Assembly: GCF_004010195.1 (NCBI RefSeq)
Contig: NC_057718.1
Coordinates: 83,372,503 to 83,436,502 of the forward strand
Reading direction: 5' to 3'
Source: Chiloscyllium plagiosum
Lineage: Eukaryota
DNA: 64,000 bases
How positions within the stretch are numbered: position 1 is the first letter of the stretch; each line of letters begins with the position of its first letter. Position numbers and translations under genes: made by a program. The notes beneath the pieces are model-generated. The model was given only the letters and a program-made list of their open reading frames with translations. It was not told the origin of the DNA and searched no databases. Positions 1 through 64,000 of the stretch are shown here, in pieces.

Positions 1-1355
1 ATCTATCCTTGAGCGGATAGACCCGTCTGCCCGTGACCAGGTGTATCTACGCTGCGCTCCGTCTGCAGGGGTGCTGAAGATGTCGTGCAGCTTGGCATCT
101 TTTACCATGTCCATCAGGGCTGTGGACGTGGTGTCCAGTTTACTGTCCCCCCGCCGGATCGTCCATCTGCATCAATGATACAGTTGAAGTCTCCGGCCGG
201 AATGACCGGCCTGGATGTAGCCAGCAACAGTGGAAGCTGCTGCAGGACGGCCAACCGTTCACTCTTACCCACTGGGGCGTACACATTAATCAGTCTCAGG
301 GGAGCATTCCTGACGAGGCGCCTGCCCACCACCTTCTTATCCTCAGAGATGGTGAAGTTGCCTCCTCTCAACAGAATACGCATGCCGGAGGCGCAGCTAT
401 CGTTGCCCCTGACCAAACTGATGGCCCATGGGCCCATAAGCTTGACCATCTCCTGTAGCTGCTGAGGTGCGGTATCCCACACTCCTGCAGGAACAGGACG
501 TCGGCTTTAACGTTGGCCAGGAAGGCCATCGTAGAAACACATCGCGTAGCCGATTTGATGCTACGCACATTGATGCTGGCAACTCTTATCCCCATTTCAA
601 CAGTTTACAAGGTTAACAGTGTCCATTTGCTGCTGGTCTTGCCCCTCTGGGGTAGCTGTGTGCATCCCCATGGTGACGGCAAACTGCTGGACCCTCCCAG
701 CTGTCCTGCTCCACGCTGGGGCCATTTACCCACTCTGGTGTCTTCGGGCCGGGCCCAGGGTCCGCACAGTCCAGTTCTCCATCTGACAGCGGGGCTGTCA
801 CAGGACCGCTGCTCCCAGTTACCTGGAGCTGTAGGCCGGTGGATATCTCTTGGTTCTCACCGGGTGGGGGGAGGCCTTTACCCATCCCCTCAGAGGGATC
901 GCCTTTTCCTGCTTGGGCGGTGCTGCCCTCCTTTTTCCCCACGGTGCTCTGTCTCTTCCTCTGGTGACAACCCTCCTTGCGCCCCTCCTCACCGTCGGAA
1001 GAGTTGCCTGTATCCTCGTCGTGTAGGTGTCGCTTCCCCCTTCGCTGAGTGGCTTTGGGGGCCTTGTGACAGTAATCAAATCCTCTGCCTCCTTTGTTCC
1101 CTCCTCTTCTATTTTCACCGTCTGTCTTGAAGGAGCTTGGATCGGCTGCTGCATCTCCCCGCTGTCTGCCGTCTGCTCCACTGCAGCCTGCCCTTCCTTC
1201 TGGGTACCTCCTGACACCGTTCCCGTGCTGTTTGGTGGTACCTTGCTGGTCTTAGGCGGTCCACGGCTCGTGCTGCCACCTCCGGCCATCTGTGCGTAGG
1301 TGGCGGCCCCTCGTCTTGGGCCCGCCTCTCCGCACAGATTACAGTTCTTGGCCTC
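1..1355 (-). mobile_element. Tx1-like (L1 clade) non-LTR retrotransposon: ORF1 C-terminus and start of ORF2 AP endonuclease; frameshifted; runs off the window
   Basis: ORF2 starts at 595 (MGIRVASINVRSIK...LFLQECG; later LINVYAP, AGDFNC). The ORF1 remnant has a broken zinc knuckle CNLCGEAG. The block is GC-rich. Confidence 0.88.
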
Positions 1356-1479
1356 ACCAGTACTGAAATTCATATAACACATTTGTGAGACAGACATTTT
1401 TTCACTCAAAAGCAGTAACCTATTAGTAGCAAACACCATTCAGTAGTAATAGCATGAAATAGCTTGCTTCTTCTTTTAT

Positions 1480-2515
1480 TCCAACACGCAATATGGGTGT
1501 CGCTACTGCCCATTCTTAATTTCCTGAGCAGGTGACAGTGAGCTGCATTCCTGAAACACTGTAGCCCTTGAGGTGCAGTGAAACTCATGGTGCTTTTATA
1601 AAGGAAATTCCAGAAGTTTAGCCCTATAACAATGAATGAACAGCATTCCAAGCAAGAATGGAGGGGATTTGGAGGGGAACTTGCAGTTGGCAGTCCTATG
1701 CATCTGCGGCCATTGTCCTTCCTTGTGATAAGGTCTGTGGATTTGGAAAATGCTGTCACAAAAGCCCTGGTGAGTTACTGCAGTACATGTTAGAGATATC
1801 ATACACTGCTGTAACTGTCCACTATGGTGAAGGGACTGAATGATGACGATGTGGAGTGTGTGTTGCTGGAAACGCATAGCAGGTCAGGCAGCATCTGAGG
1901 AGCAGGAATATCGATGTTTCGGGCTGGCATCCTTTCATCAGGAATGATGAAGTGATGAATGATGAAGATGACCACAGGGTGTCAAACAAGCTACAATGTT
2001 GTGGATGATGTCAAACTTTAGTTGCTGGAGCCGCATACATCCATGTAGTAAAGAGTATTCCATCACACTCCTGACTTGTGGTTTATACACAGTGAACATG
2101 CACTTGGGATACAGAAGGAGAGTTATGCGCTGCAAAATTCCTATCTTTTGACCTGCTCTTGTAGCTACAGTATTTGCGTGGACAGATCAGTTCAGTTTCT
2201 GTTCAATGATAACACCAACACGCAATATCATGATATCATTAAATGTCATGATGAAATGGTGAGATTCTTTCTTGTTGGAAATGCTAATTGTCTGGCACTT
2301 GTGTGGAATAAATGTTACTTGCCAATTGTCAGACCAAGCAATAATGTTGCCTAGTCTTGCTGCATATGGACACTGATGGGCTTGAACATTGATAACTGCG
2401 CAATGACATCCCCACTGATGTTCATTGATGAAACAGCTGAATATGGATGGATCGAGGACCGTACCCTGAGGAACTCCTGCAGTAATTTCCTTGAATGGAA
2501 ATGTTCAGCCTCCAA
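1480..2515 (-). mobile_element. Old decayed LINE 3' part (CR1/L2-group), interrupted by a PLE-derived insert
   Basis: Remnant TVYKPQVRSVMEYS; its 3' tail (aattaagaatgggcag...gcgacaccca) resembles the SINE tail at 23170-23220. Confidence 0.65.
1852..1955 (-). mobile_element. Short PLE-derived insert with hammerhead core
   Basis: Minus strand CTGATGA-aaggatgccagccc-GAAAC (1913-1941); 15-bp flanking repeat tgaatgatga(c/a)gatg at 1837-1851 and 1956-1970. Confidence 0.75.
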
Positions 2516-2640
2516 CAGCCTTGAAGGGCTTATGCCCGAAACGTCGATTCTCCTGTTCCTTGGATGCTGCCTGACCTGCTGCGCTTTTCCAGCAACACAT
2601 TTTCAGCTCTGATCTCCAGCATCTGCAGTCCTCACTTTCT
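2516..2640 (+). mobile_element. Short PLE-derived insert, 5'-truncated within the hammerhead core
   Basis: tgaagggcttatgcccGAAACgtcg...ccagcatctgcagtcctcactttct; flanking repeat cctccaa at 2509-2515 and 2641-2647. Confidence 0.75.
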
Positions 2641-3499
2641 CCTCCAATAAAAGTTATTCTGCAGTGCACAGAACTGTTAAGAACCCCAACACATACAGAG
2701 CAGCGAAGATAGGTTTATATGAGCAGAGAACCCCACCTCAACTTATTTCCTAATTGGGACATCAAAGAAAGAGATGTCATTTGACTGCTCCATTTCAAAG
2801 ATGAGTTTGAGCGCAGGAAGTGTGTTTAAGAAATGCAAAAAAAATTCTTGTGTTACAGATGTGGACTCAAATATACCAAATATATCATCTATATATCAAA
2901 GGTATGCTAAGTTAGGCATCATTGCATCGAAGACATGTTTCTAACAGAACCCAATAAAGGATAGTTGAGACACCTGGGCCTACCAAGTACCTATTACAAC
3001 ACTATCTACATAGACATATATGGTGTACATCAACCGTGCAATCTCATGAGCTCATAAGTTCAATAAATACTGATTCTCATAACGGTGGCAGACCTAGATA
3101 TAGTGCTACATTAGTAAGTCGGCTAGAAATGGCAAATGAGCATCTGGTCTTTATTTTGCAATCAACACGCAGGTCCCTTATGTTTTCTTTTGGAAATGCA
3201 AAGGAATTGTTCACCATATACATGGAAATCCAGAATTTCAGAGCTAGTGAGACAATGAACAACCATACCATATAAAACATTCCTTTAATTGTTCACAACA
3301 AGCAAGACACTGAACATATGCAAACAGCCCACTCCAGCAAAATTCAAACAGGACAATATTTACTAAATAATGGACGTACAAGGAATTAGGCTCACAATCA
3401 ATTTAAGATTCAGTCAAGTCTGCAATATGAATGACGTGTGAACTGTCAGCTACATATATTAAACACACAAGAGCCCTGTTCTTTGCGGACAGGAAGAAC

Positions 3500-3815
3500 A
3501 CGTATACTTGCTGCGCCCATTTTGTTTCAACAAAATAGGTGACATTCATTCTGTGGTTCATTTGTCAGGACCATACTTTTACCAGAGTCAACCTGTTTGA
3601 TTTAAAATTTAAACAAATCTTGGCAGTTAATTAGCAGTCACCATTAACTGGTGGTTTCTCAATCACAAAACATGCACCAGAGTCCACTTGTCAACCAATC
3701 AATACTCTCCTTTCATGCATTATCAATGTTGTTTGCCCATTAATTTGGCATGTCTTCTGAATTGTCCTGATGATAGCAAGGCAAAAAGTTTGACAAAATG
3801 TATTTTTTCAGCAAT
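3500..3815 (+). mobile_element. Decayed PLE 3' end of a different family with a degenerate hammerhead-like motif
   Basis: gtcCTGATGAtagcaaggcaaaaagtttgac near 3765-3795. Confidence 0.4.
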
Positions 3816-4234
3816 AATACAATCTTGTAAAAACAAAAAAAAAATGGAAATCACAAGCCAGTTAAAGATGCTTTCAACAAATATTATTTGTTCACTGCTT
3901 GCAAAACTGCTGTATACAAGTGGATTGATCACTGCTCTAAAGGAAAGTAGCAGAGCAAGACTCCAAAGTAGAGATCATCAATTATGGTATTAAATTTACA
4001 CAATAAATAAGCATGATAATGCAAGAATTTGGACGTTTCCAAATGCAAATTCTAATTATCTAGTTTATAAAGATTTGAGCAATTGTGCAATAAAGCCCAA
4101 GAGTTGCACAATAGTAAATCAATAGGTTTTCAATTGCTTGCTTATCCTATGAAAGAATCACAAGGTTTAAGAGATAATGATTGACAGAAAAGAAAGACAC
4201 CTGAAAATGACAGACTGAAATGTAAAAAAAATAC

Positions 4235-4297
4235 CAGATTAGGTCTTGCTGTGTAGTATATCTCTTCTGAAATGTCCAAAAAATCATCACAGTAGGG
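4235..4297 (-). CDS. MAP4K3: MAP4K3 63-nt exon: PYCDDFLDISEEIYYTARPNL
   Basis: Phase 0/0; acceptor gctgaacag, weak donor CTG|gtattt; matches recalled human PDSDGFLDSSEEIYYTARSNL. Confidence 0.9.
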
Positions 4298-4919
4298 CTG
4301 TTCAGCAGATAAAGACCAGAAAACCCGTTACTTATAACAAACCCAAGAACAAAGTAAGGGCAAGCATTTTCTATTTGGTTTGTCTTGAACATAATTATTC
4401 TACCACAAATGACATTGAGAACTAAATATTTGCATTATTTACATCTGAGGGAAAAGAAGCCAGATATTTCTTATTCAAGACTCATTTAGTTTTAATTTTG
4501 TAGAAATTACAACAAATACATGACTATCATATTAGAATATAGAAATTTATTTTCACATTGCAAGTAAACATGAAGAAATGCCCAAGTAGGATTAGGCAGT
4601 AAGCACTTCTTTTACTTGGACTGTGTCTTAAAAATAAACCTAGACAACAAAATTTAGCATAACTTTGTATTGCTTGACACATATGGGGAGCACACAGCTT
4701 AAGGGGTATTCTTAAATCATTATTGTAAGCTTGCAACTGAAAGCAACCTTCAACAGGTTTCAGAAAAACTCAAATTATTCCCATCAGTCAAGAGCTCTTG
4801 TATTTCAACTTTTTAAGATCACTTGTAAATCTAGTAACTTGCCATTTTCCAGTTTTTTTTTAAAAGCAGACTTTTTTTTGTAAAAAAAAATCTAAATAAG
4901 GCAGGAATATCTTACTTAC

Positions 4920-4978
4920 AAGTTCATGATGAGGCTCTGTTTCTTTCCGCATCGGTGGATCAAATTTTATTTGTCCAA
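4920..4978 (-). CDS. MAP4K3: MAP4K3 exon: (F)GQIKFDPPMRKETEPHHEL
   Basis: 59 nt, phase 1/0; acceptor tttgtctgcag, donor CTT|gtaagt. Confidence 0.95.
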
Positions 4979-5370
4979 CTGCAGACAAATACAAGTTAAG
5001 ACCATTACTCAAAAAGAAAAGTTCATAGTACACATCATTTAAAAAGGGCTACACCTCATTTACCAAATTATCTGATTTGAACTTTGCATATTATTTGTAA
5101 CAGGCAGCTATTTTAGATAACCTCACAATTTCACAAGTTATCTGCAAACTATTTCCTTTCAGTAGGTTGTTTAATTTATAGCCTTTATATGTTCCCACAT
5201 TTATGAATCAAATGTCTTCTCTTCTCAGAGTTAAATCATCTACTGGCTGACACTCAAATGTAGTATTGAGGGAGTACTGCACTGCCAGAGATTCTGCACT
5301 TTGGATGTGATGTTAAACCAAAAACCAACAACCAGAATGTAATAGAACCAAGGCAGTATTTCAGAGCGCA

Positions 5371-5849
5371 AGGGTTCTTGTGGTACAGTGGCAGTGTCCC
5401 TACTCTGAACAAGGATACCTGGGTTCAAGTTCCATCTGTTCCGGAAGCATGTAATTGATTAGAAAATATCTATTCCAGAGAGGTATGAGTATCTGTGAGA
5501 TCCAGAGAGATCTGGCACAGTGGTAATCCCCTACCCTTGGACTGGGAGGCCCAGGTTCACATCCCACCTGCTCCAGAGGTGTACAATAACATCGATGAAC
5601 AGGTTGATTAGAAAAATAGGTATTCCAGAGAGCAAGGACTCAACCTCTGAACTAAGAGGTCTGGGTTCAAGTCCCATCAGTCCCAGAGGTGTATAACATC
5701 ATTGCTGGACACATTGATTTAAAAAAATGTAAAAGAGGAGGGTTCTTGTGGCACAGTGACATTGTTCCTAACCCTGAGCCAGGAGGCCTGGCTTCAGTCC
5801 AACTGCTCTAGAGGTATGTAATAACATCTCTGAGCAGGTTGATTAAAAA
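5371..5849 (+). repeat. Four head-to-tail short tRNA-derived SINE units (~100-130 bp each)
   Basis: A-box-like tggcacagtgg and B-box-like ggttcaagtcc motifs; shared tail (ggt)tgatta(g)aaaa; units start near 5371, 5514, 5631 and 5740. Confidence 0.75.
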
Positions 5850-5858
5850 TATTCCAAA

Positions 5859-6137
5859 CCCCAGGGCATCAATGTGGACTCCCACCCCCTCCCCGACTTA
5901 TCACCTTCATCCCCTCCCCCGCTCACCTATTGTACTCTATGCTACTTTCTCCCCATGCCCACCCTCCTCTCACATATCTCTCCACCCTTCAGGCTCTCTG
6001 CCTCTATTCCTGATGAAGGGCTTTTGTCCGAAACGTCGATTTTACTGCTCCTCGGATGCTGCCTGAACTGCTGTGCTTTTCCAGCACCACTCTAATCTAG
6101 ACTCTGGTTTCCAGCATCTGCAGTCATTATTGTTACC
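5859..6137 (+). mobile_element. PLE 3' end (pLTR) with hammerhead core
   Basis: CTGATGA(6010-6016)-agggcttttgtcc-GAAAC(6030-6034); TSD tattccaaa at 5850-5858 and 6138-6146. Confidence 0.8.
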
Positions 6138-7461
6138 TATTCCAAAAAGCAGGCAAATTATTCCAGGTTTCTTTGCCATACTTATCCCTCACTGTATACC
6201 ATATAAAGATGATTATTACAAGCTTGCTAGTCACATACTGGTTGCCATATTTCCAAAATTACAACAGTGACAATGTAGCAACAGTACTTTAGTGGCTGTA
6301 AAGCAGTTTGAGATATCCAGTTGTTGCAAAAAGCACTGTATAAATGCAAATATTTTAGTGCTCGGAACGTCTTTACACTCAATTCAGCCCAAGTAGTACC
6401 TATAACACTTGAATGACACACTGACCAAGCTCTCCATAGTAACTAATGCAATGAATAGCTATTTTGTTCAGCAGTCTTCTCAACCCTCAAATGTATTCAA
6501 AGTTAATGAAAACTCGAACTAAGTTTTAGTTGTTCCACGGAAATAACAGAAACCAAATTGAAACACAAAGCTTTCAAAAAAACCGAAGAATGGCATCAGG
6601 TATATAAAGTCAAGAAATGGAACTGAGGGGGTGCAGCCGGAAGATTAAATATGTGGCAGTTGAGCTAAATTCAAAGAACCATATCTCTGGCAAATAATTT
6701 AACATTCTTGCACATGCTTCACTTTTCACACAGAAGTGAACACCACGAAAGAACAAGGTGGAATACTTTGACCATTATGTCGAATACAACTGGAAATTGT
6801 TGAATTAAGGCAAAAAGAATGCTAGTTGCTCCATATCAATACCTTATTTTCAACTGTGAACTATCCCAGGATCCTACAACAGAAAAGAAATGGAATCTAA
6901 TTTGTCTTTTTGGATCCTGCTAACAATGGAACAAGGGATTTAATCTACATCCTAGTTCATTAACCACCTAGTATTGAACTTATCTATAATTTTGTTATCA
7001 AAAACAAATTGACTGGATGCAAGACTCTCTTTTTCTTAGACCTAAAACAGATCAACTGACAAGGTGTGGATGAACAAAACAATATTTGAAACACCTCATG
7101 TTAAACTCCCAGATTTAGTCTTCTGACCATGTTAGTTAAAACCAAATAAGATGAATTGACTTTGAATCCAGATCAAGTGCATTTGAGATTCAGAAAGAAA
7201 TCTTGAGAATCAAATTTCTTCTTCGAATTAATAACAGCTGTTGGCCACTTTGCTTAAATCTCACATACAATTCTAGGCATCCTAGACTTATTCTACTCTT
7301 CACCCAGCCATATCCATGCTTATTCTATTGATTTACTGCACAATCAATTTTCTTTCCATTTTTTTAGTGTAACAGCTGAAAAGGTATATCAACCCTTTCA
7401 GTAGAGCCCTGCCATCAATTCTCAAGAAACATTTTTTATGCAGCTTGCAGTTCCAAGCAGG

Positions 7462-8195
7462 ACCTTATAACTTAAATGGTAAGGTCCTGGGGAGTTTGCT
7501 GAATAAAAAGACTTAGACTGCAGATTCATAGTTCCTTGAAAGTGGAGTTGCAGGTAGACAGGGTGGTGAAGATAGCGCTTAGTATGCTTGCCTGTCTTGA
7601 TCAGTGCATTGAGTATAGGAGTTGGGAGGTCATGTTGCAGCCGTACAGGACATAGGTTCAGCCACTTTTGGAATACTGCGTGCAATTCTGGTCTCCCTCC
7701 GATTGGAAGAATGTTGTGAAACTTGAAAGGGTTCAGAAAAGATTGAATTGGGTGTTGCCAGGATTGAAGGGTTTGAGCTATAGGGAGAGGCAGAATAGGC
7801 TGGGACTGTTTTCCCTGGAGCACGGAGGTTGACCTGATCAATGTTTATAAAATCATAGGGGGCATGATAGGGTAAGTAGACAAAGTCTTTCCACAGGGCG
7901 GAGGAGTCCAAAATGAGACAGCATAGGTTTAAGGAGAGAGGGGAAAAACATGAAAGGGACCCAACGAGCAACCTGTTCACACAGAGTGGTGTATGTATGG
8001 AATGACCTGCCAGAGAAAGTGGTGGAGGTTGGTACAATTACAACATTTAAAAGGAGGGGTATATGAGTAGGAAAGGTTTCAAGGGCTATGGGCCAAATGC
8101 TGGCAAACAGAACTAGATTTATTTAGGATATCTGGTCAGCATGTACGAACTGGACCGAAGGGTCTATTTCCATGTTGTATATCTCAATGGCTCTA
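7462..8195 (+). mobile_element. CR1 LINE, 5'-truncated 3' fragment
   Basis: Decayed RT C-terminus (LEYCVQFWSP-like, LERVQKR-like); tail ggaccgaagggtctatttccatg. Confidence 0.85.
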
Positions 8196-8424
8196 AGTAA
8201 CAGCAACTATTTTTTGCAACTGCCTGCTCTATCTCTGATGGTTCTTTCATAGATTCATCAGCCACCAACCTTTTTAGAAAACACTATTTACTTCAAGAGT
8301 ATATGCTGTCTTCATAATATTGGTTTCTTCTTTTCAGCTAAATAATTCTGCACATCACAACAACTCAAGTTCTCTAAGGCACAAGAAAATCTAAGATTTG
8401 AATACTGTTCCTTATCCCTAAAAT

Positions 8425-9038
8425 GGCAGGGAGAGTCTCCAAGATGGGGTGGAGTCAGAGCTTGGCTGCTCCAACCACTTTTCTTTAGGTTTTTTATCCC
8501 CAGTAGTTTTTTTCCCTTCTCTACCTCCCTTCTCCAGAGGGCTCGTGGAGGCAGCAACAGCAGTGTTTGAGGCCCAAGAACAGGGACTTTGCCATTCAGC
8601 TACAAAACGATGGCGTGCCCAGACAGAACTCTGGTAATCGGCACATTGTTGAACCGGTTGGGAGTCTGGAGCAGCATCAGACTCTAATGGCTTGTGGCAA
8701 GATAGCTGGTGAGCCCAGATGGCAGCACAAAGGTACAGGGATCTAGAGATTGAGCCCAGTGTGGGCGAGAGATCAAGCCCTCGTGGGGAAGGCCCACTCT
8801 GGAGGGACATAGGCCATGGCTAAAGAAGGACTGCAACTTGGAACTTTTAACTTTATTTCTTCTTTACTACTTTGTACTGAAAAGAATTGTAATGTTGAAT
8901 TTTAACTATTTTACTTATTTTTCTAATGTTTACCTAAGATTTTGTAGCTAGACGCTTTGTACTTAAGATGGCACCATGAATGGTGACACTATAAACTTTA
9001 TCTCTATATTTGAGTACACATGATAATAAAATTTAATT
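8425..9038 (+). mobile_element. Non-autonomous non-coding retroposon of unclear family (tail Rex/Babar-like)
   Basis: GC-rich ~610-bp block ending gagtacacatgatAATAAA; flanking repeat ctaaaat at 8418-8424 and 9039-9045. Confidence 0.5.
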
Positions 9039-9409
9039 CTAAAATCAGACATTGTTTTCACATATTCCTGGACAAAGGCGATCTTTCCTTCATCCCCAAA
9101 GAGGATATCACAACACACTTAAAACTGCTTCCTATAAGAACACCCCAGTTCTCGGTCTCTGTTGCACTTGCTCAGAAGATACAACATTCCATAATTGTTC
9201 ACGTGAGGTGTAGTTATTTTTCTCATGAGAATTTCCATGCTAACGAGTTGATGGGCCCTCACCTGTGCCTACCCTACTTCCCAAATTTCTGAGCTCATTT
9301 TTTCCCTTGACAGGCTTCTTCTTGTCCTCAACCTCCAACTCATCAGCCCTCTCAATTCAACCGATCATCCTCAAACATTTCTGACACGTCCCACACAACA
9401 TTATCATAT

Positions 9410-9900
9410 CGAGTCGACAGCACAGAAAACAAATACCTAACTACTCTAATTAAATTTTCTAGCATTTGGCCCATAGCCTTGTATGCCTAGGCATCACAAA
9501 TGTACAAACACTTCTTAAAGGTTATGAGGGTTTCTGGCTCTCCCACCCTTACAAGCAGTTAATTTCCGGATTCCCACAATCCCCTGGGTGACTCTTTTTT
9601 TTCCTCACTATCCCTCTAAATCTTCTGCCCTTGACCTTGTATCTACACCACAGTCATTCATTCCTTCACCAAGGAGAAACATTTCTTCCTGTCTTATCCT
9701 GTGTCCCTCAACTTTACATATCTCAATCTTGTCTGCTTCAAGGAAAACATAACTGGTCTATCCAATCTCTCTTCATAACTAAAATTGTCCAGCCCACACA
9801 ACAGCCCATCTATATCCTTCTGCAATTCAAGGCTATCCTCCTCAGTGTTTACCACCCCTCCAAGTTTCATGTAATCTATGATCCACAAAGTGTCATGGAA
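9410..9900 (-). mobile_element. Decayed CR1 fragment, apparently inside a decayed PLE (~9050-10060)
   Basis: KLGGVVNTEED and SYEERLDR remnants; degenerate hammerhead-like ggatgaaatgtcatcaacctgaaac near 9973-9997. Confidence 0.6.
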
Positions 9901-11723
9901 TAAATGTTGAAATTATGCCCTGTATACCAAAATCTATGTCATTATAATTACATCTGTAACTTTACTAAGTTCGGATGAAATGTCATCAACCTGAAACATT
10001 AACGTTCTTTTTCTCCCCTCAGATGTATTTCTCGCATTTGAAATATTTTGGTTTTGTTGCAATTAAGCTTCTTCTCAGTCTTCAAAATCTTGGGGGTGGC
10101 AGTGGAATCTTTCAAAAAGCCTCTTAACTATTAGGACAATGCTTCTGATGAATTTGTAGAACTTGCAAAATTTTAATTAAAAAATTGTTATAGTAATGAG
10201 TTAAATCTAAATTTGGGAGCTCAATCGTTCAGGTAAACAAAATGACAGTTTTTTTCAAAGTATAGAGGACCAACCATGATGCTGCACACAATAAGTGGTA
10301 CGGAGTTTACTGCAAGGAGATGCTGCAACCAGCCAGCATGATAATAGCATGTATGTATTTGATGGCCAGCAGCCACTAGTGTACATGGTGTCAGTAGCAT
10401 TTTAGCTTGCTTGTCACTTTTGGGCTGTTTCTCTCTTGCGTGTTTGGGACTCCCAAGATTATTTGGAATACTTATCTTCCAAGGAATTGATGAAAAGTAT
10501 GATTATTGACAAATAATTGTCAATTGCATTTGACATATGGGGCAATGAGATGTAAGATGGATGAGCAAATTTTACACACCAGGCAATCATTGAAGACAAC
10601 CACAGCATTCTTGTGGCAGACTGCTGATGGGAAATATTGCTTATTTCTTTAATGATCTCTAGTCAAGACTTCCTTTCCTGCTGCAGTTCTGGATTATGGT
10701 GACAAAAGGAATTTGGTACTTACTGCAAGACCACAATTTTTTTTGCAATTGAGAGGAAAGCATATTACACAGAAATATAATAAATTTCCGTGCTAAAATG
10801 TGCTAAAAATTATGAAACAGAATAGGTTTCTAGAAGACAGAAGACACAGGCATATATCAGTAGCTTGTTTAGTTTGTTTACGAGAAGGCAAATGATTTGC
10901 TGTCTATGTTGTGCAAGGTGTGACACATTATTGTGTTGCTCAAATAAAGTTATCAACATCTGTTAAGTGATCACCAGTTAAGTTCACACAAATATTAAAC
11001 AATATCCATGATTTTTTTTTGTGGGAAGTGAACAGAAATTGCATGCAGCCAGTACTTTGTTTTTCAGGAGAAGTCTGCTAAGTATCCAGAGAGAGGGCAT
11101 CTGTACATTTAAATTCTTCTTCTTTGAAGTAAGACACAGAATTTTGTTTTTGTCAGTTTGTGGTATTTGATGCTATGGTATTCAAGGGAAACTAAAGTAG
11201 ATCAATGGCCTGAAGTGTGGCTCAGACTGGTTAGGAGGATGTTGGGCTTGTAAAAGCAGGGGAAGCAATATGGTATGGTACACAAGCTTCTAACATGTAT
11301 ATGAAACACATGGTTACTGGCTGGAGTTTAATTCACGTGCAGCAGTGTTTTGATGAGGCACTAATACCAGTGATCTTAAAAAGGATTTATGAATATTATT
11401 GTTACTTGCCTTTCTCAAATTTGGAACCCTTTTCATTCAAGTAATATTCACTTAGCAAGTAGCACATCTATACTAATCATAGTATGGATAGTGTACTGGT
11501 GATTAATAAAGACTGACAAAACATCAATGTCAAATTTGGTATTGATTTTTTACAATCAGAGACAACCTTAAATTACGTGACAGGTACATTGTCACTGCAT
11601 TACTCTCATTTCAAATAACCATACTGATAATTCTTAGTTGAAACAGAACCACAGAGAAGCACAAAGTGTAGTGACAAGTTCCCACTAAACAGCGCAGCAA
11701 TGTGTAAGACGCCATATTGGTTT

Positions 11724-11890
11724 TGGAGAAAGTGAGGACTGCAGACGCTGGAGATTAGAGTGAAGAGTGTAGTGCTGTAAAAGCACAGCAGGTAAAGCAG
11801 CACCCGAGGAGCAGGCCGCCTCAGGGACAAGTCCTTCATCAGGAATGCTGAAAAGCTTCAGGGCAGAGGGGATGACCGAAGTGTGTTTGT

Positions 11891-11937
<47 letters not shown>

Positions 11938-12210
11938 GGGTGGAGTGAGTGAGAGAGAGACTCACTGAGATCCTTGTAGATAGAGGAGGAGAACTTTTTC
12001 AAGGTAGACATCATTGGAAGAGGCTTCGCAGTAGGGTTGAAATCAACTAGGAAAAAGTGGGGACTGCAGATGATGGAGTGTCAGAGTGGATAAAGAGTGG
12101 AAAAAGTTGACATTTCAGATCAGAACCTTTCATCAGGAGATTTCAATCAATTCCCCTTCTCTGATGCTGCTTGGCCTACTGTGCTTTTTCCACCTCACTT
12201 TATCCTCCAA
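11724..12210 (-). mobile_element. Two adjacent PLE 3'-end fragments; the second has a short inverted arm
   Basis: Two gactgcaga(c/t)g(c/a)tggag heads (near 11737 and 12062); minus-strand CTGATGA cores near 11836-11842 and 12130-12136. Confidence 0.7.
11881..11940 (+). repeat. (GT)n microsatellite followed by G20
   Basis: Seen directly. Confidence 0.95.
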
Positions 12211-12389
12211 ACTTACATGGTAATACAAAAACAAAATTAAGGCATGTCACACTGAAAAAAACTGATGCGAACAAAATTTTACAAGGAATATGGTCAGTGA
12301 CTACAAACAATAAAGACACGGATAATACATACTAATTTTACATCCAAAGCCTCAACTGATAATAGTAAACATAGCTTGCTTCTATTGGA

Positions 12390-14350
12390 CAGAGTCAAAG
12401 GTTTACAGCATGGAAACAGGCATTTCAGCTTGTCCATGATGCCCAACTTTCACAATTAATCCAGTCCCATTTACCTGCTTTTGGTACATGTCCCTCCATA
12501 CCTATCCCATCCATGTGCTTATCCAAATGTTTCTTAAATGACAAAATTGTACTCGCCTTCACTCCTAGTTCTGGCACCCCATTTCAGACACTCGCCACCA
12601 TCTGTGAAAAAAATTGCCCCTGGATCCTTTTGTATCTCTCCTATCTCACCTTAAACCAATGCCTCTGGCTTTAGACTCCCCTATCATGAGGGGAAGCTGT
12701 GGCTATCTACCTTATATATACCTCTCGTGATTTTATAGACATCTGTAAAGGCACCCTCTCAGTCTGCTACAACCCAAGGGAAAAAAGGCCCAGCATCTCG
12801 TCTCTCCATATAACTCAAACCTTCCAGGTAGCATCAGAGTAAATATTTTCTGCACTCTTTCTAGTTTAATAATATCCTGTCTATAGTAGCATGACCAGAA
12901 CTGCACAATGTACTCCAAATGTAGCCTTACCGACTTCTTGCGCAGTTGCAACATGACGTCCCAACTCCTAAACTCAATGCTCTGATCAAAGAAAGCAAGC
13001 ATGCTGAAAGCCTTCTTCGCCACCCTGACTACGTGGACTCCATTTTAAAAGAGGTATGAATTTCTACCCCTGGATCTCTTTGTTCCATAATATTCTCCAG
13101 GGCCCTACCATTGACTCTGTAAGCACGGCCTTAGCTTGAACTATCAAAATGCAACACCTTGCATTCATCTAAATTAAATTCATTCTGCTCTGGGCGGCAT
13201 GGTGGCTCAGTGGTTAGCATTGCTGCCTCACAGCGCCAGGGACGGGTTCAATTGCCACCTCGGGCAACTGTCTGTGTGGCGTTTGCACATTCTCCCCGGG
13301 TCTGCGTGGGTTTCCCCCCGGTGCTCTGGTTTCCTCCCAGGTTAGGTGAATAGGCCATGCTAAATTGCCCATAGTGTTAGGTGCATTCGTCAGGGGTGAA
13401 TGTAGGGGAATGGGTCTGGGTGGGTTGCTCTTTGGAGGGTCAGTGCGGACCTGTTGGGCTGAAGGGCCTGTTTCCATACTGTAGGGAATCTAATCTAATC
13501 TATTCCTAAATCCACTGGTCCAGTTGATCAAGATCGCAGATGTATTCCCAGATAATCTATCGCTGAACACTATATCATCAATCTTGGTGTCATCCACAAA
13601 ATTACTAACCATATCTCTTAAATCATCATTCAAATCATTTATATACATGACAAATAACAGTGGACCAATCCCAGTGGCACACCGCTCGTCACAGGCCTCC
13701 AGTTTGAAAAACAACCCTCTACTACCACTGTGTCTTCCACCTTCAAGTCAGTTTTAAATGCAATTGGCCAGCTATCTTTGGATCCTGAGATTTAACCTTA
13801 CTGAACACCCCACCTCATCAAGGCCTTGCTGAAATTCACGTATACAATGTCTACCACACTGCCCTCGTCTACTTTCTTGGCCACCTCTTCAAAAATCTCA
13901 AATTCATGAGACACTATCTTCCACACACAAAGCCATGCTGACTTTGCCAAAGGAGTCCTTGCATCTCCAAATGCCTGTCTCTCAAAATCCCCTCTAACAA
14001 CTTACCCACCACAGATGTTAGGCTCATCAGTCCTTAATTTCCAGGGATTTTCTTGCAGGCTTTCATAAATAATGGCACATTAGCCATCCTTCAATCATCA
14101 GGCACTTCACCAGTGGCTGTTGGTGATACAATTATCTCTGCTAGGGGCCTTGTAATTCCTCCCGAGCCTCCCACAAAGTCCTGGGATACACTTCATCAGT
14201 TCCCAGGGATTTATCTTAGTGTATTCTCAAGGATCTATCTAAATGCATTCTAAATGCACCACACCTTCTGTAATGTGAGGTCTCTTCAAGACATTGCTAT
14301 TTATGTCACCAAGTTCCCTAGGATCTGAGCCTTTTCAACTGTAAATACTG
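12390..14350 (-). mobile_element. CR1 LINE ORF2 fragment interrupted by an HE1 SINE
   Basis: GPLLFVMYINDL...NFVDDTKI and RLHLEYIVQFWS...KLERVQKIFT. Confidence 0.85.
13192..13501 (+). mobile_element. HE1-type tRNA-derived SINE
   Basis: gggcggcatggtggctcagtggttagc head, B-box ggttcaattg, core ctgtctgtgtggcgtttgcacattctccc, CR1-like tail with (taatc)n. Confidence 0.9.
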
Positions 14351-14761
14351 ATGAGGTATATTTATTATAGGAATAGGGAAGAGGATAGTGTCAAACATAA
14401 TGACTCAATAAATATAACAAATATGTAATAGATATGGTGAAGCACAACATTTTGCAGTTATTGATGAACAATTACATTAACTGAATATTACACAAGCAAC
14501 TGAGCATAGACTCACTATGGGATTTGCCACTGGAATTTACTGTAAATTAGAAAGCCAAAATAGCATACTACCTTCTAAAGAGGATCTGGGACCTGTCAGG
14601 GCAGGGTAAGAAACTGTTAATCAAAGTCTTTAATCAAACAGAACTTTCAATCAGTAGTAGAATCTGAAACAGTATAAATTAAACATTGTCACATCAGGTA
14701 CAGAAGATGTCAGAGGTAAAGAAAATAAAATAGATTGAGAGAGAAATAAAAGATAACAGTC

Positions 14762-15770
14762 GGAGACGGTGGTAGTGGAGGGTTGCTTTTTGGACCACAG
14801 GCCTGTCACCAGTGGTGTTCCACAGGGATCAGTTTTGGGCCCTCTTTTGTTTATCATTTATATAAATGATTTGGATGGGAATAAAAAAAGCATGGTTAGT
14901 AAGTTTGCAGATGACACCAAAATTGGTGGCATAGTAGACACTGAAGAAGGTTTTCAAAAATTTTACAAAACGATCTTGATCGTATGGGTCAATGGGCTGA
15001 AAAATGGCAAATGGGAGTACAATCCGGATAAATGCAAGGTATTGCATTTTGGTACACAAACAAAGGTAGGTCTTATACAGTTAATAGTATAGGAGAACAG
15101 AGGGATCTAGGGATGCAGGTACATAATTCTTTGAAGTTTGGGTGGTTAAAAAGGTATTTGGCATGCTTACCTCCATTGCTCAGTCCTTTGAGTATAGGAG
15201 TTGAGAAGTCATGTTGAGTTTGTGCAGGGCATTGGTGGGCCCTCTTCTGGAATACTATTCCCAATTCTGGTCGCCCAGTTATAGGAAGTATATTACTAAG
15301 CTGGAGAGGATTCAGAAGAGATTTACCAGGATGTTGTTGGGTATGGAAGGTTTGAGTTAAAAACAAAGGCTGGATAGGCTAGGACTTTTTCGCTGGAGCT
15401 CGGGAGGTTGAGAGGTGACTTTACAGAAGTTTATAAAATAATGGGGGGGGGGTAGAAGAGTTAATGGTAGTTGGCTTTTACTTGTGATGGGGATTTTCAA
15501 GACTAGGGGGCACATTAAGGTGAGAGGAGAGAGATTTAAAAAAGACACAAAGGTCATTTTTTTTTTAACAAAGGATGGTTTGTGGAATGAACTTCCTGAG
15601 GAAGTAGTGAATTACAATGTTTAAAAGACATTTGGGTAAGTACATGAATCGGAAAAGTTTGGAGGGTTATGTGTCAGGAGCAGGCAGGTGGGACTAGTTT
15701 ATGTTCTGGTTCGAATTATGGACTGATTGGGCTGAAAGGGTCTGCTTCCATGCTGTAAAACTTCATGACG
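14762..15770 (+). mobile_element. CR1 LINE 3' fragment
   Basis: [23 protein letters not shown]...KFADDTKIGG. Confidence 0.9.
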
Positions 15771-16394
15771 AAGTAGGAATTTTATTTTTAAAATCTTTTT
15801 TAGAAGACTGCTATAATTAACATCTGAAGAAATCAGACTCAACACTGACAAAAAACCAAATTCTGCAACAATGGAGTTATTTTGCAGTGAAGAAAACTTT
15901 TAGTGTATTAAGTTACTTGGATGGACAAGTCCTAGCTTACGTGGAAGATTAGTAGGTATACATCAGTGCAAGTACAGAAAGTTGAAATTATTCCAGAGTT
16001 GAATACAGAAATAGCAGAATAGCATAGCTTCTGCAGGTGCAAGGCAACTCAAACAACAATTGGTTCGCTTGTACTTCCATATGTAACCACCAGAAATCTC
16101 AGTCCAATTTACACATCAACACTGGACAGTTATTTTTACAGCGAAATTACATCTAATATTATTCAGTCTTTTATGTAATCAGAAAGAACAAAAAGAAAAC
16201 AACTAGAGACAGGCAATAAATGCTAGCCAGCCAGCAATGCCCATGAAAGAACAAACAAACAAAAAGAAGGAAAAGGACAAATAGTTACGAATTTTGAGAT
16301 TAATAACAAATCTGAAACGCTTTCAAAAGGTGTAGAGTTATTTTATCATTTCCACTTATTGTTAGAATATTCCGAAGGCATATTTGGAACTTAC

Positions 16395-16473
16395 AGTTAA
16401 TCTCAGATCGTGTTCTTTCTTCTCTCACATTCCGGCTAGTAGACTGAATTCGATGAGGAACTGATATTGGCGG
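16395..16473 (-). CDS. MAP4K3: MAP4K3 exon: PPISVPHRIQSTSRNVREERTRSEIN(F)
   Basis: 79 nt, phase 0/1; acceptor ttttcttttcttcag, donor T|gtaagt. Confidence 0.95.
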
Positions 16474-19459
16474 CTGAAGAAAAGAAAATGGTTAAAACTA
16501 TTATGACATTGCTACAGATTGGTTCCATTTGGATAACTTACATTTTTCTGTTTATTACACAAAAGGTACAAAACAGACAATTTTTTGAGTCTGGTTAGTA
16601 TATCTTTTTATTGAGATGTTTTCCTGCAAAACACATGCAATGTGTTATTGAAAAAAACAAGCATGCAAAGAATATCTCTTCCTAACTCTGGGTCATGCCA
16701 TTTACAATATACATTTACTATGAAGCAAAATAGCTGCACATTTAAAGAATAATTGGCATACAGCTTATTTTACCATATTCCTTAATCTTTTGATTATAAT
16801 ATACACTACTTGAGACGCTCTCTCAAAAGGAAAAAGTGGGAAAAACTAGCACTTTTGCAGTTTGACACTAATCTCTACTGACACTTGATGCCTTTCATCA
16901 ATTTTTATAAAGAAAAAGGTAGTCGATGGATGCCATGATTTAATTTAGTCATGTCATAAGAACAGGTTGAAACAACCTTGCAATACACAATAACTAAATT
17001 AACAGTTGAAACACTGATAAAAGCCAAAAAAAAACTAATATGAATTTATCATGTTGATGCTACTTCTAAACTCAAACTCACTTTCCATAAAGCAACACCA
17101 TAAAGTTACAAATAATTTGCCAAAGGTATCCAAGAACTCTTTCACTTGCGAAAAAAGCAGAGATGAAAGATATGAATTAAAAAAAAAATCAAGACTCAGG
17201 TTCTCCCATAGTTCAAATGGTTAAGGCAGTGAGGACCAGTTAAGTTCACATTCAGTGTGTGCAGAGTTAATAAATGTTGGGCCACTGTGATGGCAAGATG
17301 CTGCAATTGGGTTCAGTATCCCATGGCTTGGAAGGGAGAAATCACCTTTGTCATGCGGTGACAAAAGTTGGAAGATATGCTGAGAAAGTATACAAGGTAC
17401 TGAACGGCATGATTGGGTTTGGGTTCCCACCTTCCAGAGTCAAATAATGTTTTTGATCCTCATTTAAGTTGCTTACAGATAATCAATGGGGATTTGAGTG
17501 AGGTGTGACAACGAGCACACAGAACCACAGGTTAACAATGAATAATTGTCCTTGCAATAAGCAAGATGACAACTGAATTGACATGAAATAGAAGAAGAGA
17601 AACTCAGTCATCAAGATGAAAGGAAAGTTAACAATGACAAATTTTTGTGTCCTGACCCTTTCATCAGAGTCCACTGTCAAAAGGTAATAGTTATTTACAG
17701 GCAAGGACTCAAAACTGGAAATTAGCCTTTTATATATTTTAGAGCTCTAATCATATATAAAATTACAATTTGAACTGAATTAAAATAGCTCAGGGGCTAC
17801 ACTGTACACACCAATAGATTTCATTTAAATAATAATTAGTAATGCCGATACATTATTGTGATTATGTTTAGTGATGCTGGTCACACTCAGCAGTTATCGG
17901 AAATAACTAAGTCATCCATGTTAACTATGTTTTCAAAGGGGCAGCAATATCTCATGCAATAAAAATTCTGGAAAAGTGCTGAGTCATAGGATGCGTATCT
18001 CAAAATGCAAGTCAAAACATTGCAGTGTATATTTAAAATCATGTCACACTAAAAAAAACACCAACTTTTATTGGCACTTCAAACTTAAACATTCTACATA
18101 ACTTTCAAGGAGTTTAAAACTGAATTTGCCTATACACATTAATCCTGATAAATCCAGTTCTTCCATATTAGGAGAAGAAAGCTTAAAACTACAAACCTCA
18201 CACTGATACAGAAAAATTAATTTTGGCATGTGCAGCAATCATACATCTTAAACCACGCCTTAAAAAAAAAATCCCAGGTCTCCAAAAAAACAGCAACTAT
18301 TTACTCAGCAATGTTACCAAACGTTCAGGTACAAAAAAAAGCCATCAGTTCTGAGCTACCAACAAGGTACACGTAAAAATAAAAGTTTGTTATTGTTTTT
18401 GAACTTCTTAATATATGTGCAAATCAACACATTGTAAACTGAATAACATTTACAAGGATCTAAATTATAAATTACTTCATTTCACAAATGTTTGAACTTT
18501 GCCCTCTTTGACATTCACCAATTACAAACTGAGACATGTAAAGCTCTCTTGATACCAGTTACCAAATTATGTTATGCATTCAATTCATTCCTAGCTGACC
18601 GCATCAGTGTTGAGGATAAAACTATCCCAGAAATGGCAAAGTTTACAATTTGCTCAAAGCTATTATAAAAATGTAACTGTTTTGATGGAACACTTGAGAA
18701 CTCAGTTCTAAAATCTCTGTGACACAATTAAAAAAGAAACAAATTTAGAAAGTTTCGTTTTTACGAAGAGTCTTCAGCAGTATGCCACACACAGCCCAAT
18801 TTTATCCCTTTTATTACGAGAAATTTCTCAGGAATTTTGGTCCAAATGCTTGAACTCGCTGCAATCTTGTACAATTTACTCTAACATTAATAAACAAGTG
18901 CCTCATTATCTTAATCATTAAAGGTTACAGGATTTGTTTTCACAAACTTAATGTCGACCACTACAGTCATGACGTAATTGTATCAAAATCCGAAGCTTGA
19001 TCTGCACATCATCATCCCTGATTTAGATTTGCATCAAATCTAATTTCAATTCACATTCATAATCATTTCCCAACTGGGTATCAAAGTGTGTCCTTGAGTT
19101 GATAAACTACTTGAATGAAATATAAAGAGACTGAAATAGATAACACAGATCGGGTATCCCTTAACTGCATGTCCAAAAACCGAAAAACAATAAAAAAACT
19201 GAAGGTCTTTTGAAATCTGACCTGAACGAACCTGTAGACACATTACAGGGCACTTTGGAAAACACTGCGTTTGTCCCAAGCAGACCTCCTCAAAAAGGCC
19301 TTAACACTCTGTCCACAGGTCTGTTTGCTTTGGCCCTTTGGGATTAAAAAAAAAGCTTCTCTTTTAAGTCTGTTTGGGCTAAATGACACCATGCCCTCCA
19401 CCGCAAATCCAGGCAAGAGCCCAAAAAAGCTGATTTAGGATATTTTTGCTCATTTCATT

Positions 19460-21415
19460 TTCTCTGCCATTCAATCTTGGCTGATATGTTTCTCAACCCT
19501 ATTCTCCTGCCTTCTCCCCCAGAACCCTTGATCCCATTACTAATGAAGAACCTATTTATCGCTGTTCAAAATGACTTGGTTTTCACAGTCTTCTGCAGCA
19601 ATGAGTTCCACAGATTAACCATCCTCTGCCTGGAAACATTCCTCCCATCTCAGGTCTAAAAGGTCATCCATTAGACCAAGAGCATAAGAGCAGAAGTTAG
19701 GCCTTTTCAGTCCATTGAGTTTGCTCTGCCATTCAATCGTGACTGTTAAATTTCTCATCCCCATTCTTCCGCCCACTCCGTAACCCCTGATCTCCTTGAC
19801 AATCAAGAACCTATTCTGTCTCAGTCTTAAAAACACTCAATGACCTGGATAGAACAGAGCCTTATAGAGCCTGAGAAGTACATCCCTGCTTTTATAATCA
19901 AGTCCTCTCAAAATAAATGCCATCATTGCATCTGCCTTCCTAACTACAGACTGAATCTGCAAGTTTAGCATGAGAATCCTGGACGAGAACCCCCAAGTAT
20001 CTTTGTACTTAAGATTTCTGAATTTTCTCCCCGTTCAGAAAAAACTCCATGCCTCTATTCTATACTCCATCTGCCACTTCATTGCCCACTCTCCTAATCT
20101 GTCCATATCTTTCTGCAGCCTCCACACCTCCTCAATACCACCTGTCCCTCTATCTATCATTGTATTGCAAATTTAGCTAGAATGCCCTCAGTTCCTTCAT
20201 CTAGATCGTTAGTGTATAAACTGAAAAGTTGTGGTCCCATCCCTTCACTCTGAGGCCAGGACCTCGGGTCCTAATCTCTCCTTGTGGAAACATCTTCTCC
20301 ACATCCATTCTATCCAGGTATATAAGTACAAGCTTCAAAAGAGACTGTCTCATCCTTCTAAACTCCATCAAGTACAGTTCCAGACTCCTCAACTTCTCCT
20401 CATATAACAAGCCCTTCATCACTGGAATGTAGGGTATAAACCTCCTCTCCACAATCTTCAATGGCAACACATCCTTCCTTTGATAAAAGGCTCAAAACTG
20501 CTAAATATTCCAAATGAGCTCTCACCAGAGCCTTCTATAGCCTCAGCAGTACATTTCTGCTCGTATTCTATCCCTCTTGAACTGAATGCTAACATTGCAT
20601 TTCCCTTCCTAACTGCCAAATGAACCTGTATGTTAACCTCATAACCTCATACTTTCCAACAATGTATTCCATCTGTCATTTCTTTGCCCAATTGCCTAGC
20701 CTGCCCAAGTCCTTCTGCAGTGCATTTCCCTTCCTAACTGCCAAATGAACCTGTATATTAACCTTGAAAGAATCCTGATCCACAATTCCCCAAGTCCCTT
20801 CATAATTAAGATTTTCTAAGCCTGTCCCAATTCAGAAAACAGGATATACGTCTAGTCTTCCTACGAAAATGCATAACCTCATACTTTCCAACAATGTATT
20901 CCATCTGTCATTTCTTTGCCCAATTGCCTAGCCTGCCCAAGTCCTTCTGCAGTCTCCCTGCTTCTTCAACACTACCTGTCATTCCATCTATCTTTGTGAC
21001 ACCTGCAAACGTAGCTACAATGCCCTCAGTTCCTTCATCCAGATTTTGCATGAATAATATGATTAGTTGTGGTCCCAACACTGACCCCGGCAGAACTCCA
21101 CTAGTCAGTGGCTGCCATCCTGAAAAATACACCTTTATTTCCATTCGTCAGTCAGCCAATCCTCTATAGGTGCCAGTAACGTGTCCCTAACACCACAGAC
21201 TCTTATCGTATTTAGCAGCCTCCTGTGTGGAACCTGGAAATCAAAACAGATCACATTCACTGGCTCTCCTTTGTCTAACTTGGTTGTTACCTCCTCCAAG
21301 AATTCTAAAAGATTGAAAGACATGACCTAGCTTCACAAAGCCGTGTTGACTTCACTACTTAACCATGCACTTCCAAGTATTCCACAATCTCATCCTTAAT
21401 AATGACTCTAAAATC
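19460..21415 (-). mobile_element. Cluster of nested/decayed CR1 fragments
   Basis: YEEKLRSLELY...EFRRMR; SGVLPGSVLGPQL; NLLEFLEEVT. Confidence 0.8.
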
Positions 21416-21613
21416 AATGATCCAAAAATACCTAATCAGACCCACCTAGAAACAGAACATCCCAAGGTTTACCAATAAAGAATTTGCAACCTGTAATCCC
21501 TTTAAGGAAAAGGCAGGCAATGGGAGGTGATGGTTGCACAGTGATAGTACCACTGGGCTAGTAATGCAGGCCCAGGCTAACGATCTGACGACAGCTGACA
21601 GAATTTAACTTTA

Positions 21614-21710
21614 TTCTGGATCAGTGGTGCTGGAAGAGCACAGCAATTCAGGCAGCATCCGAGGACAGGCAAAATCGACGTTTCGGGCAAAAGCCCTTCA
21701 TCAGGACCCT
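21614..21710 (-). mobile_element. 97-bp PLE-derived insert consisting mostly of a hammerhead core plus tail
   Basis: Minus strand CTGATGA-a-gggc-tttt-gccc-GAAACGTC (21677-21704); perfect 14-bp TSD agaatttaacttta at 21600-21613 and 21711-21724. Confidence 0.85.
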
Positions 21711-21736
21711 AGAATTTAACTTTAATTGATTAAAAC

Positions 21737-22847
21737 TGATCTCTCTTGATGGATTACAGAGGTAACAGTGGCTGAAGGACCTGAACTGAAGGGAATTTAT
21801 ATTTGCCAGGAATTGGTGTTGGAGAGACTGTTAGGTCTGAAGGTTGATAAGTCTCCGGGGCCTGATCGTCTACATCCCAGGGTACTGAAGGAGGTGACTC
21901 GAGAAATCACGGATGTGTTGGTGATTATTTTCCAGAGTTCGATAGATTCAGGATCAGTTCCTGCGGATTGGAGGGAGGCTAATGTTGTACCACTTTTTAA
22001 GAAAGGAGCGAGAGAGAAAGCAGGAAATTATCGGCCACTTAGTCTGACCTCAGTGGTGGGAAAGATGCTGGAGTCAATTATAAAGGATGAAATTACGACA
22101 CTTCTGGATAGCAGTAACAGGATAGGTCAGAGTCAGCATGGATTTATGAAGGGGAAATCATGCTTGACTAATCTTCTGGAATTTTTTGAGGATGTAATTC
22201 TGAAGATGGACAAGGGGATATAGAAGATGGTATTAATAGTAACATTAGCAAATTTGCTGATGATACTAAGCTGGGTGGCAGGGTGAAATGTGAGGAGGAT
22301 ATTAGGAGATTACAGGGTGACCTGGACAGGTTAGGTGAGTGGACTGATGCATGGCAGATGCAGTTTAATGTGGATAAATGTATGGTTATCCACTTTGATG
22401 GCAAGAACAGGAAGGCAGATTACTACCTAAATGGAGTCAAGTTAGGTAAAGACTGGGCTTGTATACCCTTGAGTTTAGAAGACAGAGGGGATCTGATTGA
22501 GAGGTATAAGATTATGAAAGGATTGGACACTCTGGAGGCAGGAAACATGTTTCCGCTGATGGGTGAGTCCCAAACCAGAGGACACAGCTTAAAAATAAGG
22601 GGTAGGCCATTTAGGACAGAGATGAGGAGAAACTTCTTCACCCAGAGAGTGGTGGGCGTGTGGAATGCTCTGCCCCAGAAGGCAGTGGAGGCCCAGTTTC
22701 TGGATTAGTTTAAGAAAAAGTTGGATAGAGCTCTCAAGGTTAGTGGAATCAAGGGTTATGGAGATAAGGCAGGAACAGGATACTCATAATGAATGGTGGT
22801 GCAGGCTCGAAGGGCAGAATGGCCTACTCCTGCACCTATTGTCTATC
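21737..22847 (+). mobile_element. CR1 LINE with two internal deletions
   Basis: KSPGPD...NYRPLSLTSVVGK...SQHGFMKGKSCLTNL; TSD gattaaaac at 21728-21736 and 22848-22856. Confidence 0.9.
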
Positions 22848-24914
22848 GATTAAAACCATATTAACATATTCCCATCATCACTGAAAGCATGCAAGTGCTG
22901 TTCCTGGAAATGTTATACTATTCAGCACAGTCCATCTTGATAAGCTTCCTGCTTCCCATAAATCCATCTATCTAGAATGAATATCTATAACTAGTCTCAA
23001 AAATGGAAACCATGAAACCATCAATGATTGTTCTAACAATTCATCTGGCTCACAAATGCATTTTAGGGAGAAATCTGTCACCCTTACCTGGTCTTGCTGA
23101 CATGCAGATCCTAACCCCCAATGTGATTGACTCTCAACTGTCCCCTGAAACGGGCTAGCAAGCCCATTAGTTCAAGGATGGGCAACAAATGTTTGTGTTG
23201 CCAGCAACACCCACATTTAAAGAAATAATTTTTTAAAATTGGAGTATCAAGTATTAAACATGAGTCAAAATAGCCACAGTTTCAGATTTTACAACTTTAC
23301 ATAATTTTTAAAGACTTATAAAGAGGAAAGTGCCAAAAGATGAATTAGAAAGATACCATATCACTTAGTTTTAATTAATGCATGCAAATGAATAAATAAC
23401 GCAATTACGATGACTGAAACAAAGTGATACTGTTGATACCAATATTAAATTATATTTGTTGCCTTTTGGAGTATTTTTTGAGTATATACAGTATGACACT
23501 ACAGCAATACTAAAATTGAAGTTTTTCAACTGATGATTAGTAGCTTCTAATCTTGAGGTCACAATTCACTGACCACTGCTTGCAGAGATATTCCAATTTC
23601 ATTAAGTCAGAATTGCAACATTAGTTGCAGTACTGTAATAACTAACAGAGTTATATATTTTAGGAAAGGGAAGAGGTAGGTCCAAAGAAAACCAATACTT
23701 TGCACCATATCAAATGCACCAAATTCCAGCTGATTGTGACCATGAAAAATTGTCATCCTACTAAATCCCACAGAATTTACATGGAATTAGTTGAGATGGA
23801 TGAACAAAATATTGTGTGGTGATTTCAAAACTGCTAATAAATAGTTAGTATTTCAAAAATAGCATTAACTTTTTTTATTTTATCCAGAAGTTTACACAGT
23901 GGGTCTCAATTAAAATCAATTTTTATGAAAATCAAATACCACAAGTGTCAATAGCTCTCATGTGGCAACTTAGATTTGCAAATTTAAATGATTATTGTGA
24001 AATCAACTACATTATGTACAATTTTTTCCCTTTCTGTCAATAGCAGTAAGCAGATTCCCAAATATTCATTGCTTCAAATTTGAGTTACAAAAATGGCTAT
24101 TATTTTAGCTCAGAACATTTGCAGCCTTCCTAAAGAAGAATATTAATGATGATTTAAGGAAACTTTAAATCTGCAATCCTCCTGATACTTTGCTCCACAC
24201 CTTTAATTAGTTTTATAAAAAGTAATTCAAAGTCACATATTTCTGAGTAAGTAATAGCATATTAGAATTAAAACATTTGCTCCCCACCCTGAAAATAAGT
24301 ATTTGTCTTGAGATGGACCTACAGATCTTTTTAGTCTACAAAGTCAAATCTGGAAAAGCATCTACCTAATTAATAATGCAGATCATTGCATAAACATATT
24401 AGTACATTAAACCCATTACACATACATTCAAATCTCAGTATAGTAATAAAAGCTTAGCAGTTTTTGAAAGTTGACATACCCATCACATTTCATCTGTATG
24501 CAGCAGACTATTATGGCTTGAAACTTTAATATAAACATAGTATGCAGTCCTAGTGAGACTTTAAGCCCGAGATTATGATTTTACTGATTAAGATTACTTT
24601 AGATTTTAATTAGGTGAGATGGCACTGTACTTTTTCATCTTTTTCTAAATAAAGCAAATTGGTAGTAGCGCGGTCAGTACCAAGCTTTTGCAGGTGATAA
24701 GGGTTTTTACAGCAATAGAGCTAGTTAAAAGCATGATCATAGTTATACATCCAGTGTAAACTACTTTAAAAACCTCCTGAATGAATGGATTAGAAGGATG
24801 ATTTTCTGTTTTAAAACAACTGTATATCTGCATTAAGAGGCCAGCGATAATATTAGCCAAATAAGCAAATGTACAGCTGAGGTTAATGGGATGCTTTGCT
24901 GGATATCAAAGTAC

Positions 24915-24989
24915 CTTAGGATGTGCAGCAATACGTGAGACTCGGCGTGCAAGAGGAGAAGCAGGAGAAAAGATCCCTAAAAACTTAAG
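24915..24989 (-). CDS. MAP4K3: Candidate MAP4K3 cassette exon: LKFLGIFSPASPLARRVSRIAAHPK
   Basis: 75 nt, stop-free in the required phase 0/0; long pyrimidine tract ending tctgttcctcccaactcag; donor AAG|gtactt; GC/CpG-richer than its AT-rich flanks, which lack recognisable TEs. Confidence 0.7.
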
Positions 24990-25275
24990 CTGAGTTGGGA
25001 GGAACAGAAAAAAAAAGGAAAACCACAATAAGAGAGTATGTGAATTCATCGATGGATAAAATGGAGTACATGTCAAGAACAAATGAGTGGATGCTATCTT
25101 AATTCACAATTTAAATAGCAAGTTTCACATTCACATTCCAAAATATTAACCACACATATAACCCAAGAGCACCAACATCATGTATGAATCAGACAAATAT
25201 ACGGCATTTTGTGATAAGACTTCTAATTCTGCATAGATTTATAAACAATTAAAAGATTGCCCGTCTAAAATACAG

Positions 25276-25320
25276 ACACACACACACACACACACATACA
25301 TACATATCTCCATACACACA
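25276..25320 (+). repeat. (CA)n/(CATA)n microsatellite
   Basis: Seen directly. Confidence 0.9.
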
Positions 25321-26482
25321 AAGATGTAAACCATATAAAATTTTGCTTTAGAAACTTATAATGAAATTTTTGGAAAAATATGATTACGTAGCAGGACCTT
25401 GTAAAATATCTAATTACAAAGTACAAAGTATAAAATCAAGTGAGTCAAATCTGCCTTATTCTTAAAGGCATATTAGGTTAGAACTGGGCTTTCAGGTTTT
25501 TTGATTGAACATCTGCAGAGCAGGCTACCTGATTTGCCCTTTTCCTGTCTGAAAGAGGTTGCAGTTAAAAGCCTCAATTTATACACTTTGCACCTTACCA
25601 TCACATGATTAGCTCAAAATAGACTGAAGCAGCAAACTTTGGGTGTAAATTTTCATCCTAGTTCCAAAAAAAACACTAGATGTTACTGGATCAGCAAGGT
25701 TATCCATGAACCCAATGGATCAAATTATGTGCACAAGACAACAGCCAAAAAGAATGAAACCCCTAAGAAAGAAGTCTGCCAACTATTTCAGACATATTAC
25801 AGCCTGCTCTGAAATATTAGTTGTAGAGGATTTTGCAACAAAGTACAAATTCCAAATTTACTGGAATACCCATATTGGGAGATAATATTTGCTGTGCATT
25901 TACTGGGGCAGAAATAAGGAAAGAACAAGACGTTTGATTCTGATTTTAAGATGACATTACTTAATATAAAGATGTAAGGCGCTCAGTGTATATTTAAAAT
26001 AGTTTTGATTCTTTCAAAGTATCAGCCACTTTATGATTTTTCGCAAGAAAATGATCCAATGTTTTTGTTACCTGATTTTGAGGAGAAATGTATAGGATTC
26101 TAGTTAGACCCTAGGCAAAAACATCAGAAGGGAGGGATGTTCGTTTTTGTGAAGCAATTCAAGTTAAAGATTCCAGCTTTAAGAAAAAGTATCAATATCA
26201 CCCGTTTCTCCAAGGCTATGATGCTAATATTAGCAGAATCATTCTGCATAAACAATTAAATCATATACTCAGTCCAAATGTTAGCATTCATGTAGAGGTT
26301 AGTGGCTTCATCATGATTACCACAAATCCATAGGAGGAAAGTTAGATTATACACAATTTAACATTTGAAATTTAAAGAAATATACAAGTCGCAAGTAAAA
26401 ACTGAGCAGGATCACTGAAAAAACATGCCAGAGCTAAAGGGATTTTTCATGCTTGTTTCCCCTCAAAGAAAAATAGCTACAG

Positions 26483-29352
26483 TTCTCAATGTAGGTTTAC
26501 TTGCTGAGCTGAGATTCGTTTTCAGACGTTTCATCACCATACTAGGTAGCATCATCCGTGAGCCTCCAGATGAAGCACTAGTGGCATGGCCTGTTTTCTG
26601 TTTGTGTGTTGAGGTTTCCTTGTGTTGGTGACATCACTTCCTGTTCTTTGTCTCAGGGGAGTGGTAAATGGGATCCAAGTCAATGTGTTTGCTGATAGAG
26701 TTCCAGTTGGAATGTCATGCTTCTGGGAATTCTTGAAAGTTTCCTCTAATTTGTTTCTTTTAGTGATGACAAAGGTGTCATCCATGTAGCGGACACAAAG
26801 TTTGGGTTGGATGGTTGGCAGGGCTATTTGTTCAAGTCTCTGCAAAGAACCCTGATATCGGAGGTCCCATGGCTGTTCCGTTGGTTTGTCTGTAGGTTTT
26901 GTTGTTGAAGGTGAAGTGGGTGGTAAGGCATAGGTCCACTAGCTTGATGATATTCTCCTTGCTAAAGAAGTTGATGGTGTTTGTTATATGTGACTTTGAT
27001 TCTTCTAATAGTGTGGTCAGTGTTTCCTTGGTCAGGTTGATGTTGATGGATGTGAATAGGGCTGTTACGTTAAAGGAGACCATTATTTCATCCTCTTCTA
27101 TCTTGGTGTCCTTGATGGTCTTCAGGAATTCTTGGATGGAGTAGATGGAGTGGCGTGAGTCTTCTACTAAGTGTTTTAGTCTTTGGTGTAGCTCCTCGGC
27201 TAATCTATAAGTTGATGTTCCAGGTAGCGAGACTATGGGTCTGAAGGGGGCTCCTGGTTTGTGAATTTTGGGTTTTCCGTAGAAGCATGGTGTGTTGGAT
27301 CCATCTGGTTTCATTTTTTGAAGTCAGTCTTATTTATTTCTCCAGATTTCTCAAGTTTTTTTGAGTAGGGCTGTGATTCAGTTCTCTACTTGTGGGGTCG
27401 GGTCTATCACCACTTGGTTGTAAGAGTTGGTATTGGCAAGCAGTGCATTCGCTTTCTCAATGTAGTCTCTTTGATTTAAAATCGTCCTTTGTCTGCAGGT
27501 AGGATAACAATGTTTTTCATCTCTTTTTAATCCTTCTAGTATTTTCCTTTCTTGTGTATTGAGTGTGTTTCCCTCTTTTTTGCTGCTTAATGCTGACGCA
27601 ACTGTCTGATGGATTGCTGGGTTTCCTCCGAGTTTGCTGTATTTCAGTATTCTTTCTTGTCTGCATCATGGTAGCCCACAAATCCATCAACACACTAAAA
27701 CAGCAGCTAATGAACTTGAAAGACCCTATACAGACAACCAGCAAAACTAAATATAAAATACCTTGCAAGAACTGTAACGAGCATTACATTGGACAAACAA
27801 GCAGAAAACTAACCGCCAGGATACATGAGCATCAACTAGCCACAAAAATACATGACCAACTCTCACTGGTATCTTTACATACAGATGAGGAAGGACACCA
27901 CTTCGACTGGGACAACACATCCATCGTAGGTCAAGCCAAAGAGAGACACGCGCGAGAATTCCTAGAAGCATGGCATTCCAACCGGAACTCTATCAACAAA
28001 CACATCAACTTGGATCTCATTTACCACCACCTGAGGAAACAGAATAGGAAATGATGCCACCAGCACAAGGAAACCTAAACACAAATAGTAAGCGGGCCAT
28101 ACCATCCATGCAGAGAGTTGGGATAAGAGGTTCTTAAGGCAGAGAGTTGGGATAAGAAGTTGGGATAAGAGGTTCTTTTTCGGAATGGCAGCCGATGACA
28201 AGCGGTGTCCCACAGGGTTCAGTTTTGGGGCTGCAGCTGTTCACGTTATATATTAAATGATCTGGATGAAGGGATTGGAGGCATTCTAGTGAAGTTTGCC
28301 GATGATACGAAGATAGGTGGACAGGCAGGTAGTACTGAGGAAGTGGGGAGGCTGCAGAAGGATCTAGACTGTTTGGGAGAGTGGTCCAGGAAATGGCTGA
28401 CGAAGTTCAATGTGAGCAAATGCGAGGTCTTGCACTTTGGAAAAAAAGAATACAAGCATGGACTACTTTCTAAACGGTGCGAAAATTCATAAAGCCAAAG
28501 TACAGAGGGATCTGGGAGTGCTAGTCGAGGATTCTCTTAAGGTAAACATGCAGGTTGAATCCGTGGTTAAGAAAGCGAATGCAATGTTGTCATTTATCCC
28601 AAGAGGGTTGGAATATAAAAGCACTGTTGTGCTACTGAGACTTTATAAAGCTCTGATTAGGCCCCATTTGGAGTACTGTGTCCAGCTTTGGGCCCCACAC
28701 CTCAGGAGGGACATACTGGTACTGGGGTGTGTCCAACGGAGATTCACACGGATGATCCCTGAAATGGTAGGTCTAACATACGAGGAACGGCTGAGGATCC
28801 TGGGATTGTACTCATTGGAGTTTAGAAGGTTAAGGGGAGATCTAATACAAAATTACAAGATAATACATGGCTTGGAAAGGGTGGACGCTAAGACATTGTT
28901 TCCGTTAGGCGGGGAGACTAGGACCCGTGGGCACAGCCTTAAAATTAGAGGGGGTCAATTCAGAACAGAAATGCGGAGACATTTCTTCAGCCAGAGAGTG
29001 CTGAGCCTGTGGAATTCATTGCCGCGGAGTGCAGTGGAGGCCGGGACGCTAAATGTCTTCAAGGCAGAGATTGATAAATTCTTGATGTCACAAGGAATTA
29101 AGGGCTACGGGGAGAATGCGGGTAAGTGGAGTTGAAATGCCCATCAGCCATGATTAAATGGCGGAGTGGACTCGATGGGCCGAATGGCCTTACTTCCACT
29201 CCTATGTCTTATGGTCTTATGCTTCATTCGGAGGCTCACTGATGATGTTACCTAGTATAGTGACAAAACGTTTGAAGACGAACCTTCCAGCTCAGCAAGC
29301 AAACCGACATCCAGAACCTCAATCTGAGCTACAAATTTTCTCAAAACTTGCT
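26483..29352. mobile_element. Penelope-like element in inverted two-arm configuration: RT arm on minus (26483-~27660), GIY-YIG arm and pLTR on plus (~27660-29352)
   Basis: RT motifs FYGKPKIHKPGAPFRPIVS, SFNVTALFTSI, QTNGTAMGPPIS, RYMDDTF; endonuclease YKIPCKNCNEHYIGQT...EFLEAWHS; 11-bp TSD aatagctacag at 26472-26482 and 29353-29363. Confidence 0.9.
28110..29220 (+). mobile_element. Young CR1 LINE 3' part inserted into the PLE pLTR
   Basis: KFADDTKIGG; a 232-aa open stretch (28437-29135) ending GYGENAGKWS; (tcttatgg)-type tail. Confidence 0.92.
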
Positions 29353-30644
29353 AATAGCTACAGCGATGTGCATTGATAATTATTGTTAAATTATTAAACC
29401 CCTGCACTACAGTTCATTTGCCTTTTCTTTCCCCAACCCATTCACACTGGCACAATCCAAGTTCATGTTGGCACGCTTCCCATTCCAGTGCCTTTAGCCT
29501 CAAATAGTGTCCAAAATATGTCAAGCTTCTACTTGATATCGCAACTGCTCTGAAGGAATCAAGTTATGCAGTACACTGTAAAAAAAGAGTTCCTGAGCTA
29601 TCCAAATCTACCATCATAGAAAACAGCCTATGTGAGCCGAACTTGACAAAACCACACTGAGCCCTTTTTTAACTGTGCCATTGTTTTGTAACTGAAACTG
29701 TTATCATTTAGTTCACACAGTGACGGCCCATATATAAATGATTACAAGTTCTGGAAGCAGTGATTGAGGAAGGAATATATATTAGAGCAACAAAACTCTC
29801 GTTTTTTTTAATATGGTGTTATTAGGTCTTTGGGAGTATGCACACGTTTATTTGGGGTGGGTAGGTAGTGTTTGTGGTGTAGTGTGCATGTTGGGGGTAG
29901 GGGTAGAGAAAAGAGGTGGCCTTCCTATCTCGTCCAAAAGGACTCACCATTTCTTCAGTGTGCTTTTGATGTTACGTGCTCAGTCCTTTCTGACTCAAAG
30001 GCATGTATTAACAATTGAATGAAACTGATGTGAAACCAAGAGTTAATATCAACTTGATGGAGATCTTAACGTATAGAGCACACAACATGGGCAGAATTAA
30101 AGAAACTCAAAATGGTGAACGCAAGTTTAAAAACATAAAAGGACCACAAGGGAACATTTAATAAAAAAAGTTTTCATTGATCTTGATTAGACACTTTCAA
30201 ATTTCAATGTCCTAGATGGCAGACAGAACATCAGGAATCAAATCATGCAAATTTAATATTGGAAAATATAAAACATTCAGAATATATGCCACTATGCTTC
30301 AATTGTATTACAAATCAACACATTCTCATGTTATCAATTTACAGTTATGCCTGGATCAAATCAGAATCTTTTGACAGTAACAGGGAAAAAAAGAGGGCTG
30401 AAACTGGACTCCTTCAACATTAGGTTGAATTACAAAAATAAATACAATTTCGATCAACCAATCGTTTTCCAACTTCTTCACATAAGTAAATTCAGTCAAA
30501 ACAGTAGGTGGCGATAATGGAACTTGTTCCAATTTAATAACGGTAGGTTTGTGTACTGCAGCATCAGAATACTCGTTCTAATTAAACAGCTTAGTGAAAG
30601 CATTAAATGTTGCTATTTGCCCAAGGTAGATAAACACAATTAGT

Positions 30645-30880
30645 AGTGAGACTAGCAGGGAGTATAAAAGAAGATGTGACAATGACGCACAAAAATAAGC
30701 GAAATCAATGGGAAGCACAAGAGAGCAATGGTAGCAACAAGAGCCAGAACAGAGACAATAGTAGGGAGCATTACAGTGCTGACAATGAGTGGAGAATGAG
30801 ACCAGCAAAGAGCATAACAGGCAGCAGCAGTGGGAGCAAGAACAGAACGAGACCAATGGGGAGCATTAGAGAGAGTGCCA
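30645..30880 (+). repeat. Degenerate ~50-bp tandem repeat (5 units)
   Basis: Recurrent gagacca(g/a)..gggagcatta..g motif near 30648, 30700, 30752, 30798 and 30849. Confidence 0.55.
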
Positions 30881-30899
30881 GCAAGGGCCATGAGTATGA

Positions 30900-31715
30900 A
30901 ACAGCAGATGAGGATGCAGAATCTGCCAAGTAATTTGTTAAGTGAGTGGACAAAAATTTGGGAGATGGCATAAAAGTGGGAAACTTGAGGTTGACCATCT
31001 TGCGAGGAAGAATAGAAAGGCAGATTATTAGAAATGAGACACATTACAGAATGCTATGTACAGAATGATTGAGGTGTCCTCAAACATGAATCAAAGTTAA
31101 CATGCAGATACATCAAATAATTCAGGCAACAATTCAGTGAAACGTTGGCCATTTATTGTAAGTGAAATGGAGCCTAAAATTTAGGGGAGCATTACTACAA
31201 CTGTACAGGACATTTGTGAGACAGTAGTCTCCTTACATAAAGAGAGATAAACTTGTATTAGAAGTTGCTCAGAGAACGATTATTAGGCTGATTCCTTGGG
31301 TGAAGTGGTTGGTTTGAGGGAAGGTTAAGCAGGTTGGGCCTATACTCACTGGAATTCAGAAGAATGAGAGGCGATCATGTTGAAATAAATCAAATTTGAG
31401 GGAGCTTGACAGAGTAGATGCTGAAAGAATGATTCCTCTCAATTGGAAAAATGTAGATCTAGATAACAGTTAAAAATGAGAGGCTTTCCAGTTATAATTG
31501 AGGCAAGGACAAATTTCTTCTTTCAGGGTCATTTGTATTCTCTTTTACAGAGGACAAGGAGGTGGATAATTGAATACACTCAAAGCTGAATTAGACAATG
31601 TTGATTAACAAGGCAGTTGAGTCATGGTGGCAGACAAGAAAGGAATTAAAACTAAAATCAGATCAGCCATGATTCGAGTGAATGATGTCACAGGTTGAGG
31701 TGCTAAATGGCTTAT
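30900..31715 (+). mobile_element. Old decayed CR1 3' fragment
   Basis: ttgggcctatactcactggaattcagaagaatgagagg (LGLYSLEFRRMRG) and CR1-type tail. Confidence 0.7.
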
Positions 31716-34700
31716 CATAAAACATAGAACTGTACAGCACAGGAATGGGCCCTTTGGCCCATGATGTTGTGTCAACATGACACCAAAGTAAATTAATCCC
31801 TCCTGCCTGCCCTTGGACTATATCCCTCAATTCCTTCCACATTCATGTGCTTATCTACAAGTCTCTTAAATATCCTCATCGTATTTGCCTCCAGCACCAC
31901 CCCTGGCAGAGCATTCCAGACATCTACCACACTGTGTCAAAAACAACTTGCCCTCACATCTCCCTCGCACCTTAAATGTATGCCCCCTTGTTTTAGACAT
32001 TTCAACTCTGGGAAAAAGATTCTAACCGTTAACCCTATCTATGCATCTCATAATTTTAAGAACTTCTATCAAGTCTCCCCTCAACCTCTGCCACTATAAA
32101 AGAAAACAATCCAAGTTTTTCTAGCCTCCCCTGACAGCTCATATCCTCTAATCCAGGCAGCATCCTGGTAAACCTCTTCTGCACCCTCTCAAAAGCCTCC
32201 ACATCCTTCCTATGATGTGGCGACGAGAATTCAACACATTATCCTAGATGTGGCCTGACCAAAATCCTATAAGCTGCAACATGACATCCTAACTCCTGGA
32301 CTCAATTCCCCAATCAATAAAGGCAAACATGCCATATGCCTTCTTTACCACCCTATCTACTTGTGCGGTCACTTCCTGGGAGTTATGGACTTGAACTCCC
32401 AAGATCCCTCTGTACACCAATTCTGTTCAGGTCCTCCCATTAACTGTACACTTTTCTTTAACATTTCCCTAGAATAAACGTCATCTGCCATTTCTCTGCC
32501 CTTACCTGCAACTGACCTATATCCTGCTGTATCCTTTGACAACCTTCTACACTATCCACAACTCCACTAATCTTTGCATTGTCTGCAAACTTACTAACCC
32601 ACCCATCTACATTTCCATCCAAGTCATTTATATATTTAAGAAAAGTAATAAGGAAAAGTCAGGAACTACAGAACAAGTGAGCAAGACATTAGTGGTGGGC
32701 AAGTTGTTGGAAGGAATCCTGAGAAACAGGATTTACATGTATTTGGAAAGGCAAGAACTGATTAGGGATGGTCAACATGGCTGTGTGTCAGGGAAATAGT
32801 TTCATGCTATCTTGAGCTTTTTTTGAAGTAATGAAAAGGATTCATGAGAGCGTCGGACGTGATCTATATGGACTTCAGGAAGGTGTTTAACAAGGTTGCT
32901 TGTGGTAGACTGGTCAGCAAGGTTAGATCTCATGGAATACAGGAAGAACTAGCCATTTGGATACAGAACTGGCTCAAAGGTAGAAGGCAGAGGGTAGTGG
33001 TGGAAGGTTGCTTTTCAGACTGTAGGCCTGTGACCAGTGGTGTGTCACAAGGATTGGTGCTGCATTCACTACTTTTCGTCGTACATATAAATGATTTAGC
33101 TGTGAATATAGGAGGCATGGTCACTAAGTTTGTAAATGACACCAAATTGGAAGTGTCGTGGTCAGCAAACAAGATTACCACAATGGGATCTTGATCAGAG
33201 GGACTAATGAGCCAAACAGTGGCAGATGAATTTAGATATCTATGAGGTGCTGCATTTTGGAAAGTAAAATCAGGGCATGACTTATACACTTAATGGTAAG
33301 GTTCTGGGGAGTGTTGCTGAACAAAGAGACCTTGGAGTGCATGTTCACAGCTCCTTGAAACTGTAGACAGGATAATGAATAAGTCTTTTTTTGGTCAGTA
33401 CATTAAGTATAGGAGTTGGGAGGTCATGTTGTGACTATATAGGATATTGGTTAGGCCATTTTTAGGATACTGTGTGAATTCTGGTCTCCCTCCTAAAGAA
33501 GGATGTTGTGAAATTTGAAAGGGTTCAGAAAAAATTTACAAGGATGTTGCCAGGGTTAGAGAGTTTGAGCTATAGGGAGAGACTGAATAGACTATAGGAG
33601 AGACTAAATGGACTATTTTCCCTGGAGCATCAGAGGGTGAGTGGTGACAATCATGACATGCACGGATAGGGTAAATAGACAAGGTCTTTTCCCCAGGGTG
33701 GAGGATTCCTAGCTTTAAGGTGAGAGGAAAAGATACAAAAGGGACCATAAGGGCAACCTTTTCATGCAGAGAGTGGTGTGTGTATGGAATAAGCTACCAG
33801 AGGGAGTGGTGGAGATGGGTATATGAATAGGAAGGGTTTAGAGGGATATGAACCAAATTCTGACAAATGGGACTAGATTTATTTGGGATATCTGGTCAGC
33901 ATGGACGAGTTGGACCGAAGGGTCTGTTTCCATGCTATACATCTTTACGACTCTATATATTACAAACAGCAAAGGTGCCAGGACAGATCCCTGCTAAACA
34001 CCACTATCACAGACTTCCAGCCTGTAAAACATCCTTCCACCTCTACTCTCTAGCTTTTAGGGGCAAGCCAATTCTGAATCCTCACAGCCAAGTCACCATA
34101 GATGCCATGCATCTTTATCTTCTGGATGAGCCTAACATAAAAGTCCTTGTTGAATGCCTGACTAAACCCCATGTAGACAACATCCACTGCTGTACCCTCA
34201 TTGATCACCTATGTCACCTCCTTGAAAAATTCAATCAAGTTAATAAGACACGACCTATCCTGCGCAAAGCCATGCTGACTGTCCCTAATTAGGCCATGCT
34301 TTTCCAAATACATATAAATCCTATCTCTAATATTCTCTCCAATAGCTTCCCAATGGTGACGTGAAACTGAGTTTCCTAGATTATCCCTATTTCCTTTCCT
34401 GAACAGGGGAGCAACATTCACTACTCGCCAGTCCTCTGGGATCTCTCCAGTGGCTAATAAGGACACAGAGATCTTGGTCAAGGCCCCAGCAATTTCCACT
34501 CTTGCCTATCTCAATAACCTGAGGTGGATACTATCGGGCCCTGGGGACTTATCAACCTTAAATGCTCTTTTTTGATCTCAAAATGCCGTAGCATATTATT
34601 ACGCTCCACACAAATCTCACTGTTCTCCTGGGTGGATACTCATGTTAAGTACTTATATTTAGGATCTCACTCATATCTTCTGCCTCCAAGCACAAGTTCC

Positions 34701-36060
34701 CTCCATTATCCTTGACTGGGTCCTACCTTCTCCCTCATTATTAATACATGTATAGAATGCCTTTGGATTCTCTTTTACCCTATTTGCCAAGGTCATTTCA
34801 TGGTCCTTTCTTGCTTTAATTCCCTCAAGTTCTTTCCCGCTTTCTTTATATTCTTTATGGGTTTTGTCTGATTTTAGCTTTCTAAACCTTACATATGCTC
34901 CCTTTTTCTTAAATTCATGACCTCCCTCGTTATCCAAAGGCCCCTGAACCCTGCCATCCTTGTGCTTCCTCCTTACTAAAACATGCCAGTCCTGAACATT
35001 TATCAGCAGGTCTTTAAACAATTCCCACATTTCAAATGTGGACTTGCCTGATAACAGTTCTTCCCAATTGACAATCTCTAGCTCCTGCCTAATCTGATGT
35101 AATTTGCCATTCCCCAATTTAGTACCTTGCCACAAGAACCTGACCCATCCTTATATTAAAACTTAAGGAGCTGTAATCACTGTTTCCAAAATGCTCTCCC
35201 ACTGAAAGATCAGTCACCTGGCCAGGCTCATTAGCCAATACAAGGTCCAGTACGGCCCCTCCCCTAGTTGGACTTCTCACATACTGTTTCAAGAAACCTT
35301 CTTGGATGCAGTTAATTCTGCCCTCTCTAAGCCTCTTGCTCGAAGGGAGTCCCAGTCAATATTGGGTAAGTTAAAGTCACCCACAATGACAACTGATTTT
35401 ATTATATGTCTCTATAAGCTGCCTACATATTTGTTCCTTAATGCCTCGGAGGCTTTTGGGAGGCATAATCCCACCGCAGTGATTGCACACATCTTATTTT
35501 TGAGGTCTACCCATATTGCCTCAGTGGATGAGCCCTCCAGTATGTCCTCTTCGCAGATGTAACATCCTCCCTGATTAGTATTACAACTCCTTCACCTCTT
35601 TTACTTTTCTCTCTACCTCATCTAAAACAACAAAACCCTGGAACAATCAACACCCAGTCCTGCCCCTCTTTCAAGTAAGTCTCTGTAATGGCAATAACAT
35701 CATAGTCCCATGTACTGATCCAGGTTCTAAGCTCATCTACCTTACCTATAATATTCCTTGCACTGAAATAAACATACTTCGGCCCATTAGTACCGGTCTC
35801 TGTGTGTCCTCTCTGTTTGATTTACTGGTCCTAACATGTATCTTCTCCTCACCCTCCACTTGCTGACCTGCTGCTCTGGTTCCCAGACCCCGCCACTCTA
35901 GTTTAAACTCTCCCTATAAGGATATTGGTTGCCCTCTAGATTATGTTCAACCCATTCTTCTTGCACAGGTCATCCCTGCCAGAAAGGAGGTCCCAATGAT
36001 CCAAGAACCAGAAACCCTGCCCTCTGCACCAACTCCTTAGCCACACATTCATCTCTCCTA
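31716..36060 (-). mobile_element. Long decayed CR1 (ORF1 esterase remnant, APE, RT, 3' end) interrupted by an opposite-strand CR1
   Basis: DHWDLLSGRDDL (SGNH-like ORF1) near 35950-36010; VVGDFNLPNIDW near 35350; IPEDWRVVNVAPLFRKG; SQHGF. Confidence 0.85.
32637..33953 (+). mobile_element. CR1 LINE nested in the minus-strand CR1
   Basis: DVIYMDFRKVFNKV...VTSGVSQGLVL; flanking repeat tatatatt at 32629-32636 and 33954-33961. Confidence 0.85.
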
Positions 36061-37365
36061 CATGTTCCTCTTAATTTTTGTGTTTTACGTTAGAAGGTAT
36101 ATGCACATTTGCTTTTGGCATGGAAATTGCGTGAATAGAACAGATGTATAAATTTTCTTAGTGATTTCAGACGAGCTAAGAAACATTTAGTAACTCACTT
36201 CATGGCATGTTAAGTGATTGGTGACACTAAATTAGTCTTTAAAATAAATGTTTTTACTTCCACTCTCTATTTAACACAGAAATTATCCTTCAGAATGAAG
36301 CAATACTAAACCTCTTGCCCAGTTATCTGTCAAAATTGATGAAACTCTGAATTTTAGGAAGAAAACGTGGATGCAGTGTTATTGATTATCACACATGGCA
36401 AGGTTCACAGAAGGTATCTGCTGCATGGTAATACTTAATAACTACTTTAACAATCCTCAGCCACTACATTCAACTAGCTGTGTAGGTACCTCCCTTGTTC
36501 AGAACTTGTGAAAATACACAGAAGAATGTACCTCTCCATGAAATCGAGATATCCCAGCAATCATATAGCTGTACATTTTGGCTCTGAAGCAAAGCATCAA
36601 CAGATTTCTTATTCTGAAGAGCAATTTGATGCAGGAGGATAATCATTTGTGCAGAAAGCACTAGTTCATAACGAAATAGTAAAACTGATTAGGCTTTATG
36701 GACAGCAAAGCCATGTTGTGAACATGGACTTTGAAAGCAGAGGATAATGAGTACAGATCTGTCACTTTGTTACATCAATGAATCTTTCACTTCTACTTGG
36801 TCAAAACAGCAGTTTTCTTCCTCCAAGTACTAATGTCACCCTGTTCTTAGAGAAACACTGAACATATATATAAGGAAACTCACATAACCCCAGTCATTAA
36901 CTTCAAATTACAAGATAAAGGTTTATAGCCAGACTGAAGATATTTCATTAAAGCCTTCTAACTTAGTTTAAAGTATTTCCTTCCAAATATGCCAGCAATT
37001 CTCTTTCAGTTTTACTTATCAATGCAAGAGGTAGATCCTATTACATCAGTTGAAGAAAAAAATATAGTGCCCTTCTCATTATTTGAACTCATTCACTTTC
37101 CAGTGGTGTTATTTCTAGCAAAAATAATGCTTTTGCATTGTATTTCCCACAATCTTTCACCATACGCACTTCCCTGCACCAATTTGGAATTCAAATAAAC
37201 CCTCCAGAGAGTCTAAAAATTGCAGACTTAACCTGGACTTCAAGTATGACTGATTTTCACTGGAAACTCTTGCACTTGTTCACCAGGACAGAAGAAGGAT
37301 CCATTTCTTCAGGAAATTATAAGTTTTGCAGATGCAATGTACAGACTAGGCAACCAAGTTATCTT

Positions 37366-37741
37366 CGAGGAGAAAGTGAGGTCTGCAGATGCTGGAGATC
37401 AAAGTTGAAACTTTATTGCTGGAACAGCACAGCAGGTCAGGCAGCATCCAGGGAACAGGAGATTCGACGTTTCGGGCACAGGCCCTTCTTCAGGAATGAG
37501 CAGAGAGTGTTCAGCAGGAGAAGATAAAAGGTAGGGAGGAGGGACTTGGAGGAGGGGCATTGGAAATGTGATAGGTATCACATTTCCAACGCCCCTCCTC
37601 CAAGTCCCTCCTCCCTACCTTTTATCTTCTCCTGCTGAACACTCTCTGCTCATTCCTGAAGAAGGGCCTGTGCCCGAAACGTCGAATCTCCTGTTCCCTG
37701 GATGTTGCCTGACCTGCTGTGCTGTTCCAGCAATAAAGTTT
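37366..37741. mobile_element. Palindromic PLE pLTR insert with a hammerhead core on each strand
   Basis: Arms 37404-37573 and 37576-37745 (170 bp, 2 mismatches, 2-nt loop); plus-strand core CTGAAGA(37656)-a-gggc-ctgt-gccc-GAAAC; 15-bp TSD caaccaagttatctt at 37351-37365 and 37742-37756. Confidence 0.92.
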
Positions 37742-37899
37742 CAACCAAGTTATCTTACTGAAATCACAAATATAGATAATAAACTTGAATGGAGCTAAAC
37801 TCGCAACCTTGGCAATGTAAGATAGGTAAACCAACGAACTATAGGACACTCAATATCAGTAGTAGGAAAAATAATCCTTACTGATTACCTCATTTTACA

Positions 37900-38748
37900 A
37901 CAGGATCTGGACCAGATGGGCCAATAGGCTGAGAAGTGGCAGATGGAGTTAAATTCAGATAAATGCGAGGTGTTGCATTTTGGGAAAGCAAATCTTAGCA
38001 GGACTTATACACTTGATGGTAAAGTCCTAGGGAGTGTTGCGAACAAAGAGACCTTGGAGTGCAAGTTCATAACTCCTTGAAAGTGGAGTTGCAGGTAGAT
38101 AGGATAGTGAAGGCGGTGTTTGGTATGCTTTCCTTTATTGGTCAGAGTATTGAGTAAAGGAGTTGGGAGGTCATGTTGCGGCTATACAGGACATTGGTTA
38201 GGCCACGGTTGGAATATTGTGTGCAATTCTGTTCTCCTTCCTATCAGAAAGATGTTGTGAAACTTGAAAGGATTCAGAAAAGACTTACAAGGATGTTGCC
38301 ATGGTTGGAGGATTTGAGCTACAGGGAGAAGCTGAACAGGCTGGGGCTGTTTTCCCTGAAGCGTCGGAGGCGGAGGGGTGACCTTATAGAGGTTTACAAA
38401 AGTATGAGGGGCATGAATAGGGTAAATAGGCAAAGTCTTGTCCCTGGGGTCAGGGAGTCCAGAACTAGAGGGCATAGGTTTAGGGTGAGAGGGGAAGATA
38501 TAAAAGAGACCTAAGCAGCAACTTTTTCACGCAGAGGGTGGTACGTGTATGGAATGAGCTGCCAGAGGATGTGGTGGCAGCTGGCACAATTGCAACATTT
38601 AAGAGGCATTTGGATGGGTATATGAATAGAAAGGGTTTGGAGGGATATGGGCTGGGTGCTGGCAGCTGGGACATGTGGTCGGCATGGACGGGTTGGACCG
38701 AAGGGTCTGTTTCCATGCTGTACATCTCTATGACTTTATAACTCTATA
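37900..38748 (+). mobile_element. Young CR1 LINE 3' fragment
   Basis: LYRTLVRPRLEYCVQF...SYREKLNRLGLFSL; tail ggaccgaagggtctgtttccatgctgtac(atctctatg). Confidence 0.92.
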
Positions 38749-38869
38749 TGTTAAAAATAAATAGGAAAGCATAGAGTCATATAACATGGAAACAAGCCGT
38801 TCGGTCCAACTCTTCCATGCCAACCAGGTTTGCCAAATTAAACACTGTCAAAACTGAAATGAATAATTT

Positions 38870-39110
38870 TTGTCTGTCCTACTGCTTGGGCTCTGTCTGT
38901 ACCTATTGTTTACTCCTTACCCCCTCCCCCACACTACCTTCTGCATACAAACCAACATCTTCCTGGCCACCATCAGTTCTGAGGAAGTGTCACCAGACTC
39001 AAATAATAACTTTGATTTCTCTTCACAGGTGCTGCCAGACCTGCTGAGCTTTTCTAGCAACTTCTGTTTTTCTTTCTGATTTATAGTATCTACAGTTCTT
39101 TCAGTTTTTA
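38870..39110 (+). mobile_element. Decayed PLE 3' end with degenerate hammerhead core
   Basis: cagttCTGAGGAagtgtcaccagactcaaat...gctgccagacctgctgagcttttctagca. Confidence 0.55.
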
Positions 39111-39329
39111 ATGGATAATTAACATGGGGTTCAAAAGGAAAAGTCTTGATTGGCCAACCTCATTGAAGAAGTGTCAAAGATCAGACAAGGGCACAACCTT
39201 CAATCTGGCATGGTGTGATAGGATAAAGCAAAGTCCAGAGCATTCAATCAAGGGACAGGAAGCAAAATGGATAACTGACTGTCTGCAATAGATAGGTGGA
39301 GATTCCCTTTAGCTAAATGACAATGTTCC

Positions 39330-40450
39330 AAGCTGCTTCATAGGAGCATTACAAAACAATATGTGGCATCCAGCATTTAAAGGCAACATTAGGTCAAGTG
39401 ACCAAAACACATGTTTCAAGCAGTACCTTAACAGGAGGAAACAGAGGTAGAGGCACAAAGAGGAGTAAAGTAGAAAGGCACAGGTACAAACTGCAGAGTA
39501 ATAACAATTGTGAATGCACTGAAATAGAAGGGGAAAGGCCTTGGAAGAATTTGAAAAAAAGTTAAGCGTTTTAAGATCAAGATGTTGCTTAATTAGAAAT
39601 CAATGTAGGTCATCGAGCATAGGGGTGATAGGAGAACAGAACTTGCTACAAGAGGTGGGCAACAGAGTTTTGGATGACCATAAATTTATGGAGGGTAGAA
39701 TACAAGAAATTAGTTATGAGTGCTTTCGAAAATTTGAGTACAGAAATAACAAAGGGACAGTTCAGCAGCAGGAGAGCTGAGTGTGAGTGAAGTCAAGCAA
39801 TGTTACTGAGACGCTCTTCGAGATGGAATGAATAAAGTTAAAATTTGATGTCTGGATTAAAGACAACACCAAGACTGCAAAAACATACTGACTAAACTTC
39901 AGATGACTGGCAAGAAAAAGGACATTGTGGATAGCTAGTTAACAGAGTTTGAAGCAGGGCCAAAATATTATGGTTTCACAGAATCATAAAATTGCTACAG
40001 TGCAGATAGAGGCCATTTGGCCCACCACGACAACACCAAATCTCTGAAAAGCATCCACCCTATCCCTGTAACTCCACATTTACCATAGTTAACCCGCCTA
40101 GCCTGCACACTACAGGGCAATTTAGTATAGCTAATCCACCTGACCTTCAAATCTTTGATTGTGGAAGGAATCCAGAGCACGCAGAGAAGGCCCGTGCAGG
40201 TAGAGAGAGAACATGCAAATTCCACACAGTCACCCAAGGCTTGAATCTCAGTCCCTAGTGCTGTGAGGCAGCAATGCTAACCACTAAGCCACTATTCCGC
40301 TTCACTCTTCCCAATATTTAATTGGAGAAAATTTCTGCTCATCCAGAATCGGATGTTGGGTATGTCTGATCAACTATAAACAGTAGAGGAATTGAGAGAG
40401 ACGGTGGCAAGGTAAACATGGGTGTTGTTAGTGTAAATATCACATTCGAT
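39330..40450 (-). mobile_element. L2-clade LINE fragment interrupted by an HE1-type SINE (39975-40280, minus)
   Basis: Minus-strand SPITPMLDDLH matches the L2 motif SPITPVLxxLHWL; SINE head ggcttagtggttagcattgctgcctcacagc. Confidence 0.7.
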
Positions 40451-41134
40451 GTTGTTCCTTCAGATTGTAAAGGGACAACATATTTTTCCTTTTGGATTGT
40501 AAACTGGAATGGAGGTCAGACACTGCTACATAACTGAAATATCAGGAAGATTTTGCATGTTTGAACAATCCGATGGAGCACACTAAAGCTGTACAAGGCA
40601 ATGGTGCTATTGGAACAGTAAGATTGTTACGTTATTGAGTCAGAGCAGTACCAGGTGTTTCGGTTAAGGGAAAGCTGCTAAATGGCATCCCTGGATTGAT
40701 GAGAGTGACAGTTTGTCATAGACTACTTGGAACAATGCAACTGGAACCATCCAGAGCCAACAAGGTGAAATCACTGCTCTCCCTTCATTGTGTGAATGAA
40801 AAGAAGAAAAACCAAAAAATCTTGAGAAAGAATTCTAACGCAAGAAAGGACATAAATCCATCTGATCAACAACCAAACTGAAGAACATCCATCGTTCCAC
40901 AGACAACGTCATCATTGCTAAATCAAACGAACAGAGACACAACTTAACCATCCATAAGATGTATACTTTGATCTTCAGAATTTTGTTTTCCTTATTTAGA
41001 TTATATTTTTTGATCGATAATATGTGTAAAACTGTCTGACTCTTGTTAGTCTTATTTATGAACAAATGTGTGTGTATTTAGGGTGTTAAAAGAGTATAGT
41101 TTAAGTTCCATAGTAGTCAATGATAAATCCTTTG

Positions 41135-42790
41135 TTACAGAGTTGTAGAGATGTACAGCAAGGAAAGAGCCTTTGGTCCAATTCATCCATGCTGACCAGA
41201 TAACCGAAATAAATCTCGTCCAAGTTGCTAGCACTTGGCCCATATTCCTCTAAACCCTTCCTACTCATATAATCATCCAGATGCCTTTTAAATGTTGTAA
41301 TTATACCAGCCTCCACCATGAAAAGGTTGCCCCTTAGGTCCCTTTTAATCTTGTCCCTCTCATCCTAAACCTATGCCCTCTAGTTCTGGACTCCCCTACC
41401 CCAGTGAAAAGACTGTCTATTTACCCCATCCATACCCCTCATGACTTTTATAAACCTCTATAACGTCACCTCTCAGAATCCAACACTCCAGGGAAAACAG
41501 CCCCAGTCTATTCAGCCTCTCACTACAGTCAAACCCTCCAACCTTGGCAACATCCTTGTAAATCTTTTCTGAACCGTTTCAATATGTTTCAACATCCTTC
41601 TTATAGAAGGGAGGCCAGAACTGCAAACAATATCCCAAAGGTAGCCTCAGCCGCAATATGACCTCCCAACTCCAAGACTCAATGCTCTGACCAAGAAAGA
41701 AAAGCATACCAAACTCCTCCTTCACTATCCTATCTACTTGCGACTCTACTTTCAAGGAACTATGCACTTGCACTCCAAGGTCTCTTTGTTCAGCAACACT
41801 CCCCAGGACCTTACCATTAAATGTACAAGTCCTGCCCTTATTTCCAAAATGCAGCACCTCACATATATCTAAATTCCATCTGTCACTCTTCGGCCCATTA
41901 CTCAGAGGTAATCTTCTTCACTGTCCATTACACCTCCAATTTTGGTGTAATCTACAAATTACTAACCATGCCTCCTACGTTCACAGCCAAATCATTAACA
42001 TAAAATACAAAAAGTAGTGGACCCAGCACCGATTCTTGTGGCACTCCACTGGTCACAGGCCTCCAGTCTGAAAGGCAACCCTCCACCACCTTCTATCTTC
42101 TATCTTTGAGCCAGTTTTGTATCCAAATGGCTAGTTCTCCCTGTATTCCATGAGATCTAACCTTGTTAAAAAGCCTACCATGGGGAACCTTGTCAAACGC
42201 CTTACTGAAGTCCACATAGATCACGTTCACTACTCTGCCCTCATCAATCCTCTTCGTTACTTCTTCAAACAACTTAATCATATTTGTGAGACATGATTTC
42301 CCACGCACAAAGCCATGTTGACTATCCCTAATCAGTCCTTGCCTTTCCAAATACATGTAAATACTGTCCCTCAATATTCCTTCCGACAACTTGCCCACCA
42401 CCAATGTCAAGCTCACCGGTCTATAGTTACTTCGCTTGTCCTTACCACCTTTCTTAAATAGTGGCAACCACATTAGCCAACCCCCAGTCTTCCAACACCT
42501 CACCTGTGACTATCGATGATACAAGTATCTCAGCAAGGGGCCCAGCAATCACTTCCCTAGCTTCCCACAGCGTTCAGGAGTACACTTGATCAGGTCCTGG
42601 GGATCTATCCATCTTTATGCGTTCTAAGACACCAGCACCTCATCCTTGGTAATATGGACATTTTTCAAGATTTCATCATCTGTTTCCCCACATTCTCTAT
42701 CTTCCACGTCCTTCTCCACAAAATACTAGTTTCTTATCTACCCCATCTCCTGCAGTTCCACATGTTGGCTGCCTTACTAATCTTTGATCT
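41135..42790 (-). mobile_element. CR1 LINE ORF2 3' half
   Basis: NYRPVSLTLVVGK...SQHGFVRGKSCLTN...VDFSKAFDKVPHGRL. Confidence 0.92.
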
Positions 42791-44104
42791 CTGCTATTCG
42801 TTAAAGAATAAATGAGTTTACAATAGAGCTAGTTTCCTGTTAATGAAAAAACCTGGTGTGAATTGCTTTTGTCCTGTAAAGAAGTAAGGCAAATTGAGCA
42901 CTTTGTTGTTATAAGTGGATGCTTACGCTTTTGTGACAGCATGTGGAAAAATGGGGATTGATTATCAGCATACTTACATTTTGTTACAGCGTAACTAGGA
43001 AGGCAAAAAAGCACAGGGCTGAAGGATAGATATTCTCAGTTGCAGAGAATGGGGGATATGGAGTCCCACGAAAATTTATGCCGGGATCACTTAGCAATTT
43101 AGGTCAATGATTTCAAATCTGGCAAAAAAAGCACAATTCCTAATTTTGCAACCGACACTAAATGGGAGGCTCTTTAACGCAGAAGCGTTATAACAAATAA
43201 TGAAGGTATTAATAAGCTTAGAATAAAAAAGGAGTAGTAGTGGTATATAAGGAACAGCTGTGGTAGGAGATATAACCAAGCGCAGAATTGGAGTTGCAAG
43301 ATAGCTAGAGGAGTGGCAGGATAGACCCAAAAGCAAAACTGTCGGAATGCAAGAAGAATAGCAGGAGAAAATCAAGCCTAAACTTAGCCGAGGCAACATC
43401 AGAGACTTCAAAAACAATAAAGAAAAATTTAAAACGACAATACAGAATCATAGGTAGGCAACTAGCTGATCACTTTTGCAAATTTTTGCTACAAGAGCGA
43501 ACCTATAATGTAAACTTGCATATTAAATTAACAGGAAAACTTTCATGTGAGTCTTTGAAAGAACTTAAATAAACTTAAGGCTAATTAGTTTAATAAAGGC
43601 ATGTTAGGTACCTCAATCCCTGTTCTACATGGGAATTCAAGATCACTTGTGTATGGTTATAAACTCCAGTTTCATTTCTAAACAAAGTTGCAAAAAACTG
43701 ATCTGTGGTTTACATTAGAGAAAAGAATATTCTGTATAATTACTAAGACCCTACAAACAGCTTTCTTCATTCAGTGAAATGTTGCAGTAGTTGCCTCCAT
43801 ACGTATGGCATTCGTGTGGCAGTGGACAAATTCTGAAAATATTTCACCACAAACAAATCTTTACAAAATATTGTTTGTTGTCAATAAAACCTCTAATTCA
43901 AATCTGAACATTTCAATTGATCTGAATATTTTTCTTGAAACAGTGAAGCCATGACACAGTAGGTAAGGAGAACGGTTTAAAAGATTATTGAAGTCAACAG
44001 CATCAGAAAACTAAAATAGCATCACATGGCTCCAGCAGCTACTCCTAAATGTATAACCAAATTACCAGCCTTAATTCCTTCTTGTTCAAACATGCAAAAG
44101 TGTA

Positions 44105-44945
44105 ATGGGCCAATGGAGCAAGCAGTGACAGGTGGAATTTAATTTAGATAAATGTGAGATGCTGCACTTTGGAAAGGCGAGTCAGGGCAAGACTTATACA
44201 CTTAATGGTGAGGTCCTGGGGAGTATTGCTGAACAAAGAGATCTTGGACTGCAGGTTCATAGTTCTTTGAAAGTTGAGTCACAGGGAGATATGATAGCGA
44301 AGAAGCCGTTTGATTTCCAAATGCCTTGTCTTTACTGACCAGTGCATTGAGTACAGGAGTTGGGAGGTCATGCTGTGACTGTACAGGCCATTTTTAGGAT
44401 GCTGTGTGCAATTCTGGTCTCCCTCCTATAGGAAGGATGTTGTGAAACCTGAAAGGGTTCAGAAAAGATTTACAAGGATGTTGCCAGGGTTGGAGGATTT
44501 GAGCTATAGGGAGAAGCTGAATAGACTGAGACTATTTTCCCTGGAGCATCGGAGGCTGACAGATGACCTTATAGAGGTTTATAAAACCATAAAGAGCGTG
44601 GGTAGGTAAATAGGCAAGGTCTTTTCCCTGGGGTCAAGGAGTCTAAAACTAGAGGCCATAGCTTTAAGATGAGTGAGGAAGAACTAAAAGGGACCAAAGG
44701 GACAACGTTTTCACGCAGAGGATAGTGAGTGTGTGAAATGAGCTGCCAGAGGAAGTGGAGGCGGCTGGTACAATTACATCATTTAAAAGGCATCTGAATA
44801 GATTTATGAATAGGAAGGGTTTAAGAGGGTTATGGGCCAAGTGCTGGCAAATGGGGTTATATTTATGCAGGGTGTCTGGTTAGCATGGATGAGCTGGACT
44901 GAAGTGTCAGTTTCTGTGTTATATATCTCTATGACACTATGACAC
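44105..44945 (+). mobile_element. CR1 LINE 3' fragment
   Basis: EFNLDKCEMLHFG; QFWSPSYRKDVV...RVQKRFTRMLPG. Confidence 0.9.
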
Positions 44946-46627
44946 AAGGTGGTGACACATTTTCATGCAGCAAGCAGTTAAAATCTGGAATACATGGTTA
45001 TGTGCAGGAAGTAGGTTCAATCACTGTGCTCAAAAGGGAATTAGATTGTTCCTTTTTGAAAAAACAAGAGCACAATTATAACGAAAAGGCAGAAATATGG
45101 ACTGGGTGAGATGCTCATTTGGGACATGTACACAGTGGATCAAAGGTGTCTTTACGCATGACAACAATTCTGTGATTCATCGGAATCTCCTTTTCAACCT
45201 CTCCCCTTACCTTAGACACGGTGATTCTCAGGCTAAACCACCACATTTCATCTCCCTCTGATGAGGGAGCAGCCCTATGATCCTTTGGGACTATAGGGAC
45301 TTCACCCTCATCACCAGTGAAGCAATCAGTGTTCAAACAAAACAAAAAATCTTTGCTATCTTTTGCCTTTGAACAGGTTGCCAATGATGAGATCCTGTTT
45401 CAAGCATTGCGTGTTCCACTTGTTCTTGATGGTGCTTTTAAATGCCCAGCCTATCAATCAACAAGTGAATACAAAAGACTAATTTCAATTTGTAACTGTT
45501 GCAATTTCTGATACTAGTTTTTGTGCTTTAATTAATCTCCTTTCATAATATGTAGATTTATGCATTCCCACACATTTGTACAGATGATGTCGCATACCTA
45601 AGAATTTTTCTTCAAACAAGACAGTAATAAATTGTCATATATTTGATATTACTTATTTCCTTGTTCTCTTATTTCTTTGTAACAATTGCCAGCACACCAC
45701 CTCAGCAGCAACAGACTGGTTTTGCATTCTGTAATACTTCAGTCACGCATGTTTTATAATCATTGTTAGCTTAAAAAAAAGTTTTGTTTTCATGGTTCAT
45801 GATAGCTGTTGCATAATTTATACATATTGGCAATGAGCAAATTGATGAATAATTATATTAGTGCAAATAAAAAATAGGAAACTGTTTTATTGAGTCCAGA
45901 ATGGGATTGCCAATTTACAAATATAATCCTCAAATGCTAGTGCACCCACATAAATTTAAAGAAATGCTTGAAAAAAATGAAAGTGCGCTTAATTCAACTT
46001 TTGTGATGTACATTAAAAGGTGTTCAGCATGGTTATAATGACCTAAACAATCCAAGGAACAGAGGTTAAGTACTGGAAGAAAAAAGACGTTATTGCACCA
46101 TTAACTCAGCTGCTTCAATGGACAGGGAAAAAACTTAAAAATTTAATAAGACTCCCCATCCTCTGACATCCTTACTATGATAGTTTTCCACTTTTAAACA
46201 AAAACACAGATTAGAAACTCACTAGTACATGGTGGGCCAAAGGGCCTGTTCTTCTGCTGTATTGTTCTATGTTCTACTTTGATTCTACATTGAACTCTCG
46301 ATTGACAGTTGACAACATACAAATTGGAATACTTTCATTTGCAATGCCTATGCTTTTAAATTGGGATATTCCTTTTCTTCATAAAATTGGGTGCATGTTT
46401 TTACACAAAATTTAAACACACTTTTCAGGTATACATGAAAAACAACATTTACTGTTAGCCAAACAGTTCAAATAAAACAAATGCATTGCATTTAAACTGA
46501 TGGTTTATTTTCCCACAGTTTTATTCTAGTTTAATAGTTGTAATAAAGTAGTCCCAAAGCTACTAAGACAATTTGAAGGTAACACAAAGCAGAAATTCAT
46601 AAATATGGGAAATAAAATATATTTTAC

Positions 46628-46738
46628 CTCTGGATCATCATCATCAACATCATGATAACTGGAATGATCCGGGTTGTTCAACTTATCAAGCAATTCTATA
46701 GCAAGCGTACGATTCAAAGACTGAGCCACAAATGGGTG
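46628..46738 (-). CDS. MAP4K3: MAP4K3 exon, end of kinase domain: HPFVAQSLNRTLAIELLDKLNNPDHSSYHDVDDDDPE
   Basis: 111 nt, phase 0/0; acceptor tttttattttcag, donor GAG|gtaaaa; overlaps ORF-track entry 46526..46729. Confidence 0.96.
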
Positions 46739-46823
46739 CTGAAAATAAAAATTAAAAGTATAAGGGAAGTATTTGAATATTAATGTTCTTAAATAGTAAA
46801 GTCATAAAATGTACTATACTTGC

Positions 46824-46905
46824 CTGCAATAACTTTTCAGCAGTAGGTCTTTTTTTGGGATTTTTCGTAAGTGCCAATTTTACAAACTGATGAAAATTAG
46901 TTGAC
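46824..46905 (-). CDS. MAP4K3: MAP4K3 exon, kinase subdomain XI: (W)[27 protein letters not shown]
   Basis: 82 nt, phase 2/0; acceptor tgtccttttag; non-canonical donor CAG|gcaagt. Confidence 0.95.
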
Positions 46906-46990
46906 CTAAAAGGACAACAATCTATAATGAATCAACTTGGAAGCTGGACAGATTTAAAACAGACAAATAAAACGTCCAAGAAATTCATAC

Positions 46991-47053
46991 CATTTTATTT
47001 TGTCCTTCAATTTTGGAGGCTGGAAGTTGCTCTTTGTCATCAAAAACAAAGCT
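46991..47053 (-). CDS. MAP4K3: MAP4K3 exon, kinase subdomain X region: (R)ALFLMTKSNFQPPKLKDKIK(W)
   Basis: 63 nt, phase 2/2; acceptor tctttttcttttcag, donor TG|gtatga. Confidence 0.95.
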
Positions 47054-47159
47054 CTGAAAAGAAAAAGATTAGTCAGCCTTGTACGTTTATATATATATTC
47101 ACAAGATGCGGGTGCTGCAAAATTCATTGCAAGATCCCTAACTGCCCAGATGACAGTTA

Positions 47160-47415
47160 AAAGGCAACCATATTACTCTTGGTCTGGAGGCCAGATCAGG
47201 CAAATATGGTAGTTTCCTTCTCTAAAGGACATTAAAGAACCAGATGAATGTTTCTGACAATCAACAATATATTCATTAGACTCTTAATACCAGATATTTA
47301 TTGAATTCAGATTCCACCATCTGCCATAGTAGGATGTGAACTGTGGCCCCCAGAACATTACTTGAGTATCTAGATTAACAGTCCATCATTAATACTACTA
47401 GTCCAGTGCCTCCCC
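47160..47415 (-). mobile_element. tRNA-derived SINE fragment (same family as 21520-23222)
   Basis: Minus strand ...catctggttctttaatgtcctttagagaaggaaactacc... Confidence 0.55.
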
Positions 47416-48032
47416 AGAAAAATATAAATAAATGATATAAGAAATAACTCTGAGTGGAGAAGTCACAGCTAATAAAAGTCTGTAAATCACAGCAATCAGG
47501 CAGCATCTATGGAAAGACAGCTAGCTAACGTTGAGTCTAGACGACACTTCTTGCTCTATCTCCATGGAGGTTGCCCACTCTACTGTCAGTTCCGGCATTT
47601 TATGTTTTTCATACAGATTCCAGTATCTGCAGTAATTTGCTCCTAATAAGACTGTAGGCTGCTTAAGCATACATGTGTGAAATTTTACTGTTCACAATCT
47701 GATTTGACTAAACGAAGTAAATGAAGTGAGGAATTGCTACCCTGATTAGGCATTTCCCATGGATCACTTTTCTTACCGTATTTGTATCTGTATTCTTTCC
47801 CTTTAAGTTAATACATCAACAGTATCCATCAATAATACAACGGTTAACAATTTTTCTTCAGGTTTCTTCACGCATGCAAGAATTTTACATATTCATTCAC
47901 CCCTACAGACCGCTTTCTCCCCACAGAATCTTGCTTCTGCTTGTTTTTCATCTATTAAACTCATGTTTCATATGTTGTCCTTCATGCCACTTCTTTCTTC
48001 AATTATCCTTACTCATTGCTACTGCAATTTAT

Positions 48033-48350
48033 GATTAGATTAGATTAGATTAGATTCCCTACAGTATGGAAACAGGCTCTTCTGCCCAACAAGTCGACAC
48101 CAACCCTCTGAAGAGTAACCCACCCATCCCTATTCCCTGACATTTATCCCTGACTAATGTACCTAACACTATGGGCAATTTTAACATGGCCAATTCACCT
48201 GACCTGCACACCTTTGGATTGTGGGAGGAAACCCACGCAAACAGGGAGAATGTGCAAACTCCACACAGACAATCGCCCAAGGCTGGAATTGAACCCGGGT
48301 CTCTGGTGCTGTAAGGCAGGCAGTGCTGACCACTAGCCACTGTGCTGCCC
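48033..48350 (-). mobile_element. HE1-type SINE
   Basis: Minus-strand head ggggcagcacagtggctagtggtcagc; (taatc)n tail; flanking aatttat. Confidence 0.9.
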
Positions 48351-48439
48351 CAAATTTATATCATGCTTCTCAATGCTCCCAAATATGTGTTCCCTGTATC
48401 TTGCTTATTCATTCTTACTTCTATCTAGTTGCTTTTGCT

Positions 48440-51000
48440 GAATTCATGGTGGACAAGCAAGAGGCTGGAATTCACAGCAAGCTAACAGCATCAGGAGGTG
48501 GAGAAGTCAATGTTTCGGATGTAACCCATCTTCAGGACTGGGGATGGGTGTCAGGGGAGCTGCAAATGAGCGAGTGGGTGGGGGTGAGGTCGGGTTAGAC
48601 GAATACAGATAGAGGGTATGACCTGGTTGGTCGATGAGAGGAATGAATCCGGTTGGTAGCTGGAAGGAAAGGTCAGCCAGAGGAATGGAAGGGCGAGGGG
48701 CTGGAAAAAGAGTCGAGGGATGGGAAAGGAGGTTATTTGAAACTGGAGAACTCAATGTTGCATCTTCTGGACTGTAGGCTGACCAGGTATAAGATGAGGT
48801 GTTGTTCATTCCATTTCCGGTCTGGTTCGCTGTGGCAATGGAGGCGTCCAAGGATGGTCATGTCAGAAAGGGAGTGGGAGGGGGAATTAAAATGGATAGT
48901 GACTGGGAGGTCAGGTCGGCCCCTACAGGGAAAGCTGAAATGCTTGGTGAAACTTTTCCCTTAGTGACCACATTGGAAGTACTGGATACAGTAAACTAGG
49001 TTGGAGGAGAGGAAGGTGAACCTCTGTCTCACTTGGAAGGACTATTTGGAGCCAAGGATGGAGGTGGGGTGAAGGGGGATGTTGGGAGGTTTTGCATCTT
49101 TTATGGTTGCTGGAATGACCAAGGATTGGTGAAGAGAACAGTCCTTGTGGAAGGCATAGAAGGGTGGGGAGGGGAAGATATTCTTGGTGGTGGGGTCTAA
49201 TTGGAGTTAGCGAAAGTGTTTAAGGATTATGCATTGAATGCGGAGACTGGTAGGTGTAGTAGGACAGGACAAGGAGGAACATGTCTTTATTGCATATGGG
49301 GGGGGGGGGAAAGAGAAAGAAAGAGGTGTTAAGAGCAGTGGAGCAGAGAATGAAGGAGTTGTGGTGGAGGGCTGTCTGGGTGACAGAAGGGGTGGGAGGG
49401 TGAGTACATTGTTCAAAATAGACGGACATCTGGGATGCTTAGGAATGGAATGCCTCCTTGTCTAAGCAGTGCAGCGGAGATGGAGGAATTGGAAAAATGG
49501 GATGGAGTTCTTGGAGGGTACTGGGTGGGAGGAGATGTCATCCAGGTAATTATGGGAGTCTGTGGGTTTCTAGTAAATGCCCATCTGTAGACTTTCACCA
49601 GGGATGGAAACAAAGAGGTCAAGAAAGGGGAGAGACATGTCCAAGATAGACCACATGAATTTAAGGGTGGGGTGGAAGCTGTGGCCGAAGTCGATGAACT
49701 GCTCCAGTTCAGCCTGAGTGCAGGATGCAGCACCGATGCAGTCATCGACGGCAGAAGAGTTGGGGAACAATACCAGTGGAAAATGCGATGGGGTTAATTT
49801 GTTCTGCTGACCTTCAAGAAATTGGATGCGGAGGGTAGGGTGGTATGTCTTGGTCTTGCAGGTAAAATGTAAAAAATAAAAATACATTGCCATCTCCTAT
49901 CATTCAGAGGTAAATTTACATTGATTCTGAATAAGGGATGATAACAATAAAAACATTGCTTAAAATTCTGACACATGCTGTAGTTAAAGAAACGATTTAC
50001 AACAGATCTGCCATTAAGGGAATGATTTACTTTACATTGTTTCTGGAGACGATCAGGTCACTGCATTGTCTCAAGTGGCATGTGACTGTGGGGAAGTGGC
50101 TGGGCATTGTCTTGTGGGCATTACTGACTGTGATGTGAGATTTCGTATAAAGGAAGAACTAGTTCCTTTGTTCAGAGAACTTCATTGCGAAAAGTGTTAA
50201 GTGATCCTTCAAAGCTTGTAGTTGCTTAATAAAGTTTGGCTGTTCACAGGAGGTTGGCGTATTGCAGTTGCAGTTGCATCAAGTGTTTAAGAACCTCAAG
50301 AAAAAGAACCTCAAGTGCACGCACCGAAGAGGGTCTGTTCGGTGTAGCCGACAAAGAGGCAGGCATAGCCAGGACCTATCCGAGTACCCATGGGCATCCC
50401 CGGATTTGGAGGAAAAGGAAGGGGTTGAAAGAAAAGTGATCAAGGGTAAGGACTAGTTCGGCGAGGTGGAGCAGAGTATTGGTGAAGGGGAACTGGATTG
50501 GTCTGCTGGAGAGGAAGCAGCTGAGGGCCTGAAGGCCATCCTTGTGGGGTATGGACATATATAAGGACTGCATGTCCATAGTGAAGCTAAAGTGCTGGGG
50601 GCCAGAGGATTGGAAATTATTTGAAGAGATGGAGGGCATGGTTAGACCCACGGACATAAGTGGGAAGCATCTGGACGAAGGGAGAGAGGATGGAGTCGAG
50701 ATAGGGAGAAATAAGCTCGGTGGGGCAGGAGAATGGAGAGATGATGGTCTGGCTGGGGTAGTTGGGCTTGTGGATCTTGGGGAGCAGGTAGAACCAGGCG
50801 TGGACGGCTGGGGGACTATGGCATTGGAGGCAGTGGAAGGGAGAGCACCGGATGCAGAGGTTACAGACAGTGAGTGTGATTTTGGCCTGATGGGCCACAG
50901 TGGGGTTGTGCTCAAGGGGGAAGGTACGATGTGGTGTCAGAGAGCTGGCGTTTGACCTCTGCAACTACCACTGCACTGTCTTTGTCAACAGGTTTGACAA
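48440..51000 (-). mobile_element. Decayed Penelope-like element (RT, GIY-YIG remnant, pLTR with hammerhead) interrupted by a solo-LTR-like insert
   Basis: FYLLPKIHKP, FTMDMQSLYMSIPH, LAELVLTLDHFSFN, DDCIG...PTLKFMWS...LPFLDL; FQVRQRFT..SSNLVY; core CTGAAGA-tgggttacatcc-GAAAC at 48512-48535. Confidence 0.88.
49779..50313 (+). mobile_element. Solo-LTR-like insert within the PLE RT
   Basis: 4-bp flanking repeat agtg (49775-49778, 50314-50317); ends in CA; TATAAA at 50146 and AATAAA at 50228; the PLE reading frame is continuous across it. Confidence 0.65.
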
Positions 51001-51119
51001 TGAAAAGGGGATCGGTGCTCCCTCTTACATCAGCTCTTTAGCCATATTTCAACTATATCATCTTCCTACTCCTAGCCGCAGTGGCTGTGGCACAGAAAGT
51101 AATCCCAACATTACACCTT

Positions 51120-52760
51120 AGAGTTTCTGCTTTTCAACTTCTTATCTAACTCCTGAATTGCCTTTGCAAGGTAGCATTTCTCTGCCTATGTCATTGGTAC
51201 CAATGTAGACCACAACCTCTGGCTGCTCACCCTTCCTCTTCAGAATAATCTGTGCCTTTCAGAGACATGCTTCACCCTGGCACCAAGGAGGCAACACTGT
51301 ATTTGGTTGTGTCACTTGCCTAACTGTGCTCCCAACTACACAGTCCCTTATCATCACTCTTTGTCTGCACTTAGAATCGCCCTTCTGTACAACAGTGCCA
51401 GTCATGGTGCCAATGACCTAGCTACTGCTGCTTTCCCTTAAGAGGCGATCCCCTGCAATATATCCAAAATGGTGTATCTCTTTGAGGGGGGAATGGTCAC
51501 AGGGGACTTCTGTTTACCTTACCTTCTTGGTGATCACTTAACTCTCTTGTCTGTGTGGTTCTTATTGGTGGTGTGACCAGCTTGCTAAATGTGCTATCTA
51601 CGACATTCTATGCATCGTGGGCACTCCACAGTGAGTCCATCTGCAGCTCCAAGCATTCCCTACAGCAAACCAGGAGCTGCAGCTGAACCTATCGGAAAGA
51701 TGTTGCGAAACTTGAAAGGGTTCAGAAAAGATTTACAAGGATGTTGCCAGGGTTGGAGGATTTGAGCTACAGGGAGAGGCTGAACAGGTTGGGGCTGTTT
51801 TCCCTGGAGCGTCGGAGGCTGAGGGGGTGACCTTATAGAGGTTTACAAAATTATGAGGAATATGGATAGGATAAATAGGCAAAGTCTTGTCCCTGGGGTC
51901 AGGGAGTCCAGAACTAGAGGGCATAGGTTTAGGGTGAGAGGGGAAAGATATAAAAGAGACCTAAGGGGCAACTTTTTCACGCAGAGGGTGTTACATGCAT
52001 TGAATGAGCTGCCAGAGGATATGGTGGAGGCTGGTACAATTGCAACATTTAAGAGGCATTTAGATGGGTATATGAATAGGAAGGGTTTGGAGGGATATGG
52101 GCTGGGTGCTGGCAGGTGGGACAAGATTGGATTGGGATATCTGGTCGGCATGGACGGGTTAGACCGAAGGGTCTGTTTCCATGCTGTACATCTCTATGAC
52201 TCTATGACAATTCCCGTATACCACTAAGTATCCCCGATTTCCCAAATATTGCAGGAACAGCATTCTATGGGGTTGAGTTCTTCTGCCATTGTGAACCTTA
52301 TCAACCGCAGACAACAGACCAGAAACAGATTACACAATTCAACTTCGATCTCGACTTCTAGCACACTACAACTACAAAAAGTATGTACTTCACCTCTCTC
52401 CAGATACTACTCACCCTGGTTCTTCCAAGGCAAGCCTTTATCACTTTTTGAATTGTGACATCACCTCTGGAGCTCTGGCACTGGATTCAGCTCCATATTC
52501 ACTGTGATTGACCCTATTCCTCAGATGTTTATCCTGCTGCCACTGCTGTTCACCCTCAGGTCCACTCTCCTTTGCTCTGTTGCTACTGCTGTTGCTGCTC
52601 AGACTAACCTCAGTCCAGCCCCAATCCTCAGGTATTTATCTCGCTGTTGTACACACACCCCTCCCCCCAAACCACCCAAATTCATTCCCCTTCGCTCTTT
52701 TGTTGCTGACGTCACTGCTTGGACTGACCTCAAAATGGCTGGTGAACTTTGCTTGCATTG
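51120..52760 (-). mobile_element. CR1 5' region/ORF1 remnant interrupted by a young plus-strand CR1
   Basis: ELQMDSLWS remnant and a PVTIP...RYTIL-like ORF1 remnant. Confidence 0.55.
51688..52207 (+). mobile_element. Young CR1 3' fragment (near-identical to 38240-38748)
   Basis: RTRGHRFRVRGERYKRDLRGNFFTQRV...; (ctatgact) tail. Confidence 0.92.
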
Positions 52761-52806
52761 TGAGGTGTTGCGGGGGCGGGGGGTTGATGCTGAGAGAAAA
52801 CATGAA

Positions 52807-52918
52807 TGTCAAGAGTGGGATATGAACCACTCAAGAAAGGGACCTGAATTTACCAGGCTTGAGCGAGGCAAAGAATAATACTCAGGTCTGACATCTTACA
52901 CCACTCAGCCATCCTGAC
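52807..52918 (-). pseudogene. tRNA-Leu(CAA)-like pseudogene or tRNA-derived repeat retaining an intron-sized insert
   Basis: Minus strand GTCAGGATGGCTGAGTGGTGTAAG...[~30 nt]...GGTTCATATCCCACTCTTGACA, compared with recalled vertebrate Leu-CAA GTCAGGATGGCCGAGTGGTCTAAG...GGTTCGAATCCCACTTCTGACA; anticodon loop degenerate. Confidence 0.7.
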
Positions 52919-53499
52919 AGATTGCAAATGTTGCTATTGACTAATTTTAATTCTATTCTCCACTGGAAGAATTGGGAGGAGTGCACGAAGGATCAACTGA
53001 CATTTGGGAAACAGTAATATAATAAATATAGAATGCTTCTTTATTCAGCACAATATTAGTGAAGGTGTATAACAGATAAGATGGGTTACTATTTCTATCT
53101 GGATGAAACCCGAATACTGTGGAAATAACAAAATTATCATGCTGACTTCTAAATTTTAATTGTAAACTATAAAAGGAATATAACAATAGGTTTCACTTGT
53201 AAAACCTACATGATTTGACATCAATATGCCACCATATCTCAGGACATTTGACTTTCCGTTGCTAGGAAGTAAAATAAATAGGGCTAGGGATTTCTGCTGC
53301 TTTAATACCTCACTTTCTACATATGTGGTGGCCTTAGCAGCAGTCAAATGTCGAATGATCAGTAAGGTTGTTAGGCAAATGATATGTGCTCCAAATTCAG
53401 AGATTCAAATTTATGCTCCAAATTCAGAGATTGTGCTGGAATATTGTTCATCCAAATCCGAATTAACCAGCAAAAGGATTCTTGTGGATCACTGAATAT

Positions 53500-53812
53500 T
53501 GAGATAAGGTAAATAGGTAGTGTTTTCCCCAGTCCAAACTAGAGGCCAGAGGTTTAATGTGAGAGGGACAAGATTTAAAAAGGATGGTCAACTTTTTCAC
53601 ACAGAGGGTGATGCGTGCGTGGAATGAGCTGCCAGAGGAAAGGGTGGAGACTGGTACAATTACAACATTTAAAAGGCATCTGGATGGGTATACGAAAAGG
53701 AAGGCTTTAAGAGGGATACGGGCCAAGTGCTGGCAAATTAATTTAGGATATCTGATTGGCATGGACGAGTTGAATAGAAGGTGTGTTTCCGTGCTGTACG
53801 CCTTTATGACTC
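53500..53812 (+). mobile_element. CR1 3' fragment
   Basis: NFFTQRVMRAWNELPEE...FKRHLDGY. Confidence 0.85.
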
Positions 53813-53987
53813 GAAGTGTGAAACAGCTAAGAACATAGATTAACACGGTCAGAGAATCTGTGTCAGAGATGAAGTGTAATCCAAAATTACAAAAAGGCTG
53901 ACATTAGCCTCCTTAGGCCATTCAAGAGAACTGCATACTACTTCAATTAAGTCAAAACTCTAAGGTTTTCGATCGATTCTGATTATA

Positions 53988-54292
53988 CTTAGATTAGATT
54001 TACTTAGATTACTTACAGTGTGGAAACAGGCCCTTCGGCCCAACAAGTCCACACTGACCCATCCAGACCCATTCCCCTACATTTACCCCTTCACCTACCA
54101 CTACGGGCAATTTGGCATGGCCAATTCACCTAACCCGTACATTTTTGGACTGGTGGGAGGAAACCGGAGCACCCGGAGGAAACCCACGCAGACACAGGGA
54201 GAATGTGCAAACTCCACACAGTCGCCTGAGGCGGGAATTGAACCTGGGTCTCTGATGCTGTGAGGCAGCAGTGCTAACCACTGTGCCACCAT
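53988..54292 (-). mobile_element. HE1-type SINE
   Basis: Minus-strand head atggtggcacagtggttagcactgctgcctcacagc; B-box ggttcaattccc; tail repeats; flanking ttatac. Confidence 0.9.
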
Positions 54293-54504
54293 GTTATACC
54301 TTTTAGTTTTTCAATGAGAAAAGTCAAAGTATCCAACAATTTCTAGAGAGAACTACATATGTTGATCCAAAAAGTATTTAGCTAAATATTTATGCTCCAT
54401 GAAGTCAAAAGTGAGACTCAAAAATTAAAAAGCTGCCATTTTTAACATCAAACAACTGAGAGAAAACAAAACCTCTTAGTTCCTTTTAAATTGTCAGATT
54501 CATA

Positions 54505-55385
54505 GATTATTGGAGGAGCTGCAGATAGTGAGGAGGACTGTCGGAGGGTACACCTGGATTATAAATGAGTTGGAGGCATGTACAGAAAAAATGTCAGATG
54601 GAGTTTAATCCAGACAAACGTGAGGTGATGCATTTTGAAAGGTCACATACTGGTGGAAAATTCCACTGAATGGCAGAACCTTTAGGAGTATCGATATGCA
54701 GAGAAATCTGGCTATGCAGGTCCACAGATCACTGAAGGTGGCAACTCAGGTCGATAAGGTAGTAAAAAAGGCCTCTGGCATGCTTGCCTTCATTGGAAGG
54801 GGTACTGAATATAAGGATAGACAAGTTATGTTGCAGCTTTATAGAACTTTAGTTAGGCCACACTTGGAATATTGCGCACAGTTCTGGTCACCATACTAAC
54901 AAAGATGTGGATGCTTTGGAGAGGGTACAGAACAGGTTTACCAGGATGTTGCCTGGTATAGGGGATTTTAGCTATGAAGAAAGGTCGGATAGACAGGGTT
55001 TGATTTCACTGGGTCACAAGAGGTTGATAAGATTGCAAATGGTATCGATAGAGTGGAAAGTATGAGGCTTTCTCCCCCAGGGTGGAGGGGTCAAGTACTT
55101 GGGGACACACGTTCAAGGTGTGGGGCGGGAAGAGTTTAAAAGAACTGTGCAAGGCACATTTTTCACACAAAGGGTGGTGAGTGCCTGGAATGTGCTGCCA
55201 GAGGTGGTGGTGGAAGTAGTCACAATTGCAACATTCAAGAAGCACCCAGACGAATGCATGAATAGGAAGGGAATAGACAGATAAGGATTCTGTAAGTGAA
55301 GTCAGTTTTAATATGGAAGGGCAAAACTTGTCAACGCAGGCTTAGAAGGCTGAAGGGCCTGTTCCTGTGCTGTATTGTTCTTTGT
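54505..55385 (+). mobile_element. CR1 3' fragment
   Basis: VKKASGMLAFIGRG...LYRTLVRPHLEYCAQFWSPY. Confidence 0.88.
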
Positions 55386-56591
55386 TTTATTAATACAAAG
55401 GTCATTTTAAGGCAATATATTTGCCTTAAATGCAAAATATGTTTGCACATATGTTTGCATTTTTTTCATGGTCTGTATGTGAAAAGGGATATCACTTTTA
55501 AAAAGGGGAGCACATACAAGGAGTTGTTGGCAACTTGGATAAACAAGCAAAGCTGACTGATGTGTGAGAGTCAATGTTACTTTCTGGGACAGTGGGCTCA
55601 GCACTGAGAGGCCTCTGATTACAAATCTGCAGTTTGCAAGATGTGCAAGGAACAGAAAAGCAAGGAACGCTTCTGAAGTTGACTGCATCAATATCTCACT
55701 CTGTACCTTTGTGTGAAAAGATGCTCTATTCAATTCTGTGCAGGAAATTTACATCCGCAGACACAGAGAAATAATTCTAAAATCTAAAGGGAATAAAAGA
55801 TCCCAGGTCCAACAAGTCAACCAGTTAACTAAAGTCTCATCATTATTATGCAGGCAACATGGCAACAAAGAACTGAAAAGATTGCAAAAATAACCCGTCT
55901 AGTTTTTTTTCCCCAAAGATTTAAGATTTAATACAGAGACATGTCAAGCAATGAGTTTTTCTTCAAATATAGCCTTGCCTTTTTCTTTCGCGTGAGCATG
56001 TGGGATTTTAAAAGAGGTAAAGTTTAATTTTTCCAGTCATTAATTAGTTAATTGGTTAGGAATACAGGTAGTTATCCTATAACTCTACGCATTCCTGTGT
56101 GACGCCGTATTATAGAAAATCATGCAGTGGAAATAATGAGACCATTGGGAAAAACAGGGGCGAACCACCAAAACTACCAGTAAAAATTGCAACAAAAATA
56201 CCTGTCTTGATAGCGAAAGAAGCTAAGATTTATCCCTTGATCCAAGTGTCAGTTTTTGGAGTATTTCACATCGTGATGCTTGGGGACATCTATCACCTTA
56301 TTTTATAAAACTCACCTGATTTACTACCCAGCCCATCCTTTGGTGCCCCTCTCACACATCTAGCACCATCATACCATATGCCATTTCCAAAACAACTCAC
56401 CACTTCCTGGGGATATCCCAGAATTGGCCAACATCCATGGTGCAGCACCATCTTTAAAAAGATATTGTGTACCCAGACAAGAGCTGCCCTGCATGGTTCC
56501 TGACATTGCCTGCCACGTTCATGGCCAATGAAGAAATTATGCCTCTCTCTGAGCAGGGACATGGAGATGCTGCTGATAGGAATGGGGTGAT

Positions 56592-57945
56592 CAAAACATA
56601 AGAAATAGGAGGAGTAGGCCATCTGACCCTTTGAGCCTGCCCCACCATTCAATAAAATCATGGCTGATCTTTTTATGGCCTCAGCTCCACTTATCCGTCC
56701 TCTCACCATAACCCTTAATTCCTTTACTGTTCAAAACATTATCCATCTTAGCTTTAAAAAAATTCAACAGGAAAACTTCAACTACTTCACTGGGCAAGCA
56801 ATTCCACAGATTCACAACCCTCTGAGAGAAGAAGTTCCTTCTCAATTCAGTCCTAAATCTGCTCCCCCTAATTGTGAGGCTATGCCTTCTTGCCCTAGTT
56901 TCCCCCACCAGTGGAAACATCCTCTCTACTTCTATCTTATCCATTCCCTTCATAATTTTATGTTTCTAAAAGACGCCTCCTTACTTTTCTAAATTCCGAT
57001 GAATATAATCCCACTCTACTCAGTCTCTCTTGATAAGCCAATGCCCTTAACTCCAGAATCGACCAAGTGAATCTCCTCTGCACCTGTTCTAGTGCCAGTA
57101 TATCCTTTCTCAAGTAAGGAGTCCAAAACCACATGCAGTACTCCAGGTGTGCCCTCACCAGCACCCAACAACGTAACCTCCCTGTGTTTAACCTCAATCC
57201 CTTCAGCAATGGGAGATAAAATTCCATTTGCTTCTTAATTGCCTGTTGCACCTGCAGACCAATCTTCTGTGATTCATGCACAAGGACACCCAGGTCCCTC
57301 TGCACAGCATCATGTTGCAATTTTTTACCTTTCAAATAATAGACTTTTTTACTGTTACTCCTATTAAAATGGATGACTTCACATTTATTAACATTGCACT
57401 CTATCTGCCAGACCTTTGCCCATTCACTCAAACTACGTCCCCCTGCAAAGTCCTCTGCACACTTTGCTCTACCAATCAGCTTAGTATAATCTGCAAACAT
57501 TGACACACTATACATGGTCCCTAACTTTAAATCATCTATGCAAAGTGTAAATAATTGCAGTCCCAAAACTGATCCCTGAAGCACACTACTAGTCACTGAT
57601 CACCAAAGCACTCATTTTTATCCCCATTTTTTGATTCCTGTTAGTTAACCAATCCTCTATCCATGCTGATACATTACCCATAACATTATGCATCCTTATC
57701 TTATGCAACAGCCTTTTTTTGGGGCACTTTAGCGAATGCCTTTTGGAAATCTAAGTACGCACCTACTGGGTCCCCATTGTCCACTGTATTCATAATGTCT
57801 TCATAGAATTCCAGTAGATTAGTTAAGAATGATCTGCCCTTCATGGACCCATGCTGCGTCTGCCAATGGGACAATTTCTTTCTTTCTATCTAGATATCTT
57901 GTTATTTCTTCCTTGATAACAAATTCAAACATTTTCCCCACTATT
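56592..57945 (-). mobile_element. CR1 ORF2 3' half, inserted into an older decayed LINE (56300-58440)
   Basis: SSVLQGSVLGLQLF...FADYTKL; FRTELRRNFFSQRVVNLWN. Confidence 0.88.
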
Positions 57946-58448
57946 ATTTTTTAAATAGTGGCATCACATTTGCTGTTTTCCAATCTGCTGGAACTGCCCC
58001 AGAGTCCAGTGAATTTTAGAAAACTCCCAGAGGCAGAATGTCCTTTTCTCCCAGGTCAACAGAAGATGCCATTGTGCGGGAACCACACCAATCTGGACCA
58101 GGGTTATCATCCAGGCCAGTACAGTCTCAACCATCTGAAGGATTGCATAGAACATAGGGAGATCAATGATCTTCTCCACCATGCCAGTGAAATTGCCACC
58201 ATCTTCTCGTTGATACCTCACACTATCTCTGTTACTGTACTCTCATTTCCTGCAACAACTTCCCCACTCTCACTCATCCTTGCTAATATCTGACCCTGAC
58301 TAACCTTGAATCTCTTCTACACAACCTACTCACCCCTCAGGAAATGTCCACACATGCACCAAAAGTAACAGTCTGCCACCCACCTTTCTCTCCCTAACTC
58401 ACTATGTGCAAAGTTTCCTGATTCTGACCACCCGAAGGAGCTGACTGA

Positions 58449-59217
58449 TGTCACAACACGGCAGTGAACCCTTTGTTAATTAAACCAAAAACCCAGAAAA
58501 GCTCACCTCACCTTGTAACCTGTTAAAATATGAGTGACAGAGAACTCCCAAATTCCATTATTTAAAGAAAATAGTATTGATTTATTTTTTAACTCAGTCA
58601 ACATTAAACAATAACTACTTACAACTCAAAACCCCTTTTTCTCTTAACTGCTTATTACCTGCCTCCAACTCTATAACAATATGTCATTCCAATAAGACAC
58701 TTATTAAAATTACATCAACTTAATTTAAAAACCACACAGCCCACTGTCATCTTCAGTGTCTTTCTTCTTCCAGCTGATGATCTCCCTGGTCACCATCATT
58801 TTTTAAACTGTGAATATGTTTCATTTGAAAAGGTACCTTTGATAGAGAGTATTTCCTAATTTCTTGGGTCTCTCTCGATGGCAATTGTTCTCTCTTCAAT
58901 TCTTAAAATGTCTGCATTTTTATATCCCTAACATTGGATTGTCTCATTGGTTCGATATTGCCAAAACAATAAATTCAAACGTGATTGGGTTTTAGTATCC
59001 TGGGGCATAATTTAATTTGAATTTCACCAATCAGTTTATTGTCAAAACAATCACCAAATCTCAGGTACCCATTTCACAGCCAAATGTTACATATTTTCAA
59101 TTTTCCAGTACACTATGGGACTGCCATCTAGTCATATACACAGGTGCTTGTAATCTCTTCGTTCAGAACAGCATTCACTCTCTTAAAGGTACAGTACACG
59201 CCTTCAAAGTCATAACA
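58449..59217 (-). mobile_element. Solo LTR (769 bp; Gypsy-like by its 4-bp TSD)
   Basis: TG...CA ends with imperfect inverted termini (tgtcacaac / gtcataaca); TSD ctga at 58445-58448 and 59218-59221; minus-strand CCAAT boxes (~58934-58988), TATAAAA (58918-58924) and AATAAA (58581-58586). Confidence 0.85.
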
Positions 59218-59272
59218 CTGACCATGTCCAAGCCCTGGTACTTTTTTTTGCAGTTGATTACCAAAGTGATTA

Positions 59273-59700
59273 CCGTATATACTCGAGTTGCAGTCAAATG
59301 TTTTGACTACTTTAAAGGTTAAATTAATGGGGGTCGACTATTACATACTACTTTTGAAGGGCTGAAATTCATGCCCGTCAAAATTCATAGCATATCATTA
59401 GCAGAAGCCCAATTGATCTCGAAACGAATGAAGAAAAAAAAACAACCAATTACAGTAATTCTCAAAATCTGGAGCACAACAGCCAGCGGACTGGAAGACC
59501 AGAAGCGGAGCGAAACAATCAGCAGACTAGAAAGCTGAAGCAGGATGTGACAGCTGGCACACTGACTCAAACGCTGATCTGTTATCTGTGAAGAACTAGG
59601 GTCAACTTTTTCACGAATTATATGGAAAATTCCAGGTTATTTTTCCTAAAATAGGGGGTCTACTCGTACATGAGATCGACTATTACTCAAGTATACATGG
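59273..59700. mobile_element. Non-autonomous Tc1/mariner-superfamily (Tc2/pogo-like) MITE
   Basis: TIRs CCGTATATACTCGAGT and (reverse complement) CCATGTATACTTGAGT, 13/16 identical; TA at 59271-72 and 59701-02. Confidence 0.8.
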
Positions 59701-60479
59701 TAGTCACTGGAACAGATTCACATAAACCTGCAGATATTCTTTAATATCTAAACATATATTTTAAAGAGAGAAAAAAGCTCTTAATGTAAACAACAAAACC
59801 AAGTTTCAAACCGGTCCTCAACACTGTCCTTTTACTGTTAGTCAATTCCAGTGAAATTTGACTCTTACCTCCATTCTAAATTTTAAAATTAACAGATTGC
59901 TCCCAACTTTTTGTCCTCAGGCTGGAGAGATATTTCACAATGCTTTTTCCAAGTCTACTCGCACAAACATTTCACAATACCTTTCACAATGCTCTTTACA
60001 AGAAAGTGCATAAGAATACTGATCATGTGATGCCAACACAGAGTCCAGTCCTTCACACACCACGACACCTAGTGCCGGGGATGAGAATCGCATAAAAGCG
60101 AACGGGAGCTTACTTCATTGAATAAAACGGTCAGCAATTCACAAAACATGTTCCAGACAAATTGAATTTAATTGACGCTCATTATCGGAGAACTGCCTGT
60201 ATCAGTTTTGTTAAAATAAGATTTTTTTTTGTTAATGCAGTTTTATCACCAAAAAGCTAAGGTTGACTTTTACATAAAATATATGAAAAGGTTAAATTTC
60301 AGGCCAAAAGACATGGGAGTAACTTTTATACAACATTGGCTCTATACACATATATATGTACATATATTTGTTAATATTTCAGTTCCCCAGATCAATAACT
60401 ACAACAATACCACTACTGATACACTACAAGTAGTGTAATCAGATTTTTAAAAAATTGAGGCTTGCAAGCATTGGCAGTC

Positions 60480-63400
60480 ATGCAATGCCATCATGGATAG
60501 CAAATCTAGAGTCAGGCATAGCTACCCTCTTTACCTTGTCCTATTGAAATCTTAAGCCGATTCCATCAGAAAGGTGCTGGCATAAGAGGGGTGACAAAGA
60601 CCAAATAGTGGAGTCATTCAGTCAAATGCCTCCCTACACATGGACAATATCACCACCTTCTGCTTGGATCCATTATGCATTGACTGAGTAGCACCAGTTC
60701 AATCTGACCTCAGTCAAAACACATCGAAGCAAGAGCCAGACAACCTGAAGGTGCTGGCAATAAAGGTGAGCAGTGCGCATAAAAAATAACTGGAAGGAGC
60801 AAGTACTCATGGTCAAACAAAAACCAAACATGTCAAAGCAAGACTCCTTCTCCACTACGTGTGTGAGGAAGACCATCAGGTGTATGGCACTCAGTGTTGC
60901 TGTACAGATCTGGCCTATTCTCATCTGAACTACAATTTGCTTTACCTGGAAGTCAAACTGGACTATGTTCACAGGGACATGATGCATTAACCTCTAGATA
61001 AAGGGGTACATGTGGCCAGAATGAGGAAGTTTTGTTAAGTTTATAGCTATGCATAGAAACTCCTTATACAAGTGTTTAGAAGGAGAACAGGGAAAATACC
61101 ATTATCCACACCCAAGTGGGCATGCTGAGGTCTTACCTGTTACCCAATGTTGCAAAGAATTTGTCTTGCCATGTTGACACAGAACCCTTCAAGTGTTTGA
61201 GTCATATTGCATCACTTGCCCTTTGTGGAGGAGATTCTATAGAAAAACACTTTTGACCACAAATCCATCAGGCAGTGGTCAGCATATAGCATACAAGATC
61301 TTATAGGAAAAATAAATGGTTCCCCATTGTGGTGAAACGGTTAAAAATTATGTCCCAATACATGTGTGAATCATAATGTAACACATGTATTGGGCCAAGC
61401 AATGGAACATATAGCATACAAGATCTTATAGGAAAAATAAATGGTTCCCCATGCAGACTATTAGTCACCTGGTAGAATGCCTCAGTGCCAGAACTTATAA
61501 CCAAGCACCAAGACACAGTGGTAAAAAAGGCCCTCAGATCATTCCTCTGTGACTGGAGCCTAGCCCTTTTTGCACATTACTCTTGAGGTGGCTGGGATGG
61601 GGAAGAGACAGTCATCTACATCCATGTGGACAAAAAATCTGAAAGAAAATCTAGAAGGAGATACAATAGTGTTTGTTCAGCTTTATCCTAAGCAGCTCCA
61701 TGACACAGGGTTCTATGCTCTATGGGTTCACATTGTGATAAACATCTCTTTTTATTTCAAAAAATGTATTTTATTCATAAAATATTCTGATGATCTGTAC
61801 AATTGGTCACGCCATACATACGCAAACATCCCATTTCTTTGCATACAGAGATAGAGTAATCATTCGTATATACAGGTCTGTACGTTTACCATATATCCAT
61901 ATGTTTAGCTGAGGCGTCAGCGGAGCCCACTTACTGCGTGGGCCCCCTGTTCTTTGGCAGGCAGATGTTACACGGTGGTCTTGCCCCACCGCACCTTGGC
62001 GGCAGTTGCCCCAAGCTTCAGCACGTCCCTCAACACAGTCCTGGATCTTGGAATGTGCCAGTCCACAACACTCAGTCGGGGTCAGCTCCTTCAGCTGGAA
62101 GATCAACAGGTTTCAGACAGACCAAAGAGCTTCTTTCACCGAGTTGATGATCGTCTCGGTGTGTGTCCTGGAGAACAGACCGTGAGTCCCGCGTCACGGA
62201 GCTGCTTGGGACGAACCTCGACAAACACTCGTCTCCAGACTTCCTTTGCATAGGCACATTTCAGAAGGAGGTGTGAGACAGTCTCGTCCCCTCCGCAGCC
62301 ACTTCGAGGGCAGCATGCGGTGCGGCAGAGAGTCCGGCGTGCGTAAAGGATCTCACAGGCAGAGCCCTTCTCACCACCACCATGTCTTGGTGCGTGTTGG
62401 AAAGTTCTGGTGATGAGGCATTCTGCCAAATGACTGACAGTCTGCTCAGGGAACTGCTCGACAGGATCTGCTCTTTCCTTTTCCCAAAGGGTCTCAAGGA
62501 CACTGTGCTGACCACTTCCTGATGGACCTGTGGTCAAAGGTGTTTTTCTTCATAAACTTCTCTATGAAGGACAGGTGATACGGAACGGTCCAACTACTTG
62601 GAGCCTTCAGTGACAGCGAGGCCAGGCCCATCCTTCACAACACCGGGGACAGGAACCTCAGTACATAGTGACATTTTGTGTTTGCGTACTGGGGATCAAT
62701 GCACAGCTCGCTGCAGCCACAAACAAAGGTAGCTATCAGGGTGAGGAAGGCATTTGGCGTGTTTTTCCCCCCGTTGCCCAGAGCTTTGTACATCGAGTCC
62801 CTTCGGACCCTGGCCATCTTTCCTCTCTATACAAAATGGAAGATGGCCCAGGTGACTGCGACGGCACAGGTTCTGCGAATAGGCCAGACCTGTGCCACAT
62901 ATAACAACACTGACAGTGCCTCACACCTGATGACCAGGTTTTTTCCCGCGATGGAGAGCGACCGTAGCTTCCATCTGCCCAGTTTCTGCCTCACCTTGCT
63001 GATACGCTCACCCAAGACTTGGCGCACGCCTCAGCCCCTCCGAACCAAATACGCAGCACCTTCAGGTGGTCGGTCCTGATGGTGAAGGGGAGCGAGGATT
63101 GGTCGGCCCAGTTCCCGGAGAGCATGGCCTCGCTCTTGCCTCAGTTTACCTTGGCCCCCGAGGCCCGTTCGAACTGGTCACCAATGCACAAGAGTCTGTG
63201 CATGGACAGCGGATCAAAGCAGAAAATGGCGACGTCATCCATGTACAGGGAGGCATTAACCTACAGGCCCTCCGCTGCCAGGAATAGTCACCCCTCTCAG
63301 GCTCGCATCCTTCCTGATGGACTCGGCAAATGGCTCTATGCAGCACACAAACAAGACAGGAGACAGAGGGCAGCCCTGCCTGACTCCAGATCTGACTGGG

Positions 63401-63785
63401 AAGCTATCTGATTCCCACCCATTGATTGAGACTGCACTGACAATGTTGGTGTAGAGCAGTCTGATCCAATTACAGATTCCCTCCCCAAAGCCCATTTTGG
63501 AGATAATATCTCTCATATACATATGTGATATCCTGTCAAAGGCTTTCTCCTGGTCCAGGCTGATGAGGCAGGTGTCCAACCCCCTGTCCTGCACGTAGAC
63601 AATTGTATCCCTGAGGAGTGAGAGACTCTCAGCGATCTTCCTGCCCAGTACAGCACAGGTTTGGTCAGGGTGAATCACCAATCCCAGAGCAGACCTGACC
63701 CGGTTGGCGATGACCTTTGCACCGGAAGGGCCACTAACTCTGGTGCAAGCTGTTCTTTGGTCTGCCCAAAATTTGCTGGTCTTAA
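60480..63785 (+). mobile_element. Old decayed Tx1-like ORF2 (60480-~61746, resuming ~63720-63785), host of a younger antisense Tx1
   Basis: gaaaaacacttttgaccacaaatccatcaggcagtggtcagca at 61242-61284 is the diverged reverse complement of 62506-62550; collinearity resumes after 63720. Confidence 0.75.
61749..63720 (-). mobile_element. Younger Tx1-like element: RT, C-terminal Cys/His motif, 3' UTR; 5'-truncated and frameshifted
   Basis: VIHPDQTC...SLDQEKAFDRISH...GVRQGCPLSP; LYMDDV; CPRSGCGGDETVSHLLLKC; minus-strand AATAAA motifs and A-rich end at ~61749-61776. Confidence 0.92.
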
Positions 63786-64000
63786 ATTAAAGTAGTAACT
63801 CTTGAGTCAGTGTTGCAGATTGACACATCCCATGGTCCAGTATTATGTGCTGAGGGATGTACTAAAGTTCCAAGCAAATGCCCAAGTGGTGAAGTGTCAC
63901 TAACTAAGATCTTTCAGCCATAGTACACTGAGCAGATGTAAGTTATAGAACACCAGCCACCATTGTATTAAGCAAAATATTTCTTTTATTTTAACAAATG

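Follow-up and report, generated by a model that had tools for sequence, protein, structure and literature searches.

A 75-nucleotide cassette exon behind the kinase domain of MAP4K3, present from sharks to frogs and probably lost in amniotes

The window, a stretch of 64,000 nucleotides from Chiloscyllium plagiosum, carries on its minus strand a part of the gene for MAP4K3 (GLK), running from exons of the kinase domain into the linker between the kinase and CNH domains. Within the window this linker has three or more optional exons, including the 75-nucleotide cassette exon described here. The features are, in the order of transcription:

46991–47053, minus strand, kinase-domain exon
46824–46905, minus strand, kinase-domain exon with a GC donor
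46628–46738, minus strand, upstream exon with the end of the kinase domain and its acidic tail; ends in phase 0 at 46628, followed by a 21,638-nt intron up to the cassette
24990–25093, minus strand, acceptor region of the cassette (CAG plus AG-exclusion zone)
24915–24989, minus strand, MAP4K3 cassette exon, 75 nt, in-frame, 25 residues, phase 0-0; window sequence, with an identical peptide in proteins P0003, P0004 and P0246
24909–24914, minus strand, cassette donor GTACTT
16395–16473, minus strand, downstream exon; starts in phase 0 at 16473, after an 8,441-nt intron from the cassette
14572–14592, minus strand, optional in-frame microexon of 21 nt in the linker, CAG ... AAG/GTAGTA; in C. plagiosum isoform P0003, missing from P0004
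4920–4978, minus strand, linker exon
4235–4297, minus strand, optional linker exon of 63 nt, tyrosine-bearing (YY pair)

Read from 24989 to 24915 on the minus strand, the cassette translates without a stop across its 75 nucleotides into the peptide LKFLGIFSPASPLARRVSRIAAHPK. Its acceptor is CAG and its donor AAG/GTACTT, and AG and GT borders, a length divisible by three and matching phases are all present. A first-pass annotation made from the letters alone had proposed this exon; its coordinates, strand, length, phase and translation agree with the window sequence and with annotated isoforms, and the flanking ends that it had named, 46628 and 16473, are exon borders, both in phase 0. The acceptor, which is CAG, and the AAG/GT donor that it had called also hold, although the donor GTACTT departs from consensus at +4 and +5. 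When the exons of the window are spliced by script, the product with the cassette is contained without any mismatch in P0003, P0004 and P0246, while the product without it is contained in the same way in 11 other carpet-shark proteins. Two C. plagiosum MAP4K3 isoforms predicted by RefSeq, XP_043552307.1 and XP_043552296.1, match letter for letter in peptide and junction, so the exon is already annotated and not, as it had first been described, hidden. Among RefSeq/UniRef isoforms, XP_031757414.1 (Xenopus tropicalis) and XP_064411900.1 (Latimeria) contain the same exon with the same borders. All four are automatic models, which come without a described function, tissue or history; RefSeq isoform models of this kind generally rest on RNA-seq support. 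The cassette is thus an already annotated, ordinary kind of alternative exon, found in automatic annotations from sharks to frogs, and the exon, its frame, its conservation and both of its isoforms can be read directly from gene models. A published description of it was not found in the literature covered, of which subscription journals form a small part.

Splice signals alone single out the cassette no better than chance. A simple splice-signal scan gave six candidates on the minus strand, three of them true, and four on the plus strand, and recovered two of the eight real exons. The comparable patterns on the plus strand would suit a chance pseudo-exon in the 30-kb intron, but this reading, to which we give practically no weight, is refuted: the cassette matches annotated isoforms exactly, and its position, length and sequence are conserved all the way from chimaera to frogs. 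What lifts the cassette above chance is that public predicted proteins carry precisely this peptide at precisely this junction, together with a position and length kept in relatives. That it is a real exon is virtually certain, and it is very probably alternatively spliced. The evidence for inclusion is second-hand, consisting of predicted protein models. Of 18 runs checked for positions 24860–25060, none of those matching is recorded as RNA. Four of the 18 were mapped to positions 14400–25300, a range that leaves the upstream junction, more than 20 kb away, outside; the cassette and its junction received no reads, and coverage of real exons was also near zero. Two of these runs were raw single-cell data, sampled at about 2% and about 6%, of which one yielded 502 mapped reads, nearly all on repeats, and the other none; two were contig sets that look DNA-like. 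A poison exon leading to NMD is ruled out because no spliced form contains a stop, and an Srrm3/4-dependent neural microexon because 75 nucleotides exceed the limit for that class, given in abstracts as 27 nucleotides or fewer.

Among 290 fetched proteins the cassette peptide is present in 164 and skipped in 110; the other 16, which extend into the intron or are without the next exon, show neither form and were excluded from this count. The carriers are sharks, rays, chimaera, paddlefish, gar, reedfish, teleosts, coelacanth, caecilian and frogs. With the upstream exon as query, MAP4K3 of sharks, rays, amphibians and turtles was retrieved (best 120 of 128 matches). The caecilian cassette region as query brought in chimaera, paddlefish, reedfish and coelacanth (39 of 43 candidates), and a profile of ten cassettes with their flanks extended the range to gar and teleosts, zebrafish included (best 120 of 216 matches). 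Each of the latter 120 matches contains the cassette, and 49 species are represented by name. The teleost MAP4K3 models do contain the insert that the first-pass annotation had suggested for them. In 42 species tabulated by hand, the predicted proteins show both forms in 19, inclusion only in four and skipping only in 19. All three forms fetched for C. plagiosum, which matches the window most closely, include the cassette, so skipping in this species is deduced from close relatives. Eight further spliced proteins from assemblies all skip it. A HMMER search of 1.84 billion 50%-representatives gave 11 matches: one frog protein, eight genomic read-through ORFs with a peptide equal or nearly equal to the teleost form, and two chance matches in repetitive proteins (P0294 and P0300), which were dropped. 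In the eight ORFs, the cassette is preceded by Q (seven) or K (one) and always followed by V, as expected if their AG and GT borders lie where they do in the window; one of them carries the upstream exon 133 codons ahead of the cassette.

In other cartilaginous fishes the frame and position of the exon are conserved, with the same borders and the 25-residue length that is kept in 23 of 24 distinct peptides overall. The spread of included and skipped forms in predicted models across jawed vertebrates agrees with the earlier idea of an ancestral cassette, and supports an exon ancestral to jawed vertebrates that has been retained by cartilaginous fish, ray-finned fish, coelacanth and amphibians. 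Lamprey, hagfish, lungfish and salamander are not named in any of the match lists. Among frogs, skipping is seen in every model fetched for Lithobates, Rana, Hyperolius and Pyxicephalus (P0074–P0076, P0084, P0098, P0106–P0109, P0120 and P0122), unlike those of hylid, bufonid, pipid and other frogs, which include it; this skip-only group may reflect sampling or a second loss.

No reptile, bird or mammal protein with the cassette was seen among the protein models and cluster representatives searched. The 120 best of the 216 profile matches come from 49 species, none of them an amniote; the 39 matches of the caecilian-cassette search contain none either, and none is recognisable among the 11 HMMER matches. 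In the human construct of PDB entry 5J5T the acidic tail is joined directly to the next exon, as had been said of the human protein. Skip forms score about 20 bits against the profile, while the best 120 of 216 matches ended at 78 bits; in 30 trials with a frog cassette, 97% still came up to this score after eight random substitutions, and 10% after 12. An amniote exon under similar constraint should therefore have been listed. Absence from amniotes is likely on this evidence, which comes from protein models, from the best 120 of 216 profile matches as cluster representatives, and from a database in which turtles are the amniotes confirmed by name, birds and mammals not being so confirmed. The loss may then be amniote-wide and probably fell on the amniote stem; the first-pass suggestion of a loss in mammals fits the human protein and is probably too narrow, bird and reptile proteins with the cassette being equally missing. 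The opposite reading, in which some or all amniotes still have the exon in an unannotated or diverged form, or mammals alone have lost it, draws on the 19 of 42 anamniote species that likewise have skip-only models, because of which an exon missing from models may often still exist, and on the use of protein models rather than intron DNA. Against it, at least 12 of the 25 residues would have to have diverged from the frog form before the exon dropped below the list's score in the majority of trials, and we regard such survival as fairly improbable. A metagenome scan for host DNA gave 549 pattern matches, none of which was confirmed.

Of the 24 distinct cassette peptides, 23 have 25 residues and one has 26. 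The opening (F/L)-K-(F/Y)-x-G-x-F and the motif P-x-S/T-P at positions 9–12 occur in all 24, FAA in 23 and RR in 22, and D and E are absent throughout. Residues K2, G5, F7, P9, S/T11, P12, A21, A22 and K25 are fixed in the 23 peptides of standard length. The first SP is found in 15 of the 24, being missing in teleosts and reedfish, and RRxS in two, both from carpet sharks, so that RRxS as a conserved basophilic site is rejected. Thus the basic character noted in the first-pass annotation stands, while the RRxS motif and the first SP that it had pointed out do not hold as conserved features. The CDK consensus is S/T-P-x-R/K, and a site of this kind, found in none of the 24 peptides, is likewise rejected. 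The invariant motif has the form Pro-X-Ser/Thr-Pro, the usual ERK site (PMC6627365), in every peptide. The net charge of the cassette is +5 and that of the adjoining acidic tail of the kinase –6. Between the sawshark and frog, caecilian, coelacanth and paddlefish, cassette identity is 84%, compared with 47–83% for three later linker segments; conservation of the cassette is close to that of the next exon and mostly higher than that of the later linker. Identity to bony vertebrates is 52–76% for the cassette of the window and 60–84% for that of the sawshark, and judged by these values the version in the window is a derived one. An AlphaFold2 model from a 40-row alignment has a mean pLDDT of 29.

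The acceptor of the cassette differs from the seven others in the window. Its AG-exclusion zone measures 102 nucleotides, against 14–47 nucleotides for the others, and the 100 nucleotides upstream of it are 74% pyrimidine, against 54–58%. Only 5 of the 1,310 YAGs in the gene span have an AG-free gap of at least 100 nucleotides. Candidate branch-point-like words are located at –95, –84, –68, –52 and –40. With 102 nucleotides and a pyrimidine tract, the acceptor has the zone that marks candidates for the distant-branch-point class (at least 100 nucleotides plus pyrimidine tract). In Gooding et al. 2006 (PMC1431707), 838 of 67,334 human exons have a zone of at least 100 nucleotides and are more often alternative, the few tested exons with distant branch points are regulated by PTB, and a true distant branch point is estimated for only half to a fifth of large zones. 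The cassette resembles these exons in its zone length, its pyrimidine richness, a branch-like word near the 5' end and its alternative use, although 102 nucleotides lie at the low edge of the class and its own branch point and PTB control are putative. In eight fish ORFs, 53–77% of the 60 residues before the cassette are F, L, S or P, compared with 17–31% after it; this skew, read from amino acids and not from DNA, fits a conserved pyrimidine-rich zone and suggests that the zone is conserved in fish. The intron just 3' of the fish cassette encodes similar residues in seven ORFs (P0293, P0295–P0299 and P0301), which suggests conserved regulatory sequence after the donor. A count of nine splicing-factor motifs over both flanks of six exons gave best nominal p values of 0.02–0.05, none of which survives the number of tests.

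Published zebrafish splicing data offer indirect hints on regulation. In the supplement of PMC12626424, the only map4k3b entry in a 709-row table of neural exons is a 54-nucleotide exon. This linker exon, DreEX0044735, is neural-enriched in zebrafish with a dPSI of 50.5 and unregulated in human (PMC12626424), so control of linker splicing differs between the lineages. The VastDB event DreEX0044717, listed in the same supplement (PMC12626424) as a zebrafish exon of 75 nucleotides, has class 'AS', is not neural and shows a dPSI of 3.37 upon Srrm3/4 loss. It has the length of the cassette and is numbered just ahead of a 63-nucleotide event and the named map4k3b event; the table gives it no gene name, and by numbering and length it may be the zebrafish cassette. 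These entries hint indirectly that the cassette is not neural-enriched in zebrafish; the tissue regulation proposed in the first-pass annotation is plausible. A 75-nucleotide exon named as map4k3 was not found in the accessible supplements of PMC5703972, PMC12626424, PMC13281805, PMC9770155 and PMC9303857. Like the 63-nucleotide and 54-nucleotide linker exons, the cassette is an in-frame module between the kinase and CNH domains; the 54-nucleotide exon has a human counterpart, whereas the cassette occurs in no amniote protein seen and is the one nearest to the kinase domain.

We propose, with somewhat better than an even chance of being right, that this is a genuine MAP4K3 cassette, ancestral to jawed vertebrates, probably lost on the amniote stem, and encoding a regulated linker insert with a phosphosite. 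The weak donor and the extended AG-free pyrimidine zone, a candidate distant branch-point and repressor-binding region, would make skipping the default, with inclusion in some non-neural tissue or stage. Inclusion would place a basic, acid-free segment directly behind the acidic tail of the kinase. As the invariant P-x-S/T-P has the form of proline-directed sites used by kinases of the ERK/MAPK type, the included isoform would gain a phosphorylation-controlled switch in an unstructured linker, through which MAPKs might feed back on MAP4K3, their upstream activator. MAP4K3 activates JNK (PMC6806545). Whether the phosphosite is the main function of the cassette we hold to be an evenly balanced question. 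Against it, proline-rich linkers often contain such motifs, and a phosphosite alone would leave the fixed F/K/G/F and FAA residues unexplained. The fuller version of the proposal, in which the regulated exon with its unusual acceptor was kept in every sampled major anamniote lineage and lost once on the amniote stem, with a MAPK feedback site beside the acidic tail, is put forward tentatively.

The same peptide might instead work by contact, its aromatic amino-terminal half or its RR..RFAA half folding onto the kinase, or the segment neutralising the acidic tail, and thereby tune activity or dimer contacts. Its insertion directly behind the tail, the opposite net charges and the fixed residues K2, G5, F7, A21 and A22, which go beyond the needs of a phosphosite, speak for this; so does the 5J5T crystal, in which the acidic tail reportedly binds a groove of a neighbouring kinase molecule. 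Position 4, however, can be R, W, F or L, more freedom than a buried docking motif would be expected to allow, and we consider the contact reading unlikely. A motif for localisation or partner binding, whether a basic-aromatic membrane anchor, an import signal or a MAPK docking site across the junction with the next exon, is distinctly unlikely in our view. In its favour, 20 peptides have four to eight K or R and no acidic residue, and of 25 junction variants 20 show a degenerate MAPK-docking pattern across the border with the downstream exon; this pattern is very permissive, its count has no background control, and neither the window's own sequence nor that of chimaera matches it, while an ESM Atlas feature search with the cassette gave no usable match. 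Read-through past the weak donor offers another role, in which the cassette matters mainly as a composite last exon of a kinase-only protein: two intronic codons are followed by an in-frame stop, and ATTAAA words lie 305 and 385 nucleotides downstream. Such words are frequent in AT-rich introns, however, the inclusion models counted all run on into the next exon, and the stop is not conserved, because the read-through frames of fish continue for 13 to at least 60 codons; this role is very improbable.

As an annotation the cassette is ordinary, and its value is evolutionary and practical. What has so far gone undescribed is how the exon is spread across anamniotes, that amniotes have likely lost it, that a single proline-directed site is invariant and that a long AG-free zone precedes the acceptor. 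MAP4K3 has been studied in human autoimmunity, cancer and ageing (PMC6806545), and the cassette is a well-conserved optional module beside the catalytic domain of this medically studied kinase, seemingly absent in amniotes. Studies of MAP4K3 that use zebrafish or Xenopus may for that reason deal with an isoform not made in humans. If the proposal is correct, a JNK and mTORC1 activator receives in fish and amphibian cells a splice-controlled input that is missing in reptiles, birds and mammals. An exon loss that is clean and datable, with one invariant candidate phosphosite, lends itself readily to testing.

Other parts of the locus deserve brief description. The 85-nucleotide kinase-domain intron at 46739–46823 (minus strand) has the GC donor CAG/GCAAGT. 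The upstream flank of the microexon at 14572–14592 (minus strand) is rich in pyrimidines, and the 63-nucleotide exon at 4235–4297 (minus strand) varies between inclusion and skipping in models of sharks, fish and amphibians. Directly after the exon at 4978–4920, at its donor, positions 4911–4919 (minus strand) read GTAAGTAAG, whose translation gives the three extra residues of the Carcharodon and Cetorhinus models; the extension has no donor in the window, because AT and not GT comes next. High-copy intronic repeats with very high read depth are located among 14764–15855, 19132–23135 and 63256–63786, and an ORF among these regions resembles what we take to be a LINE reverse-transcriptase fragment.
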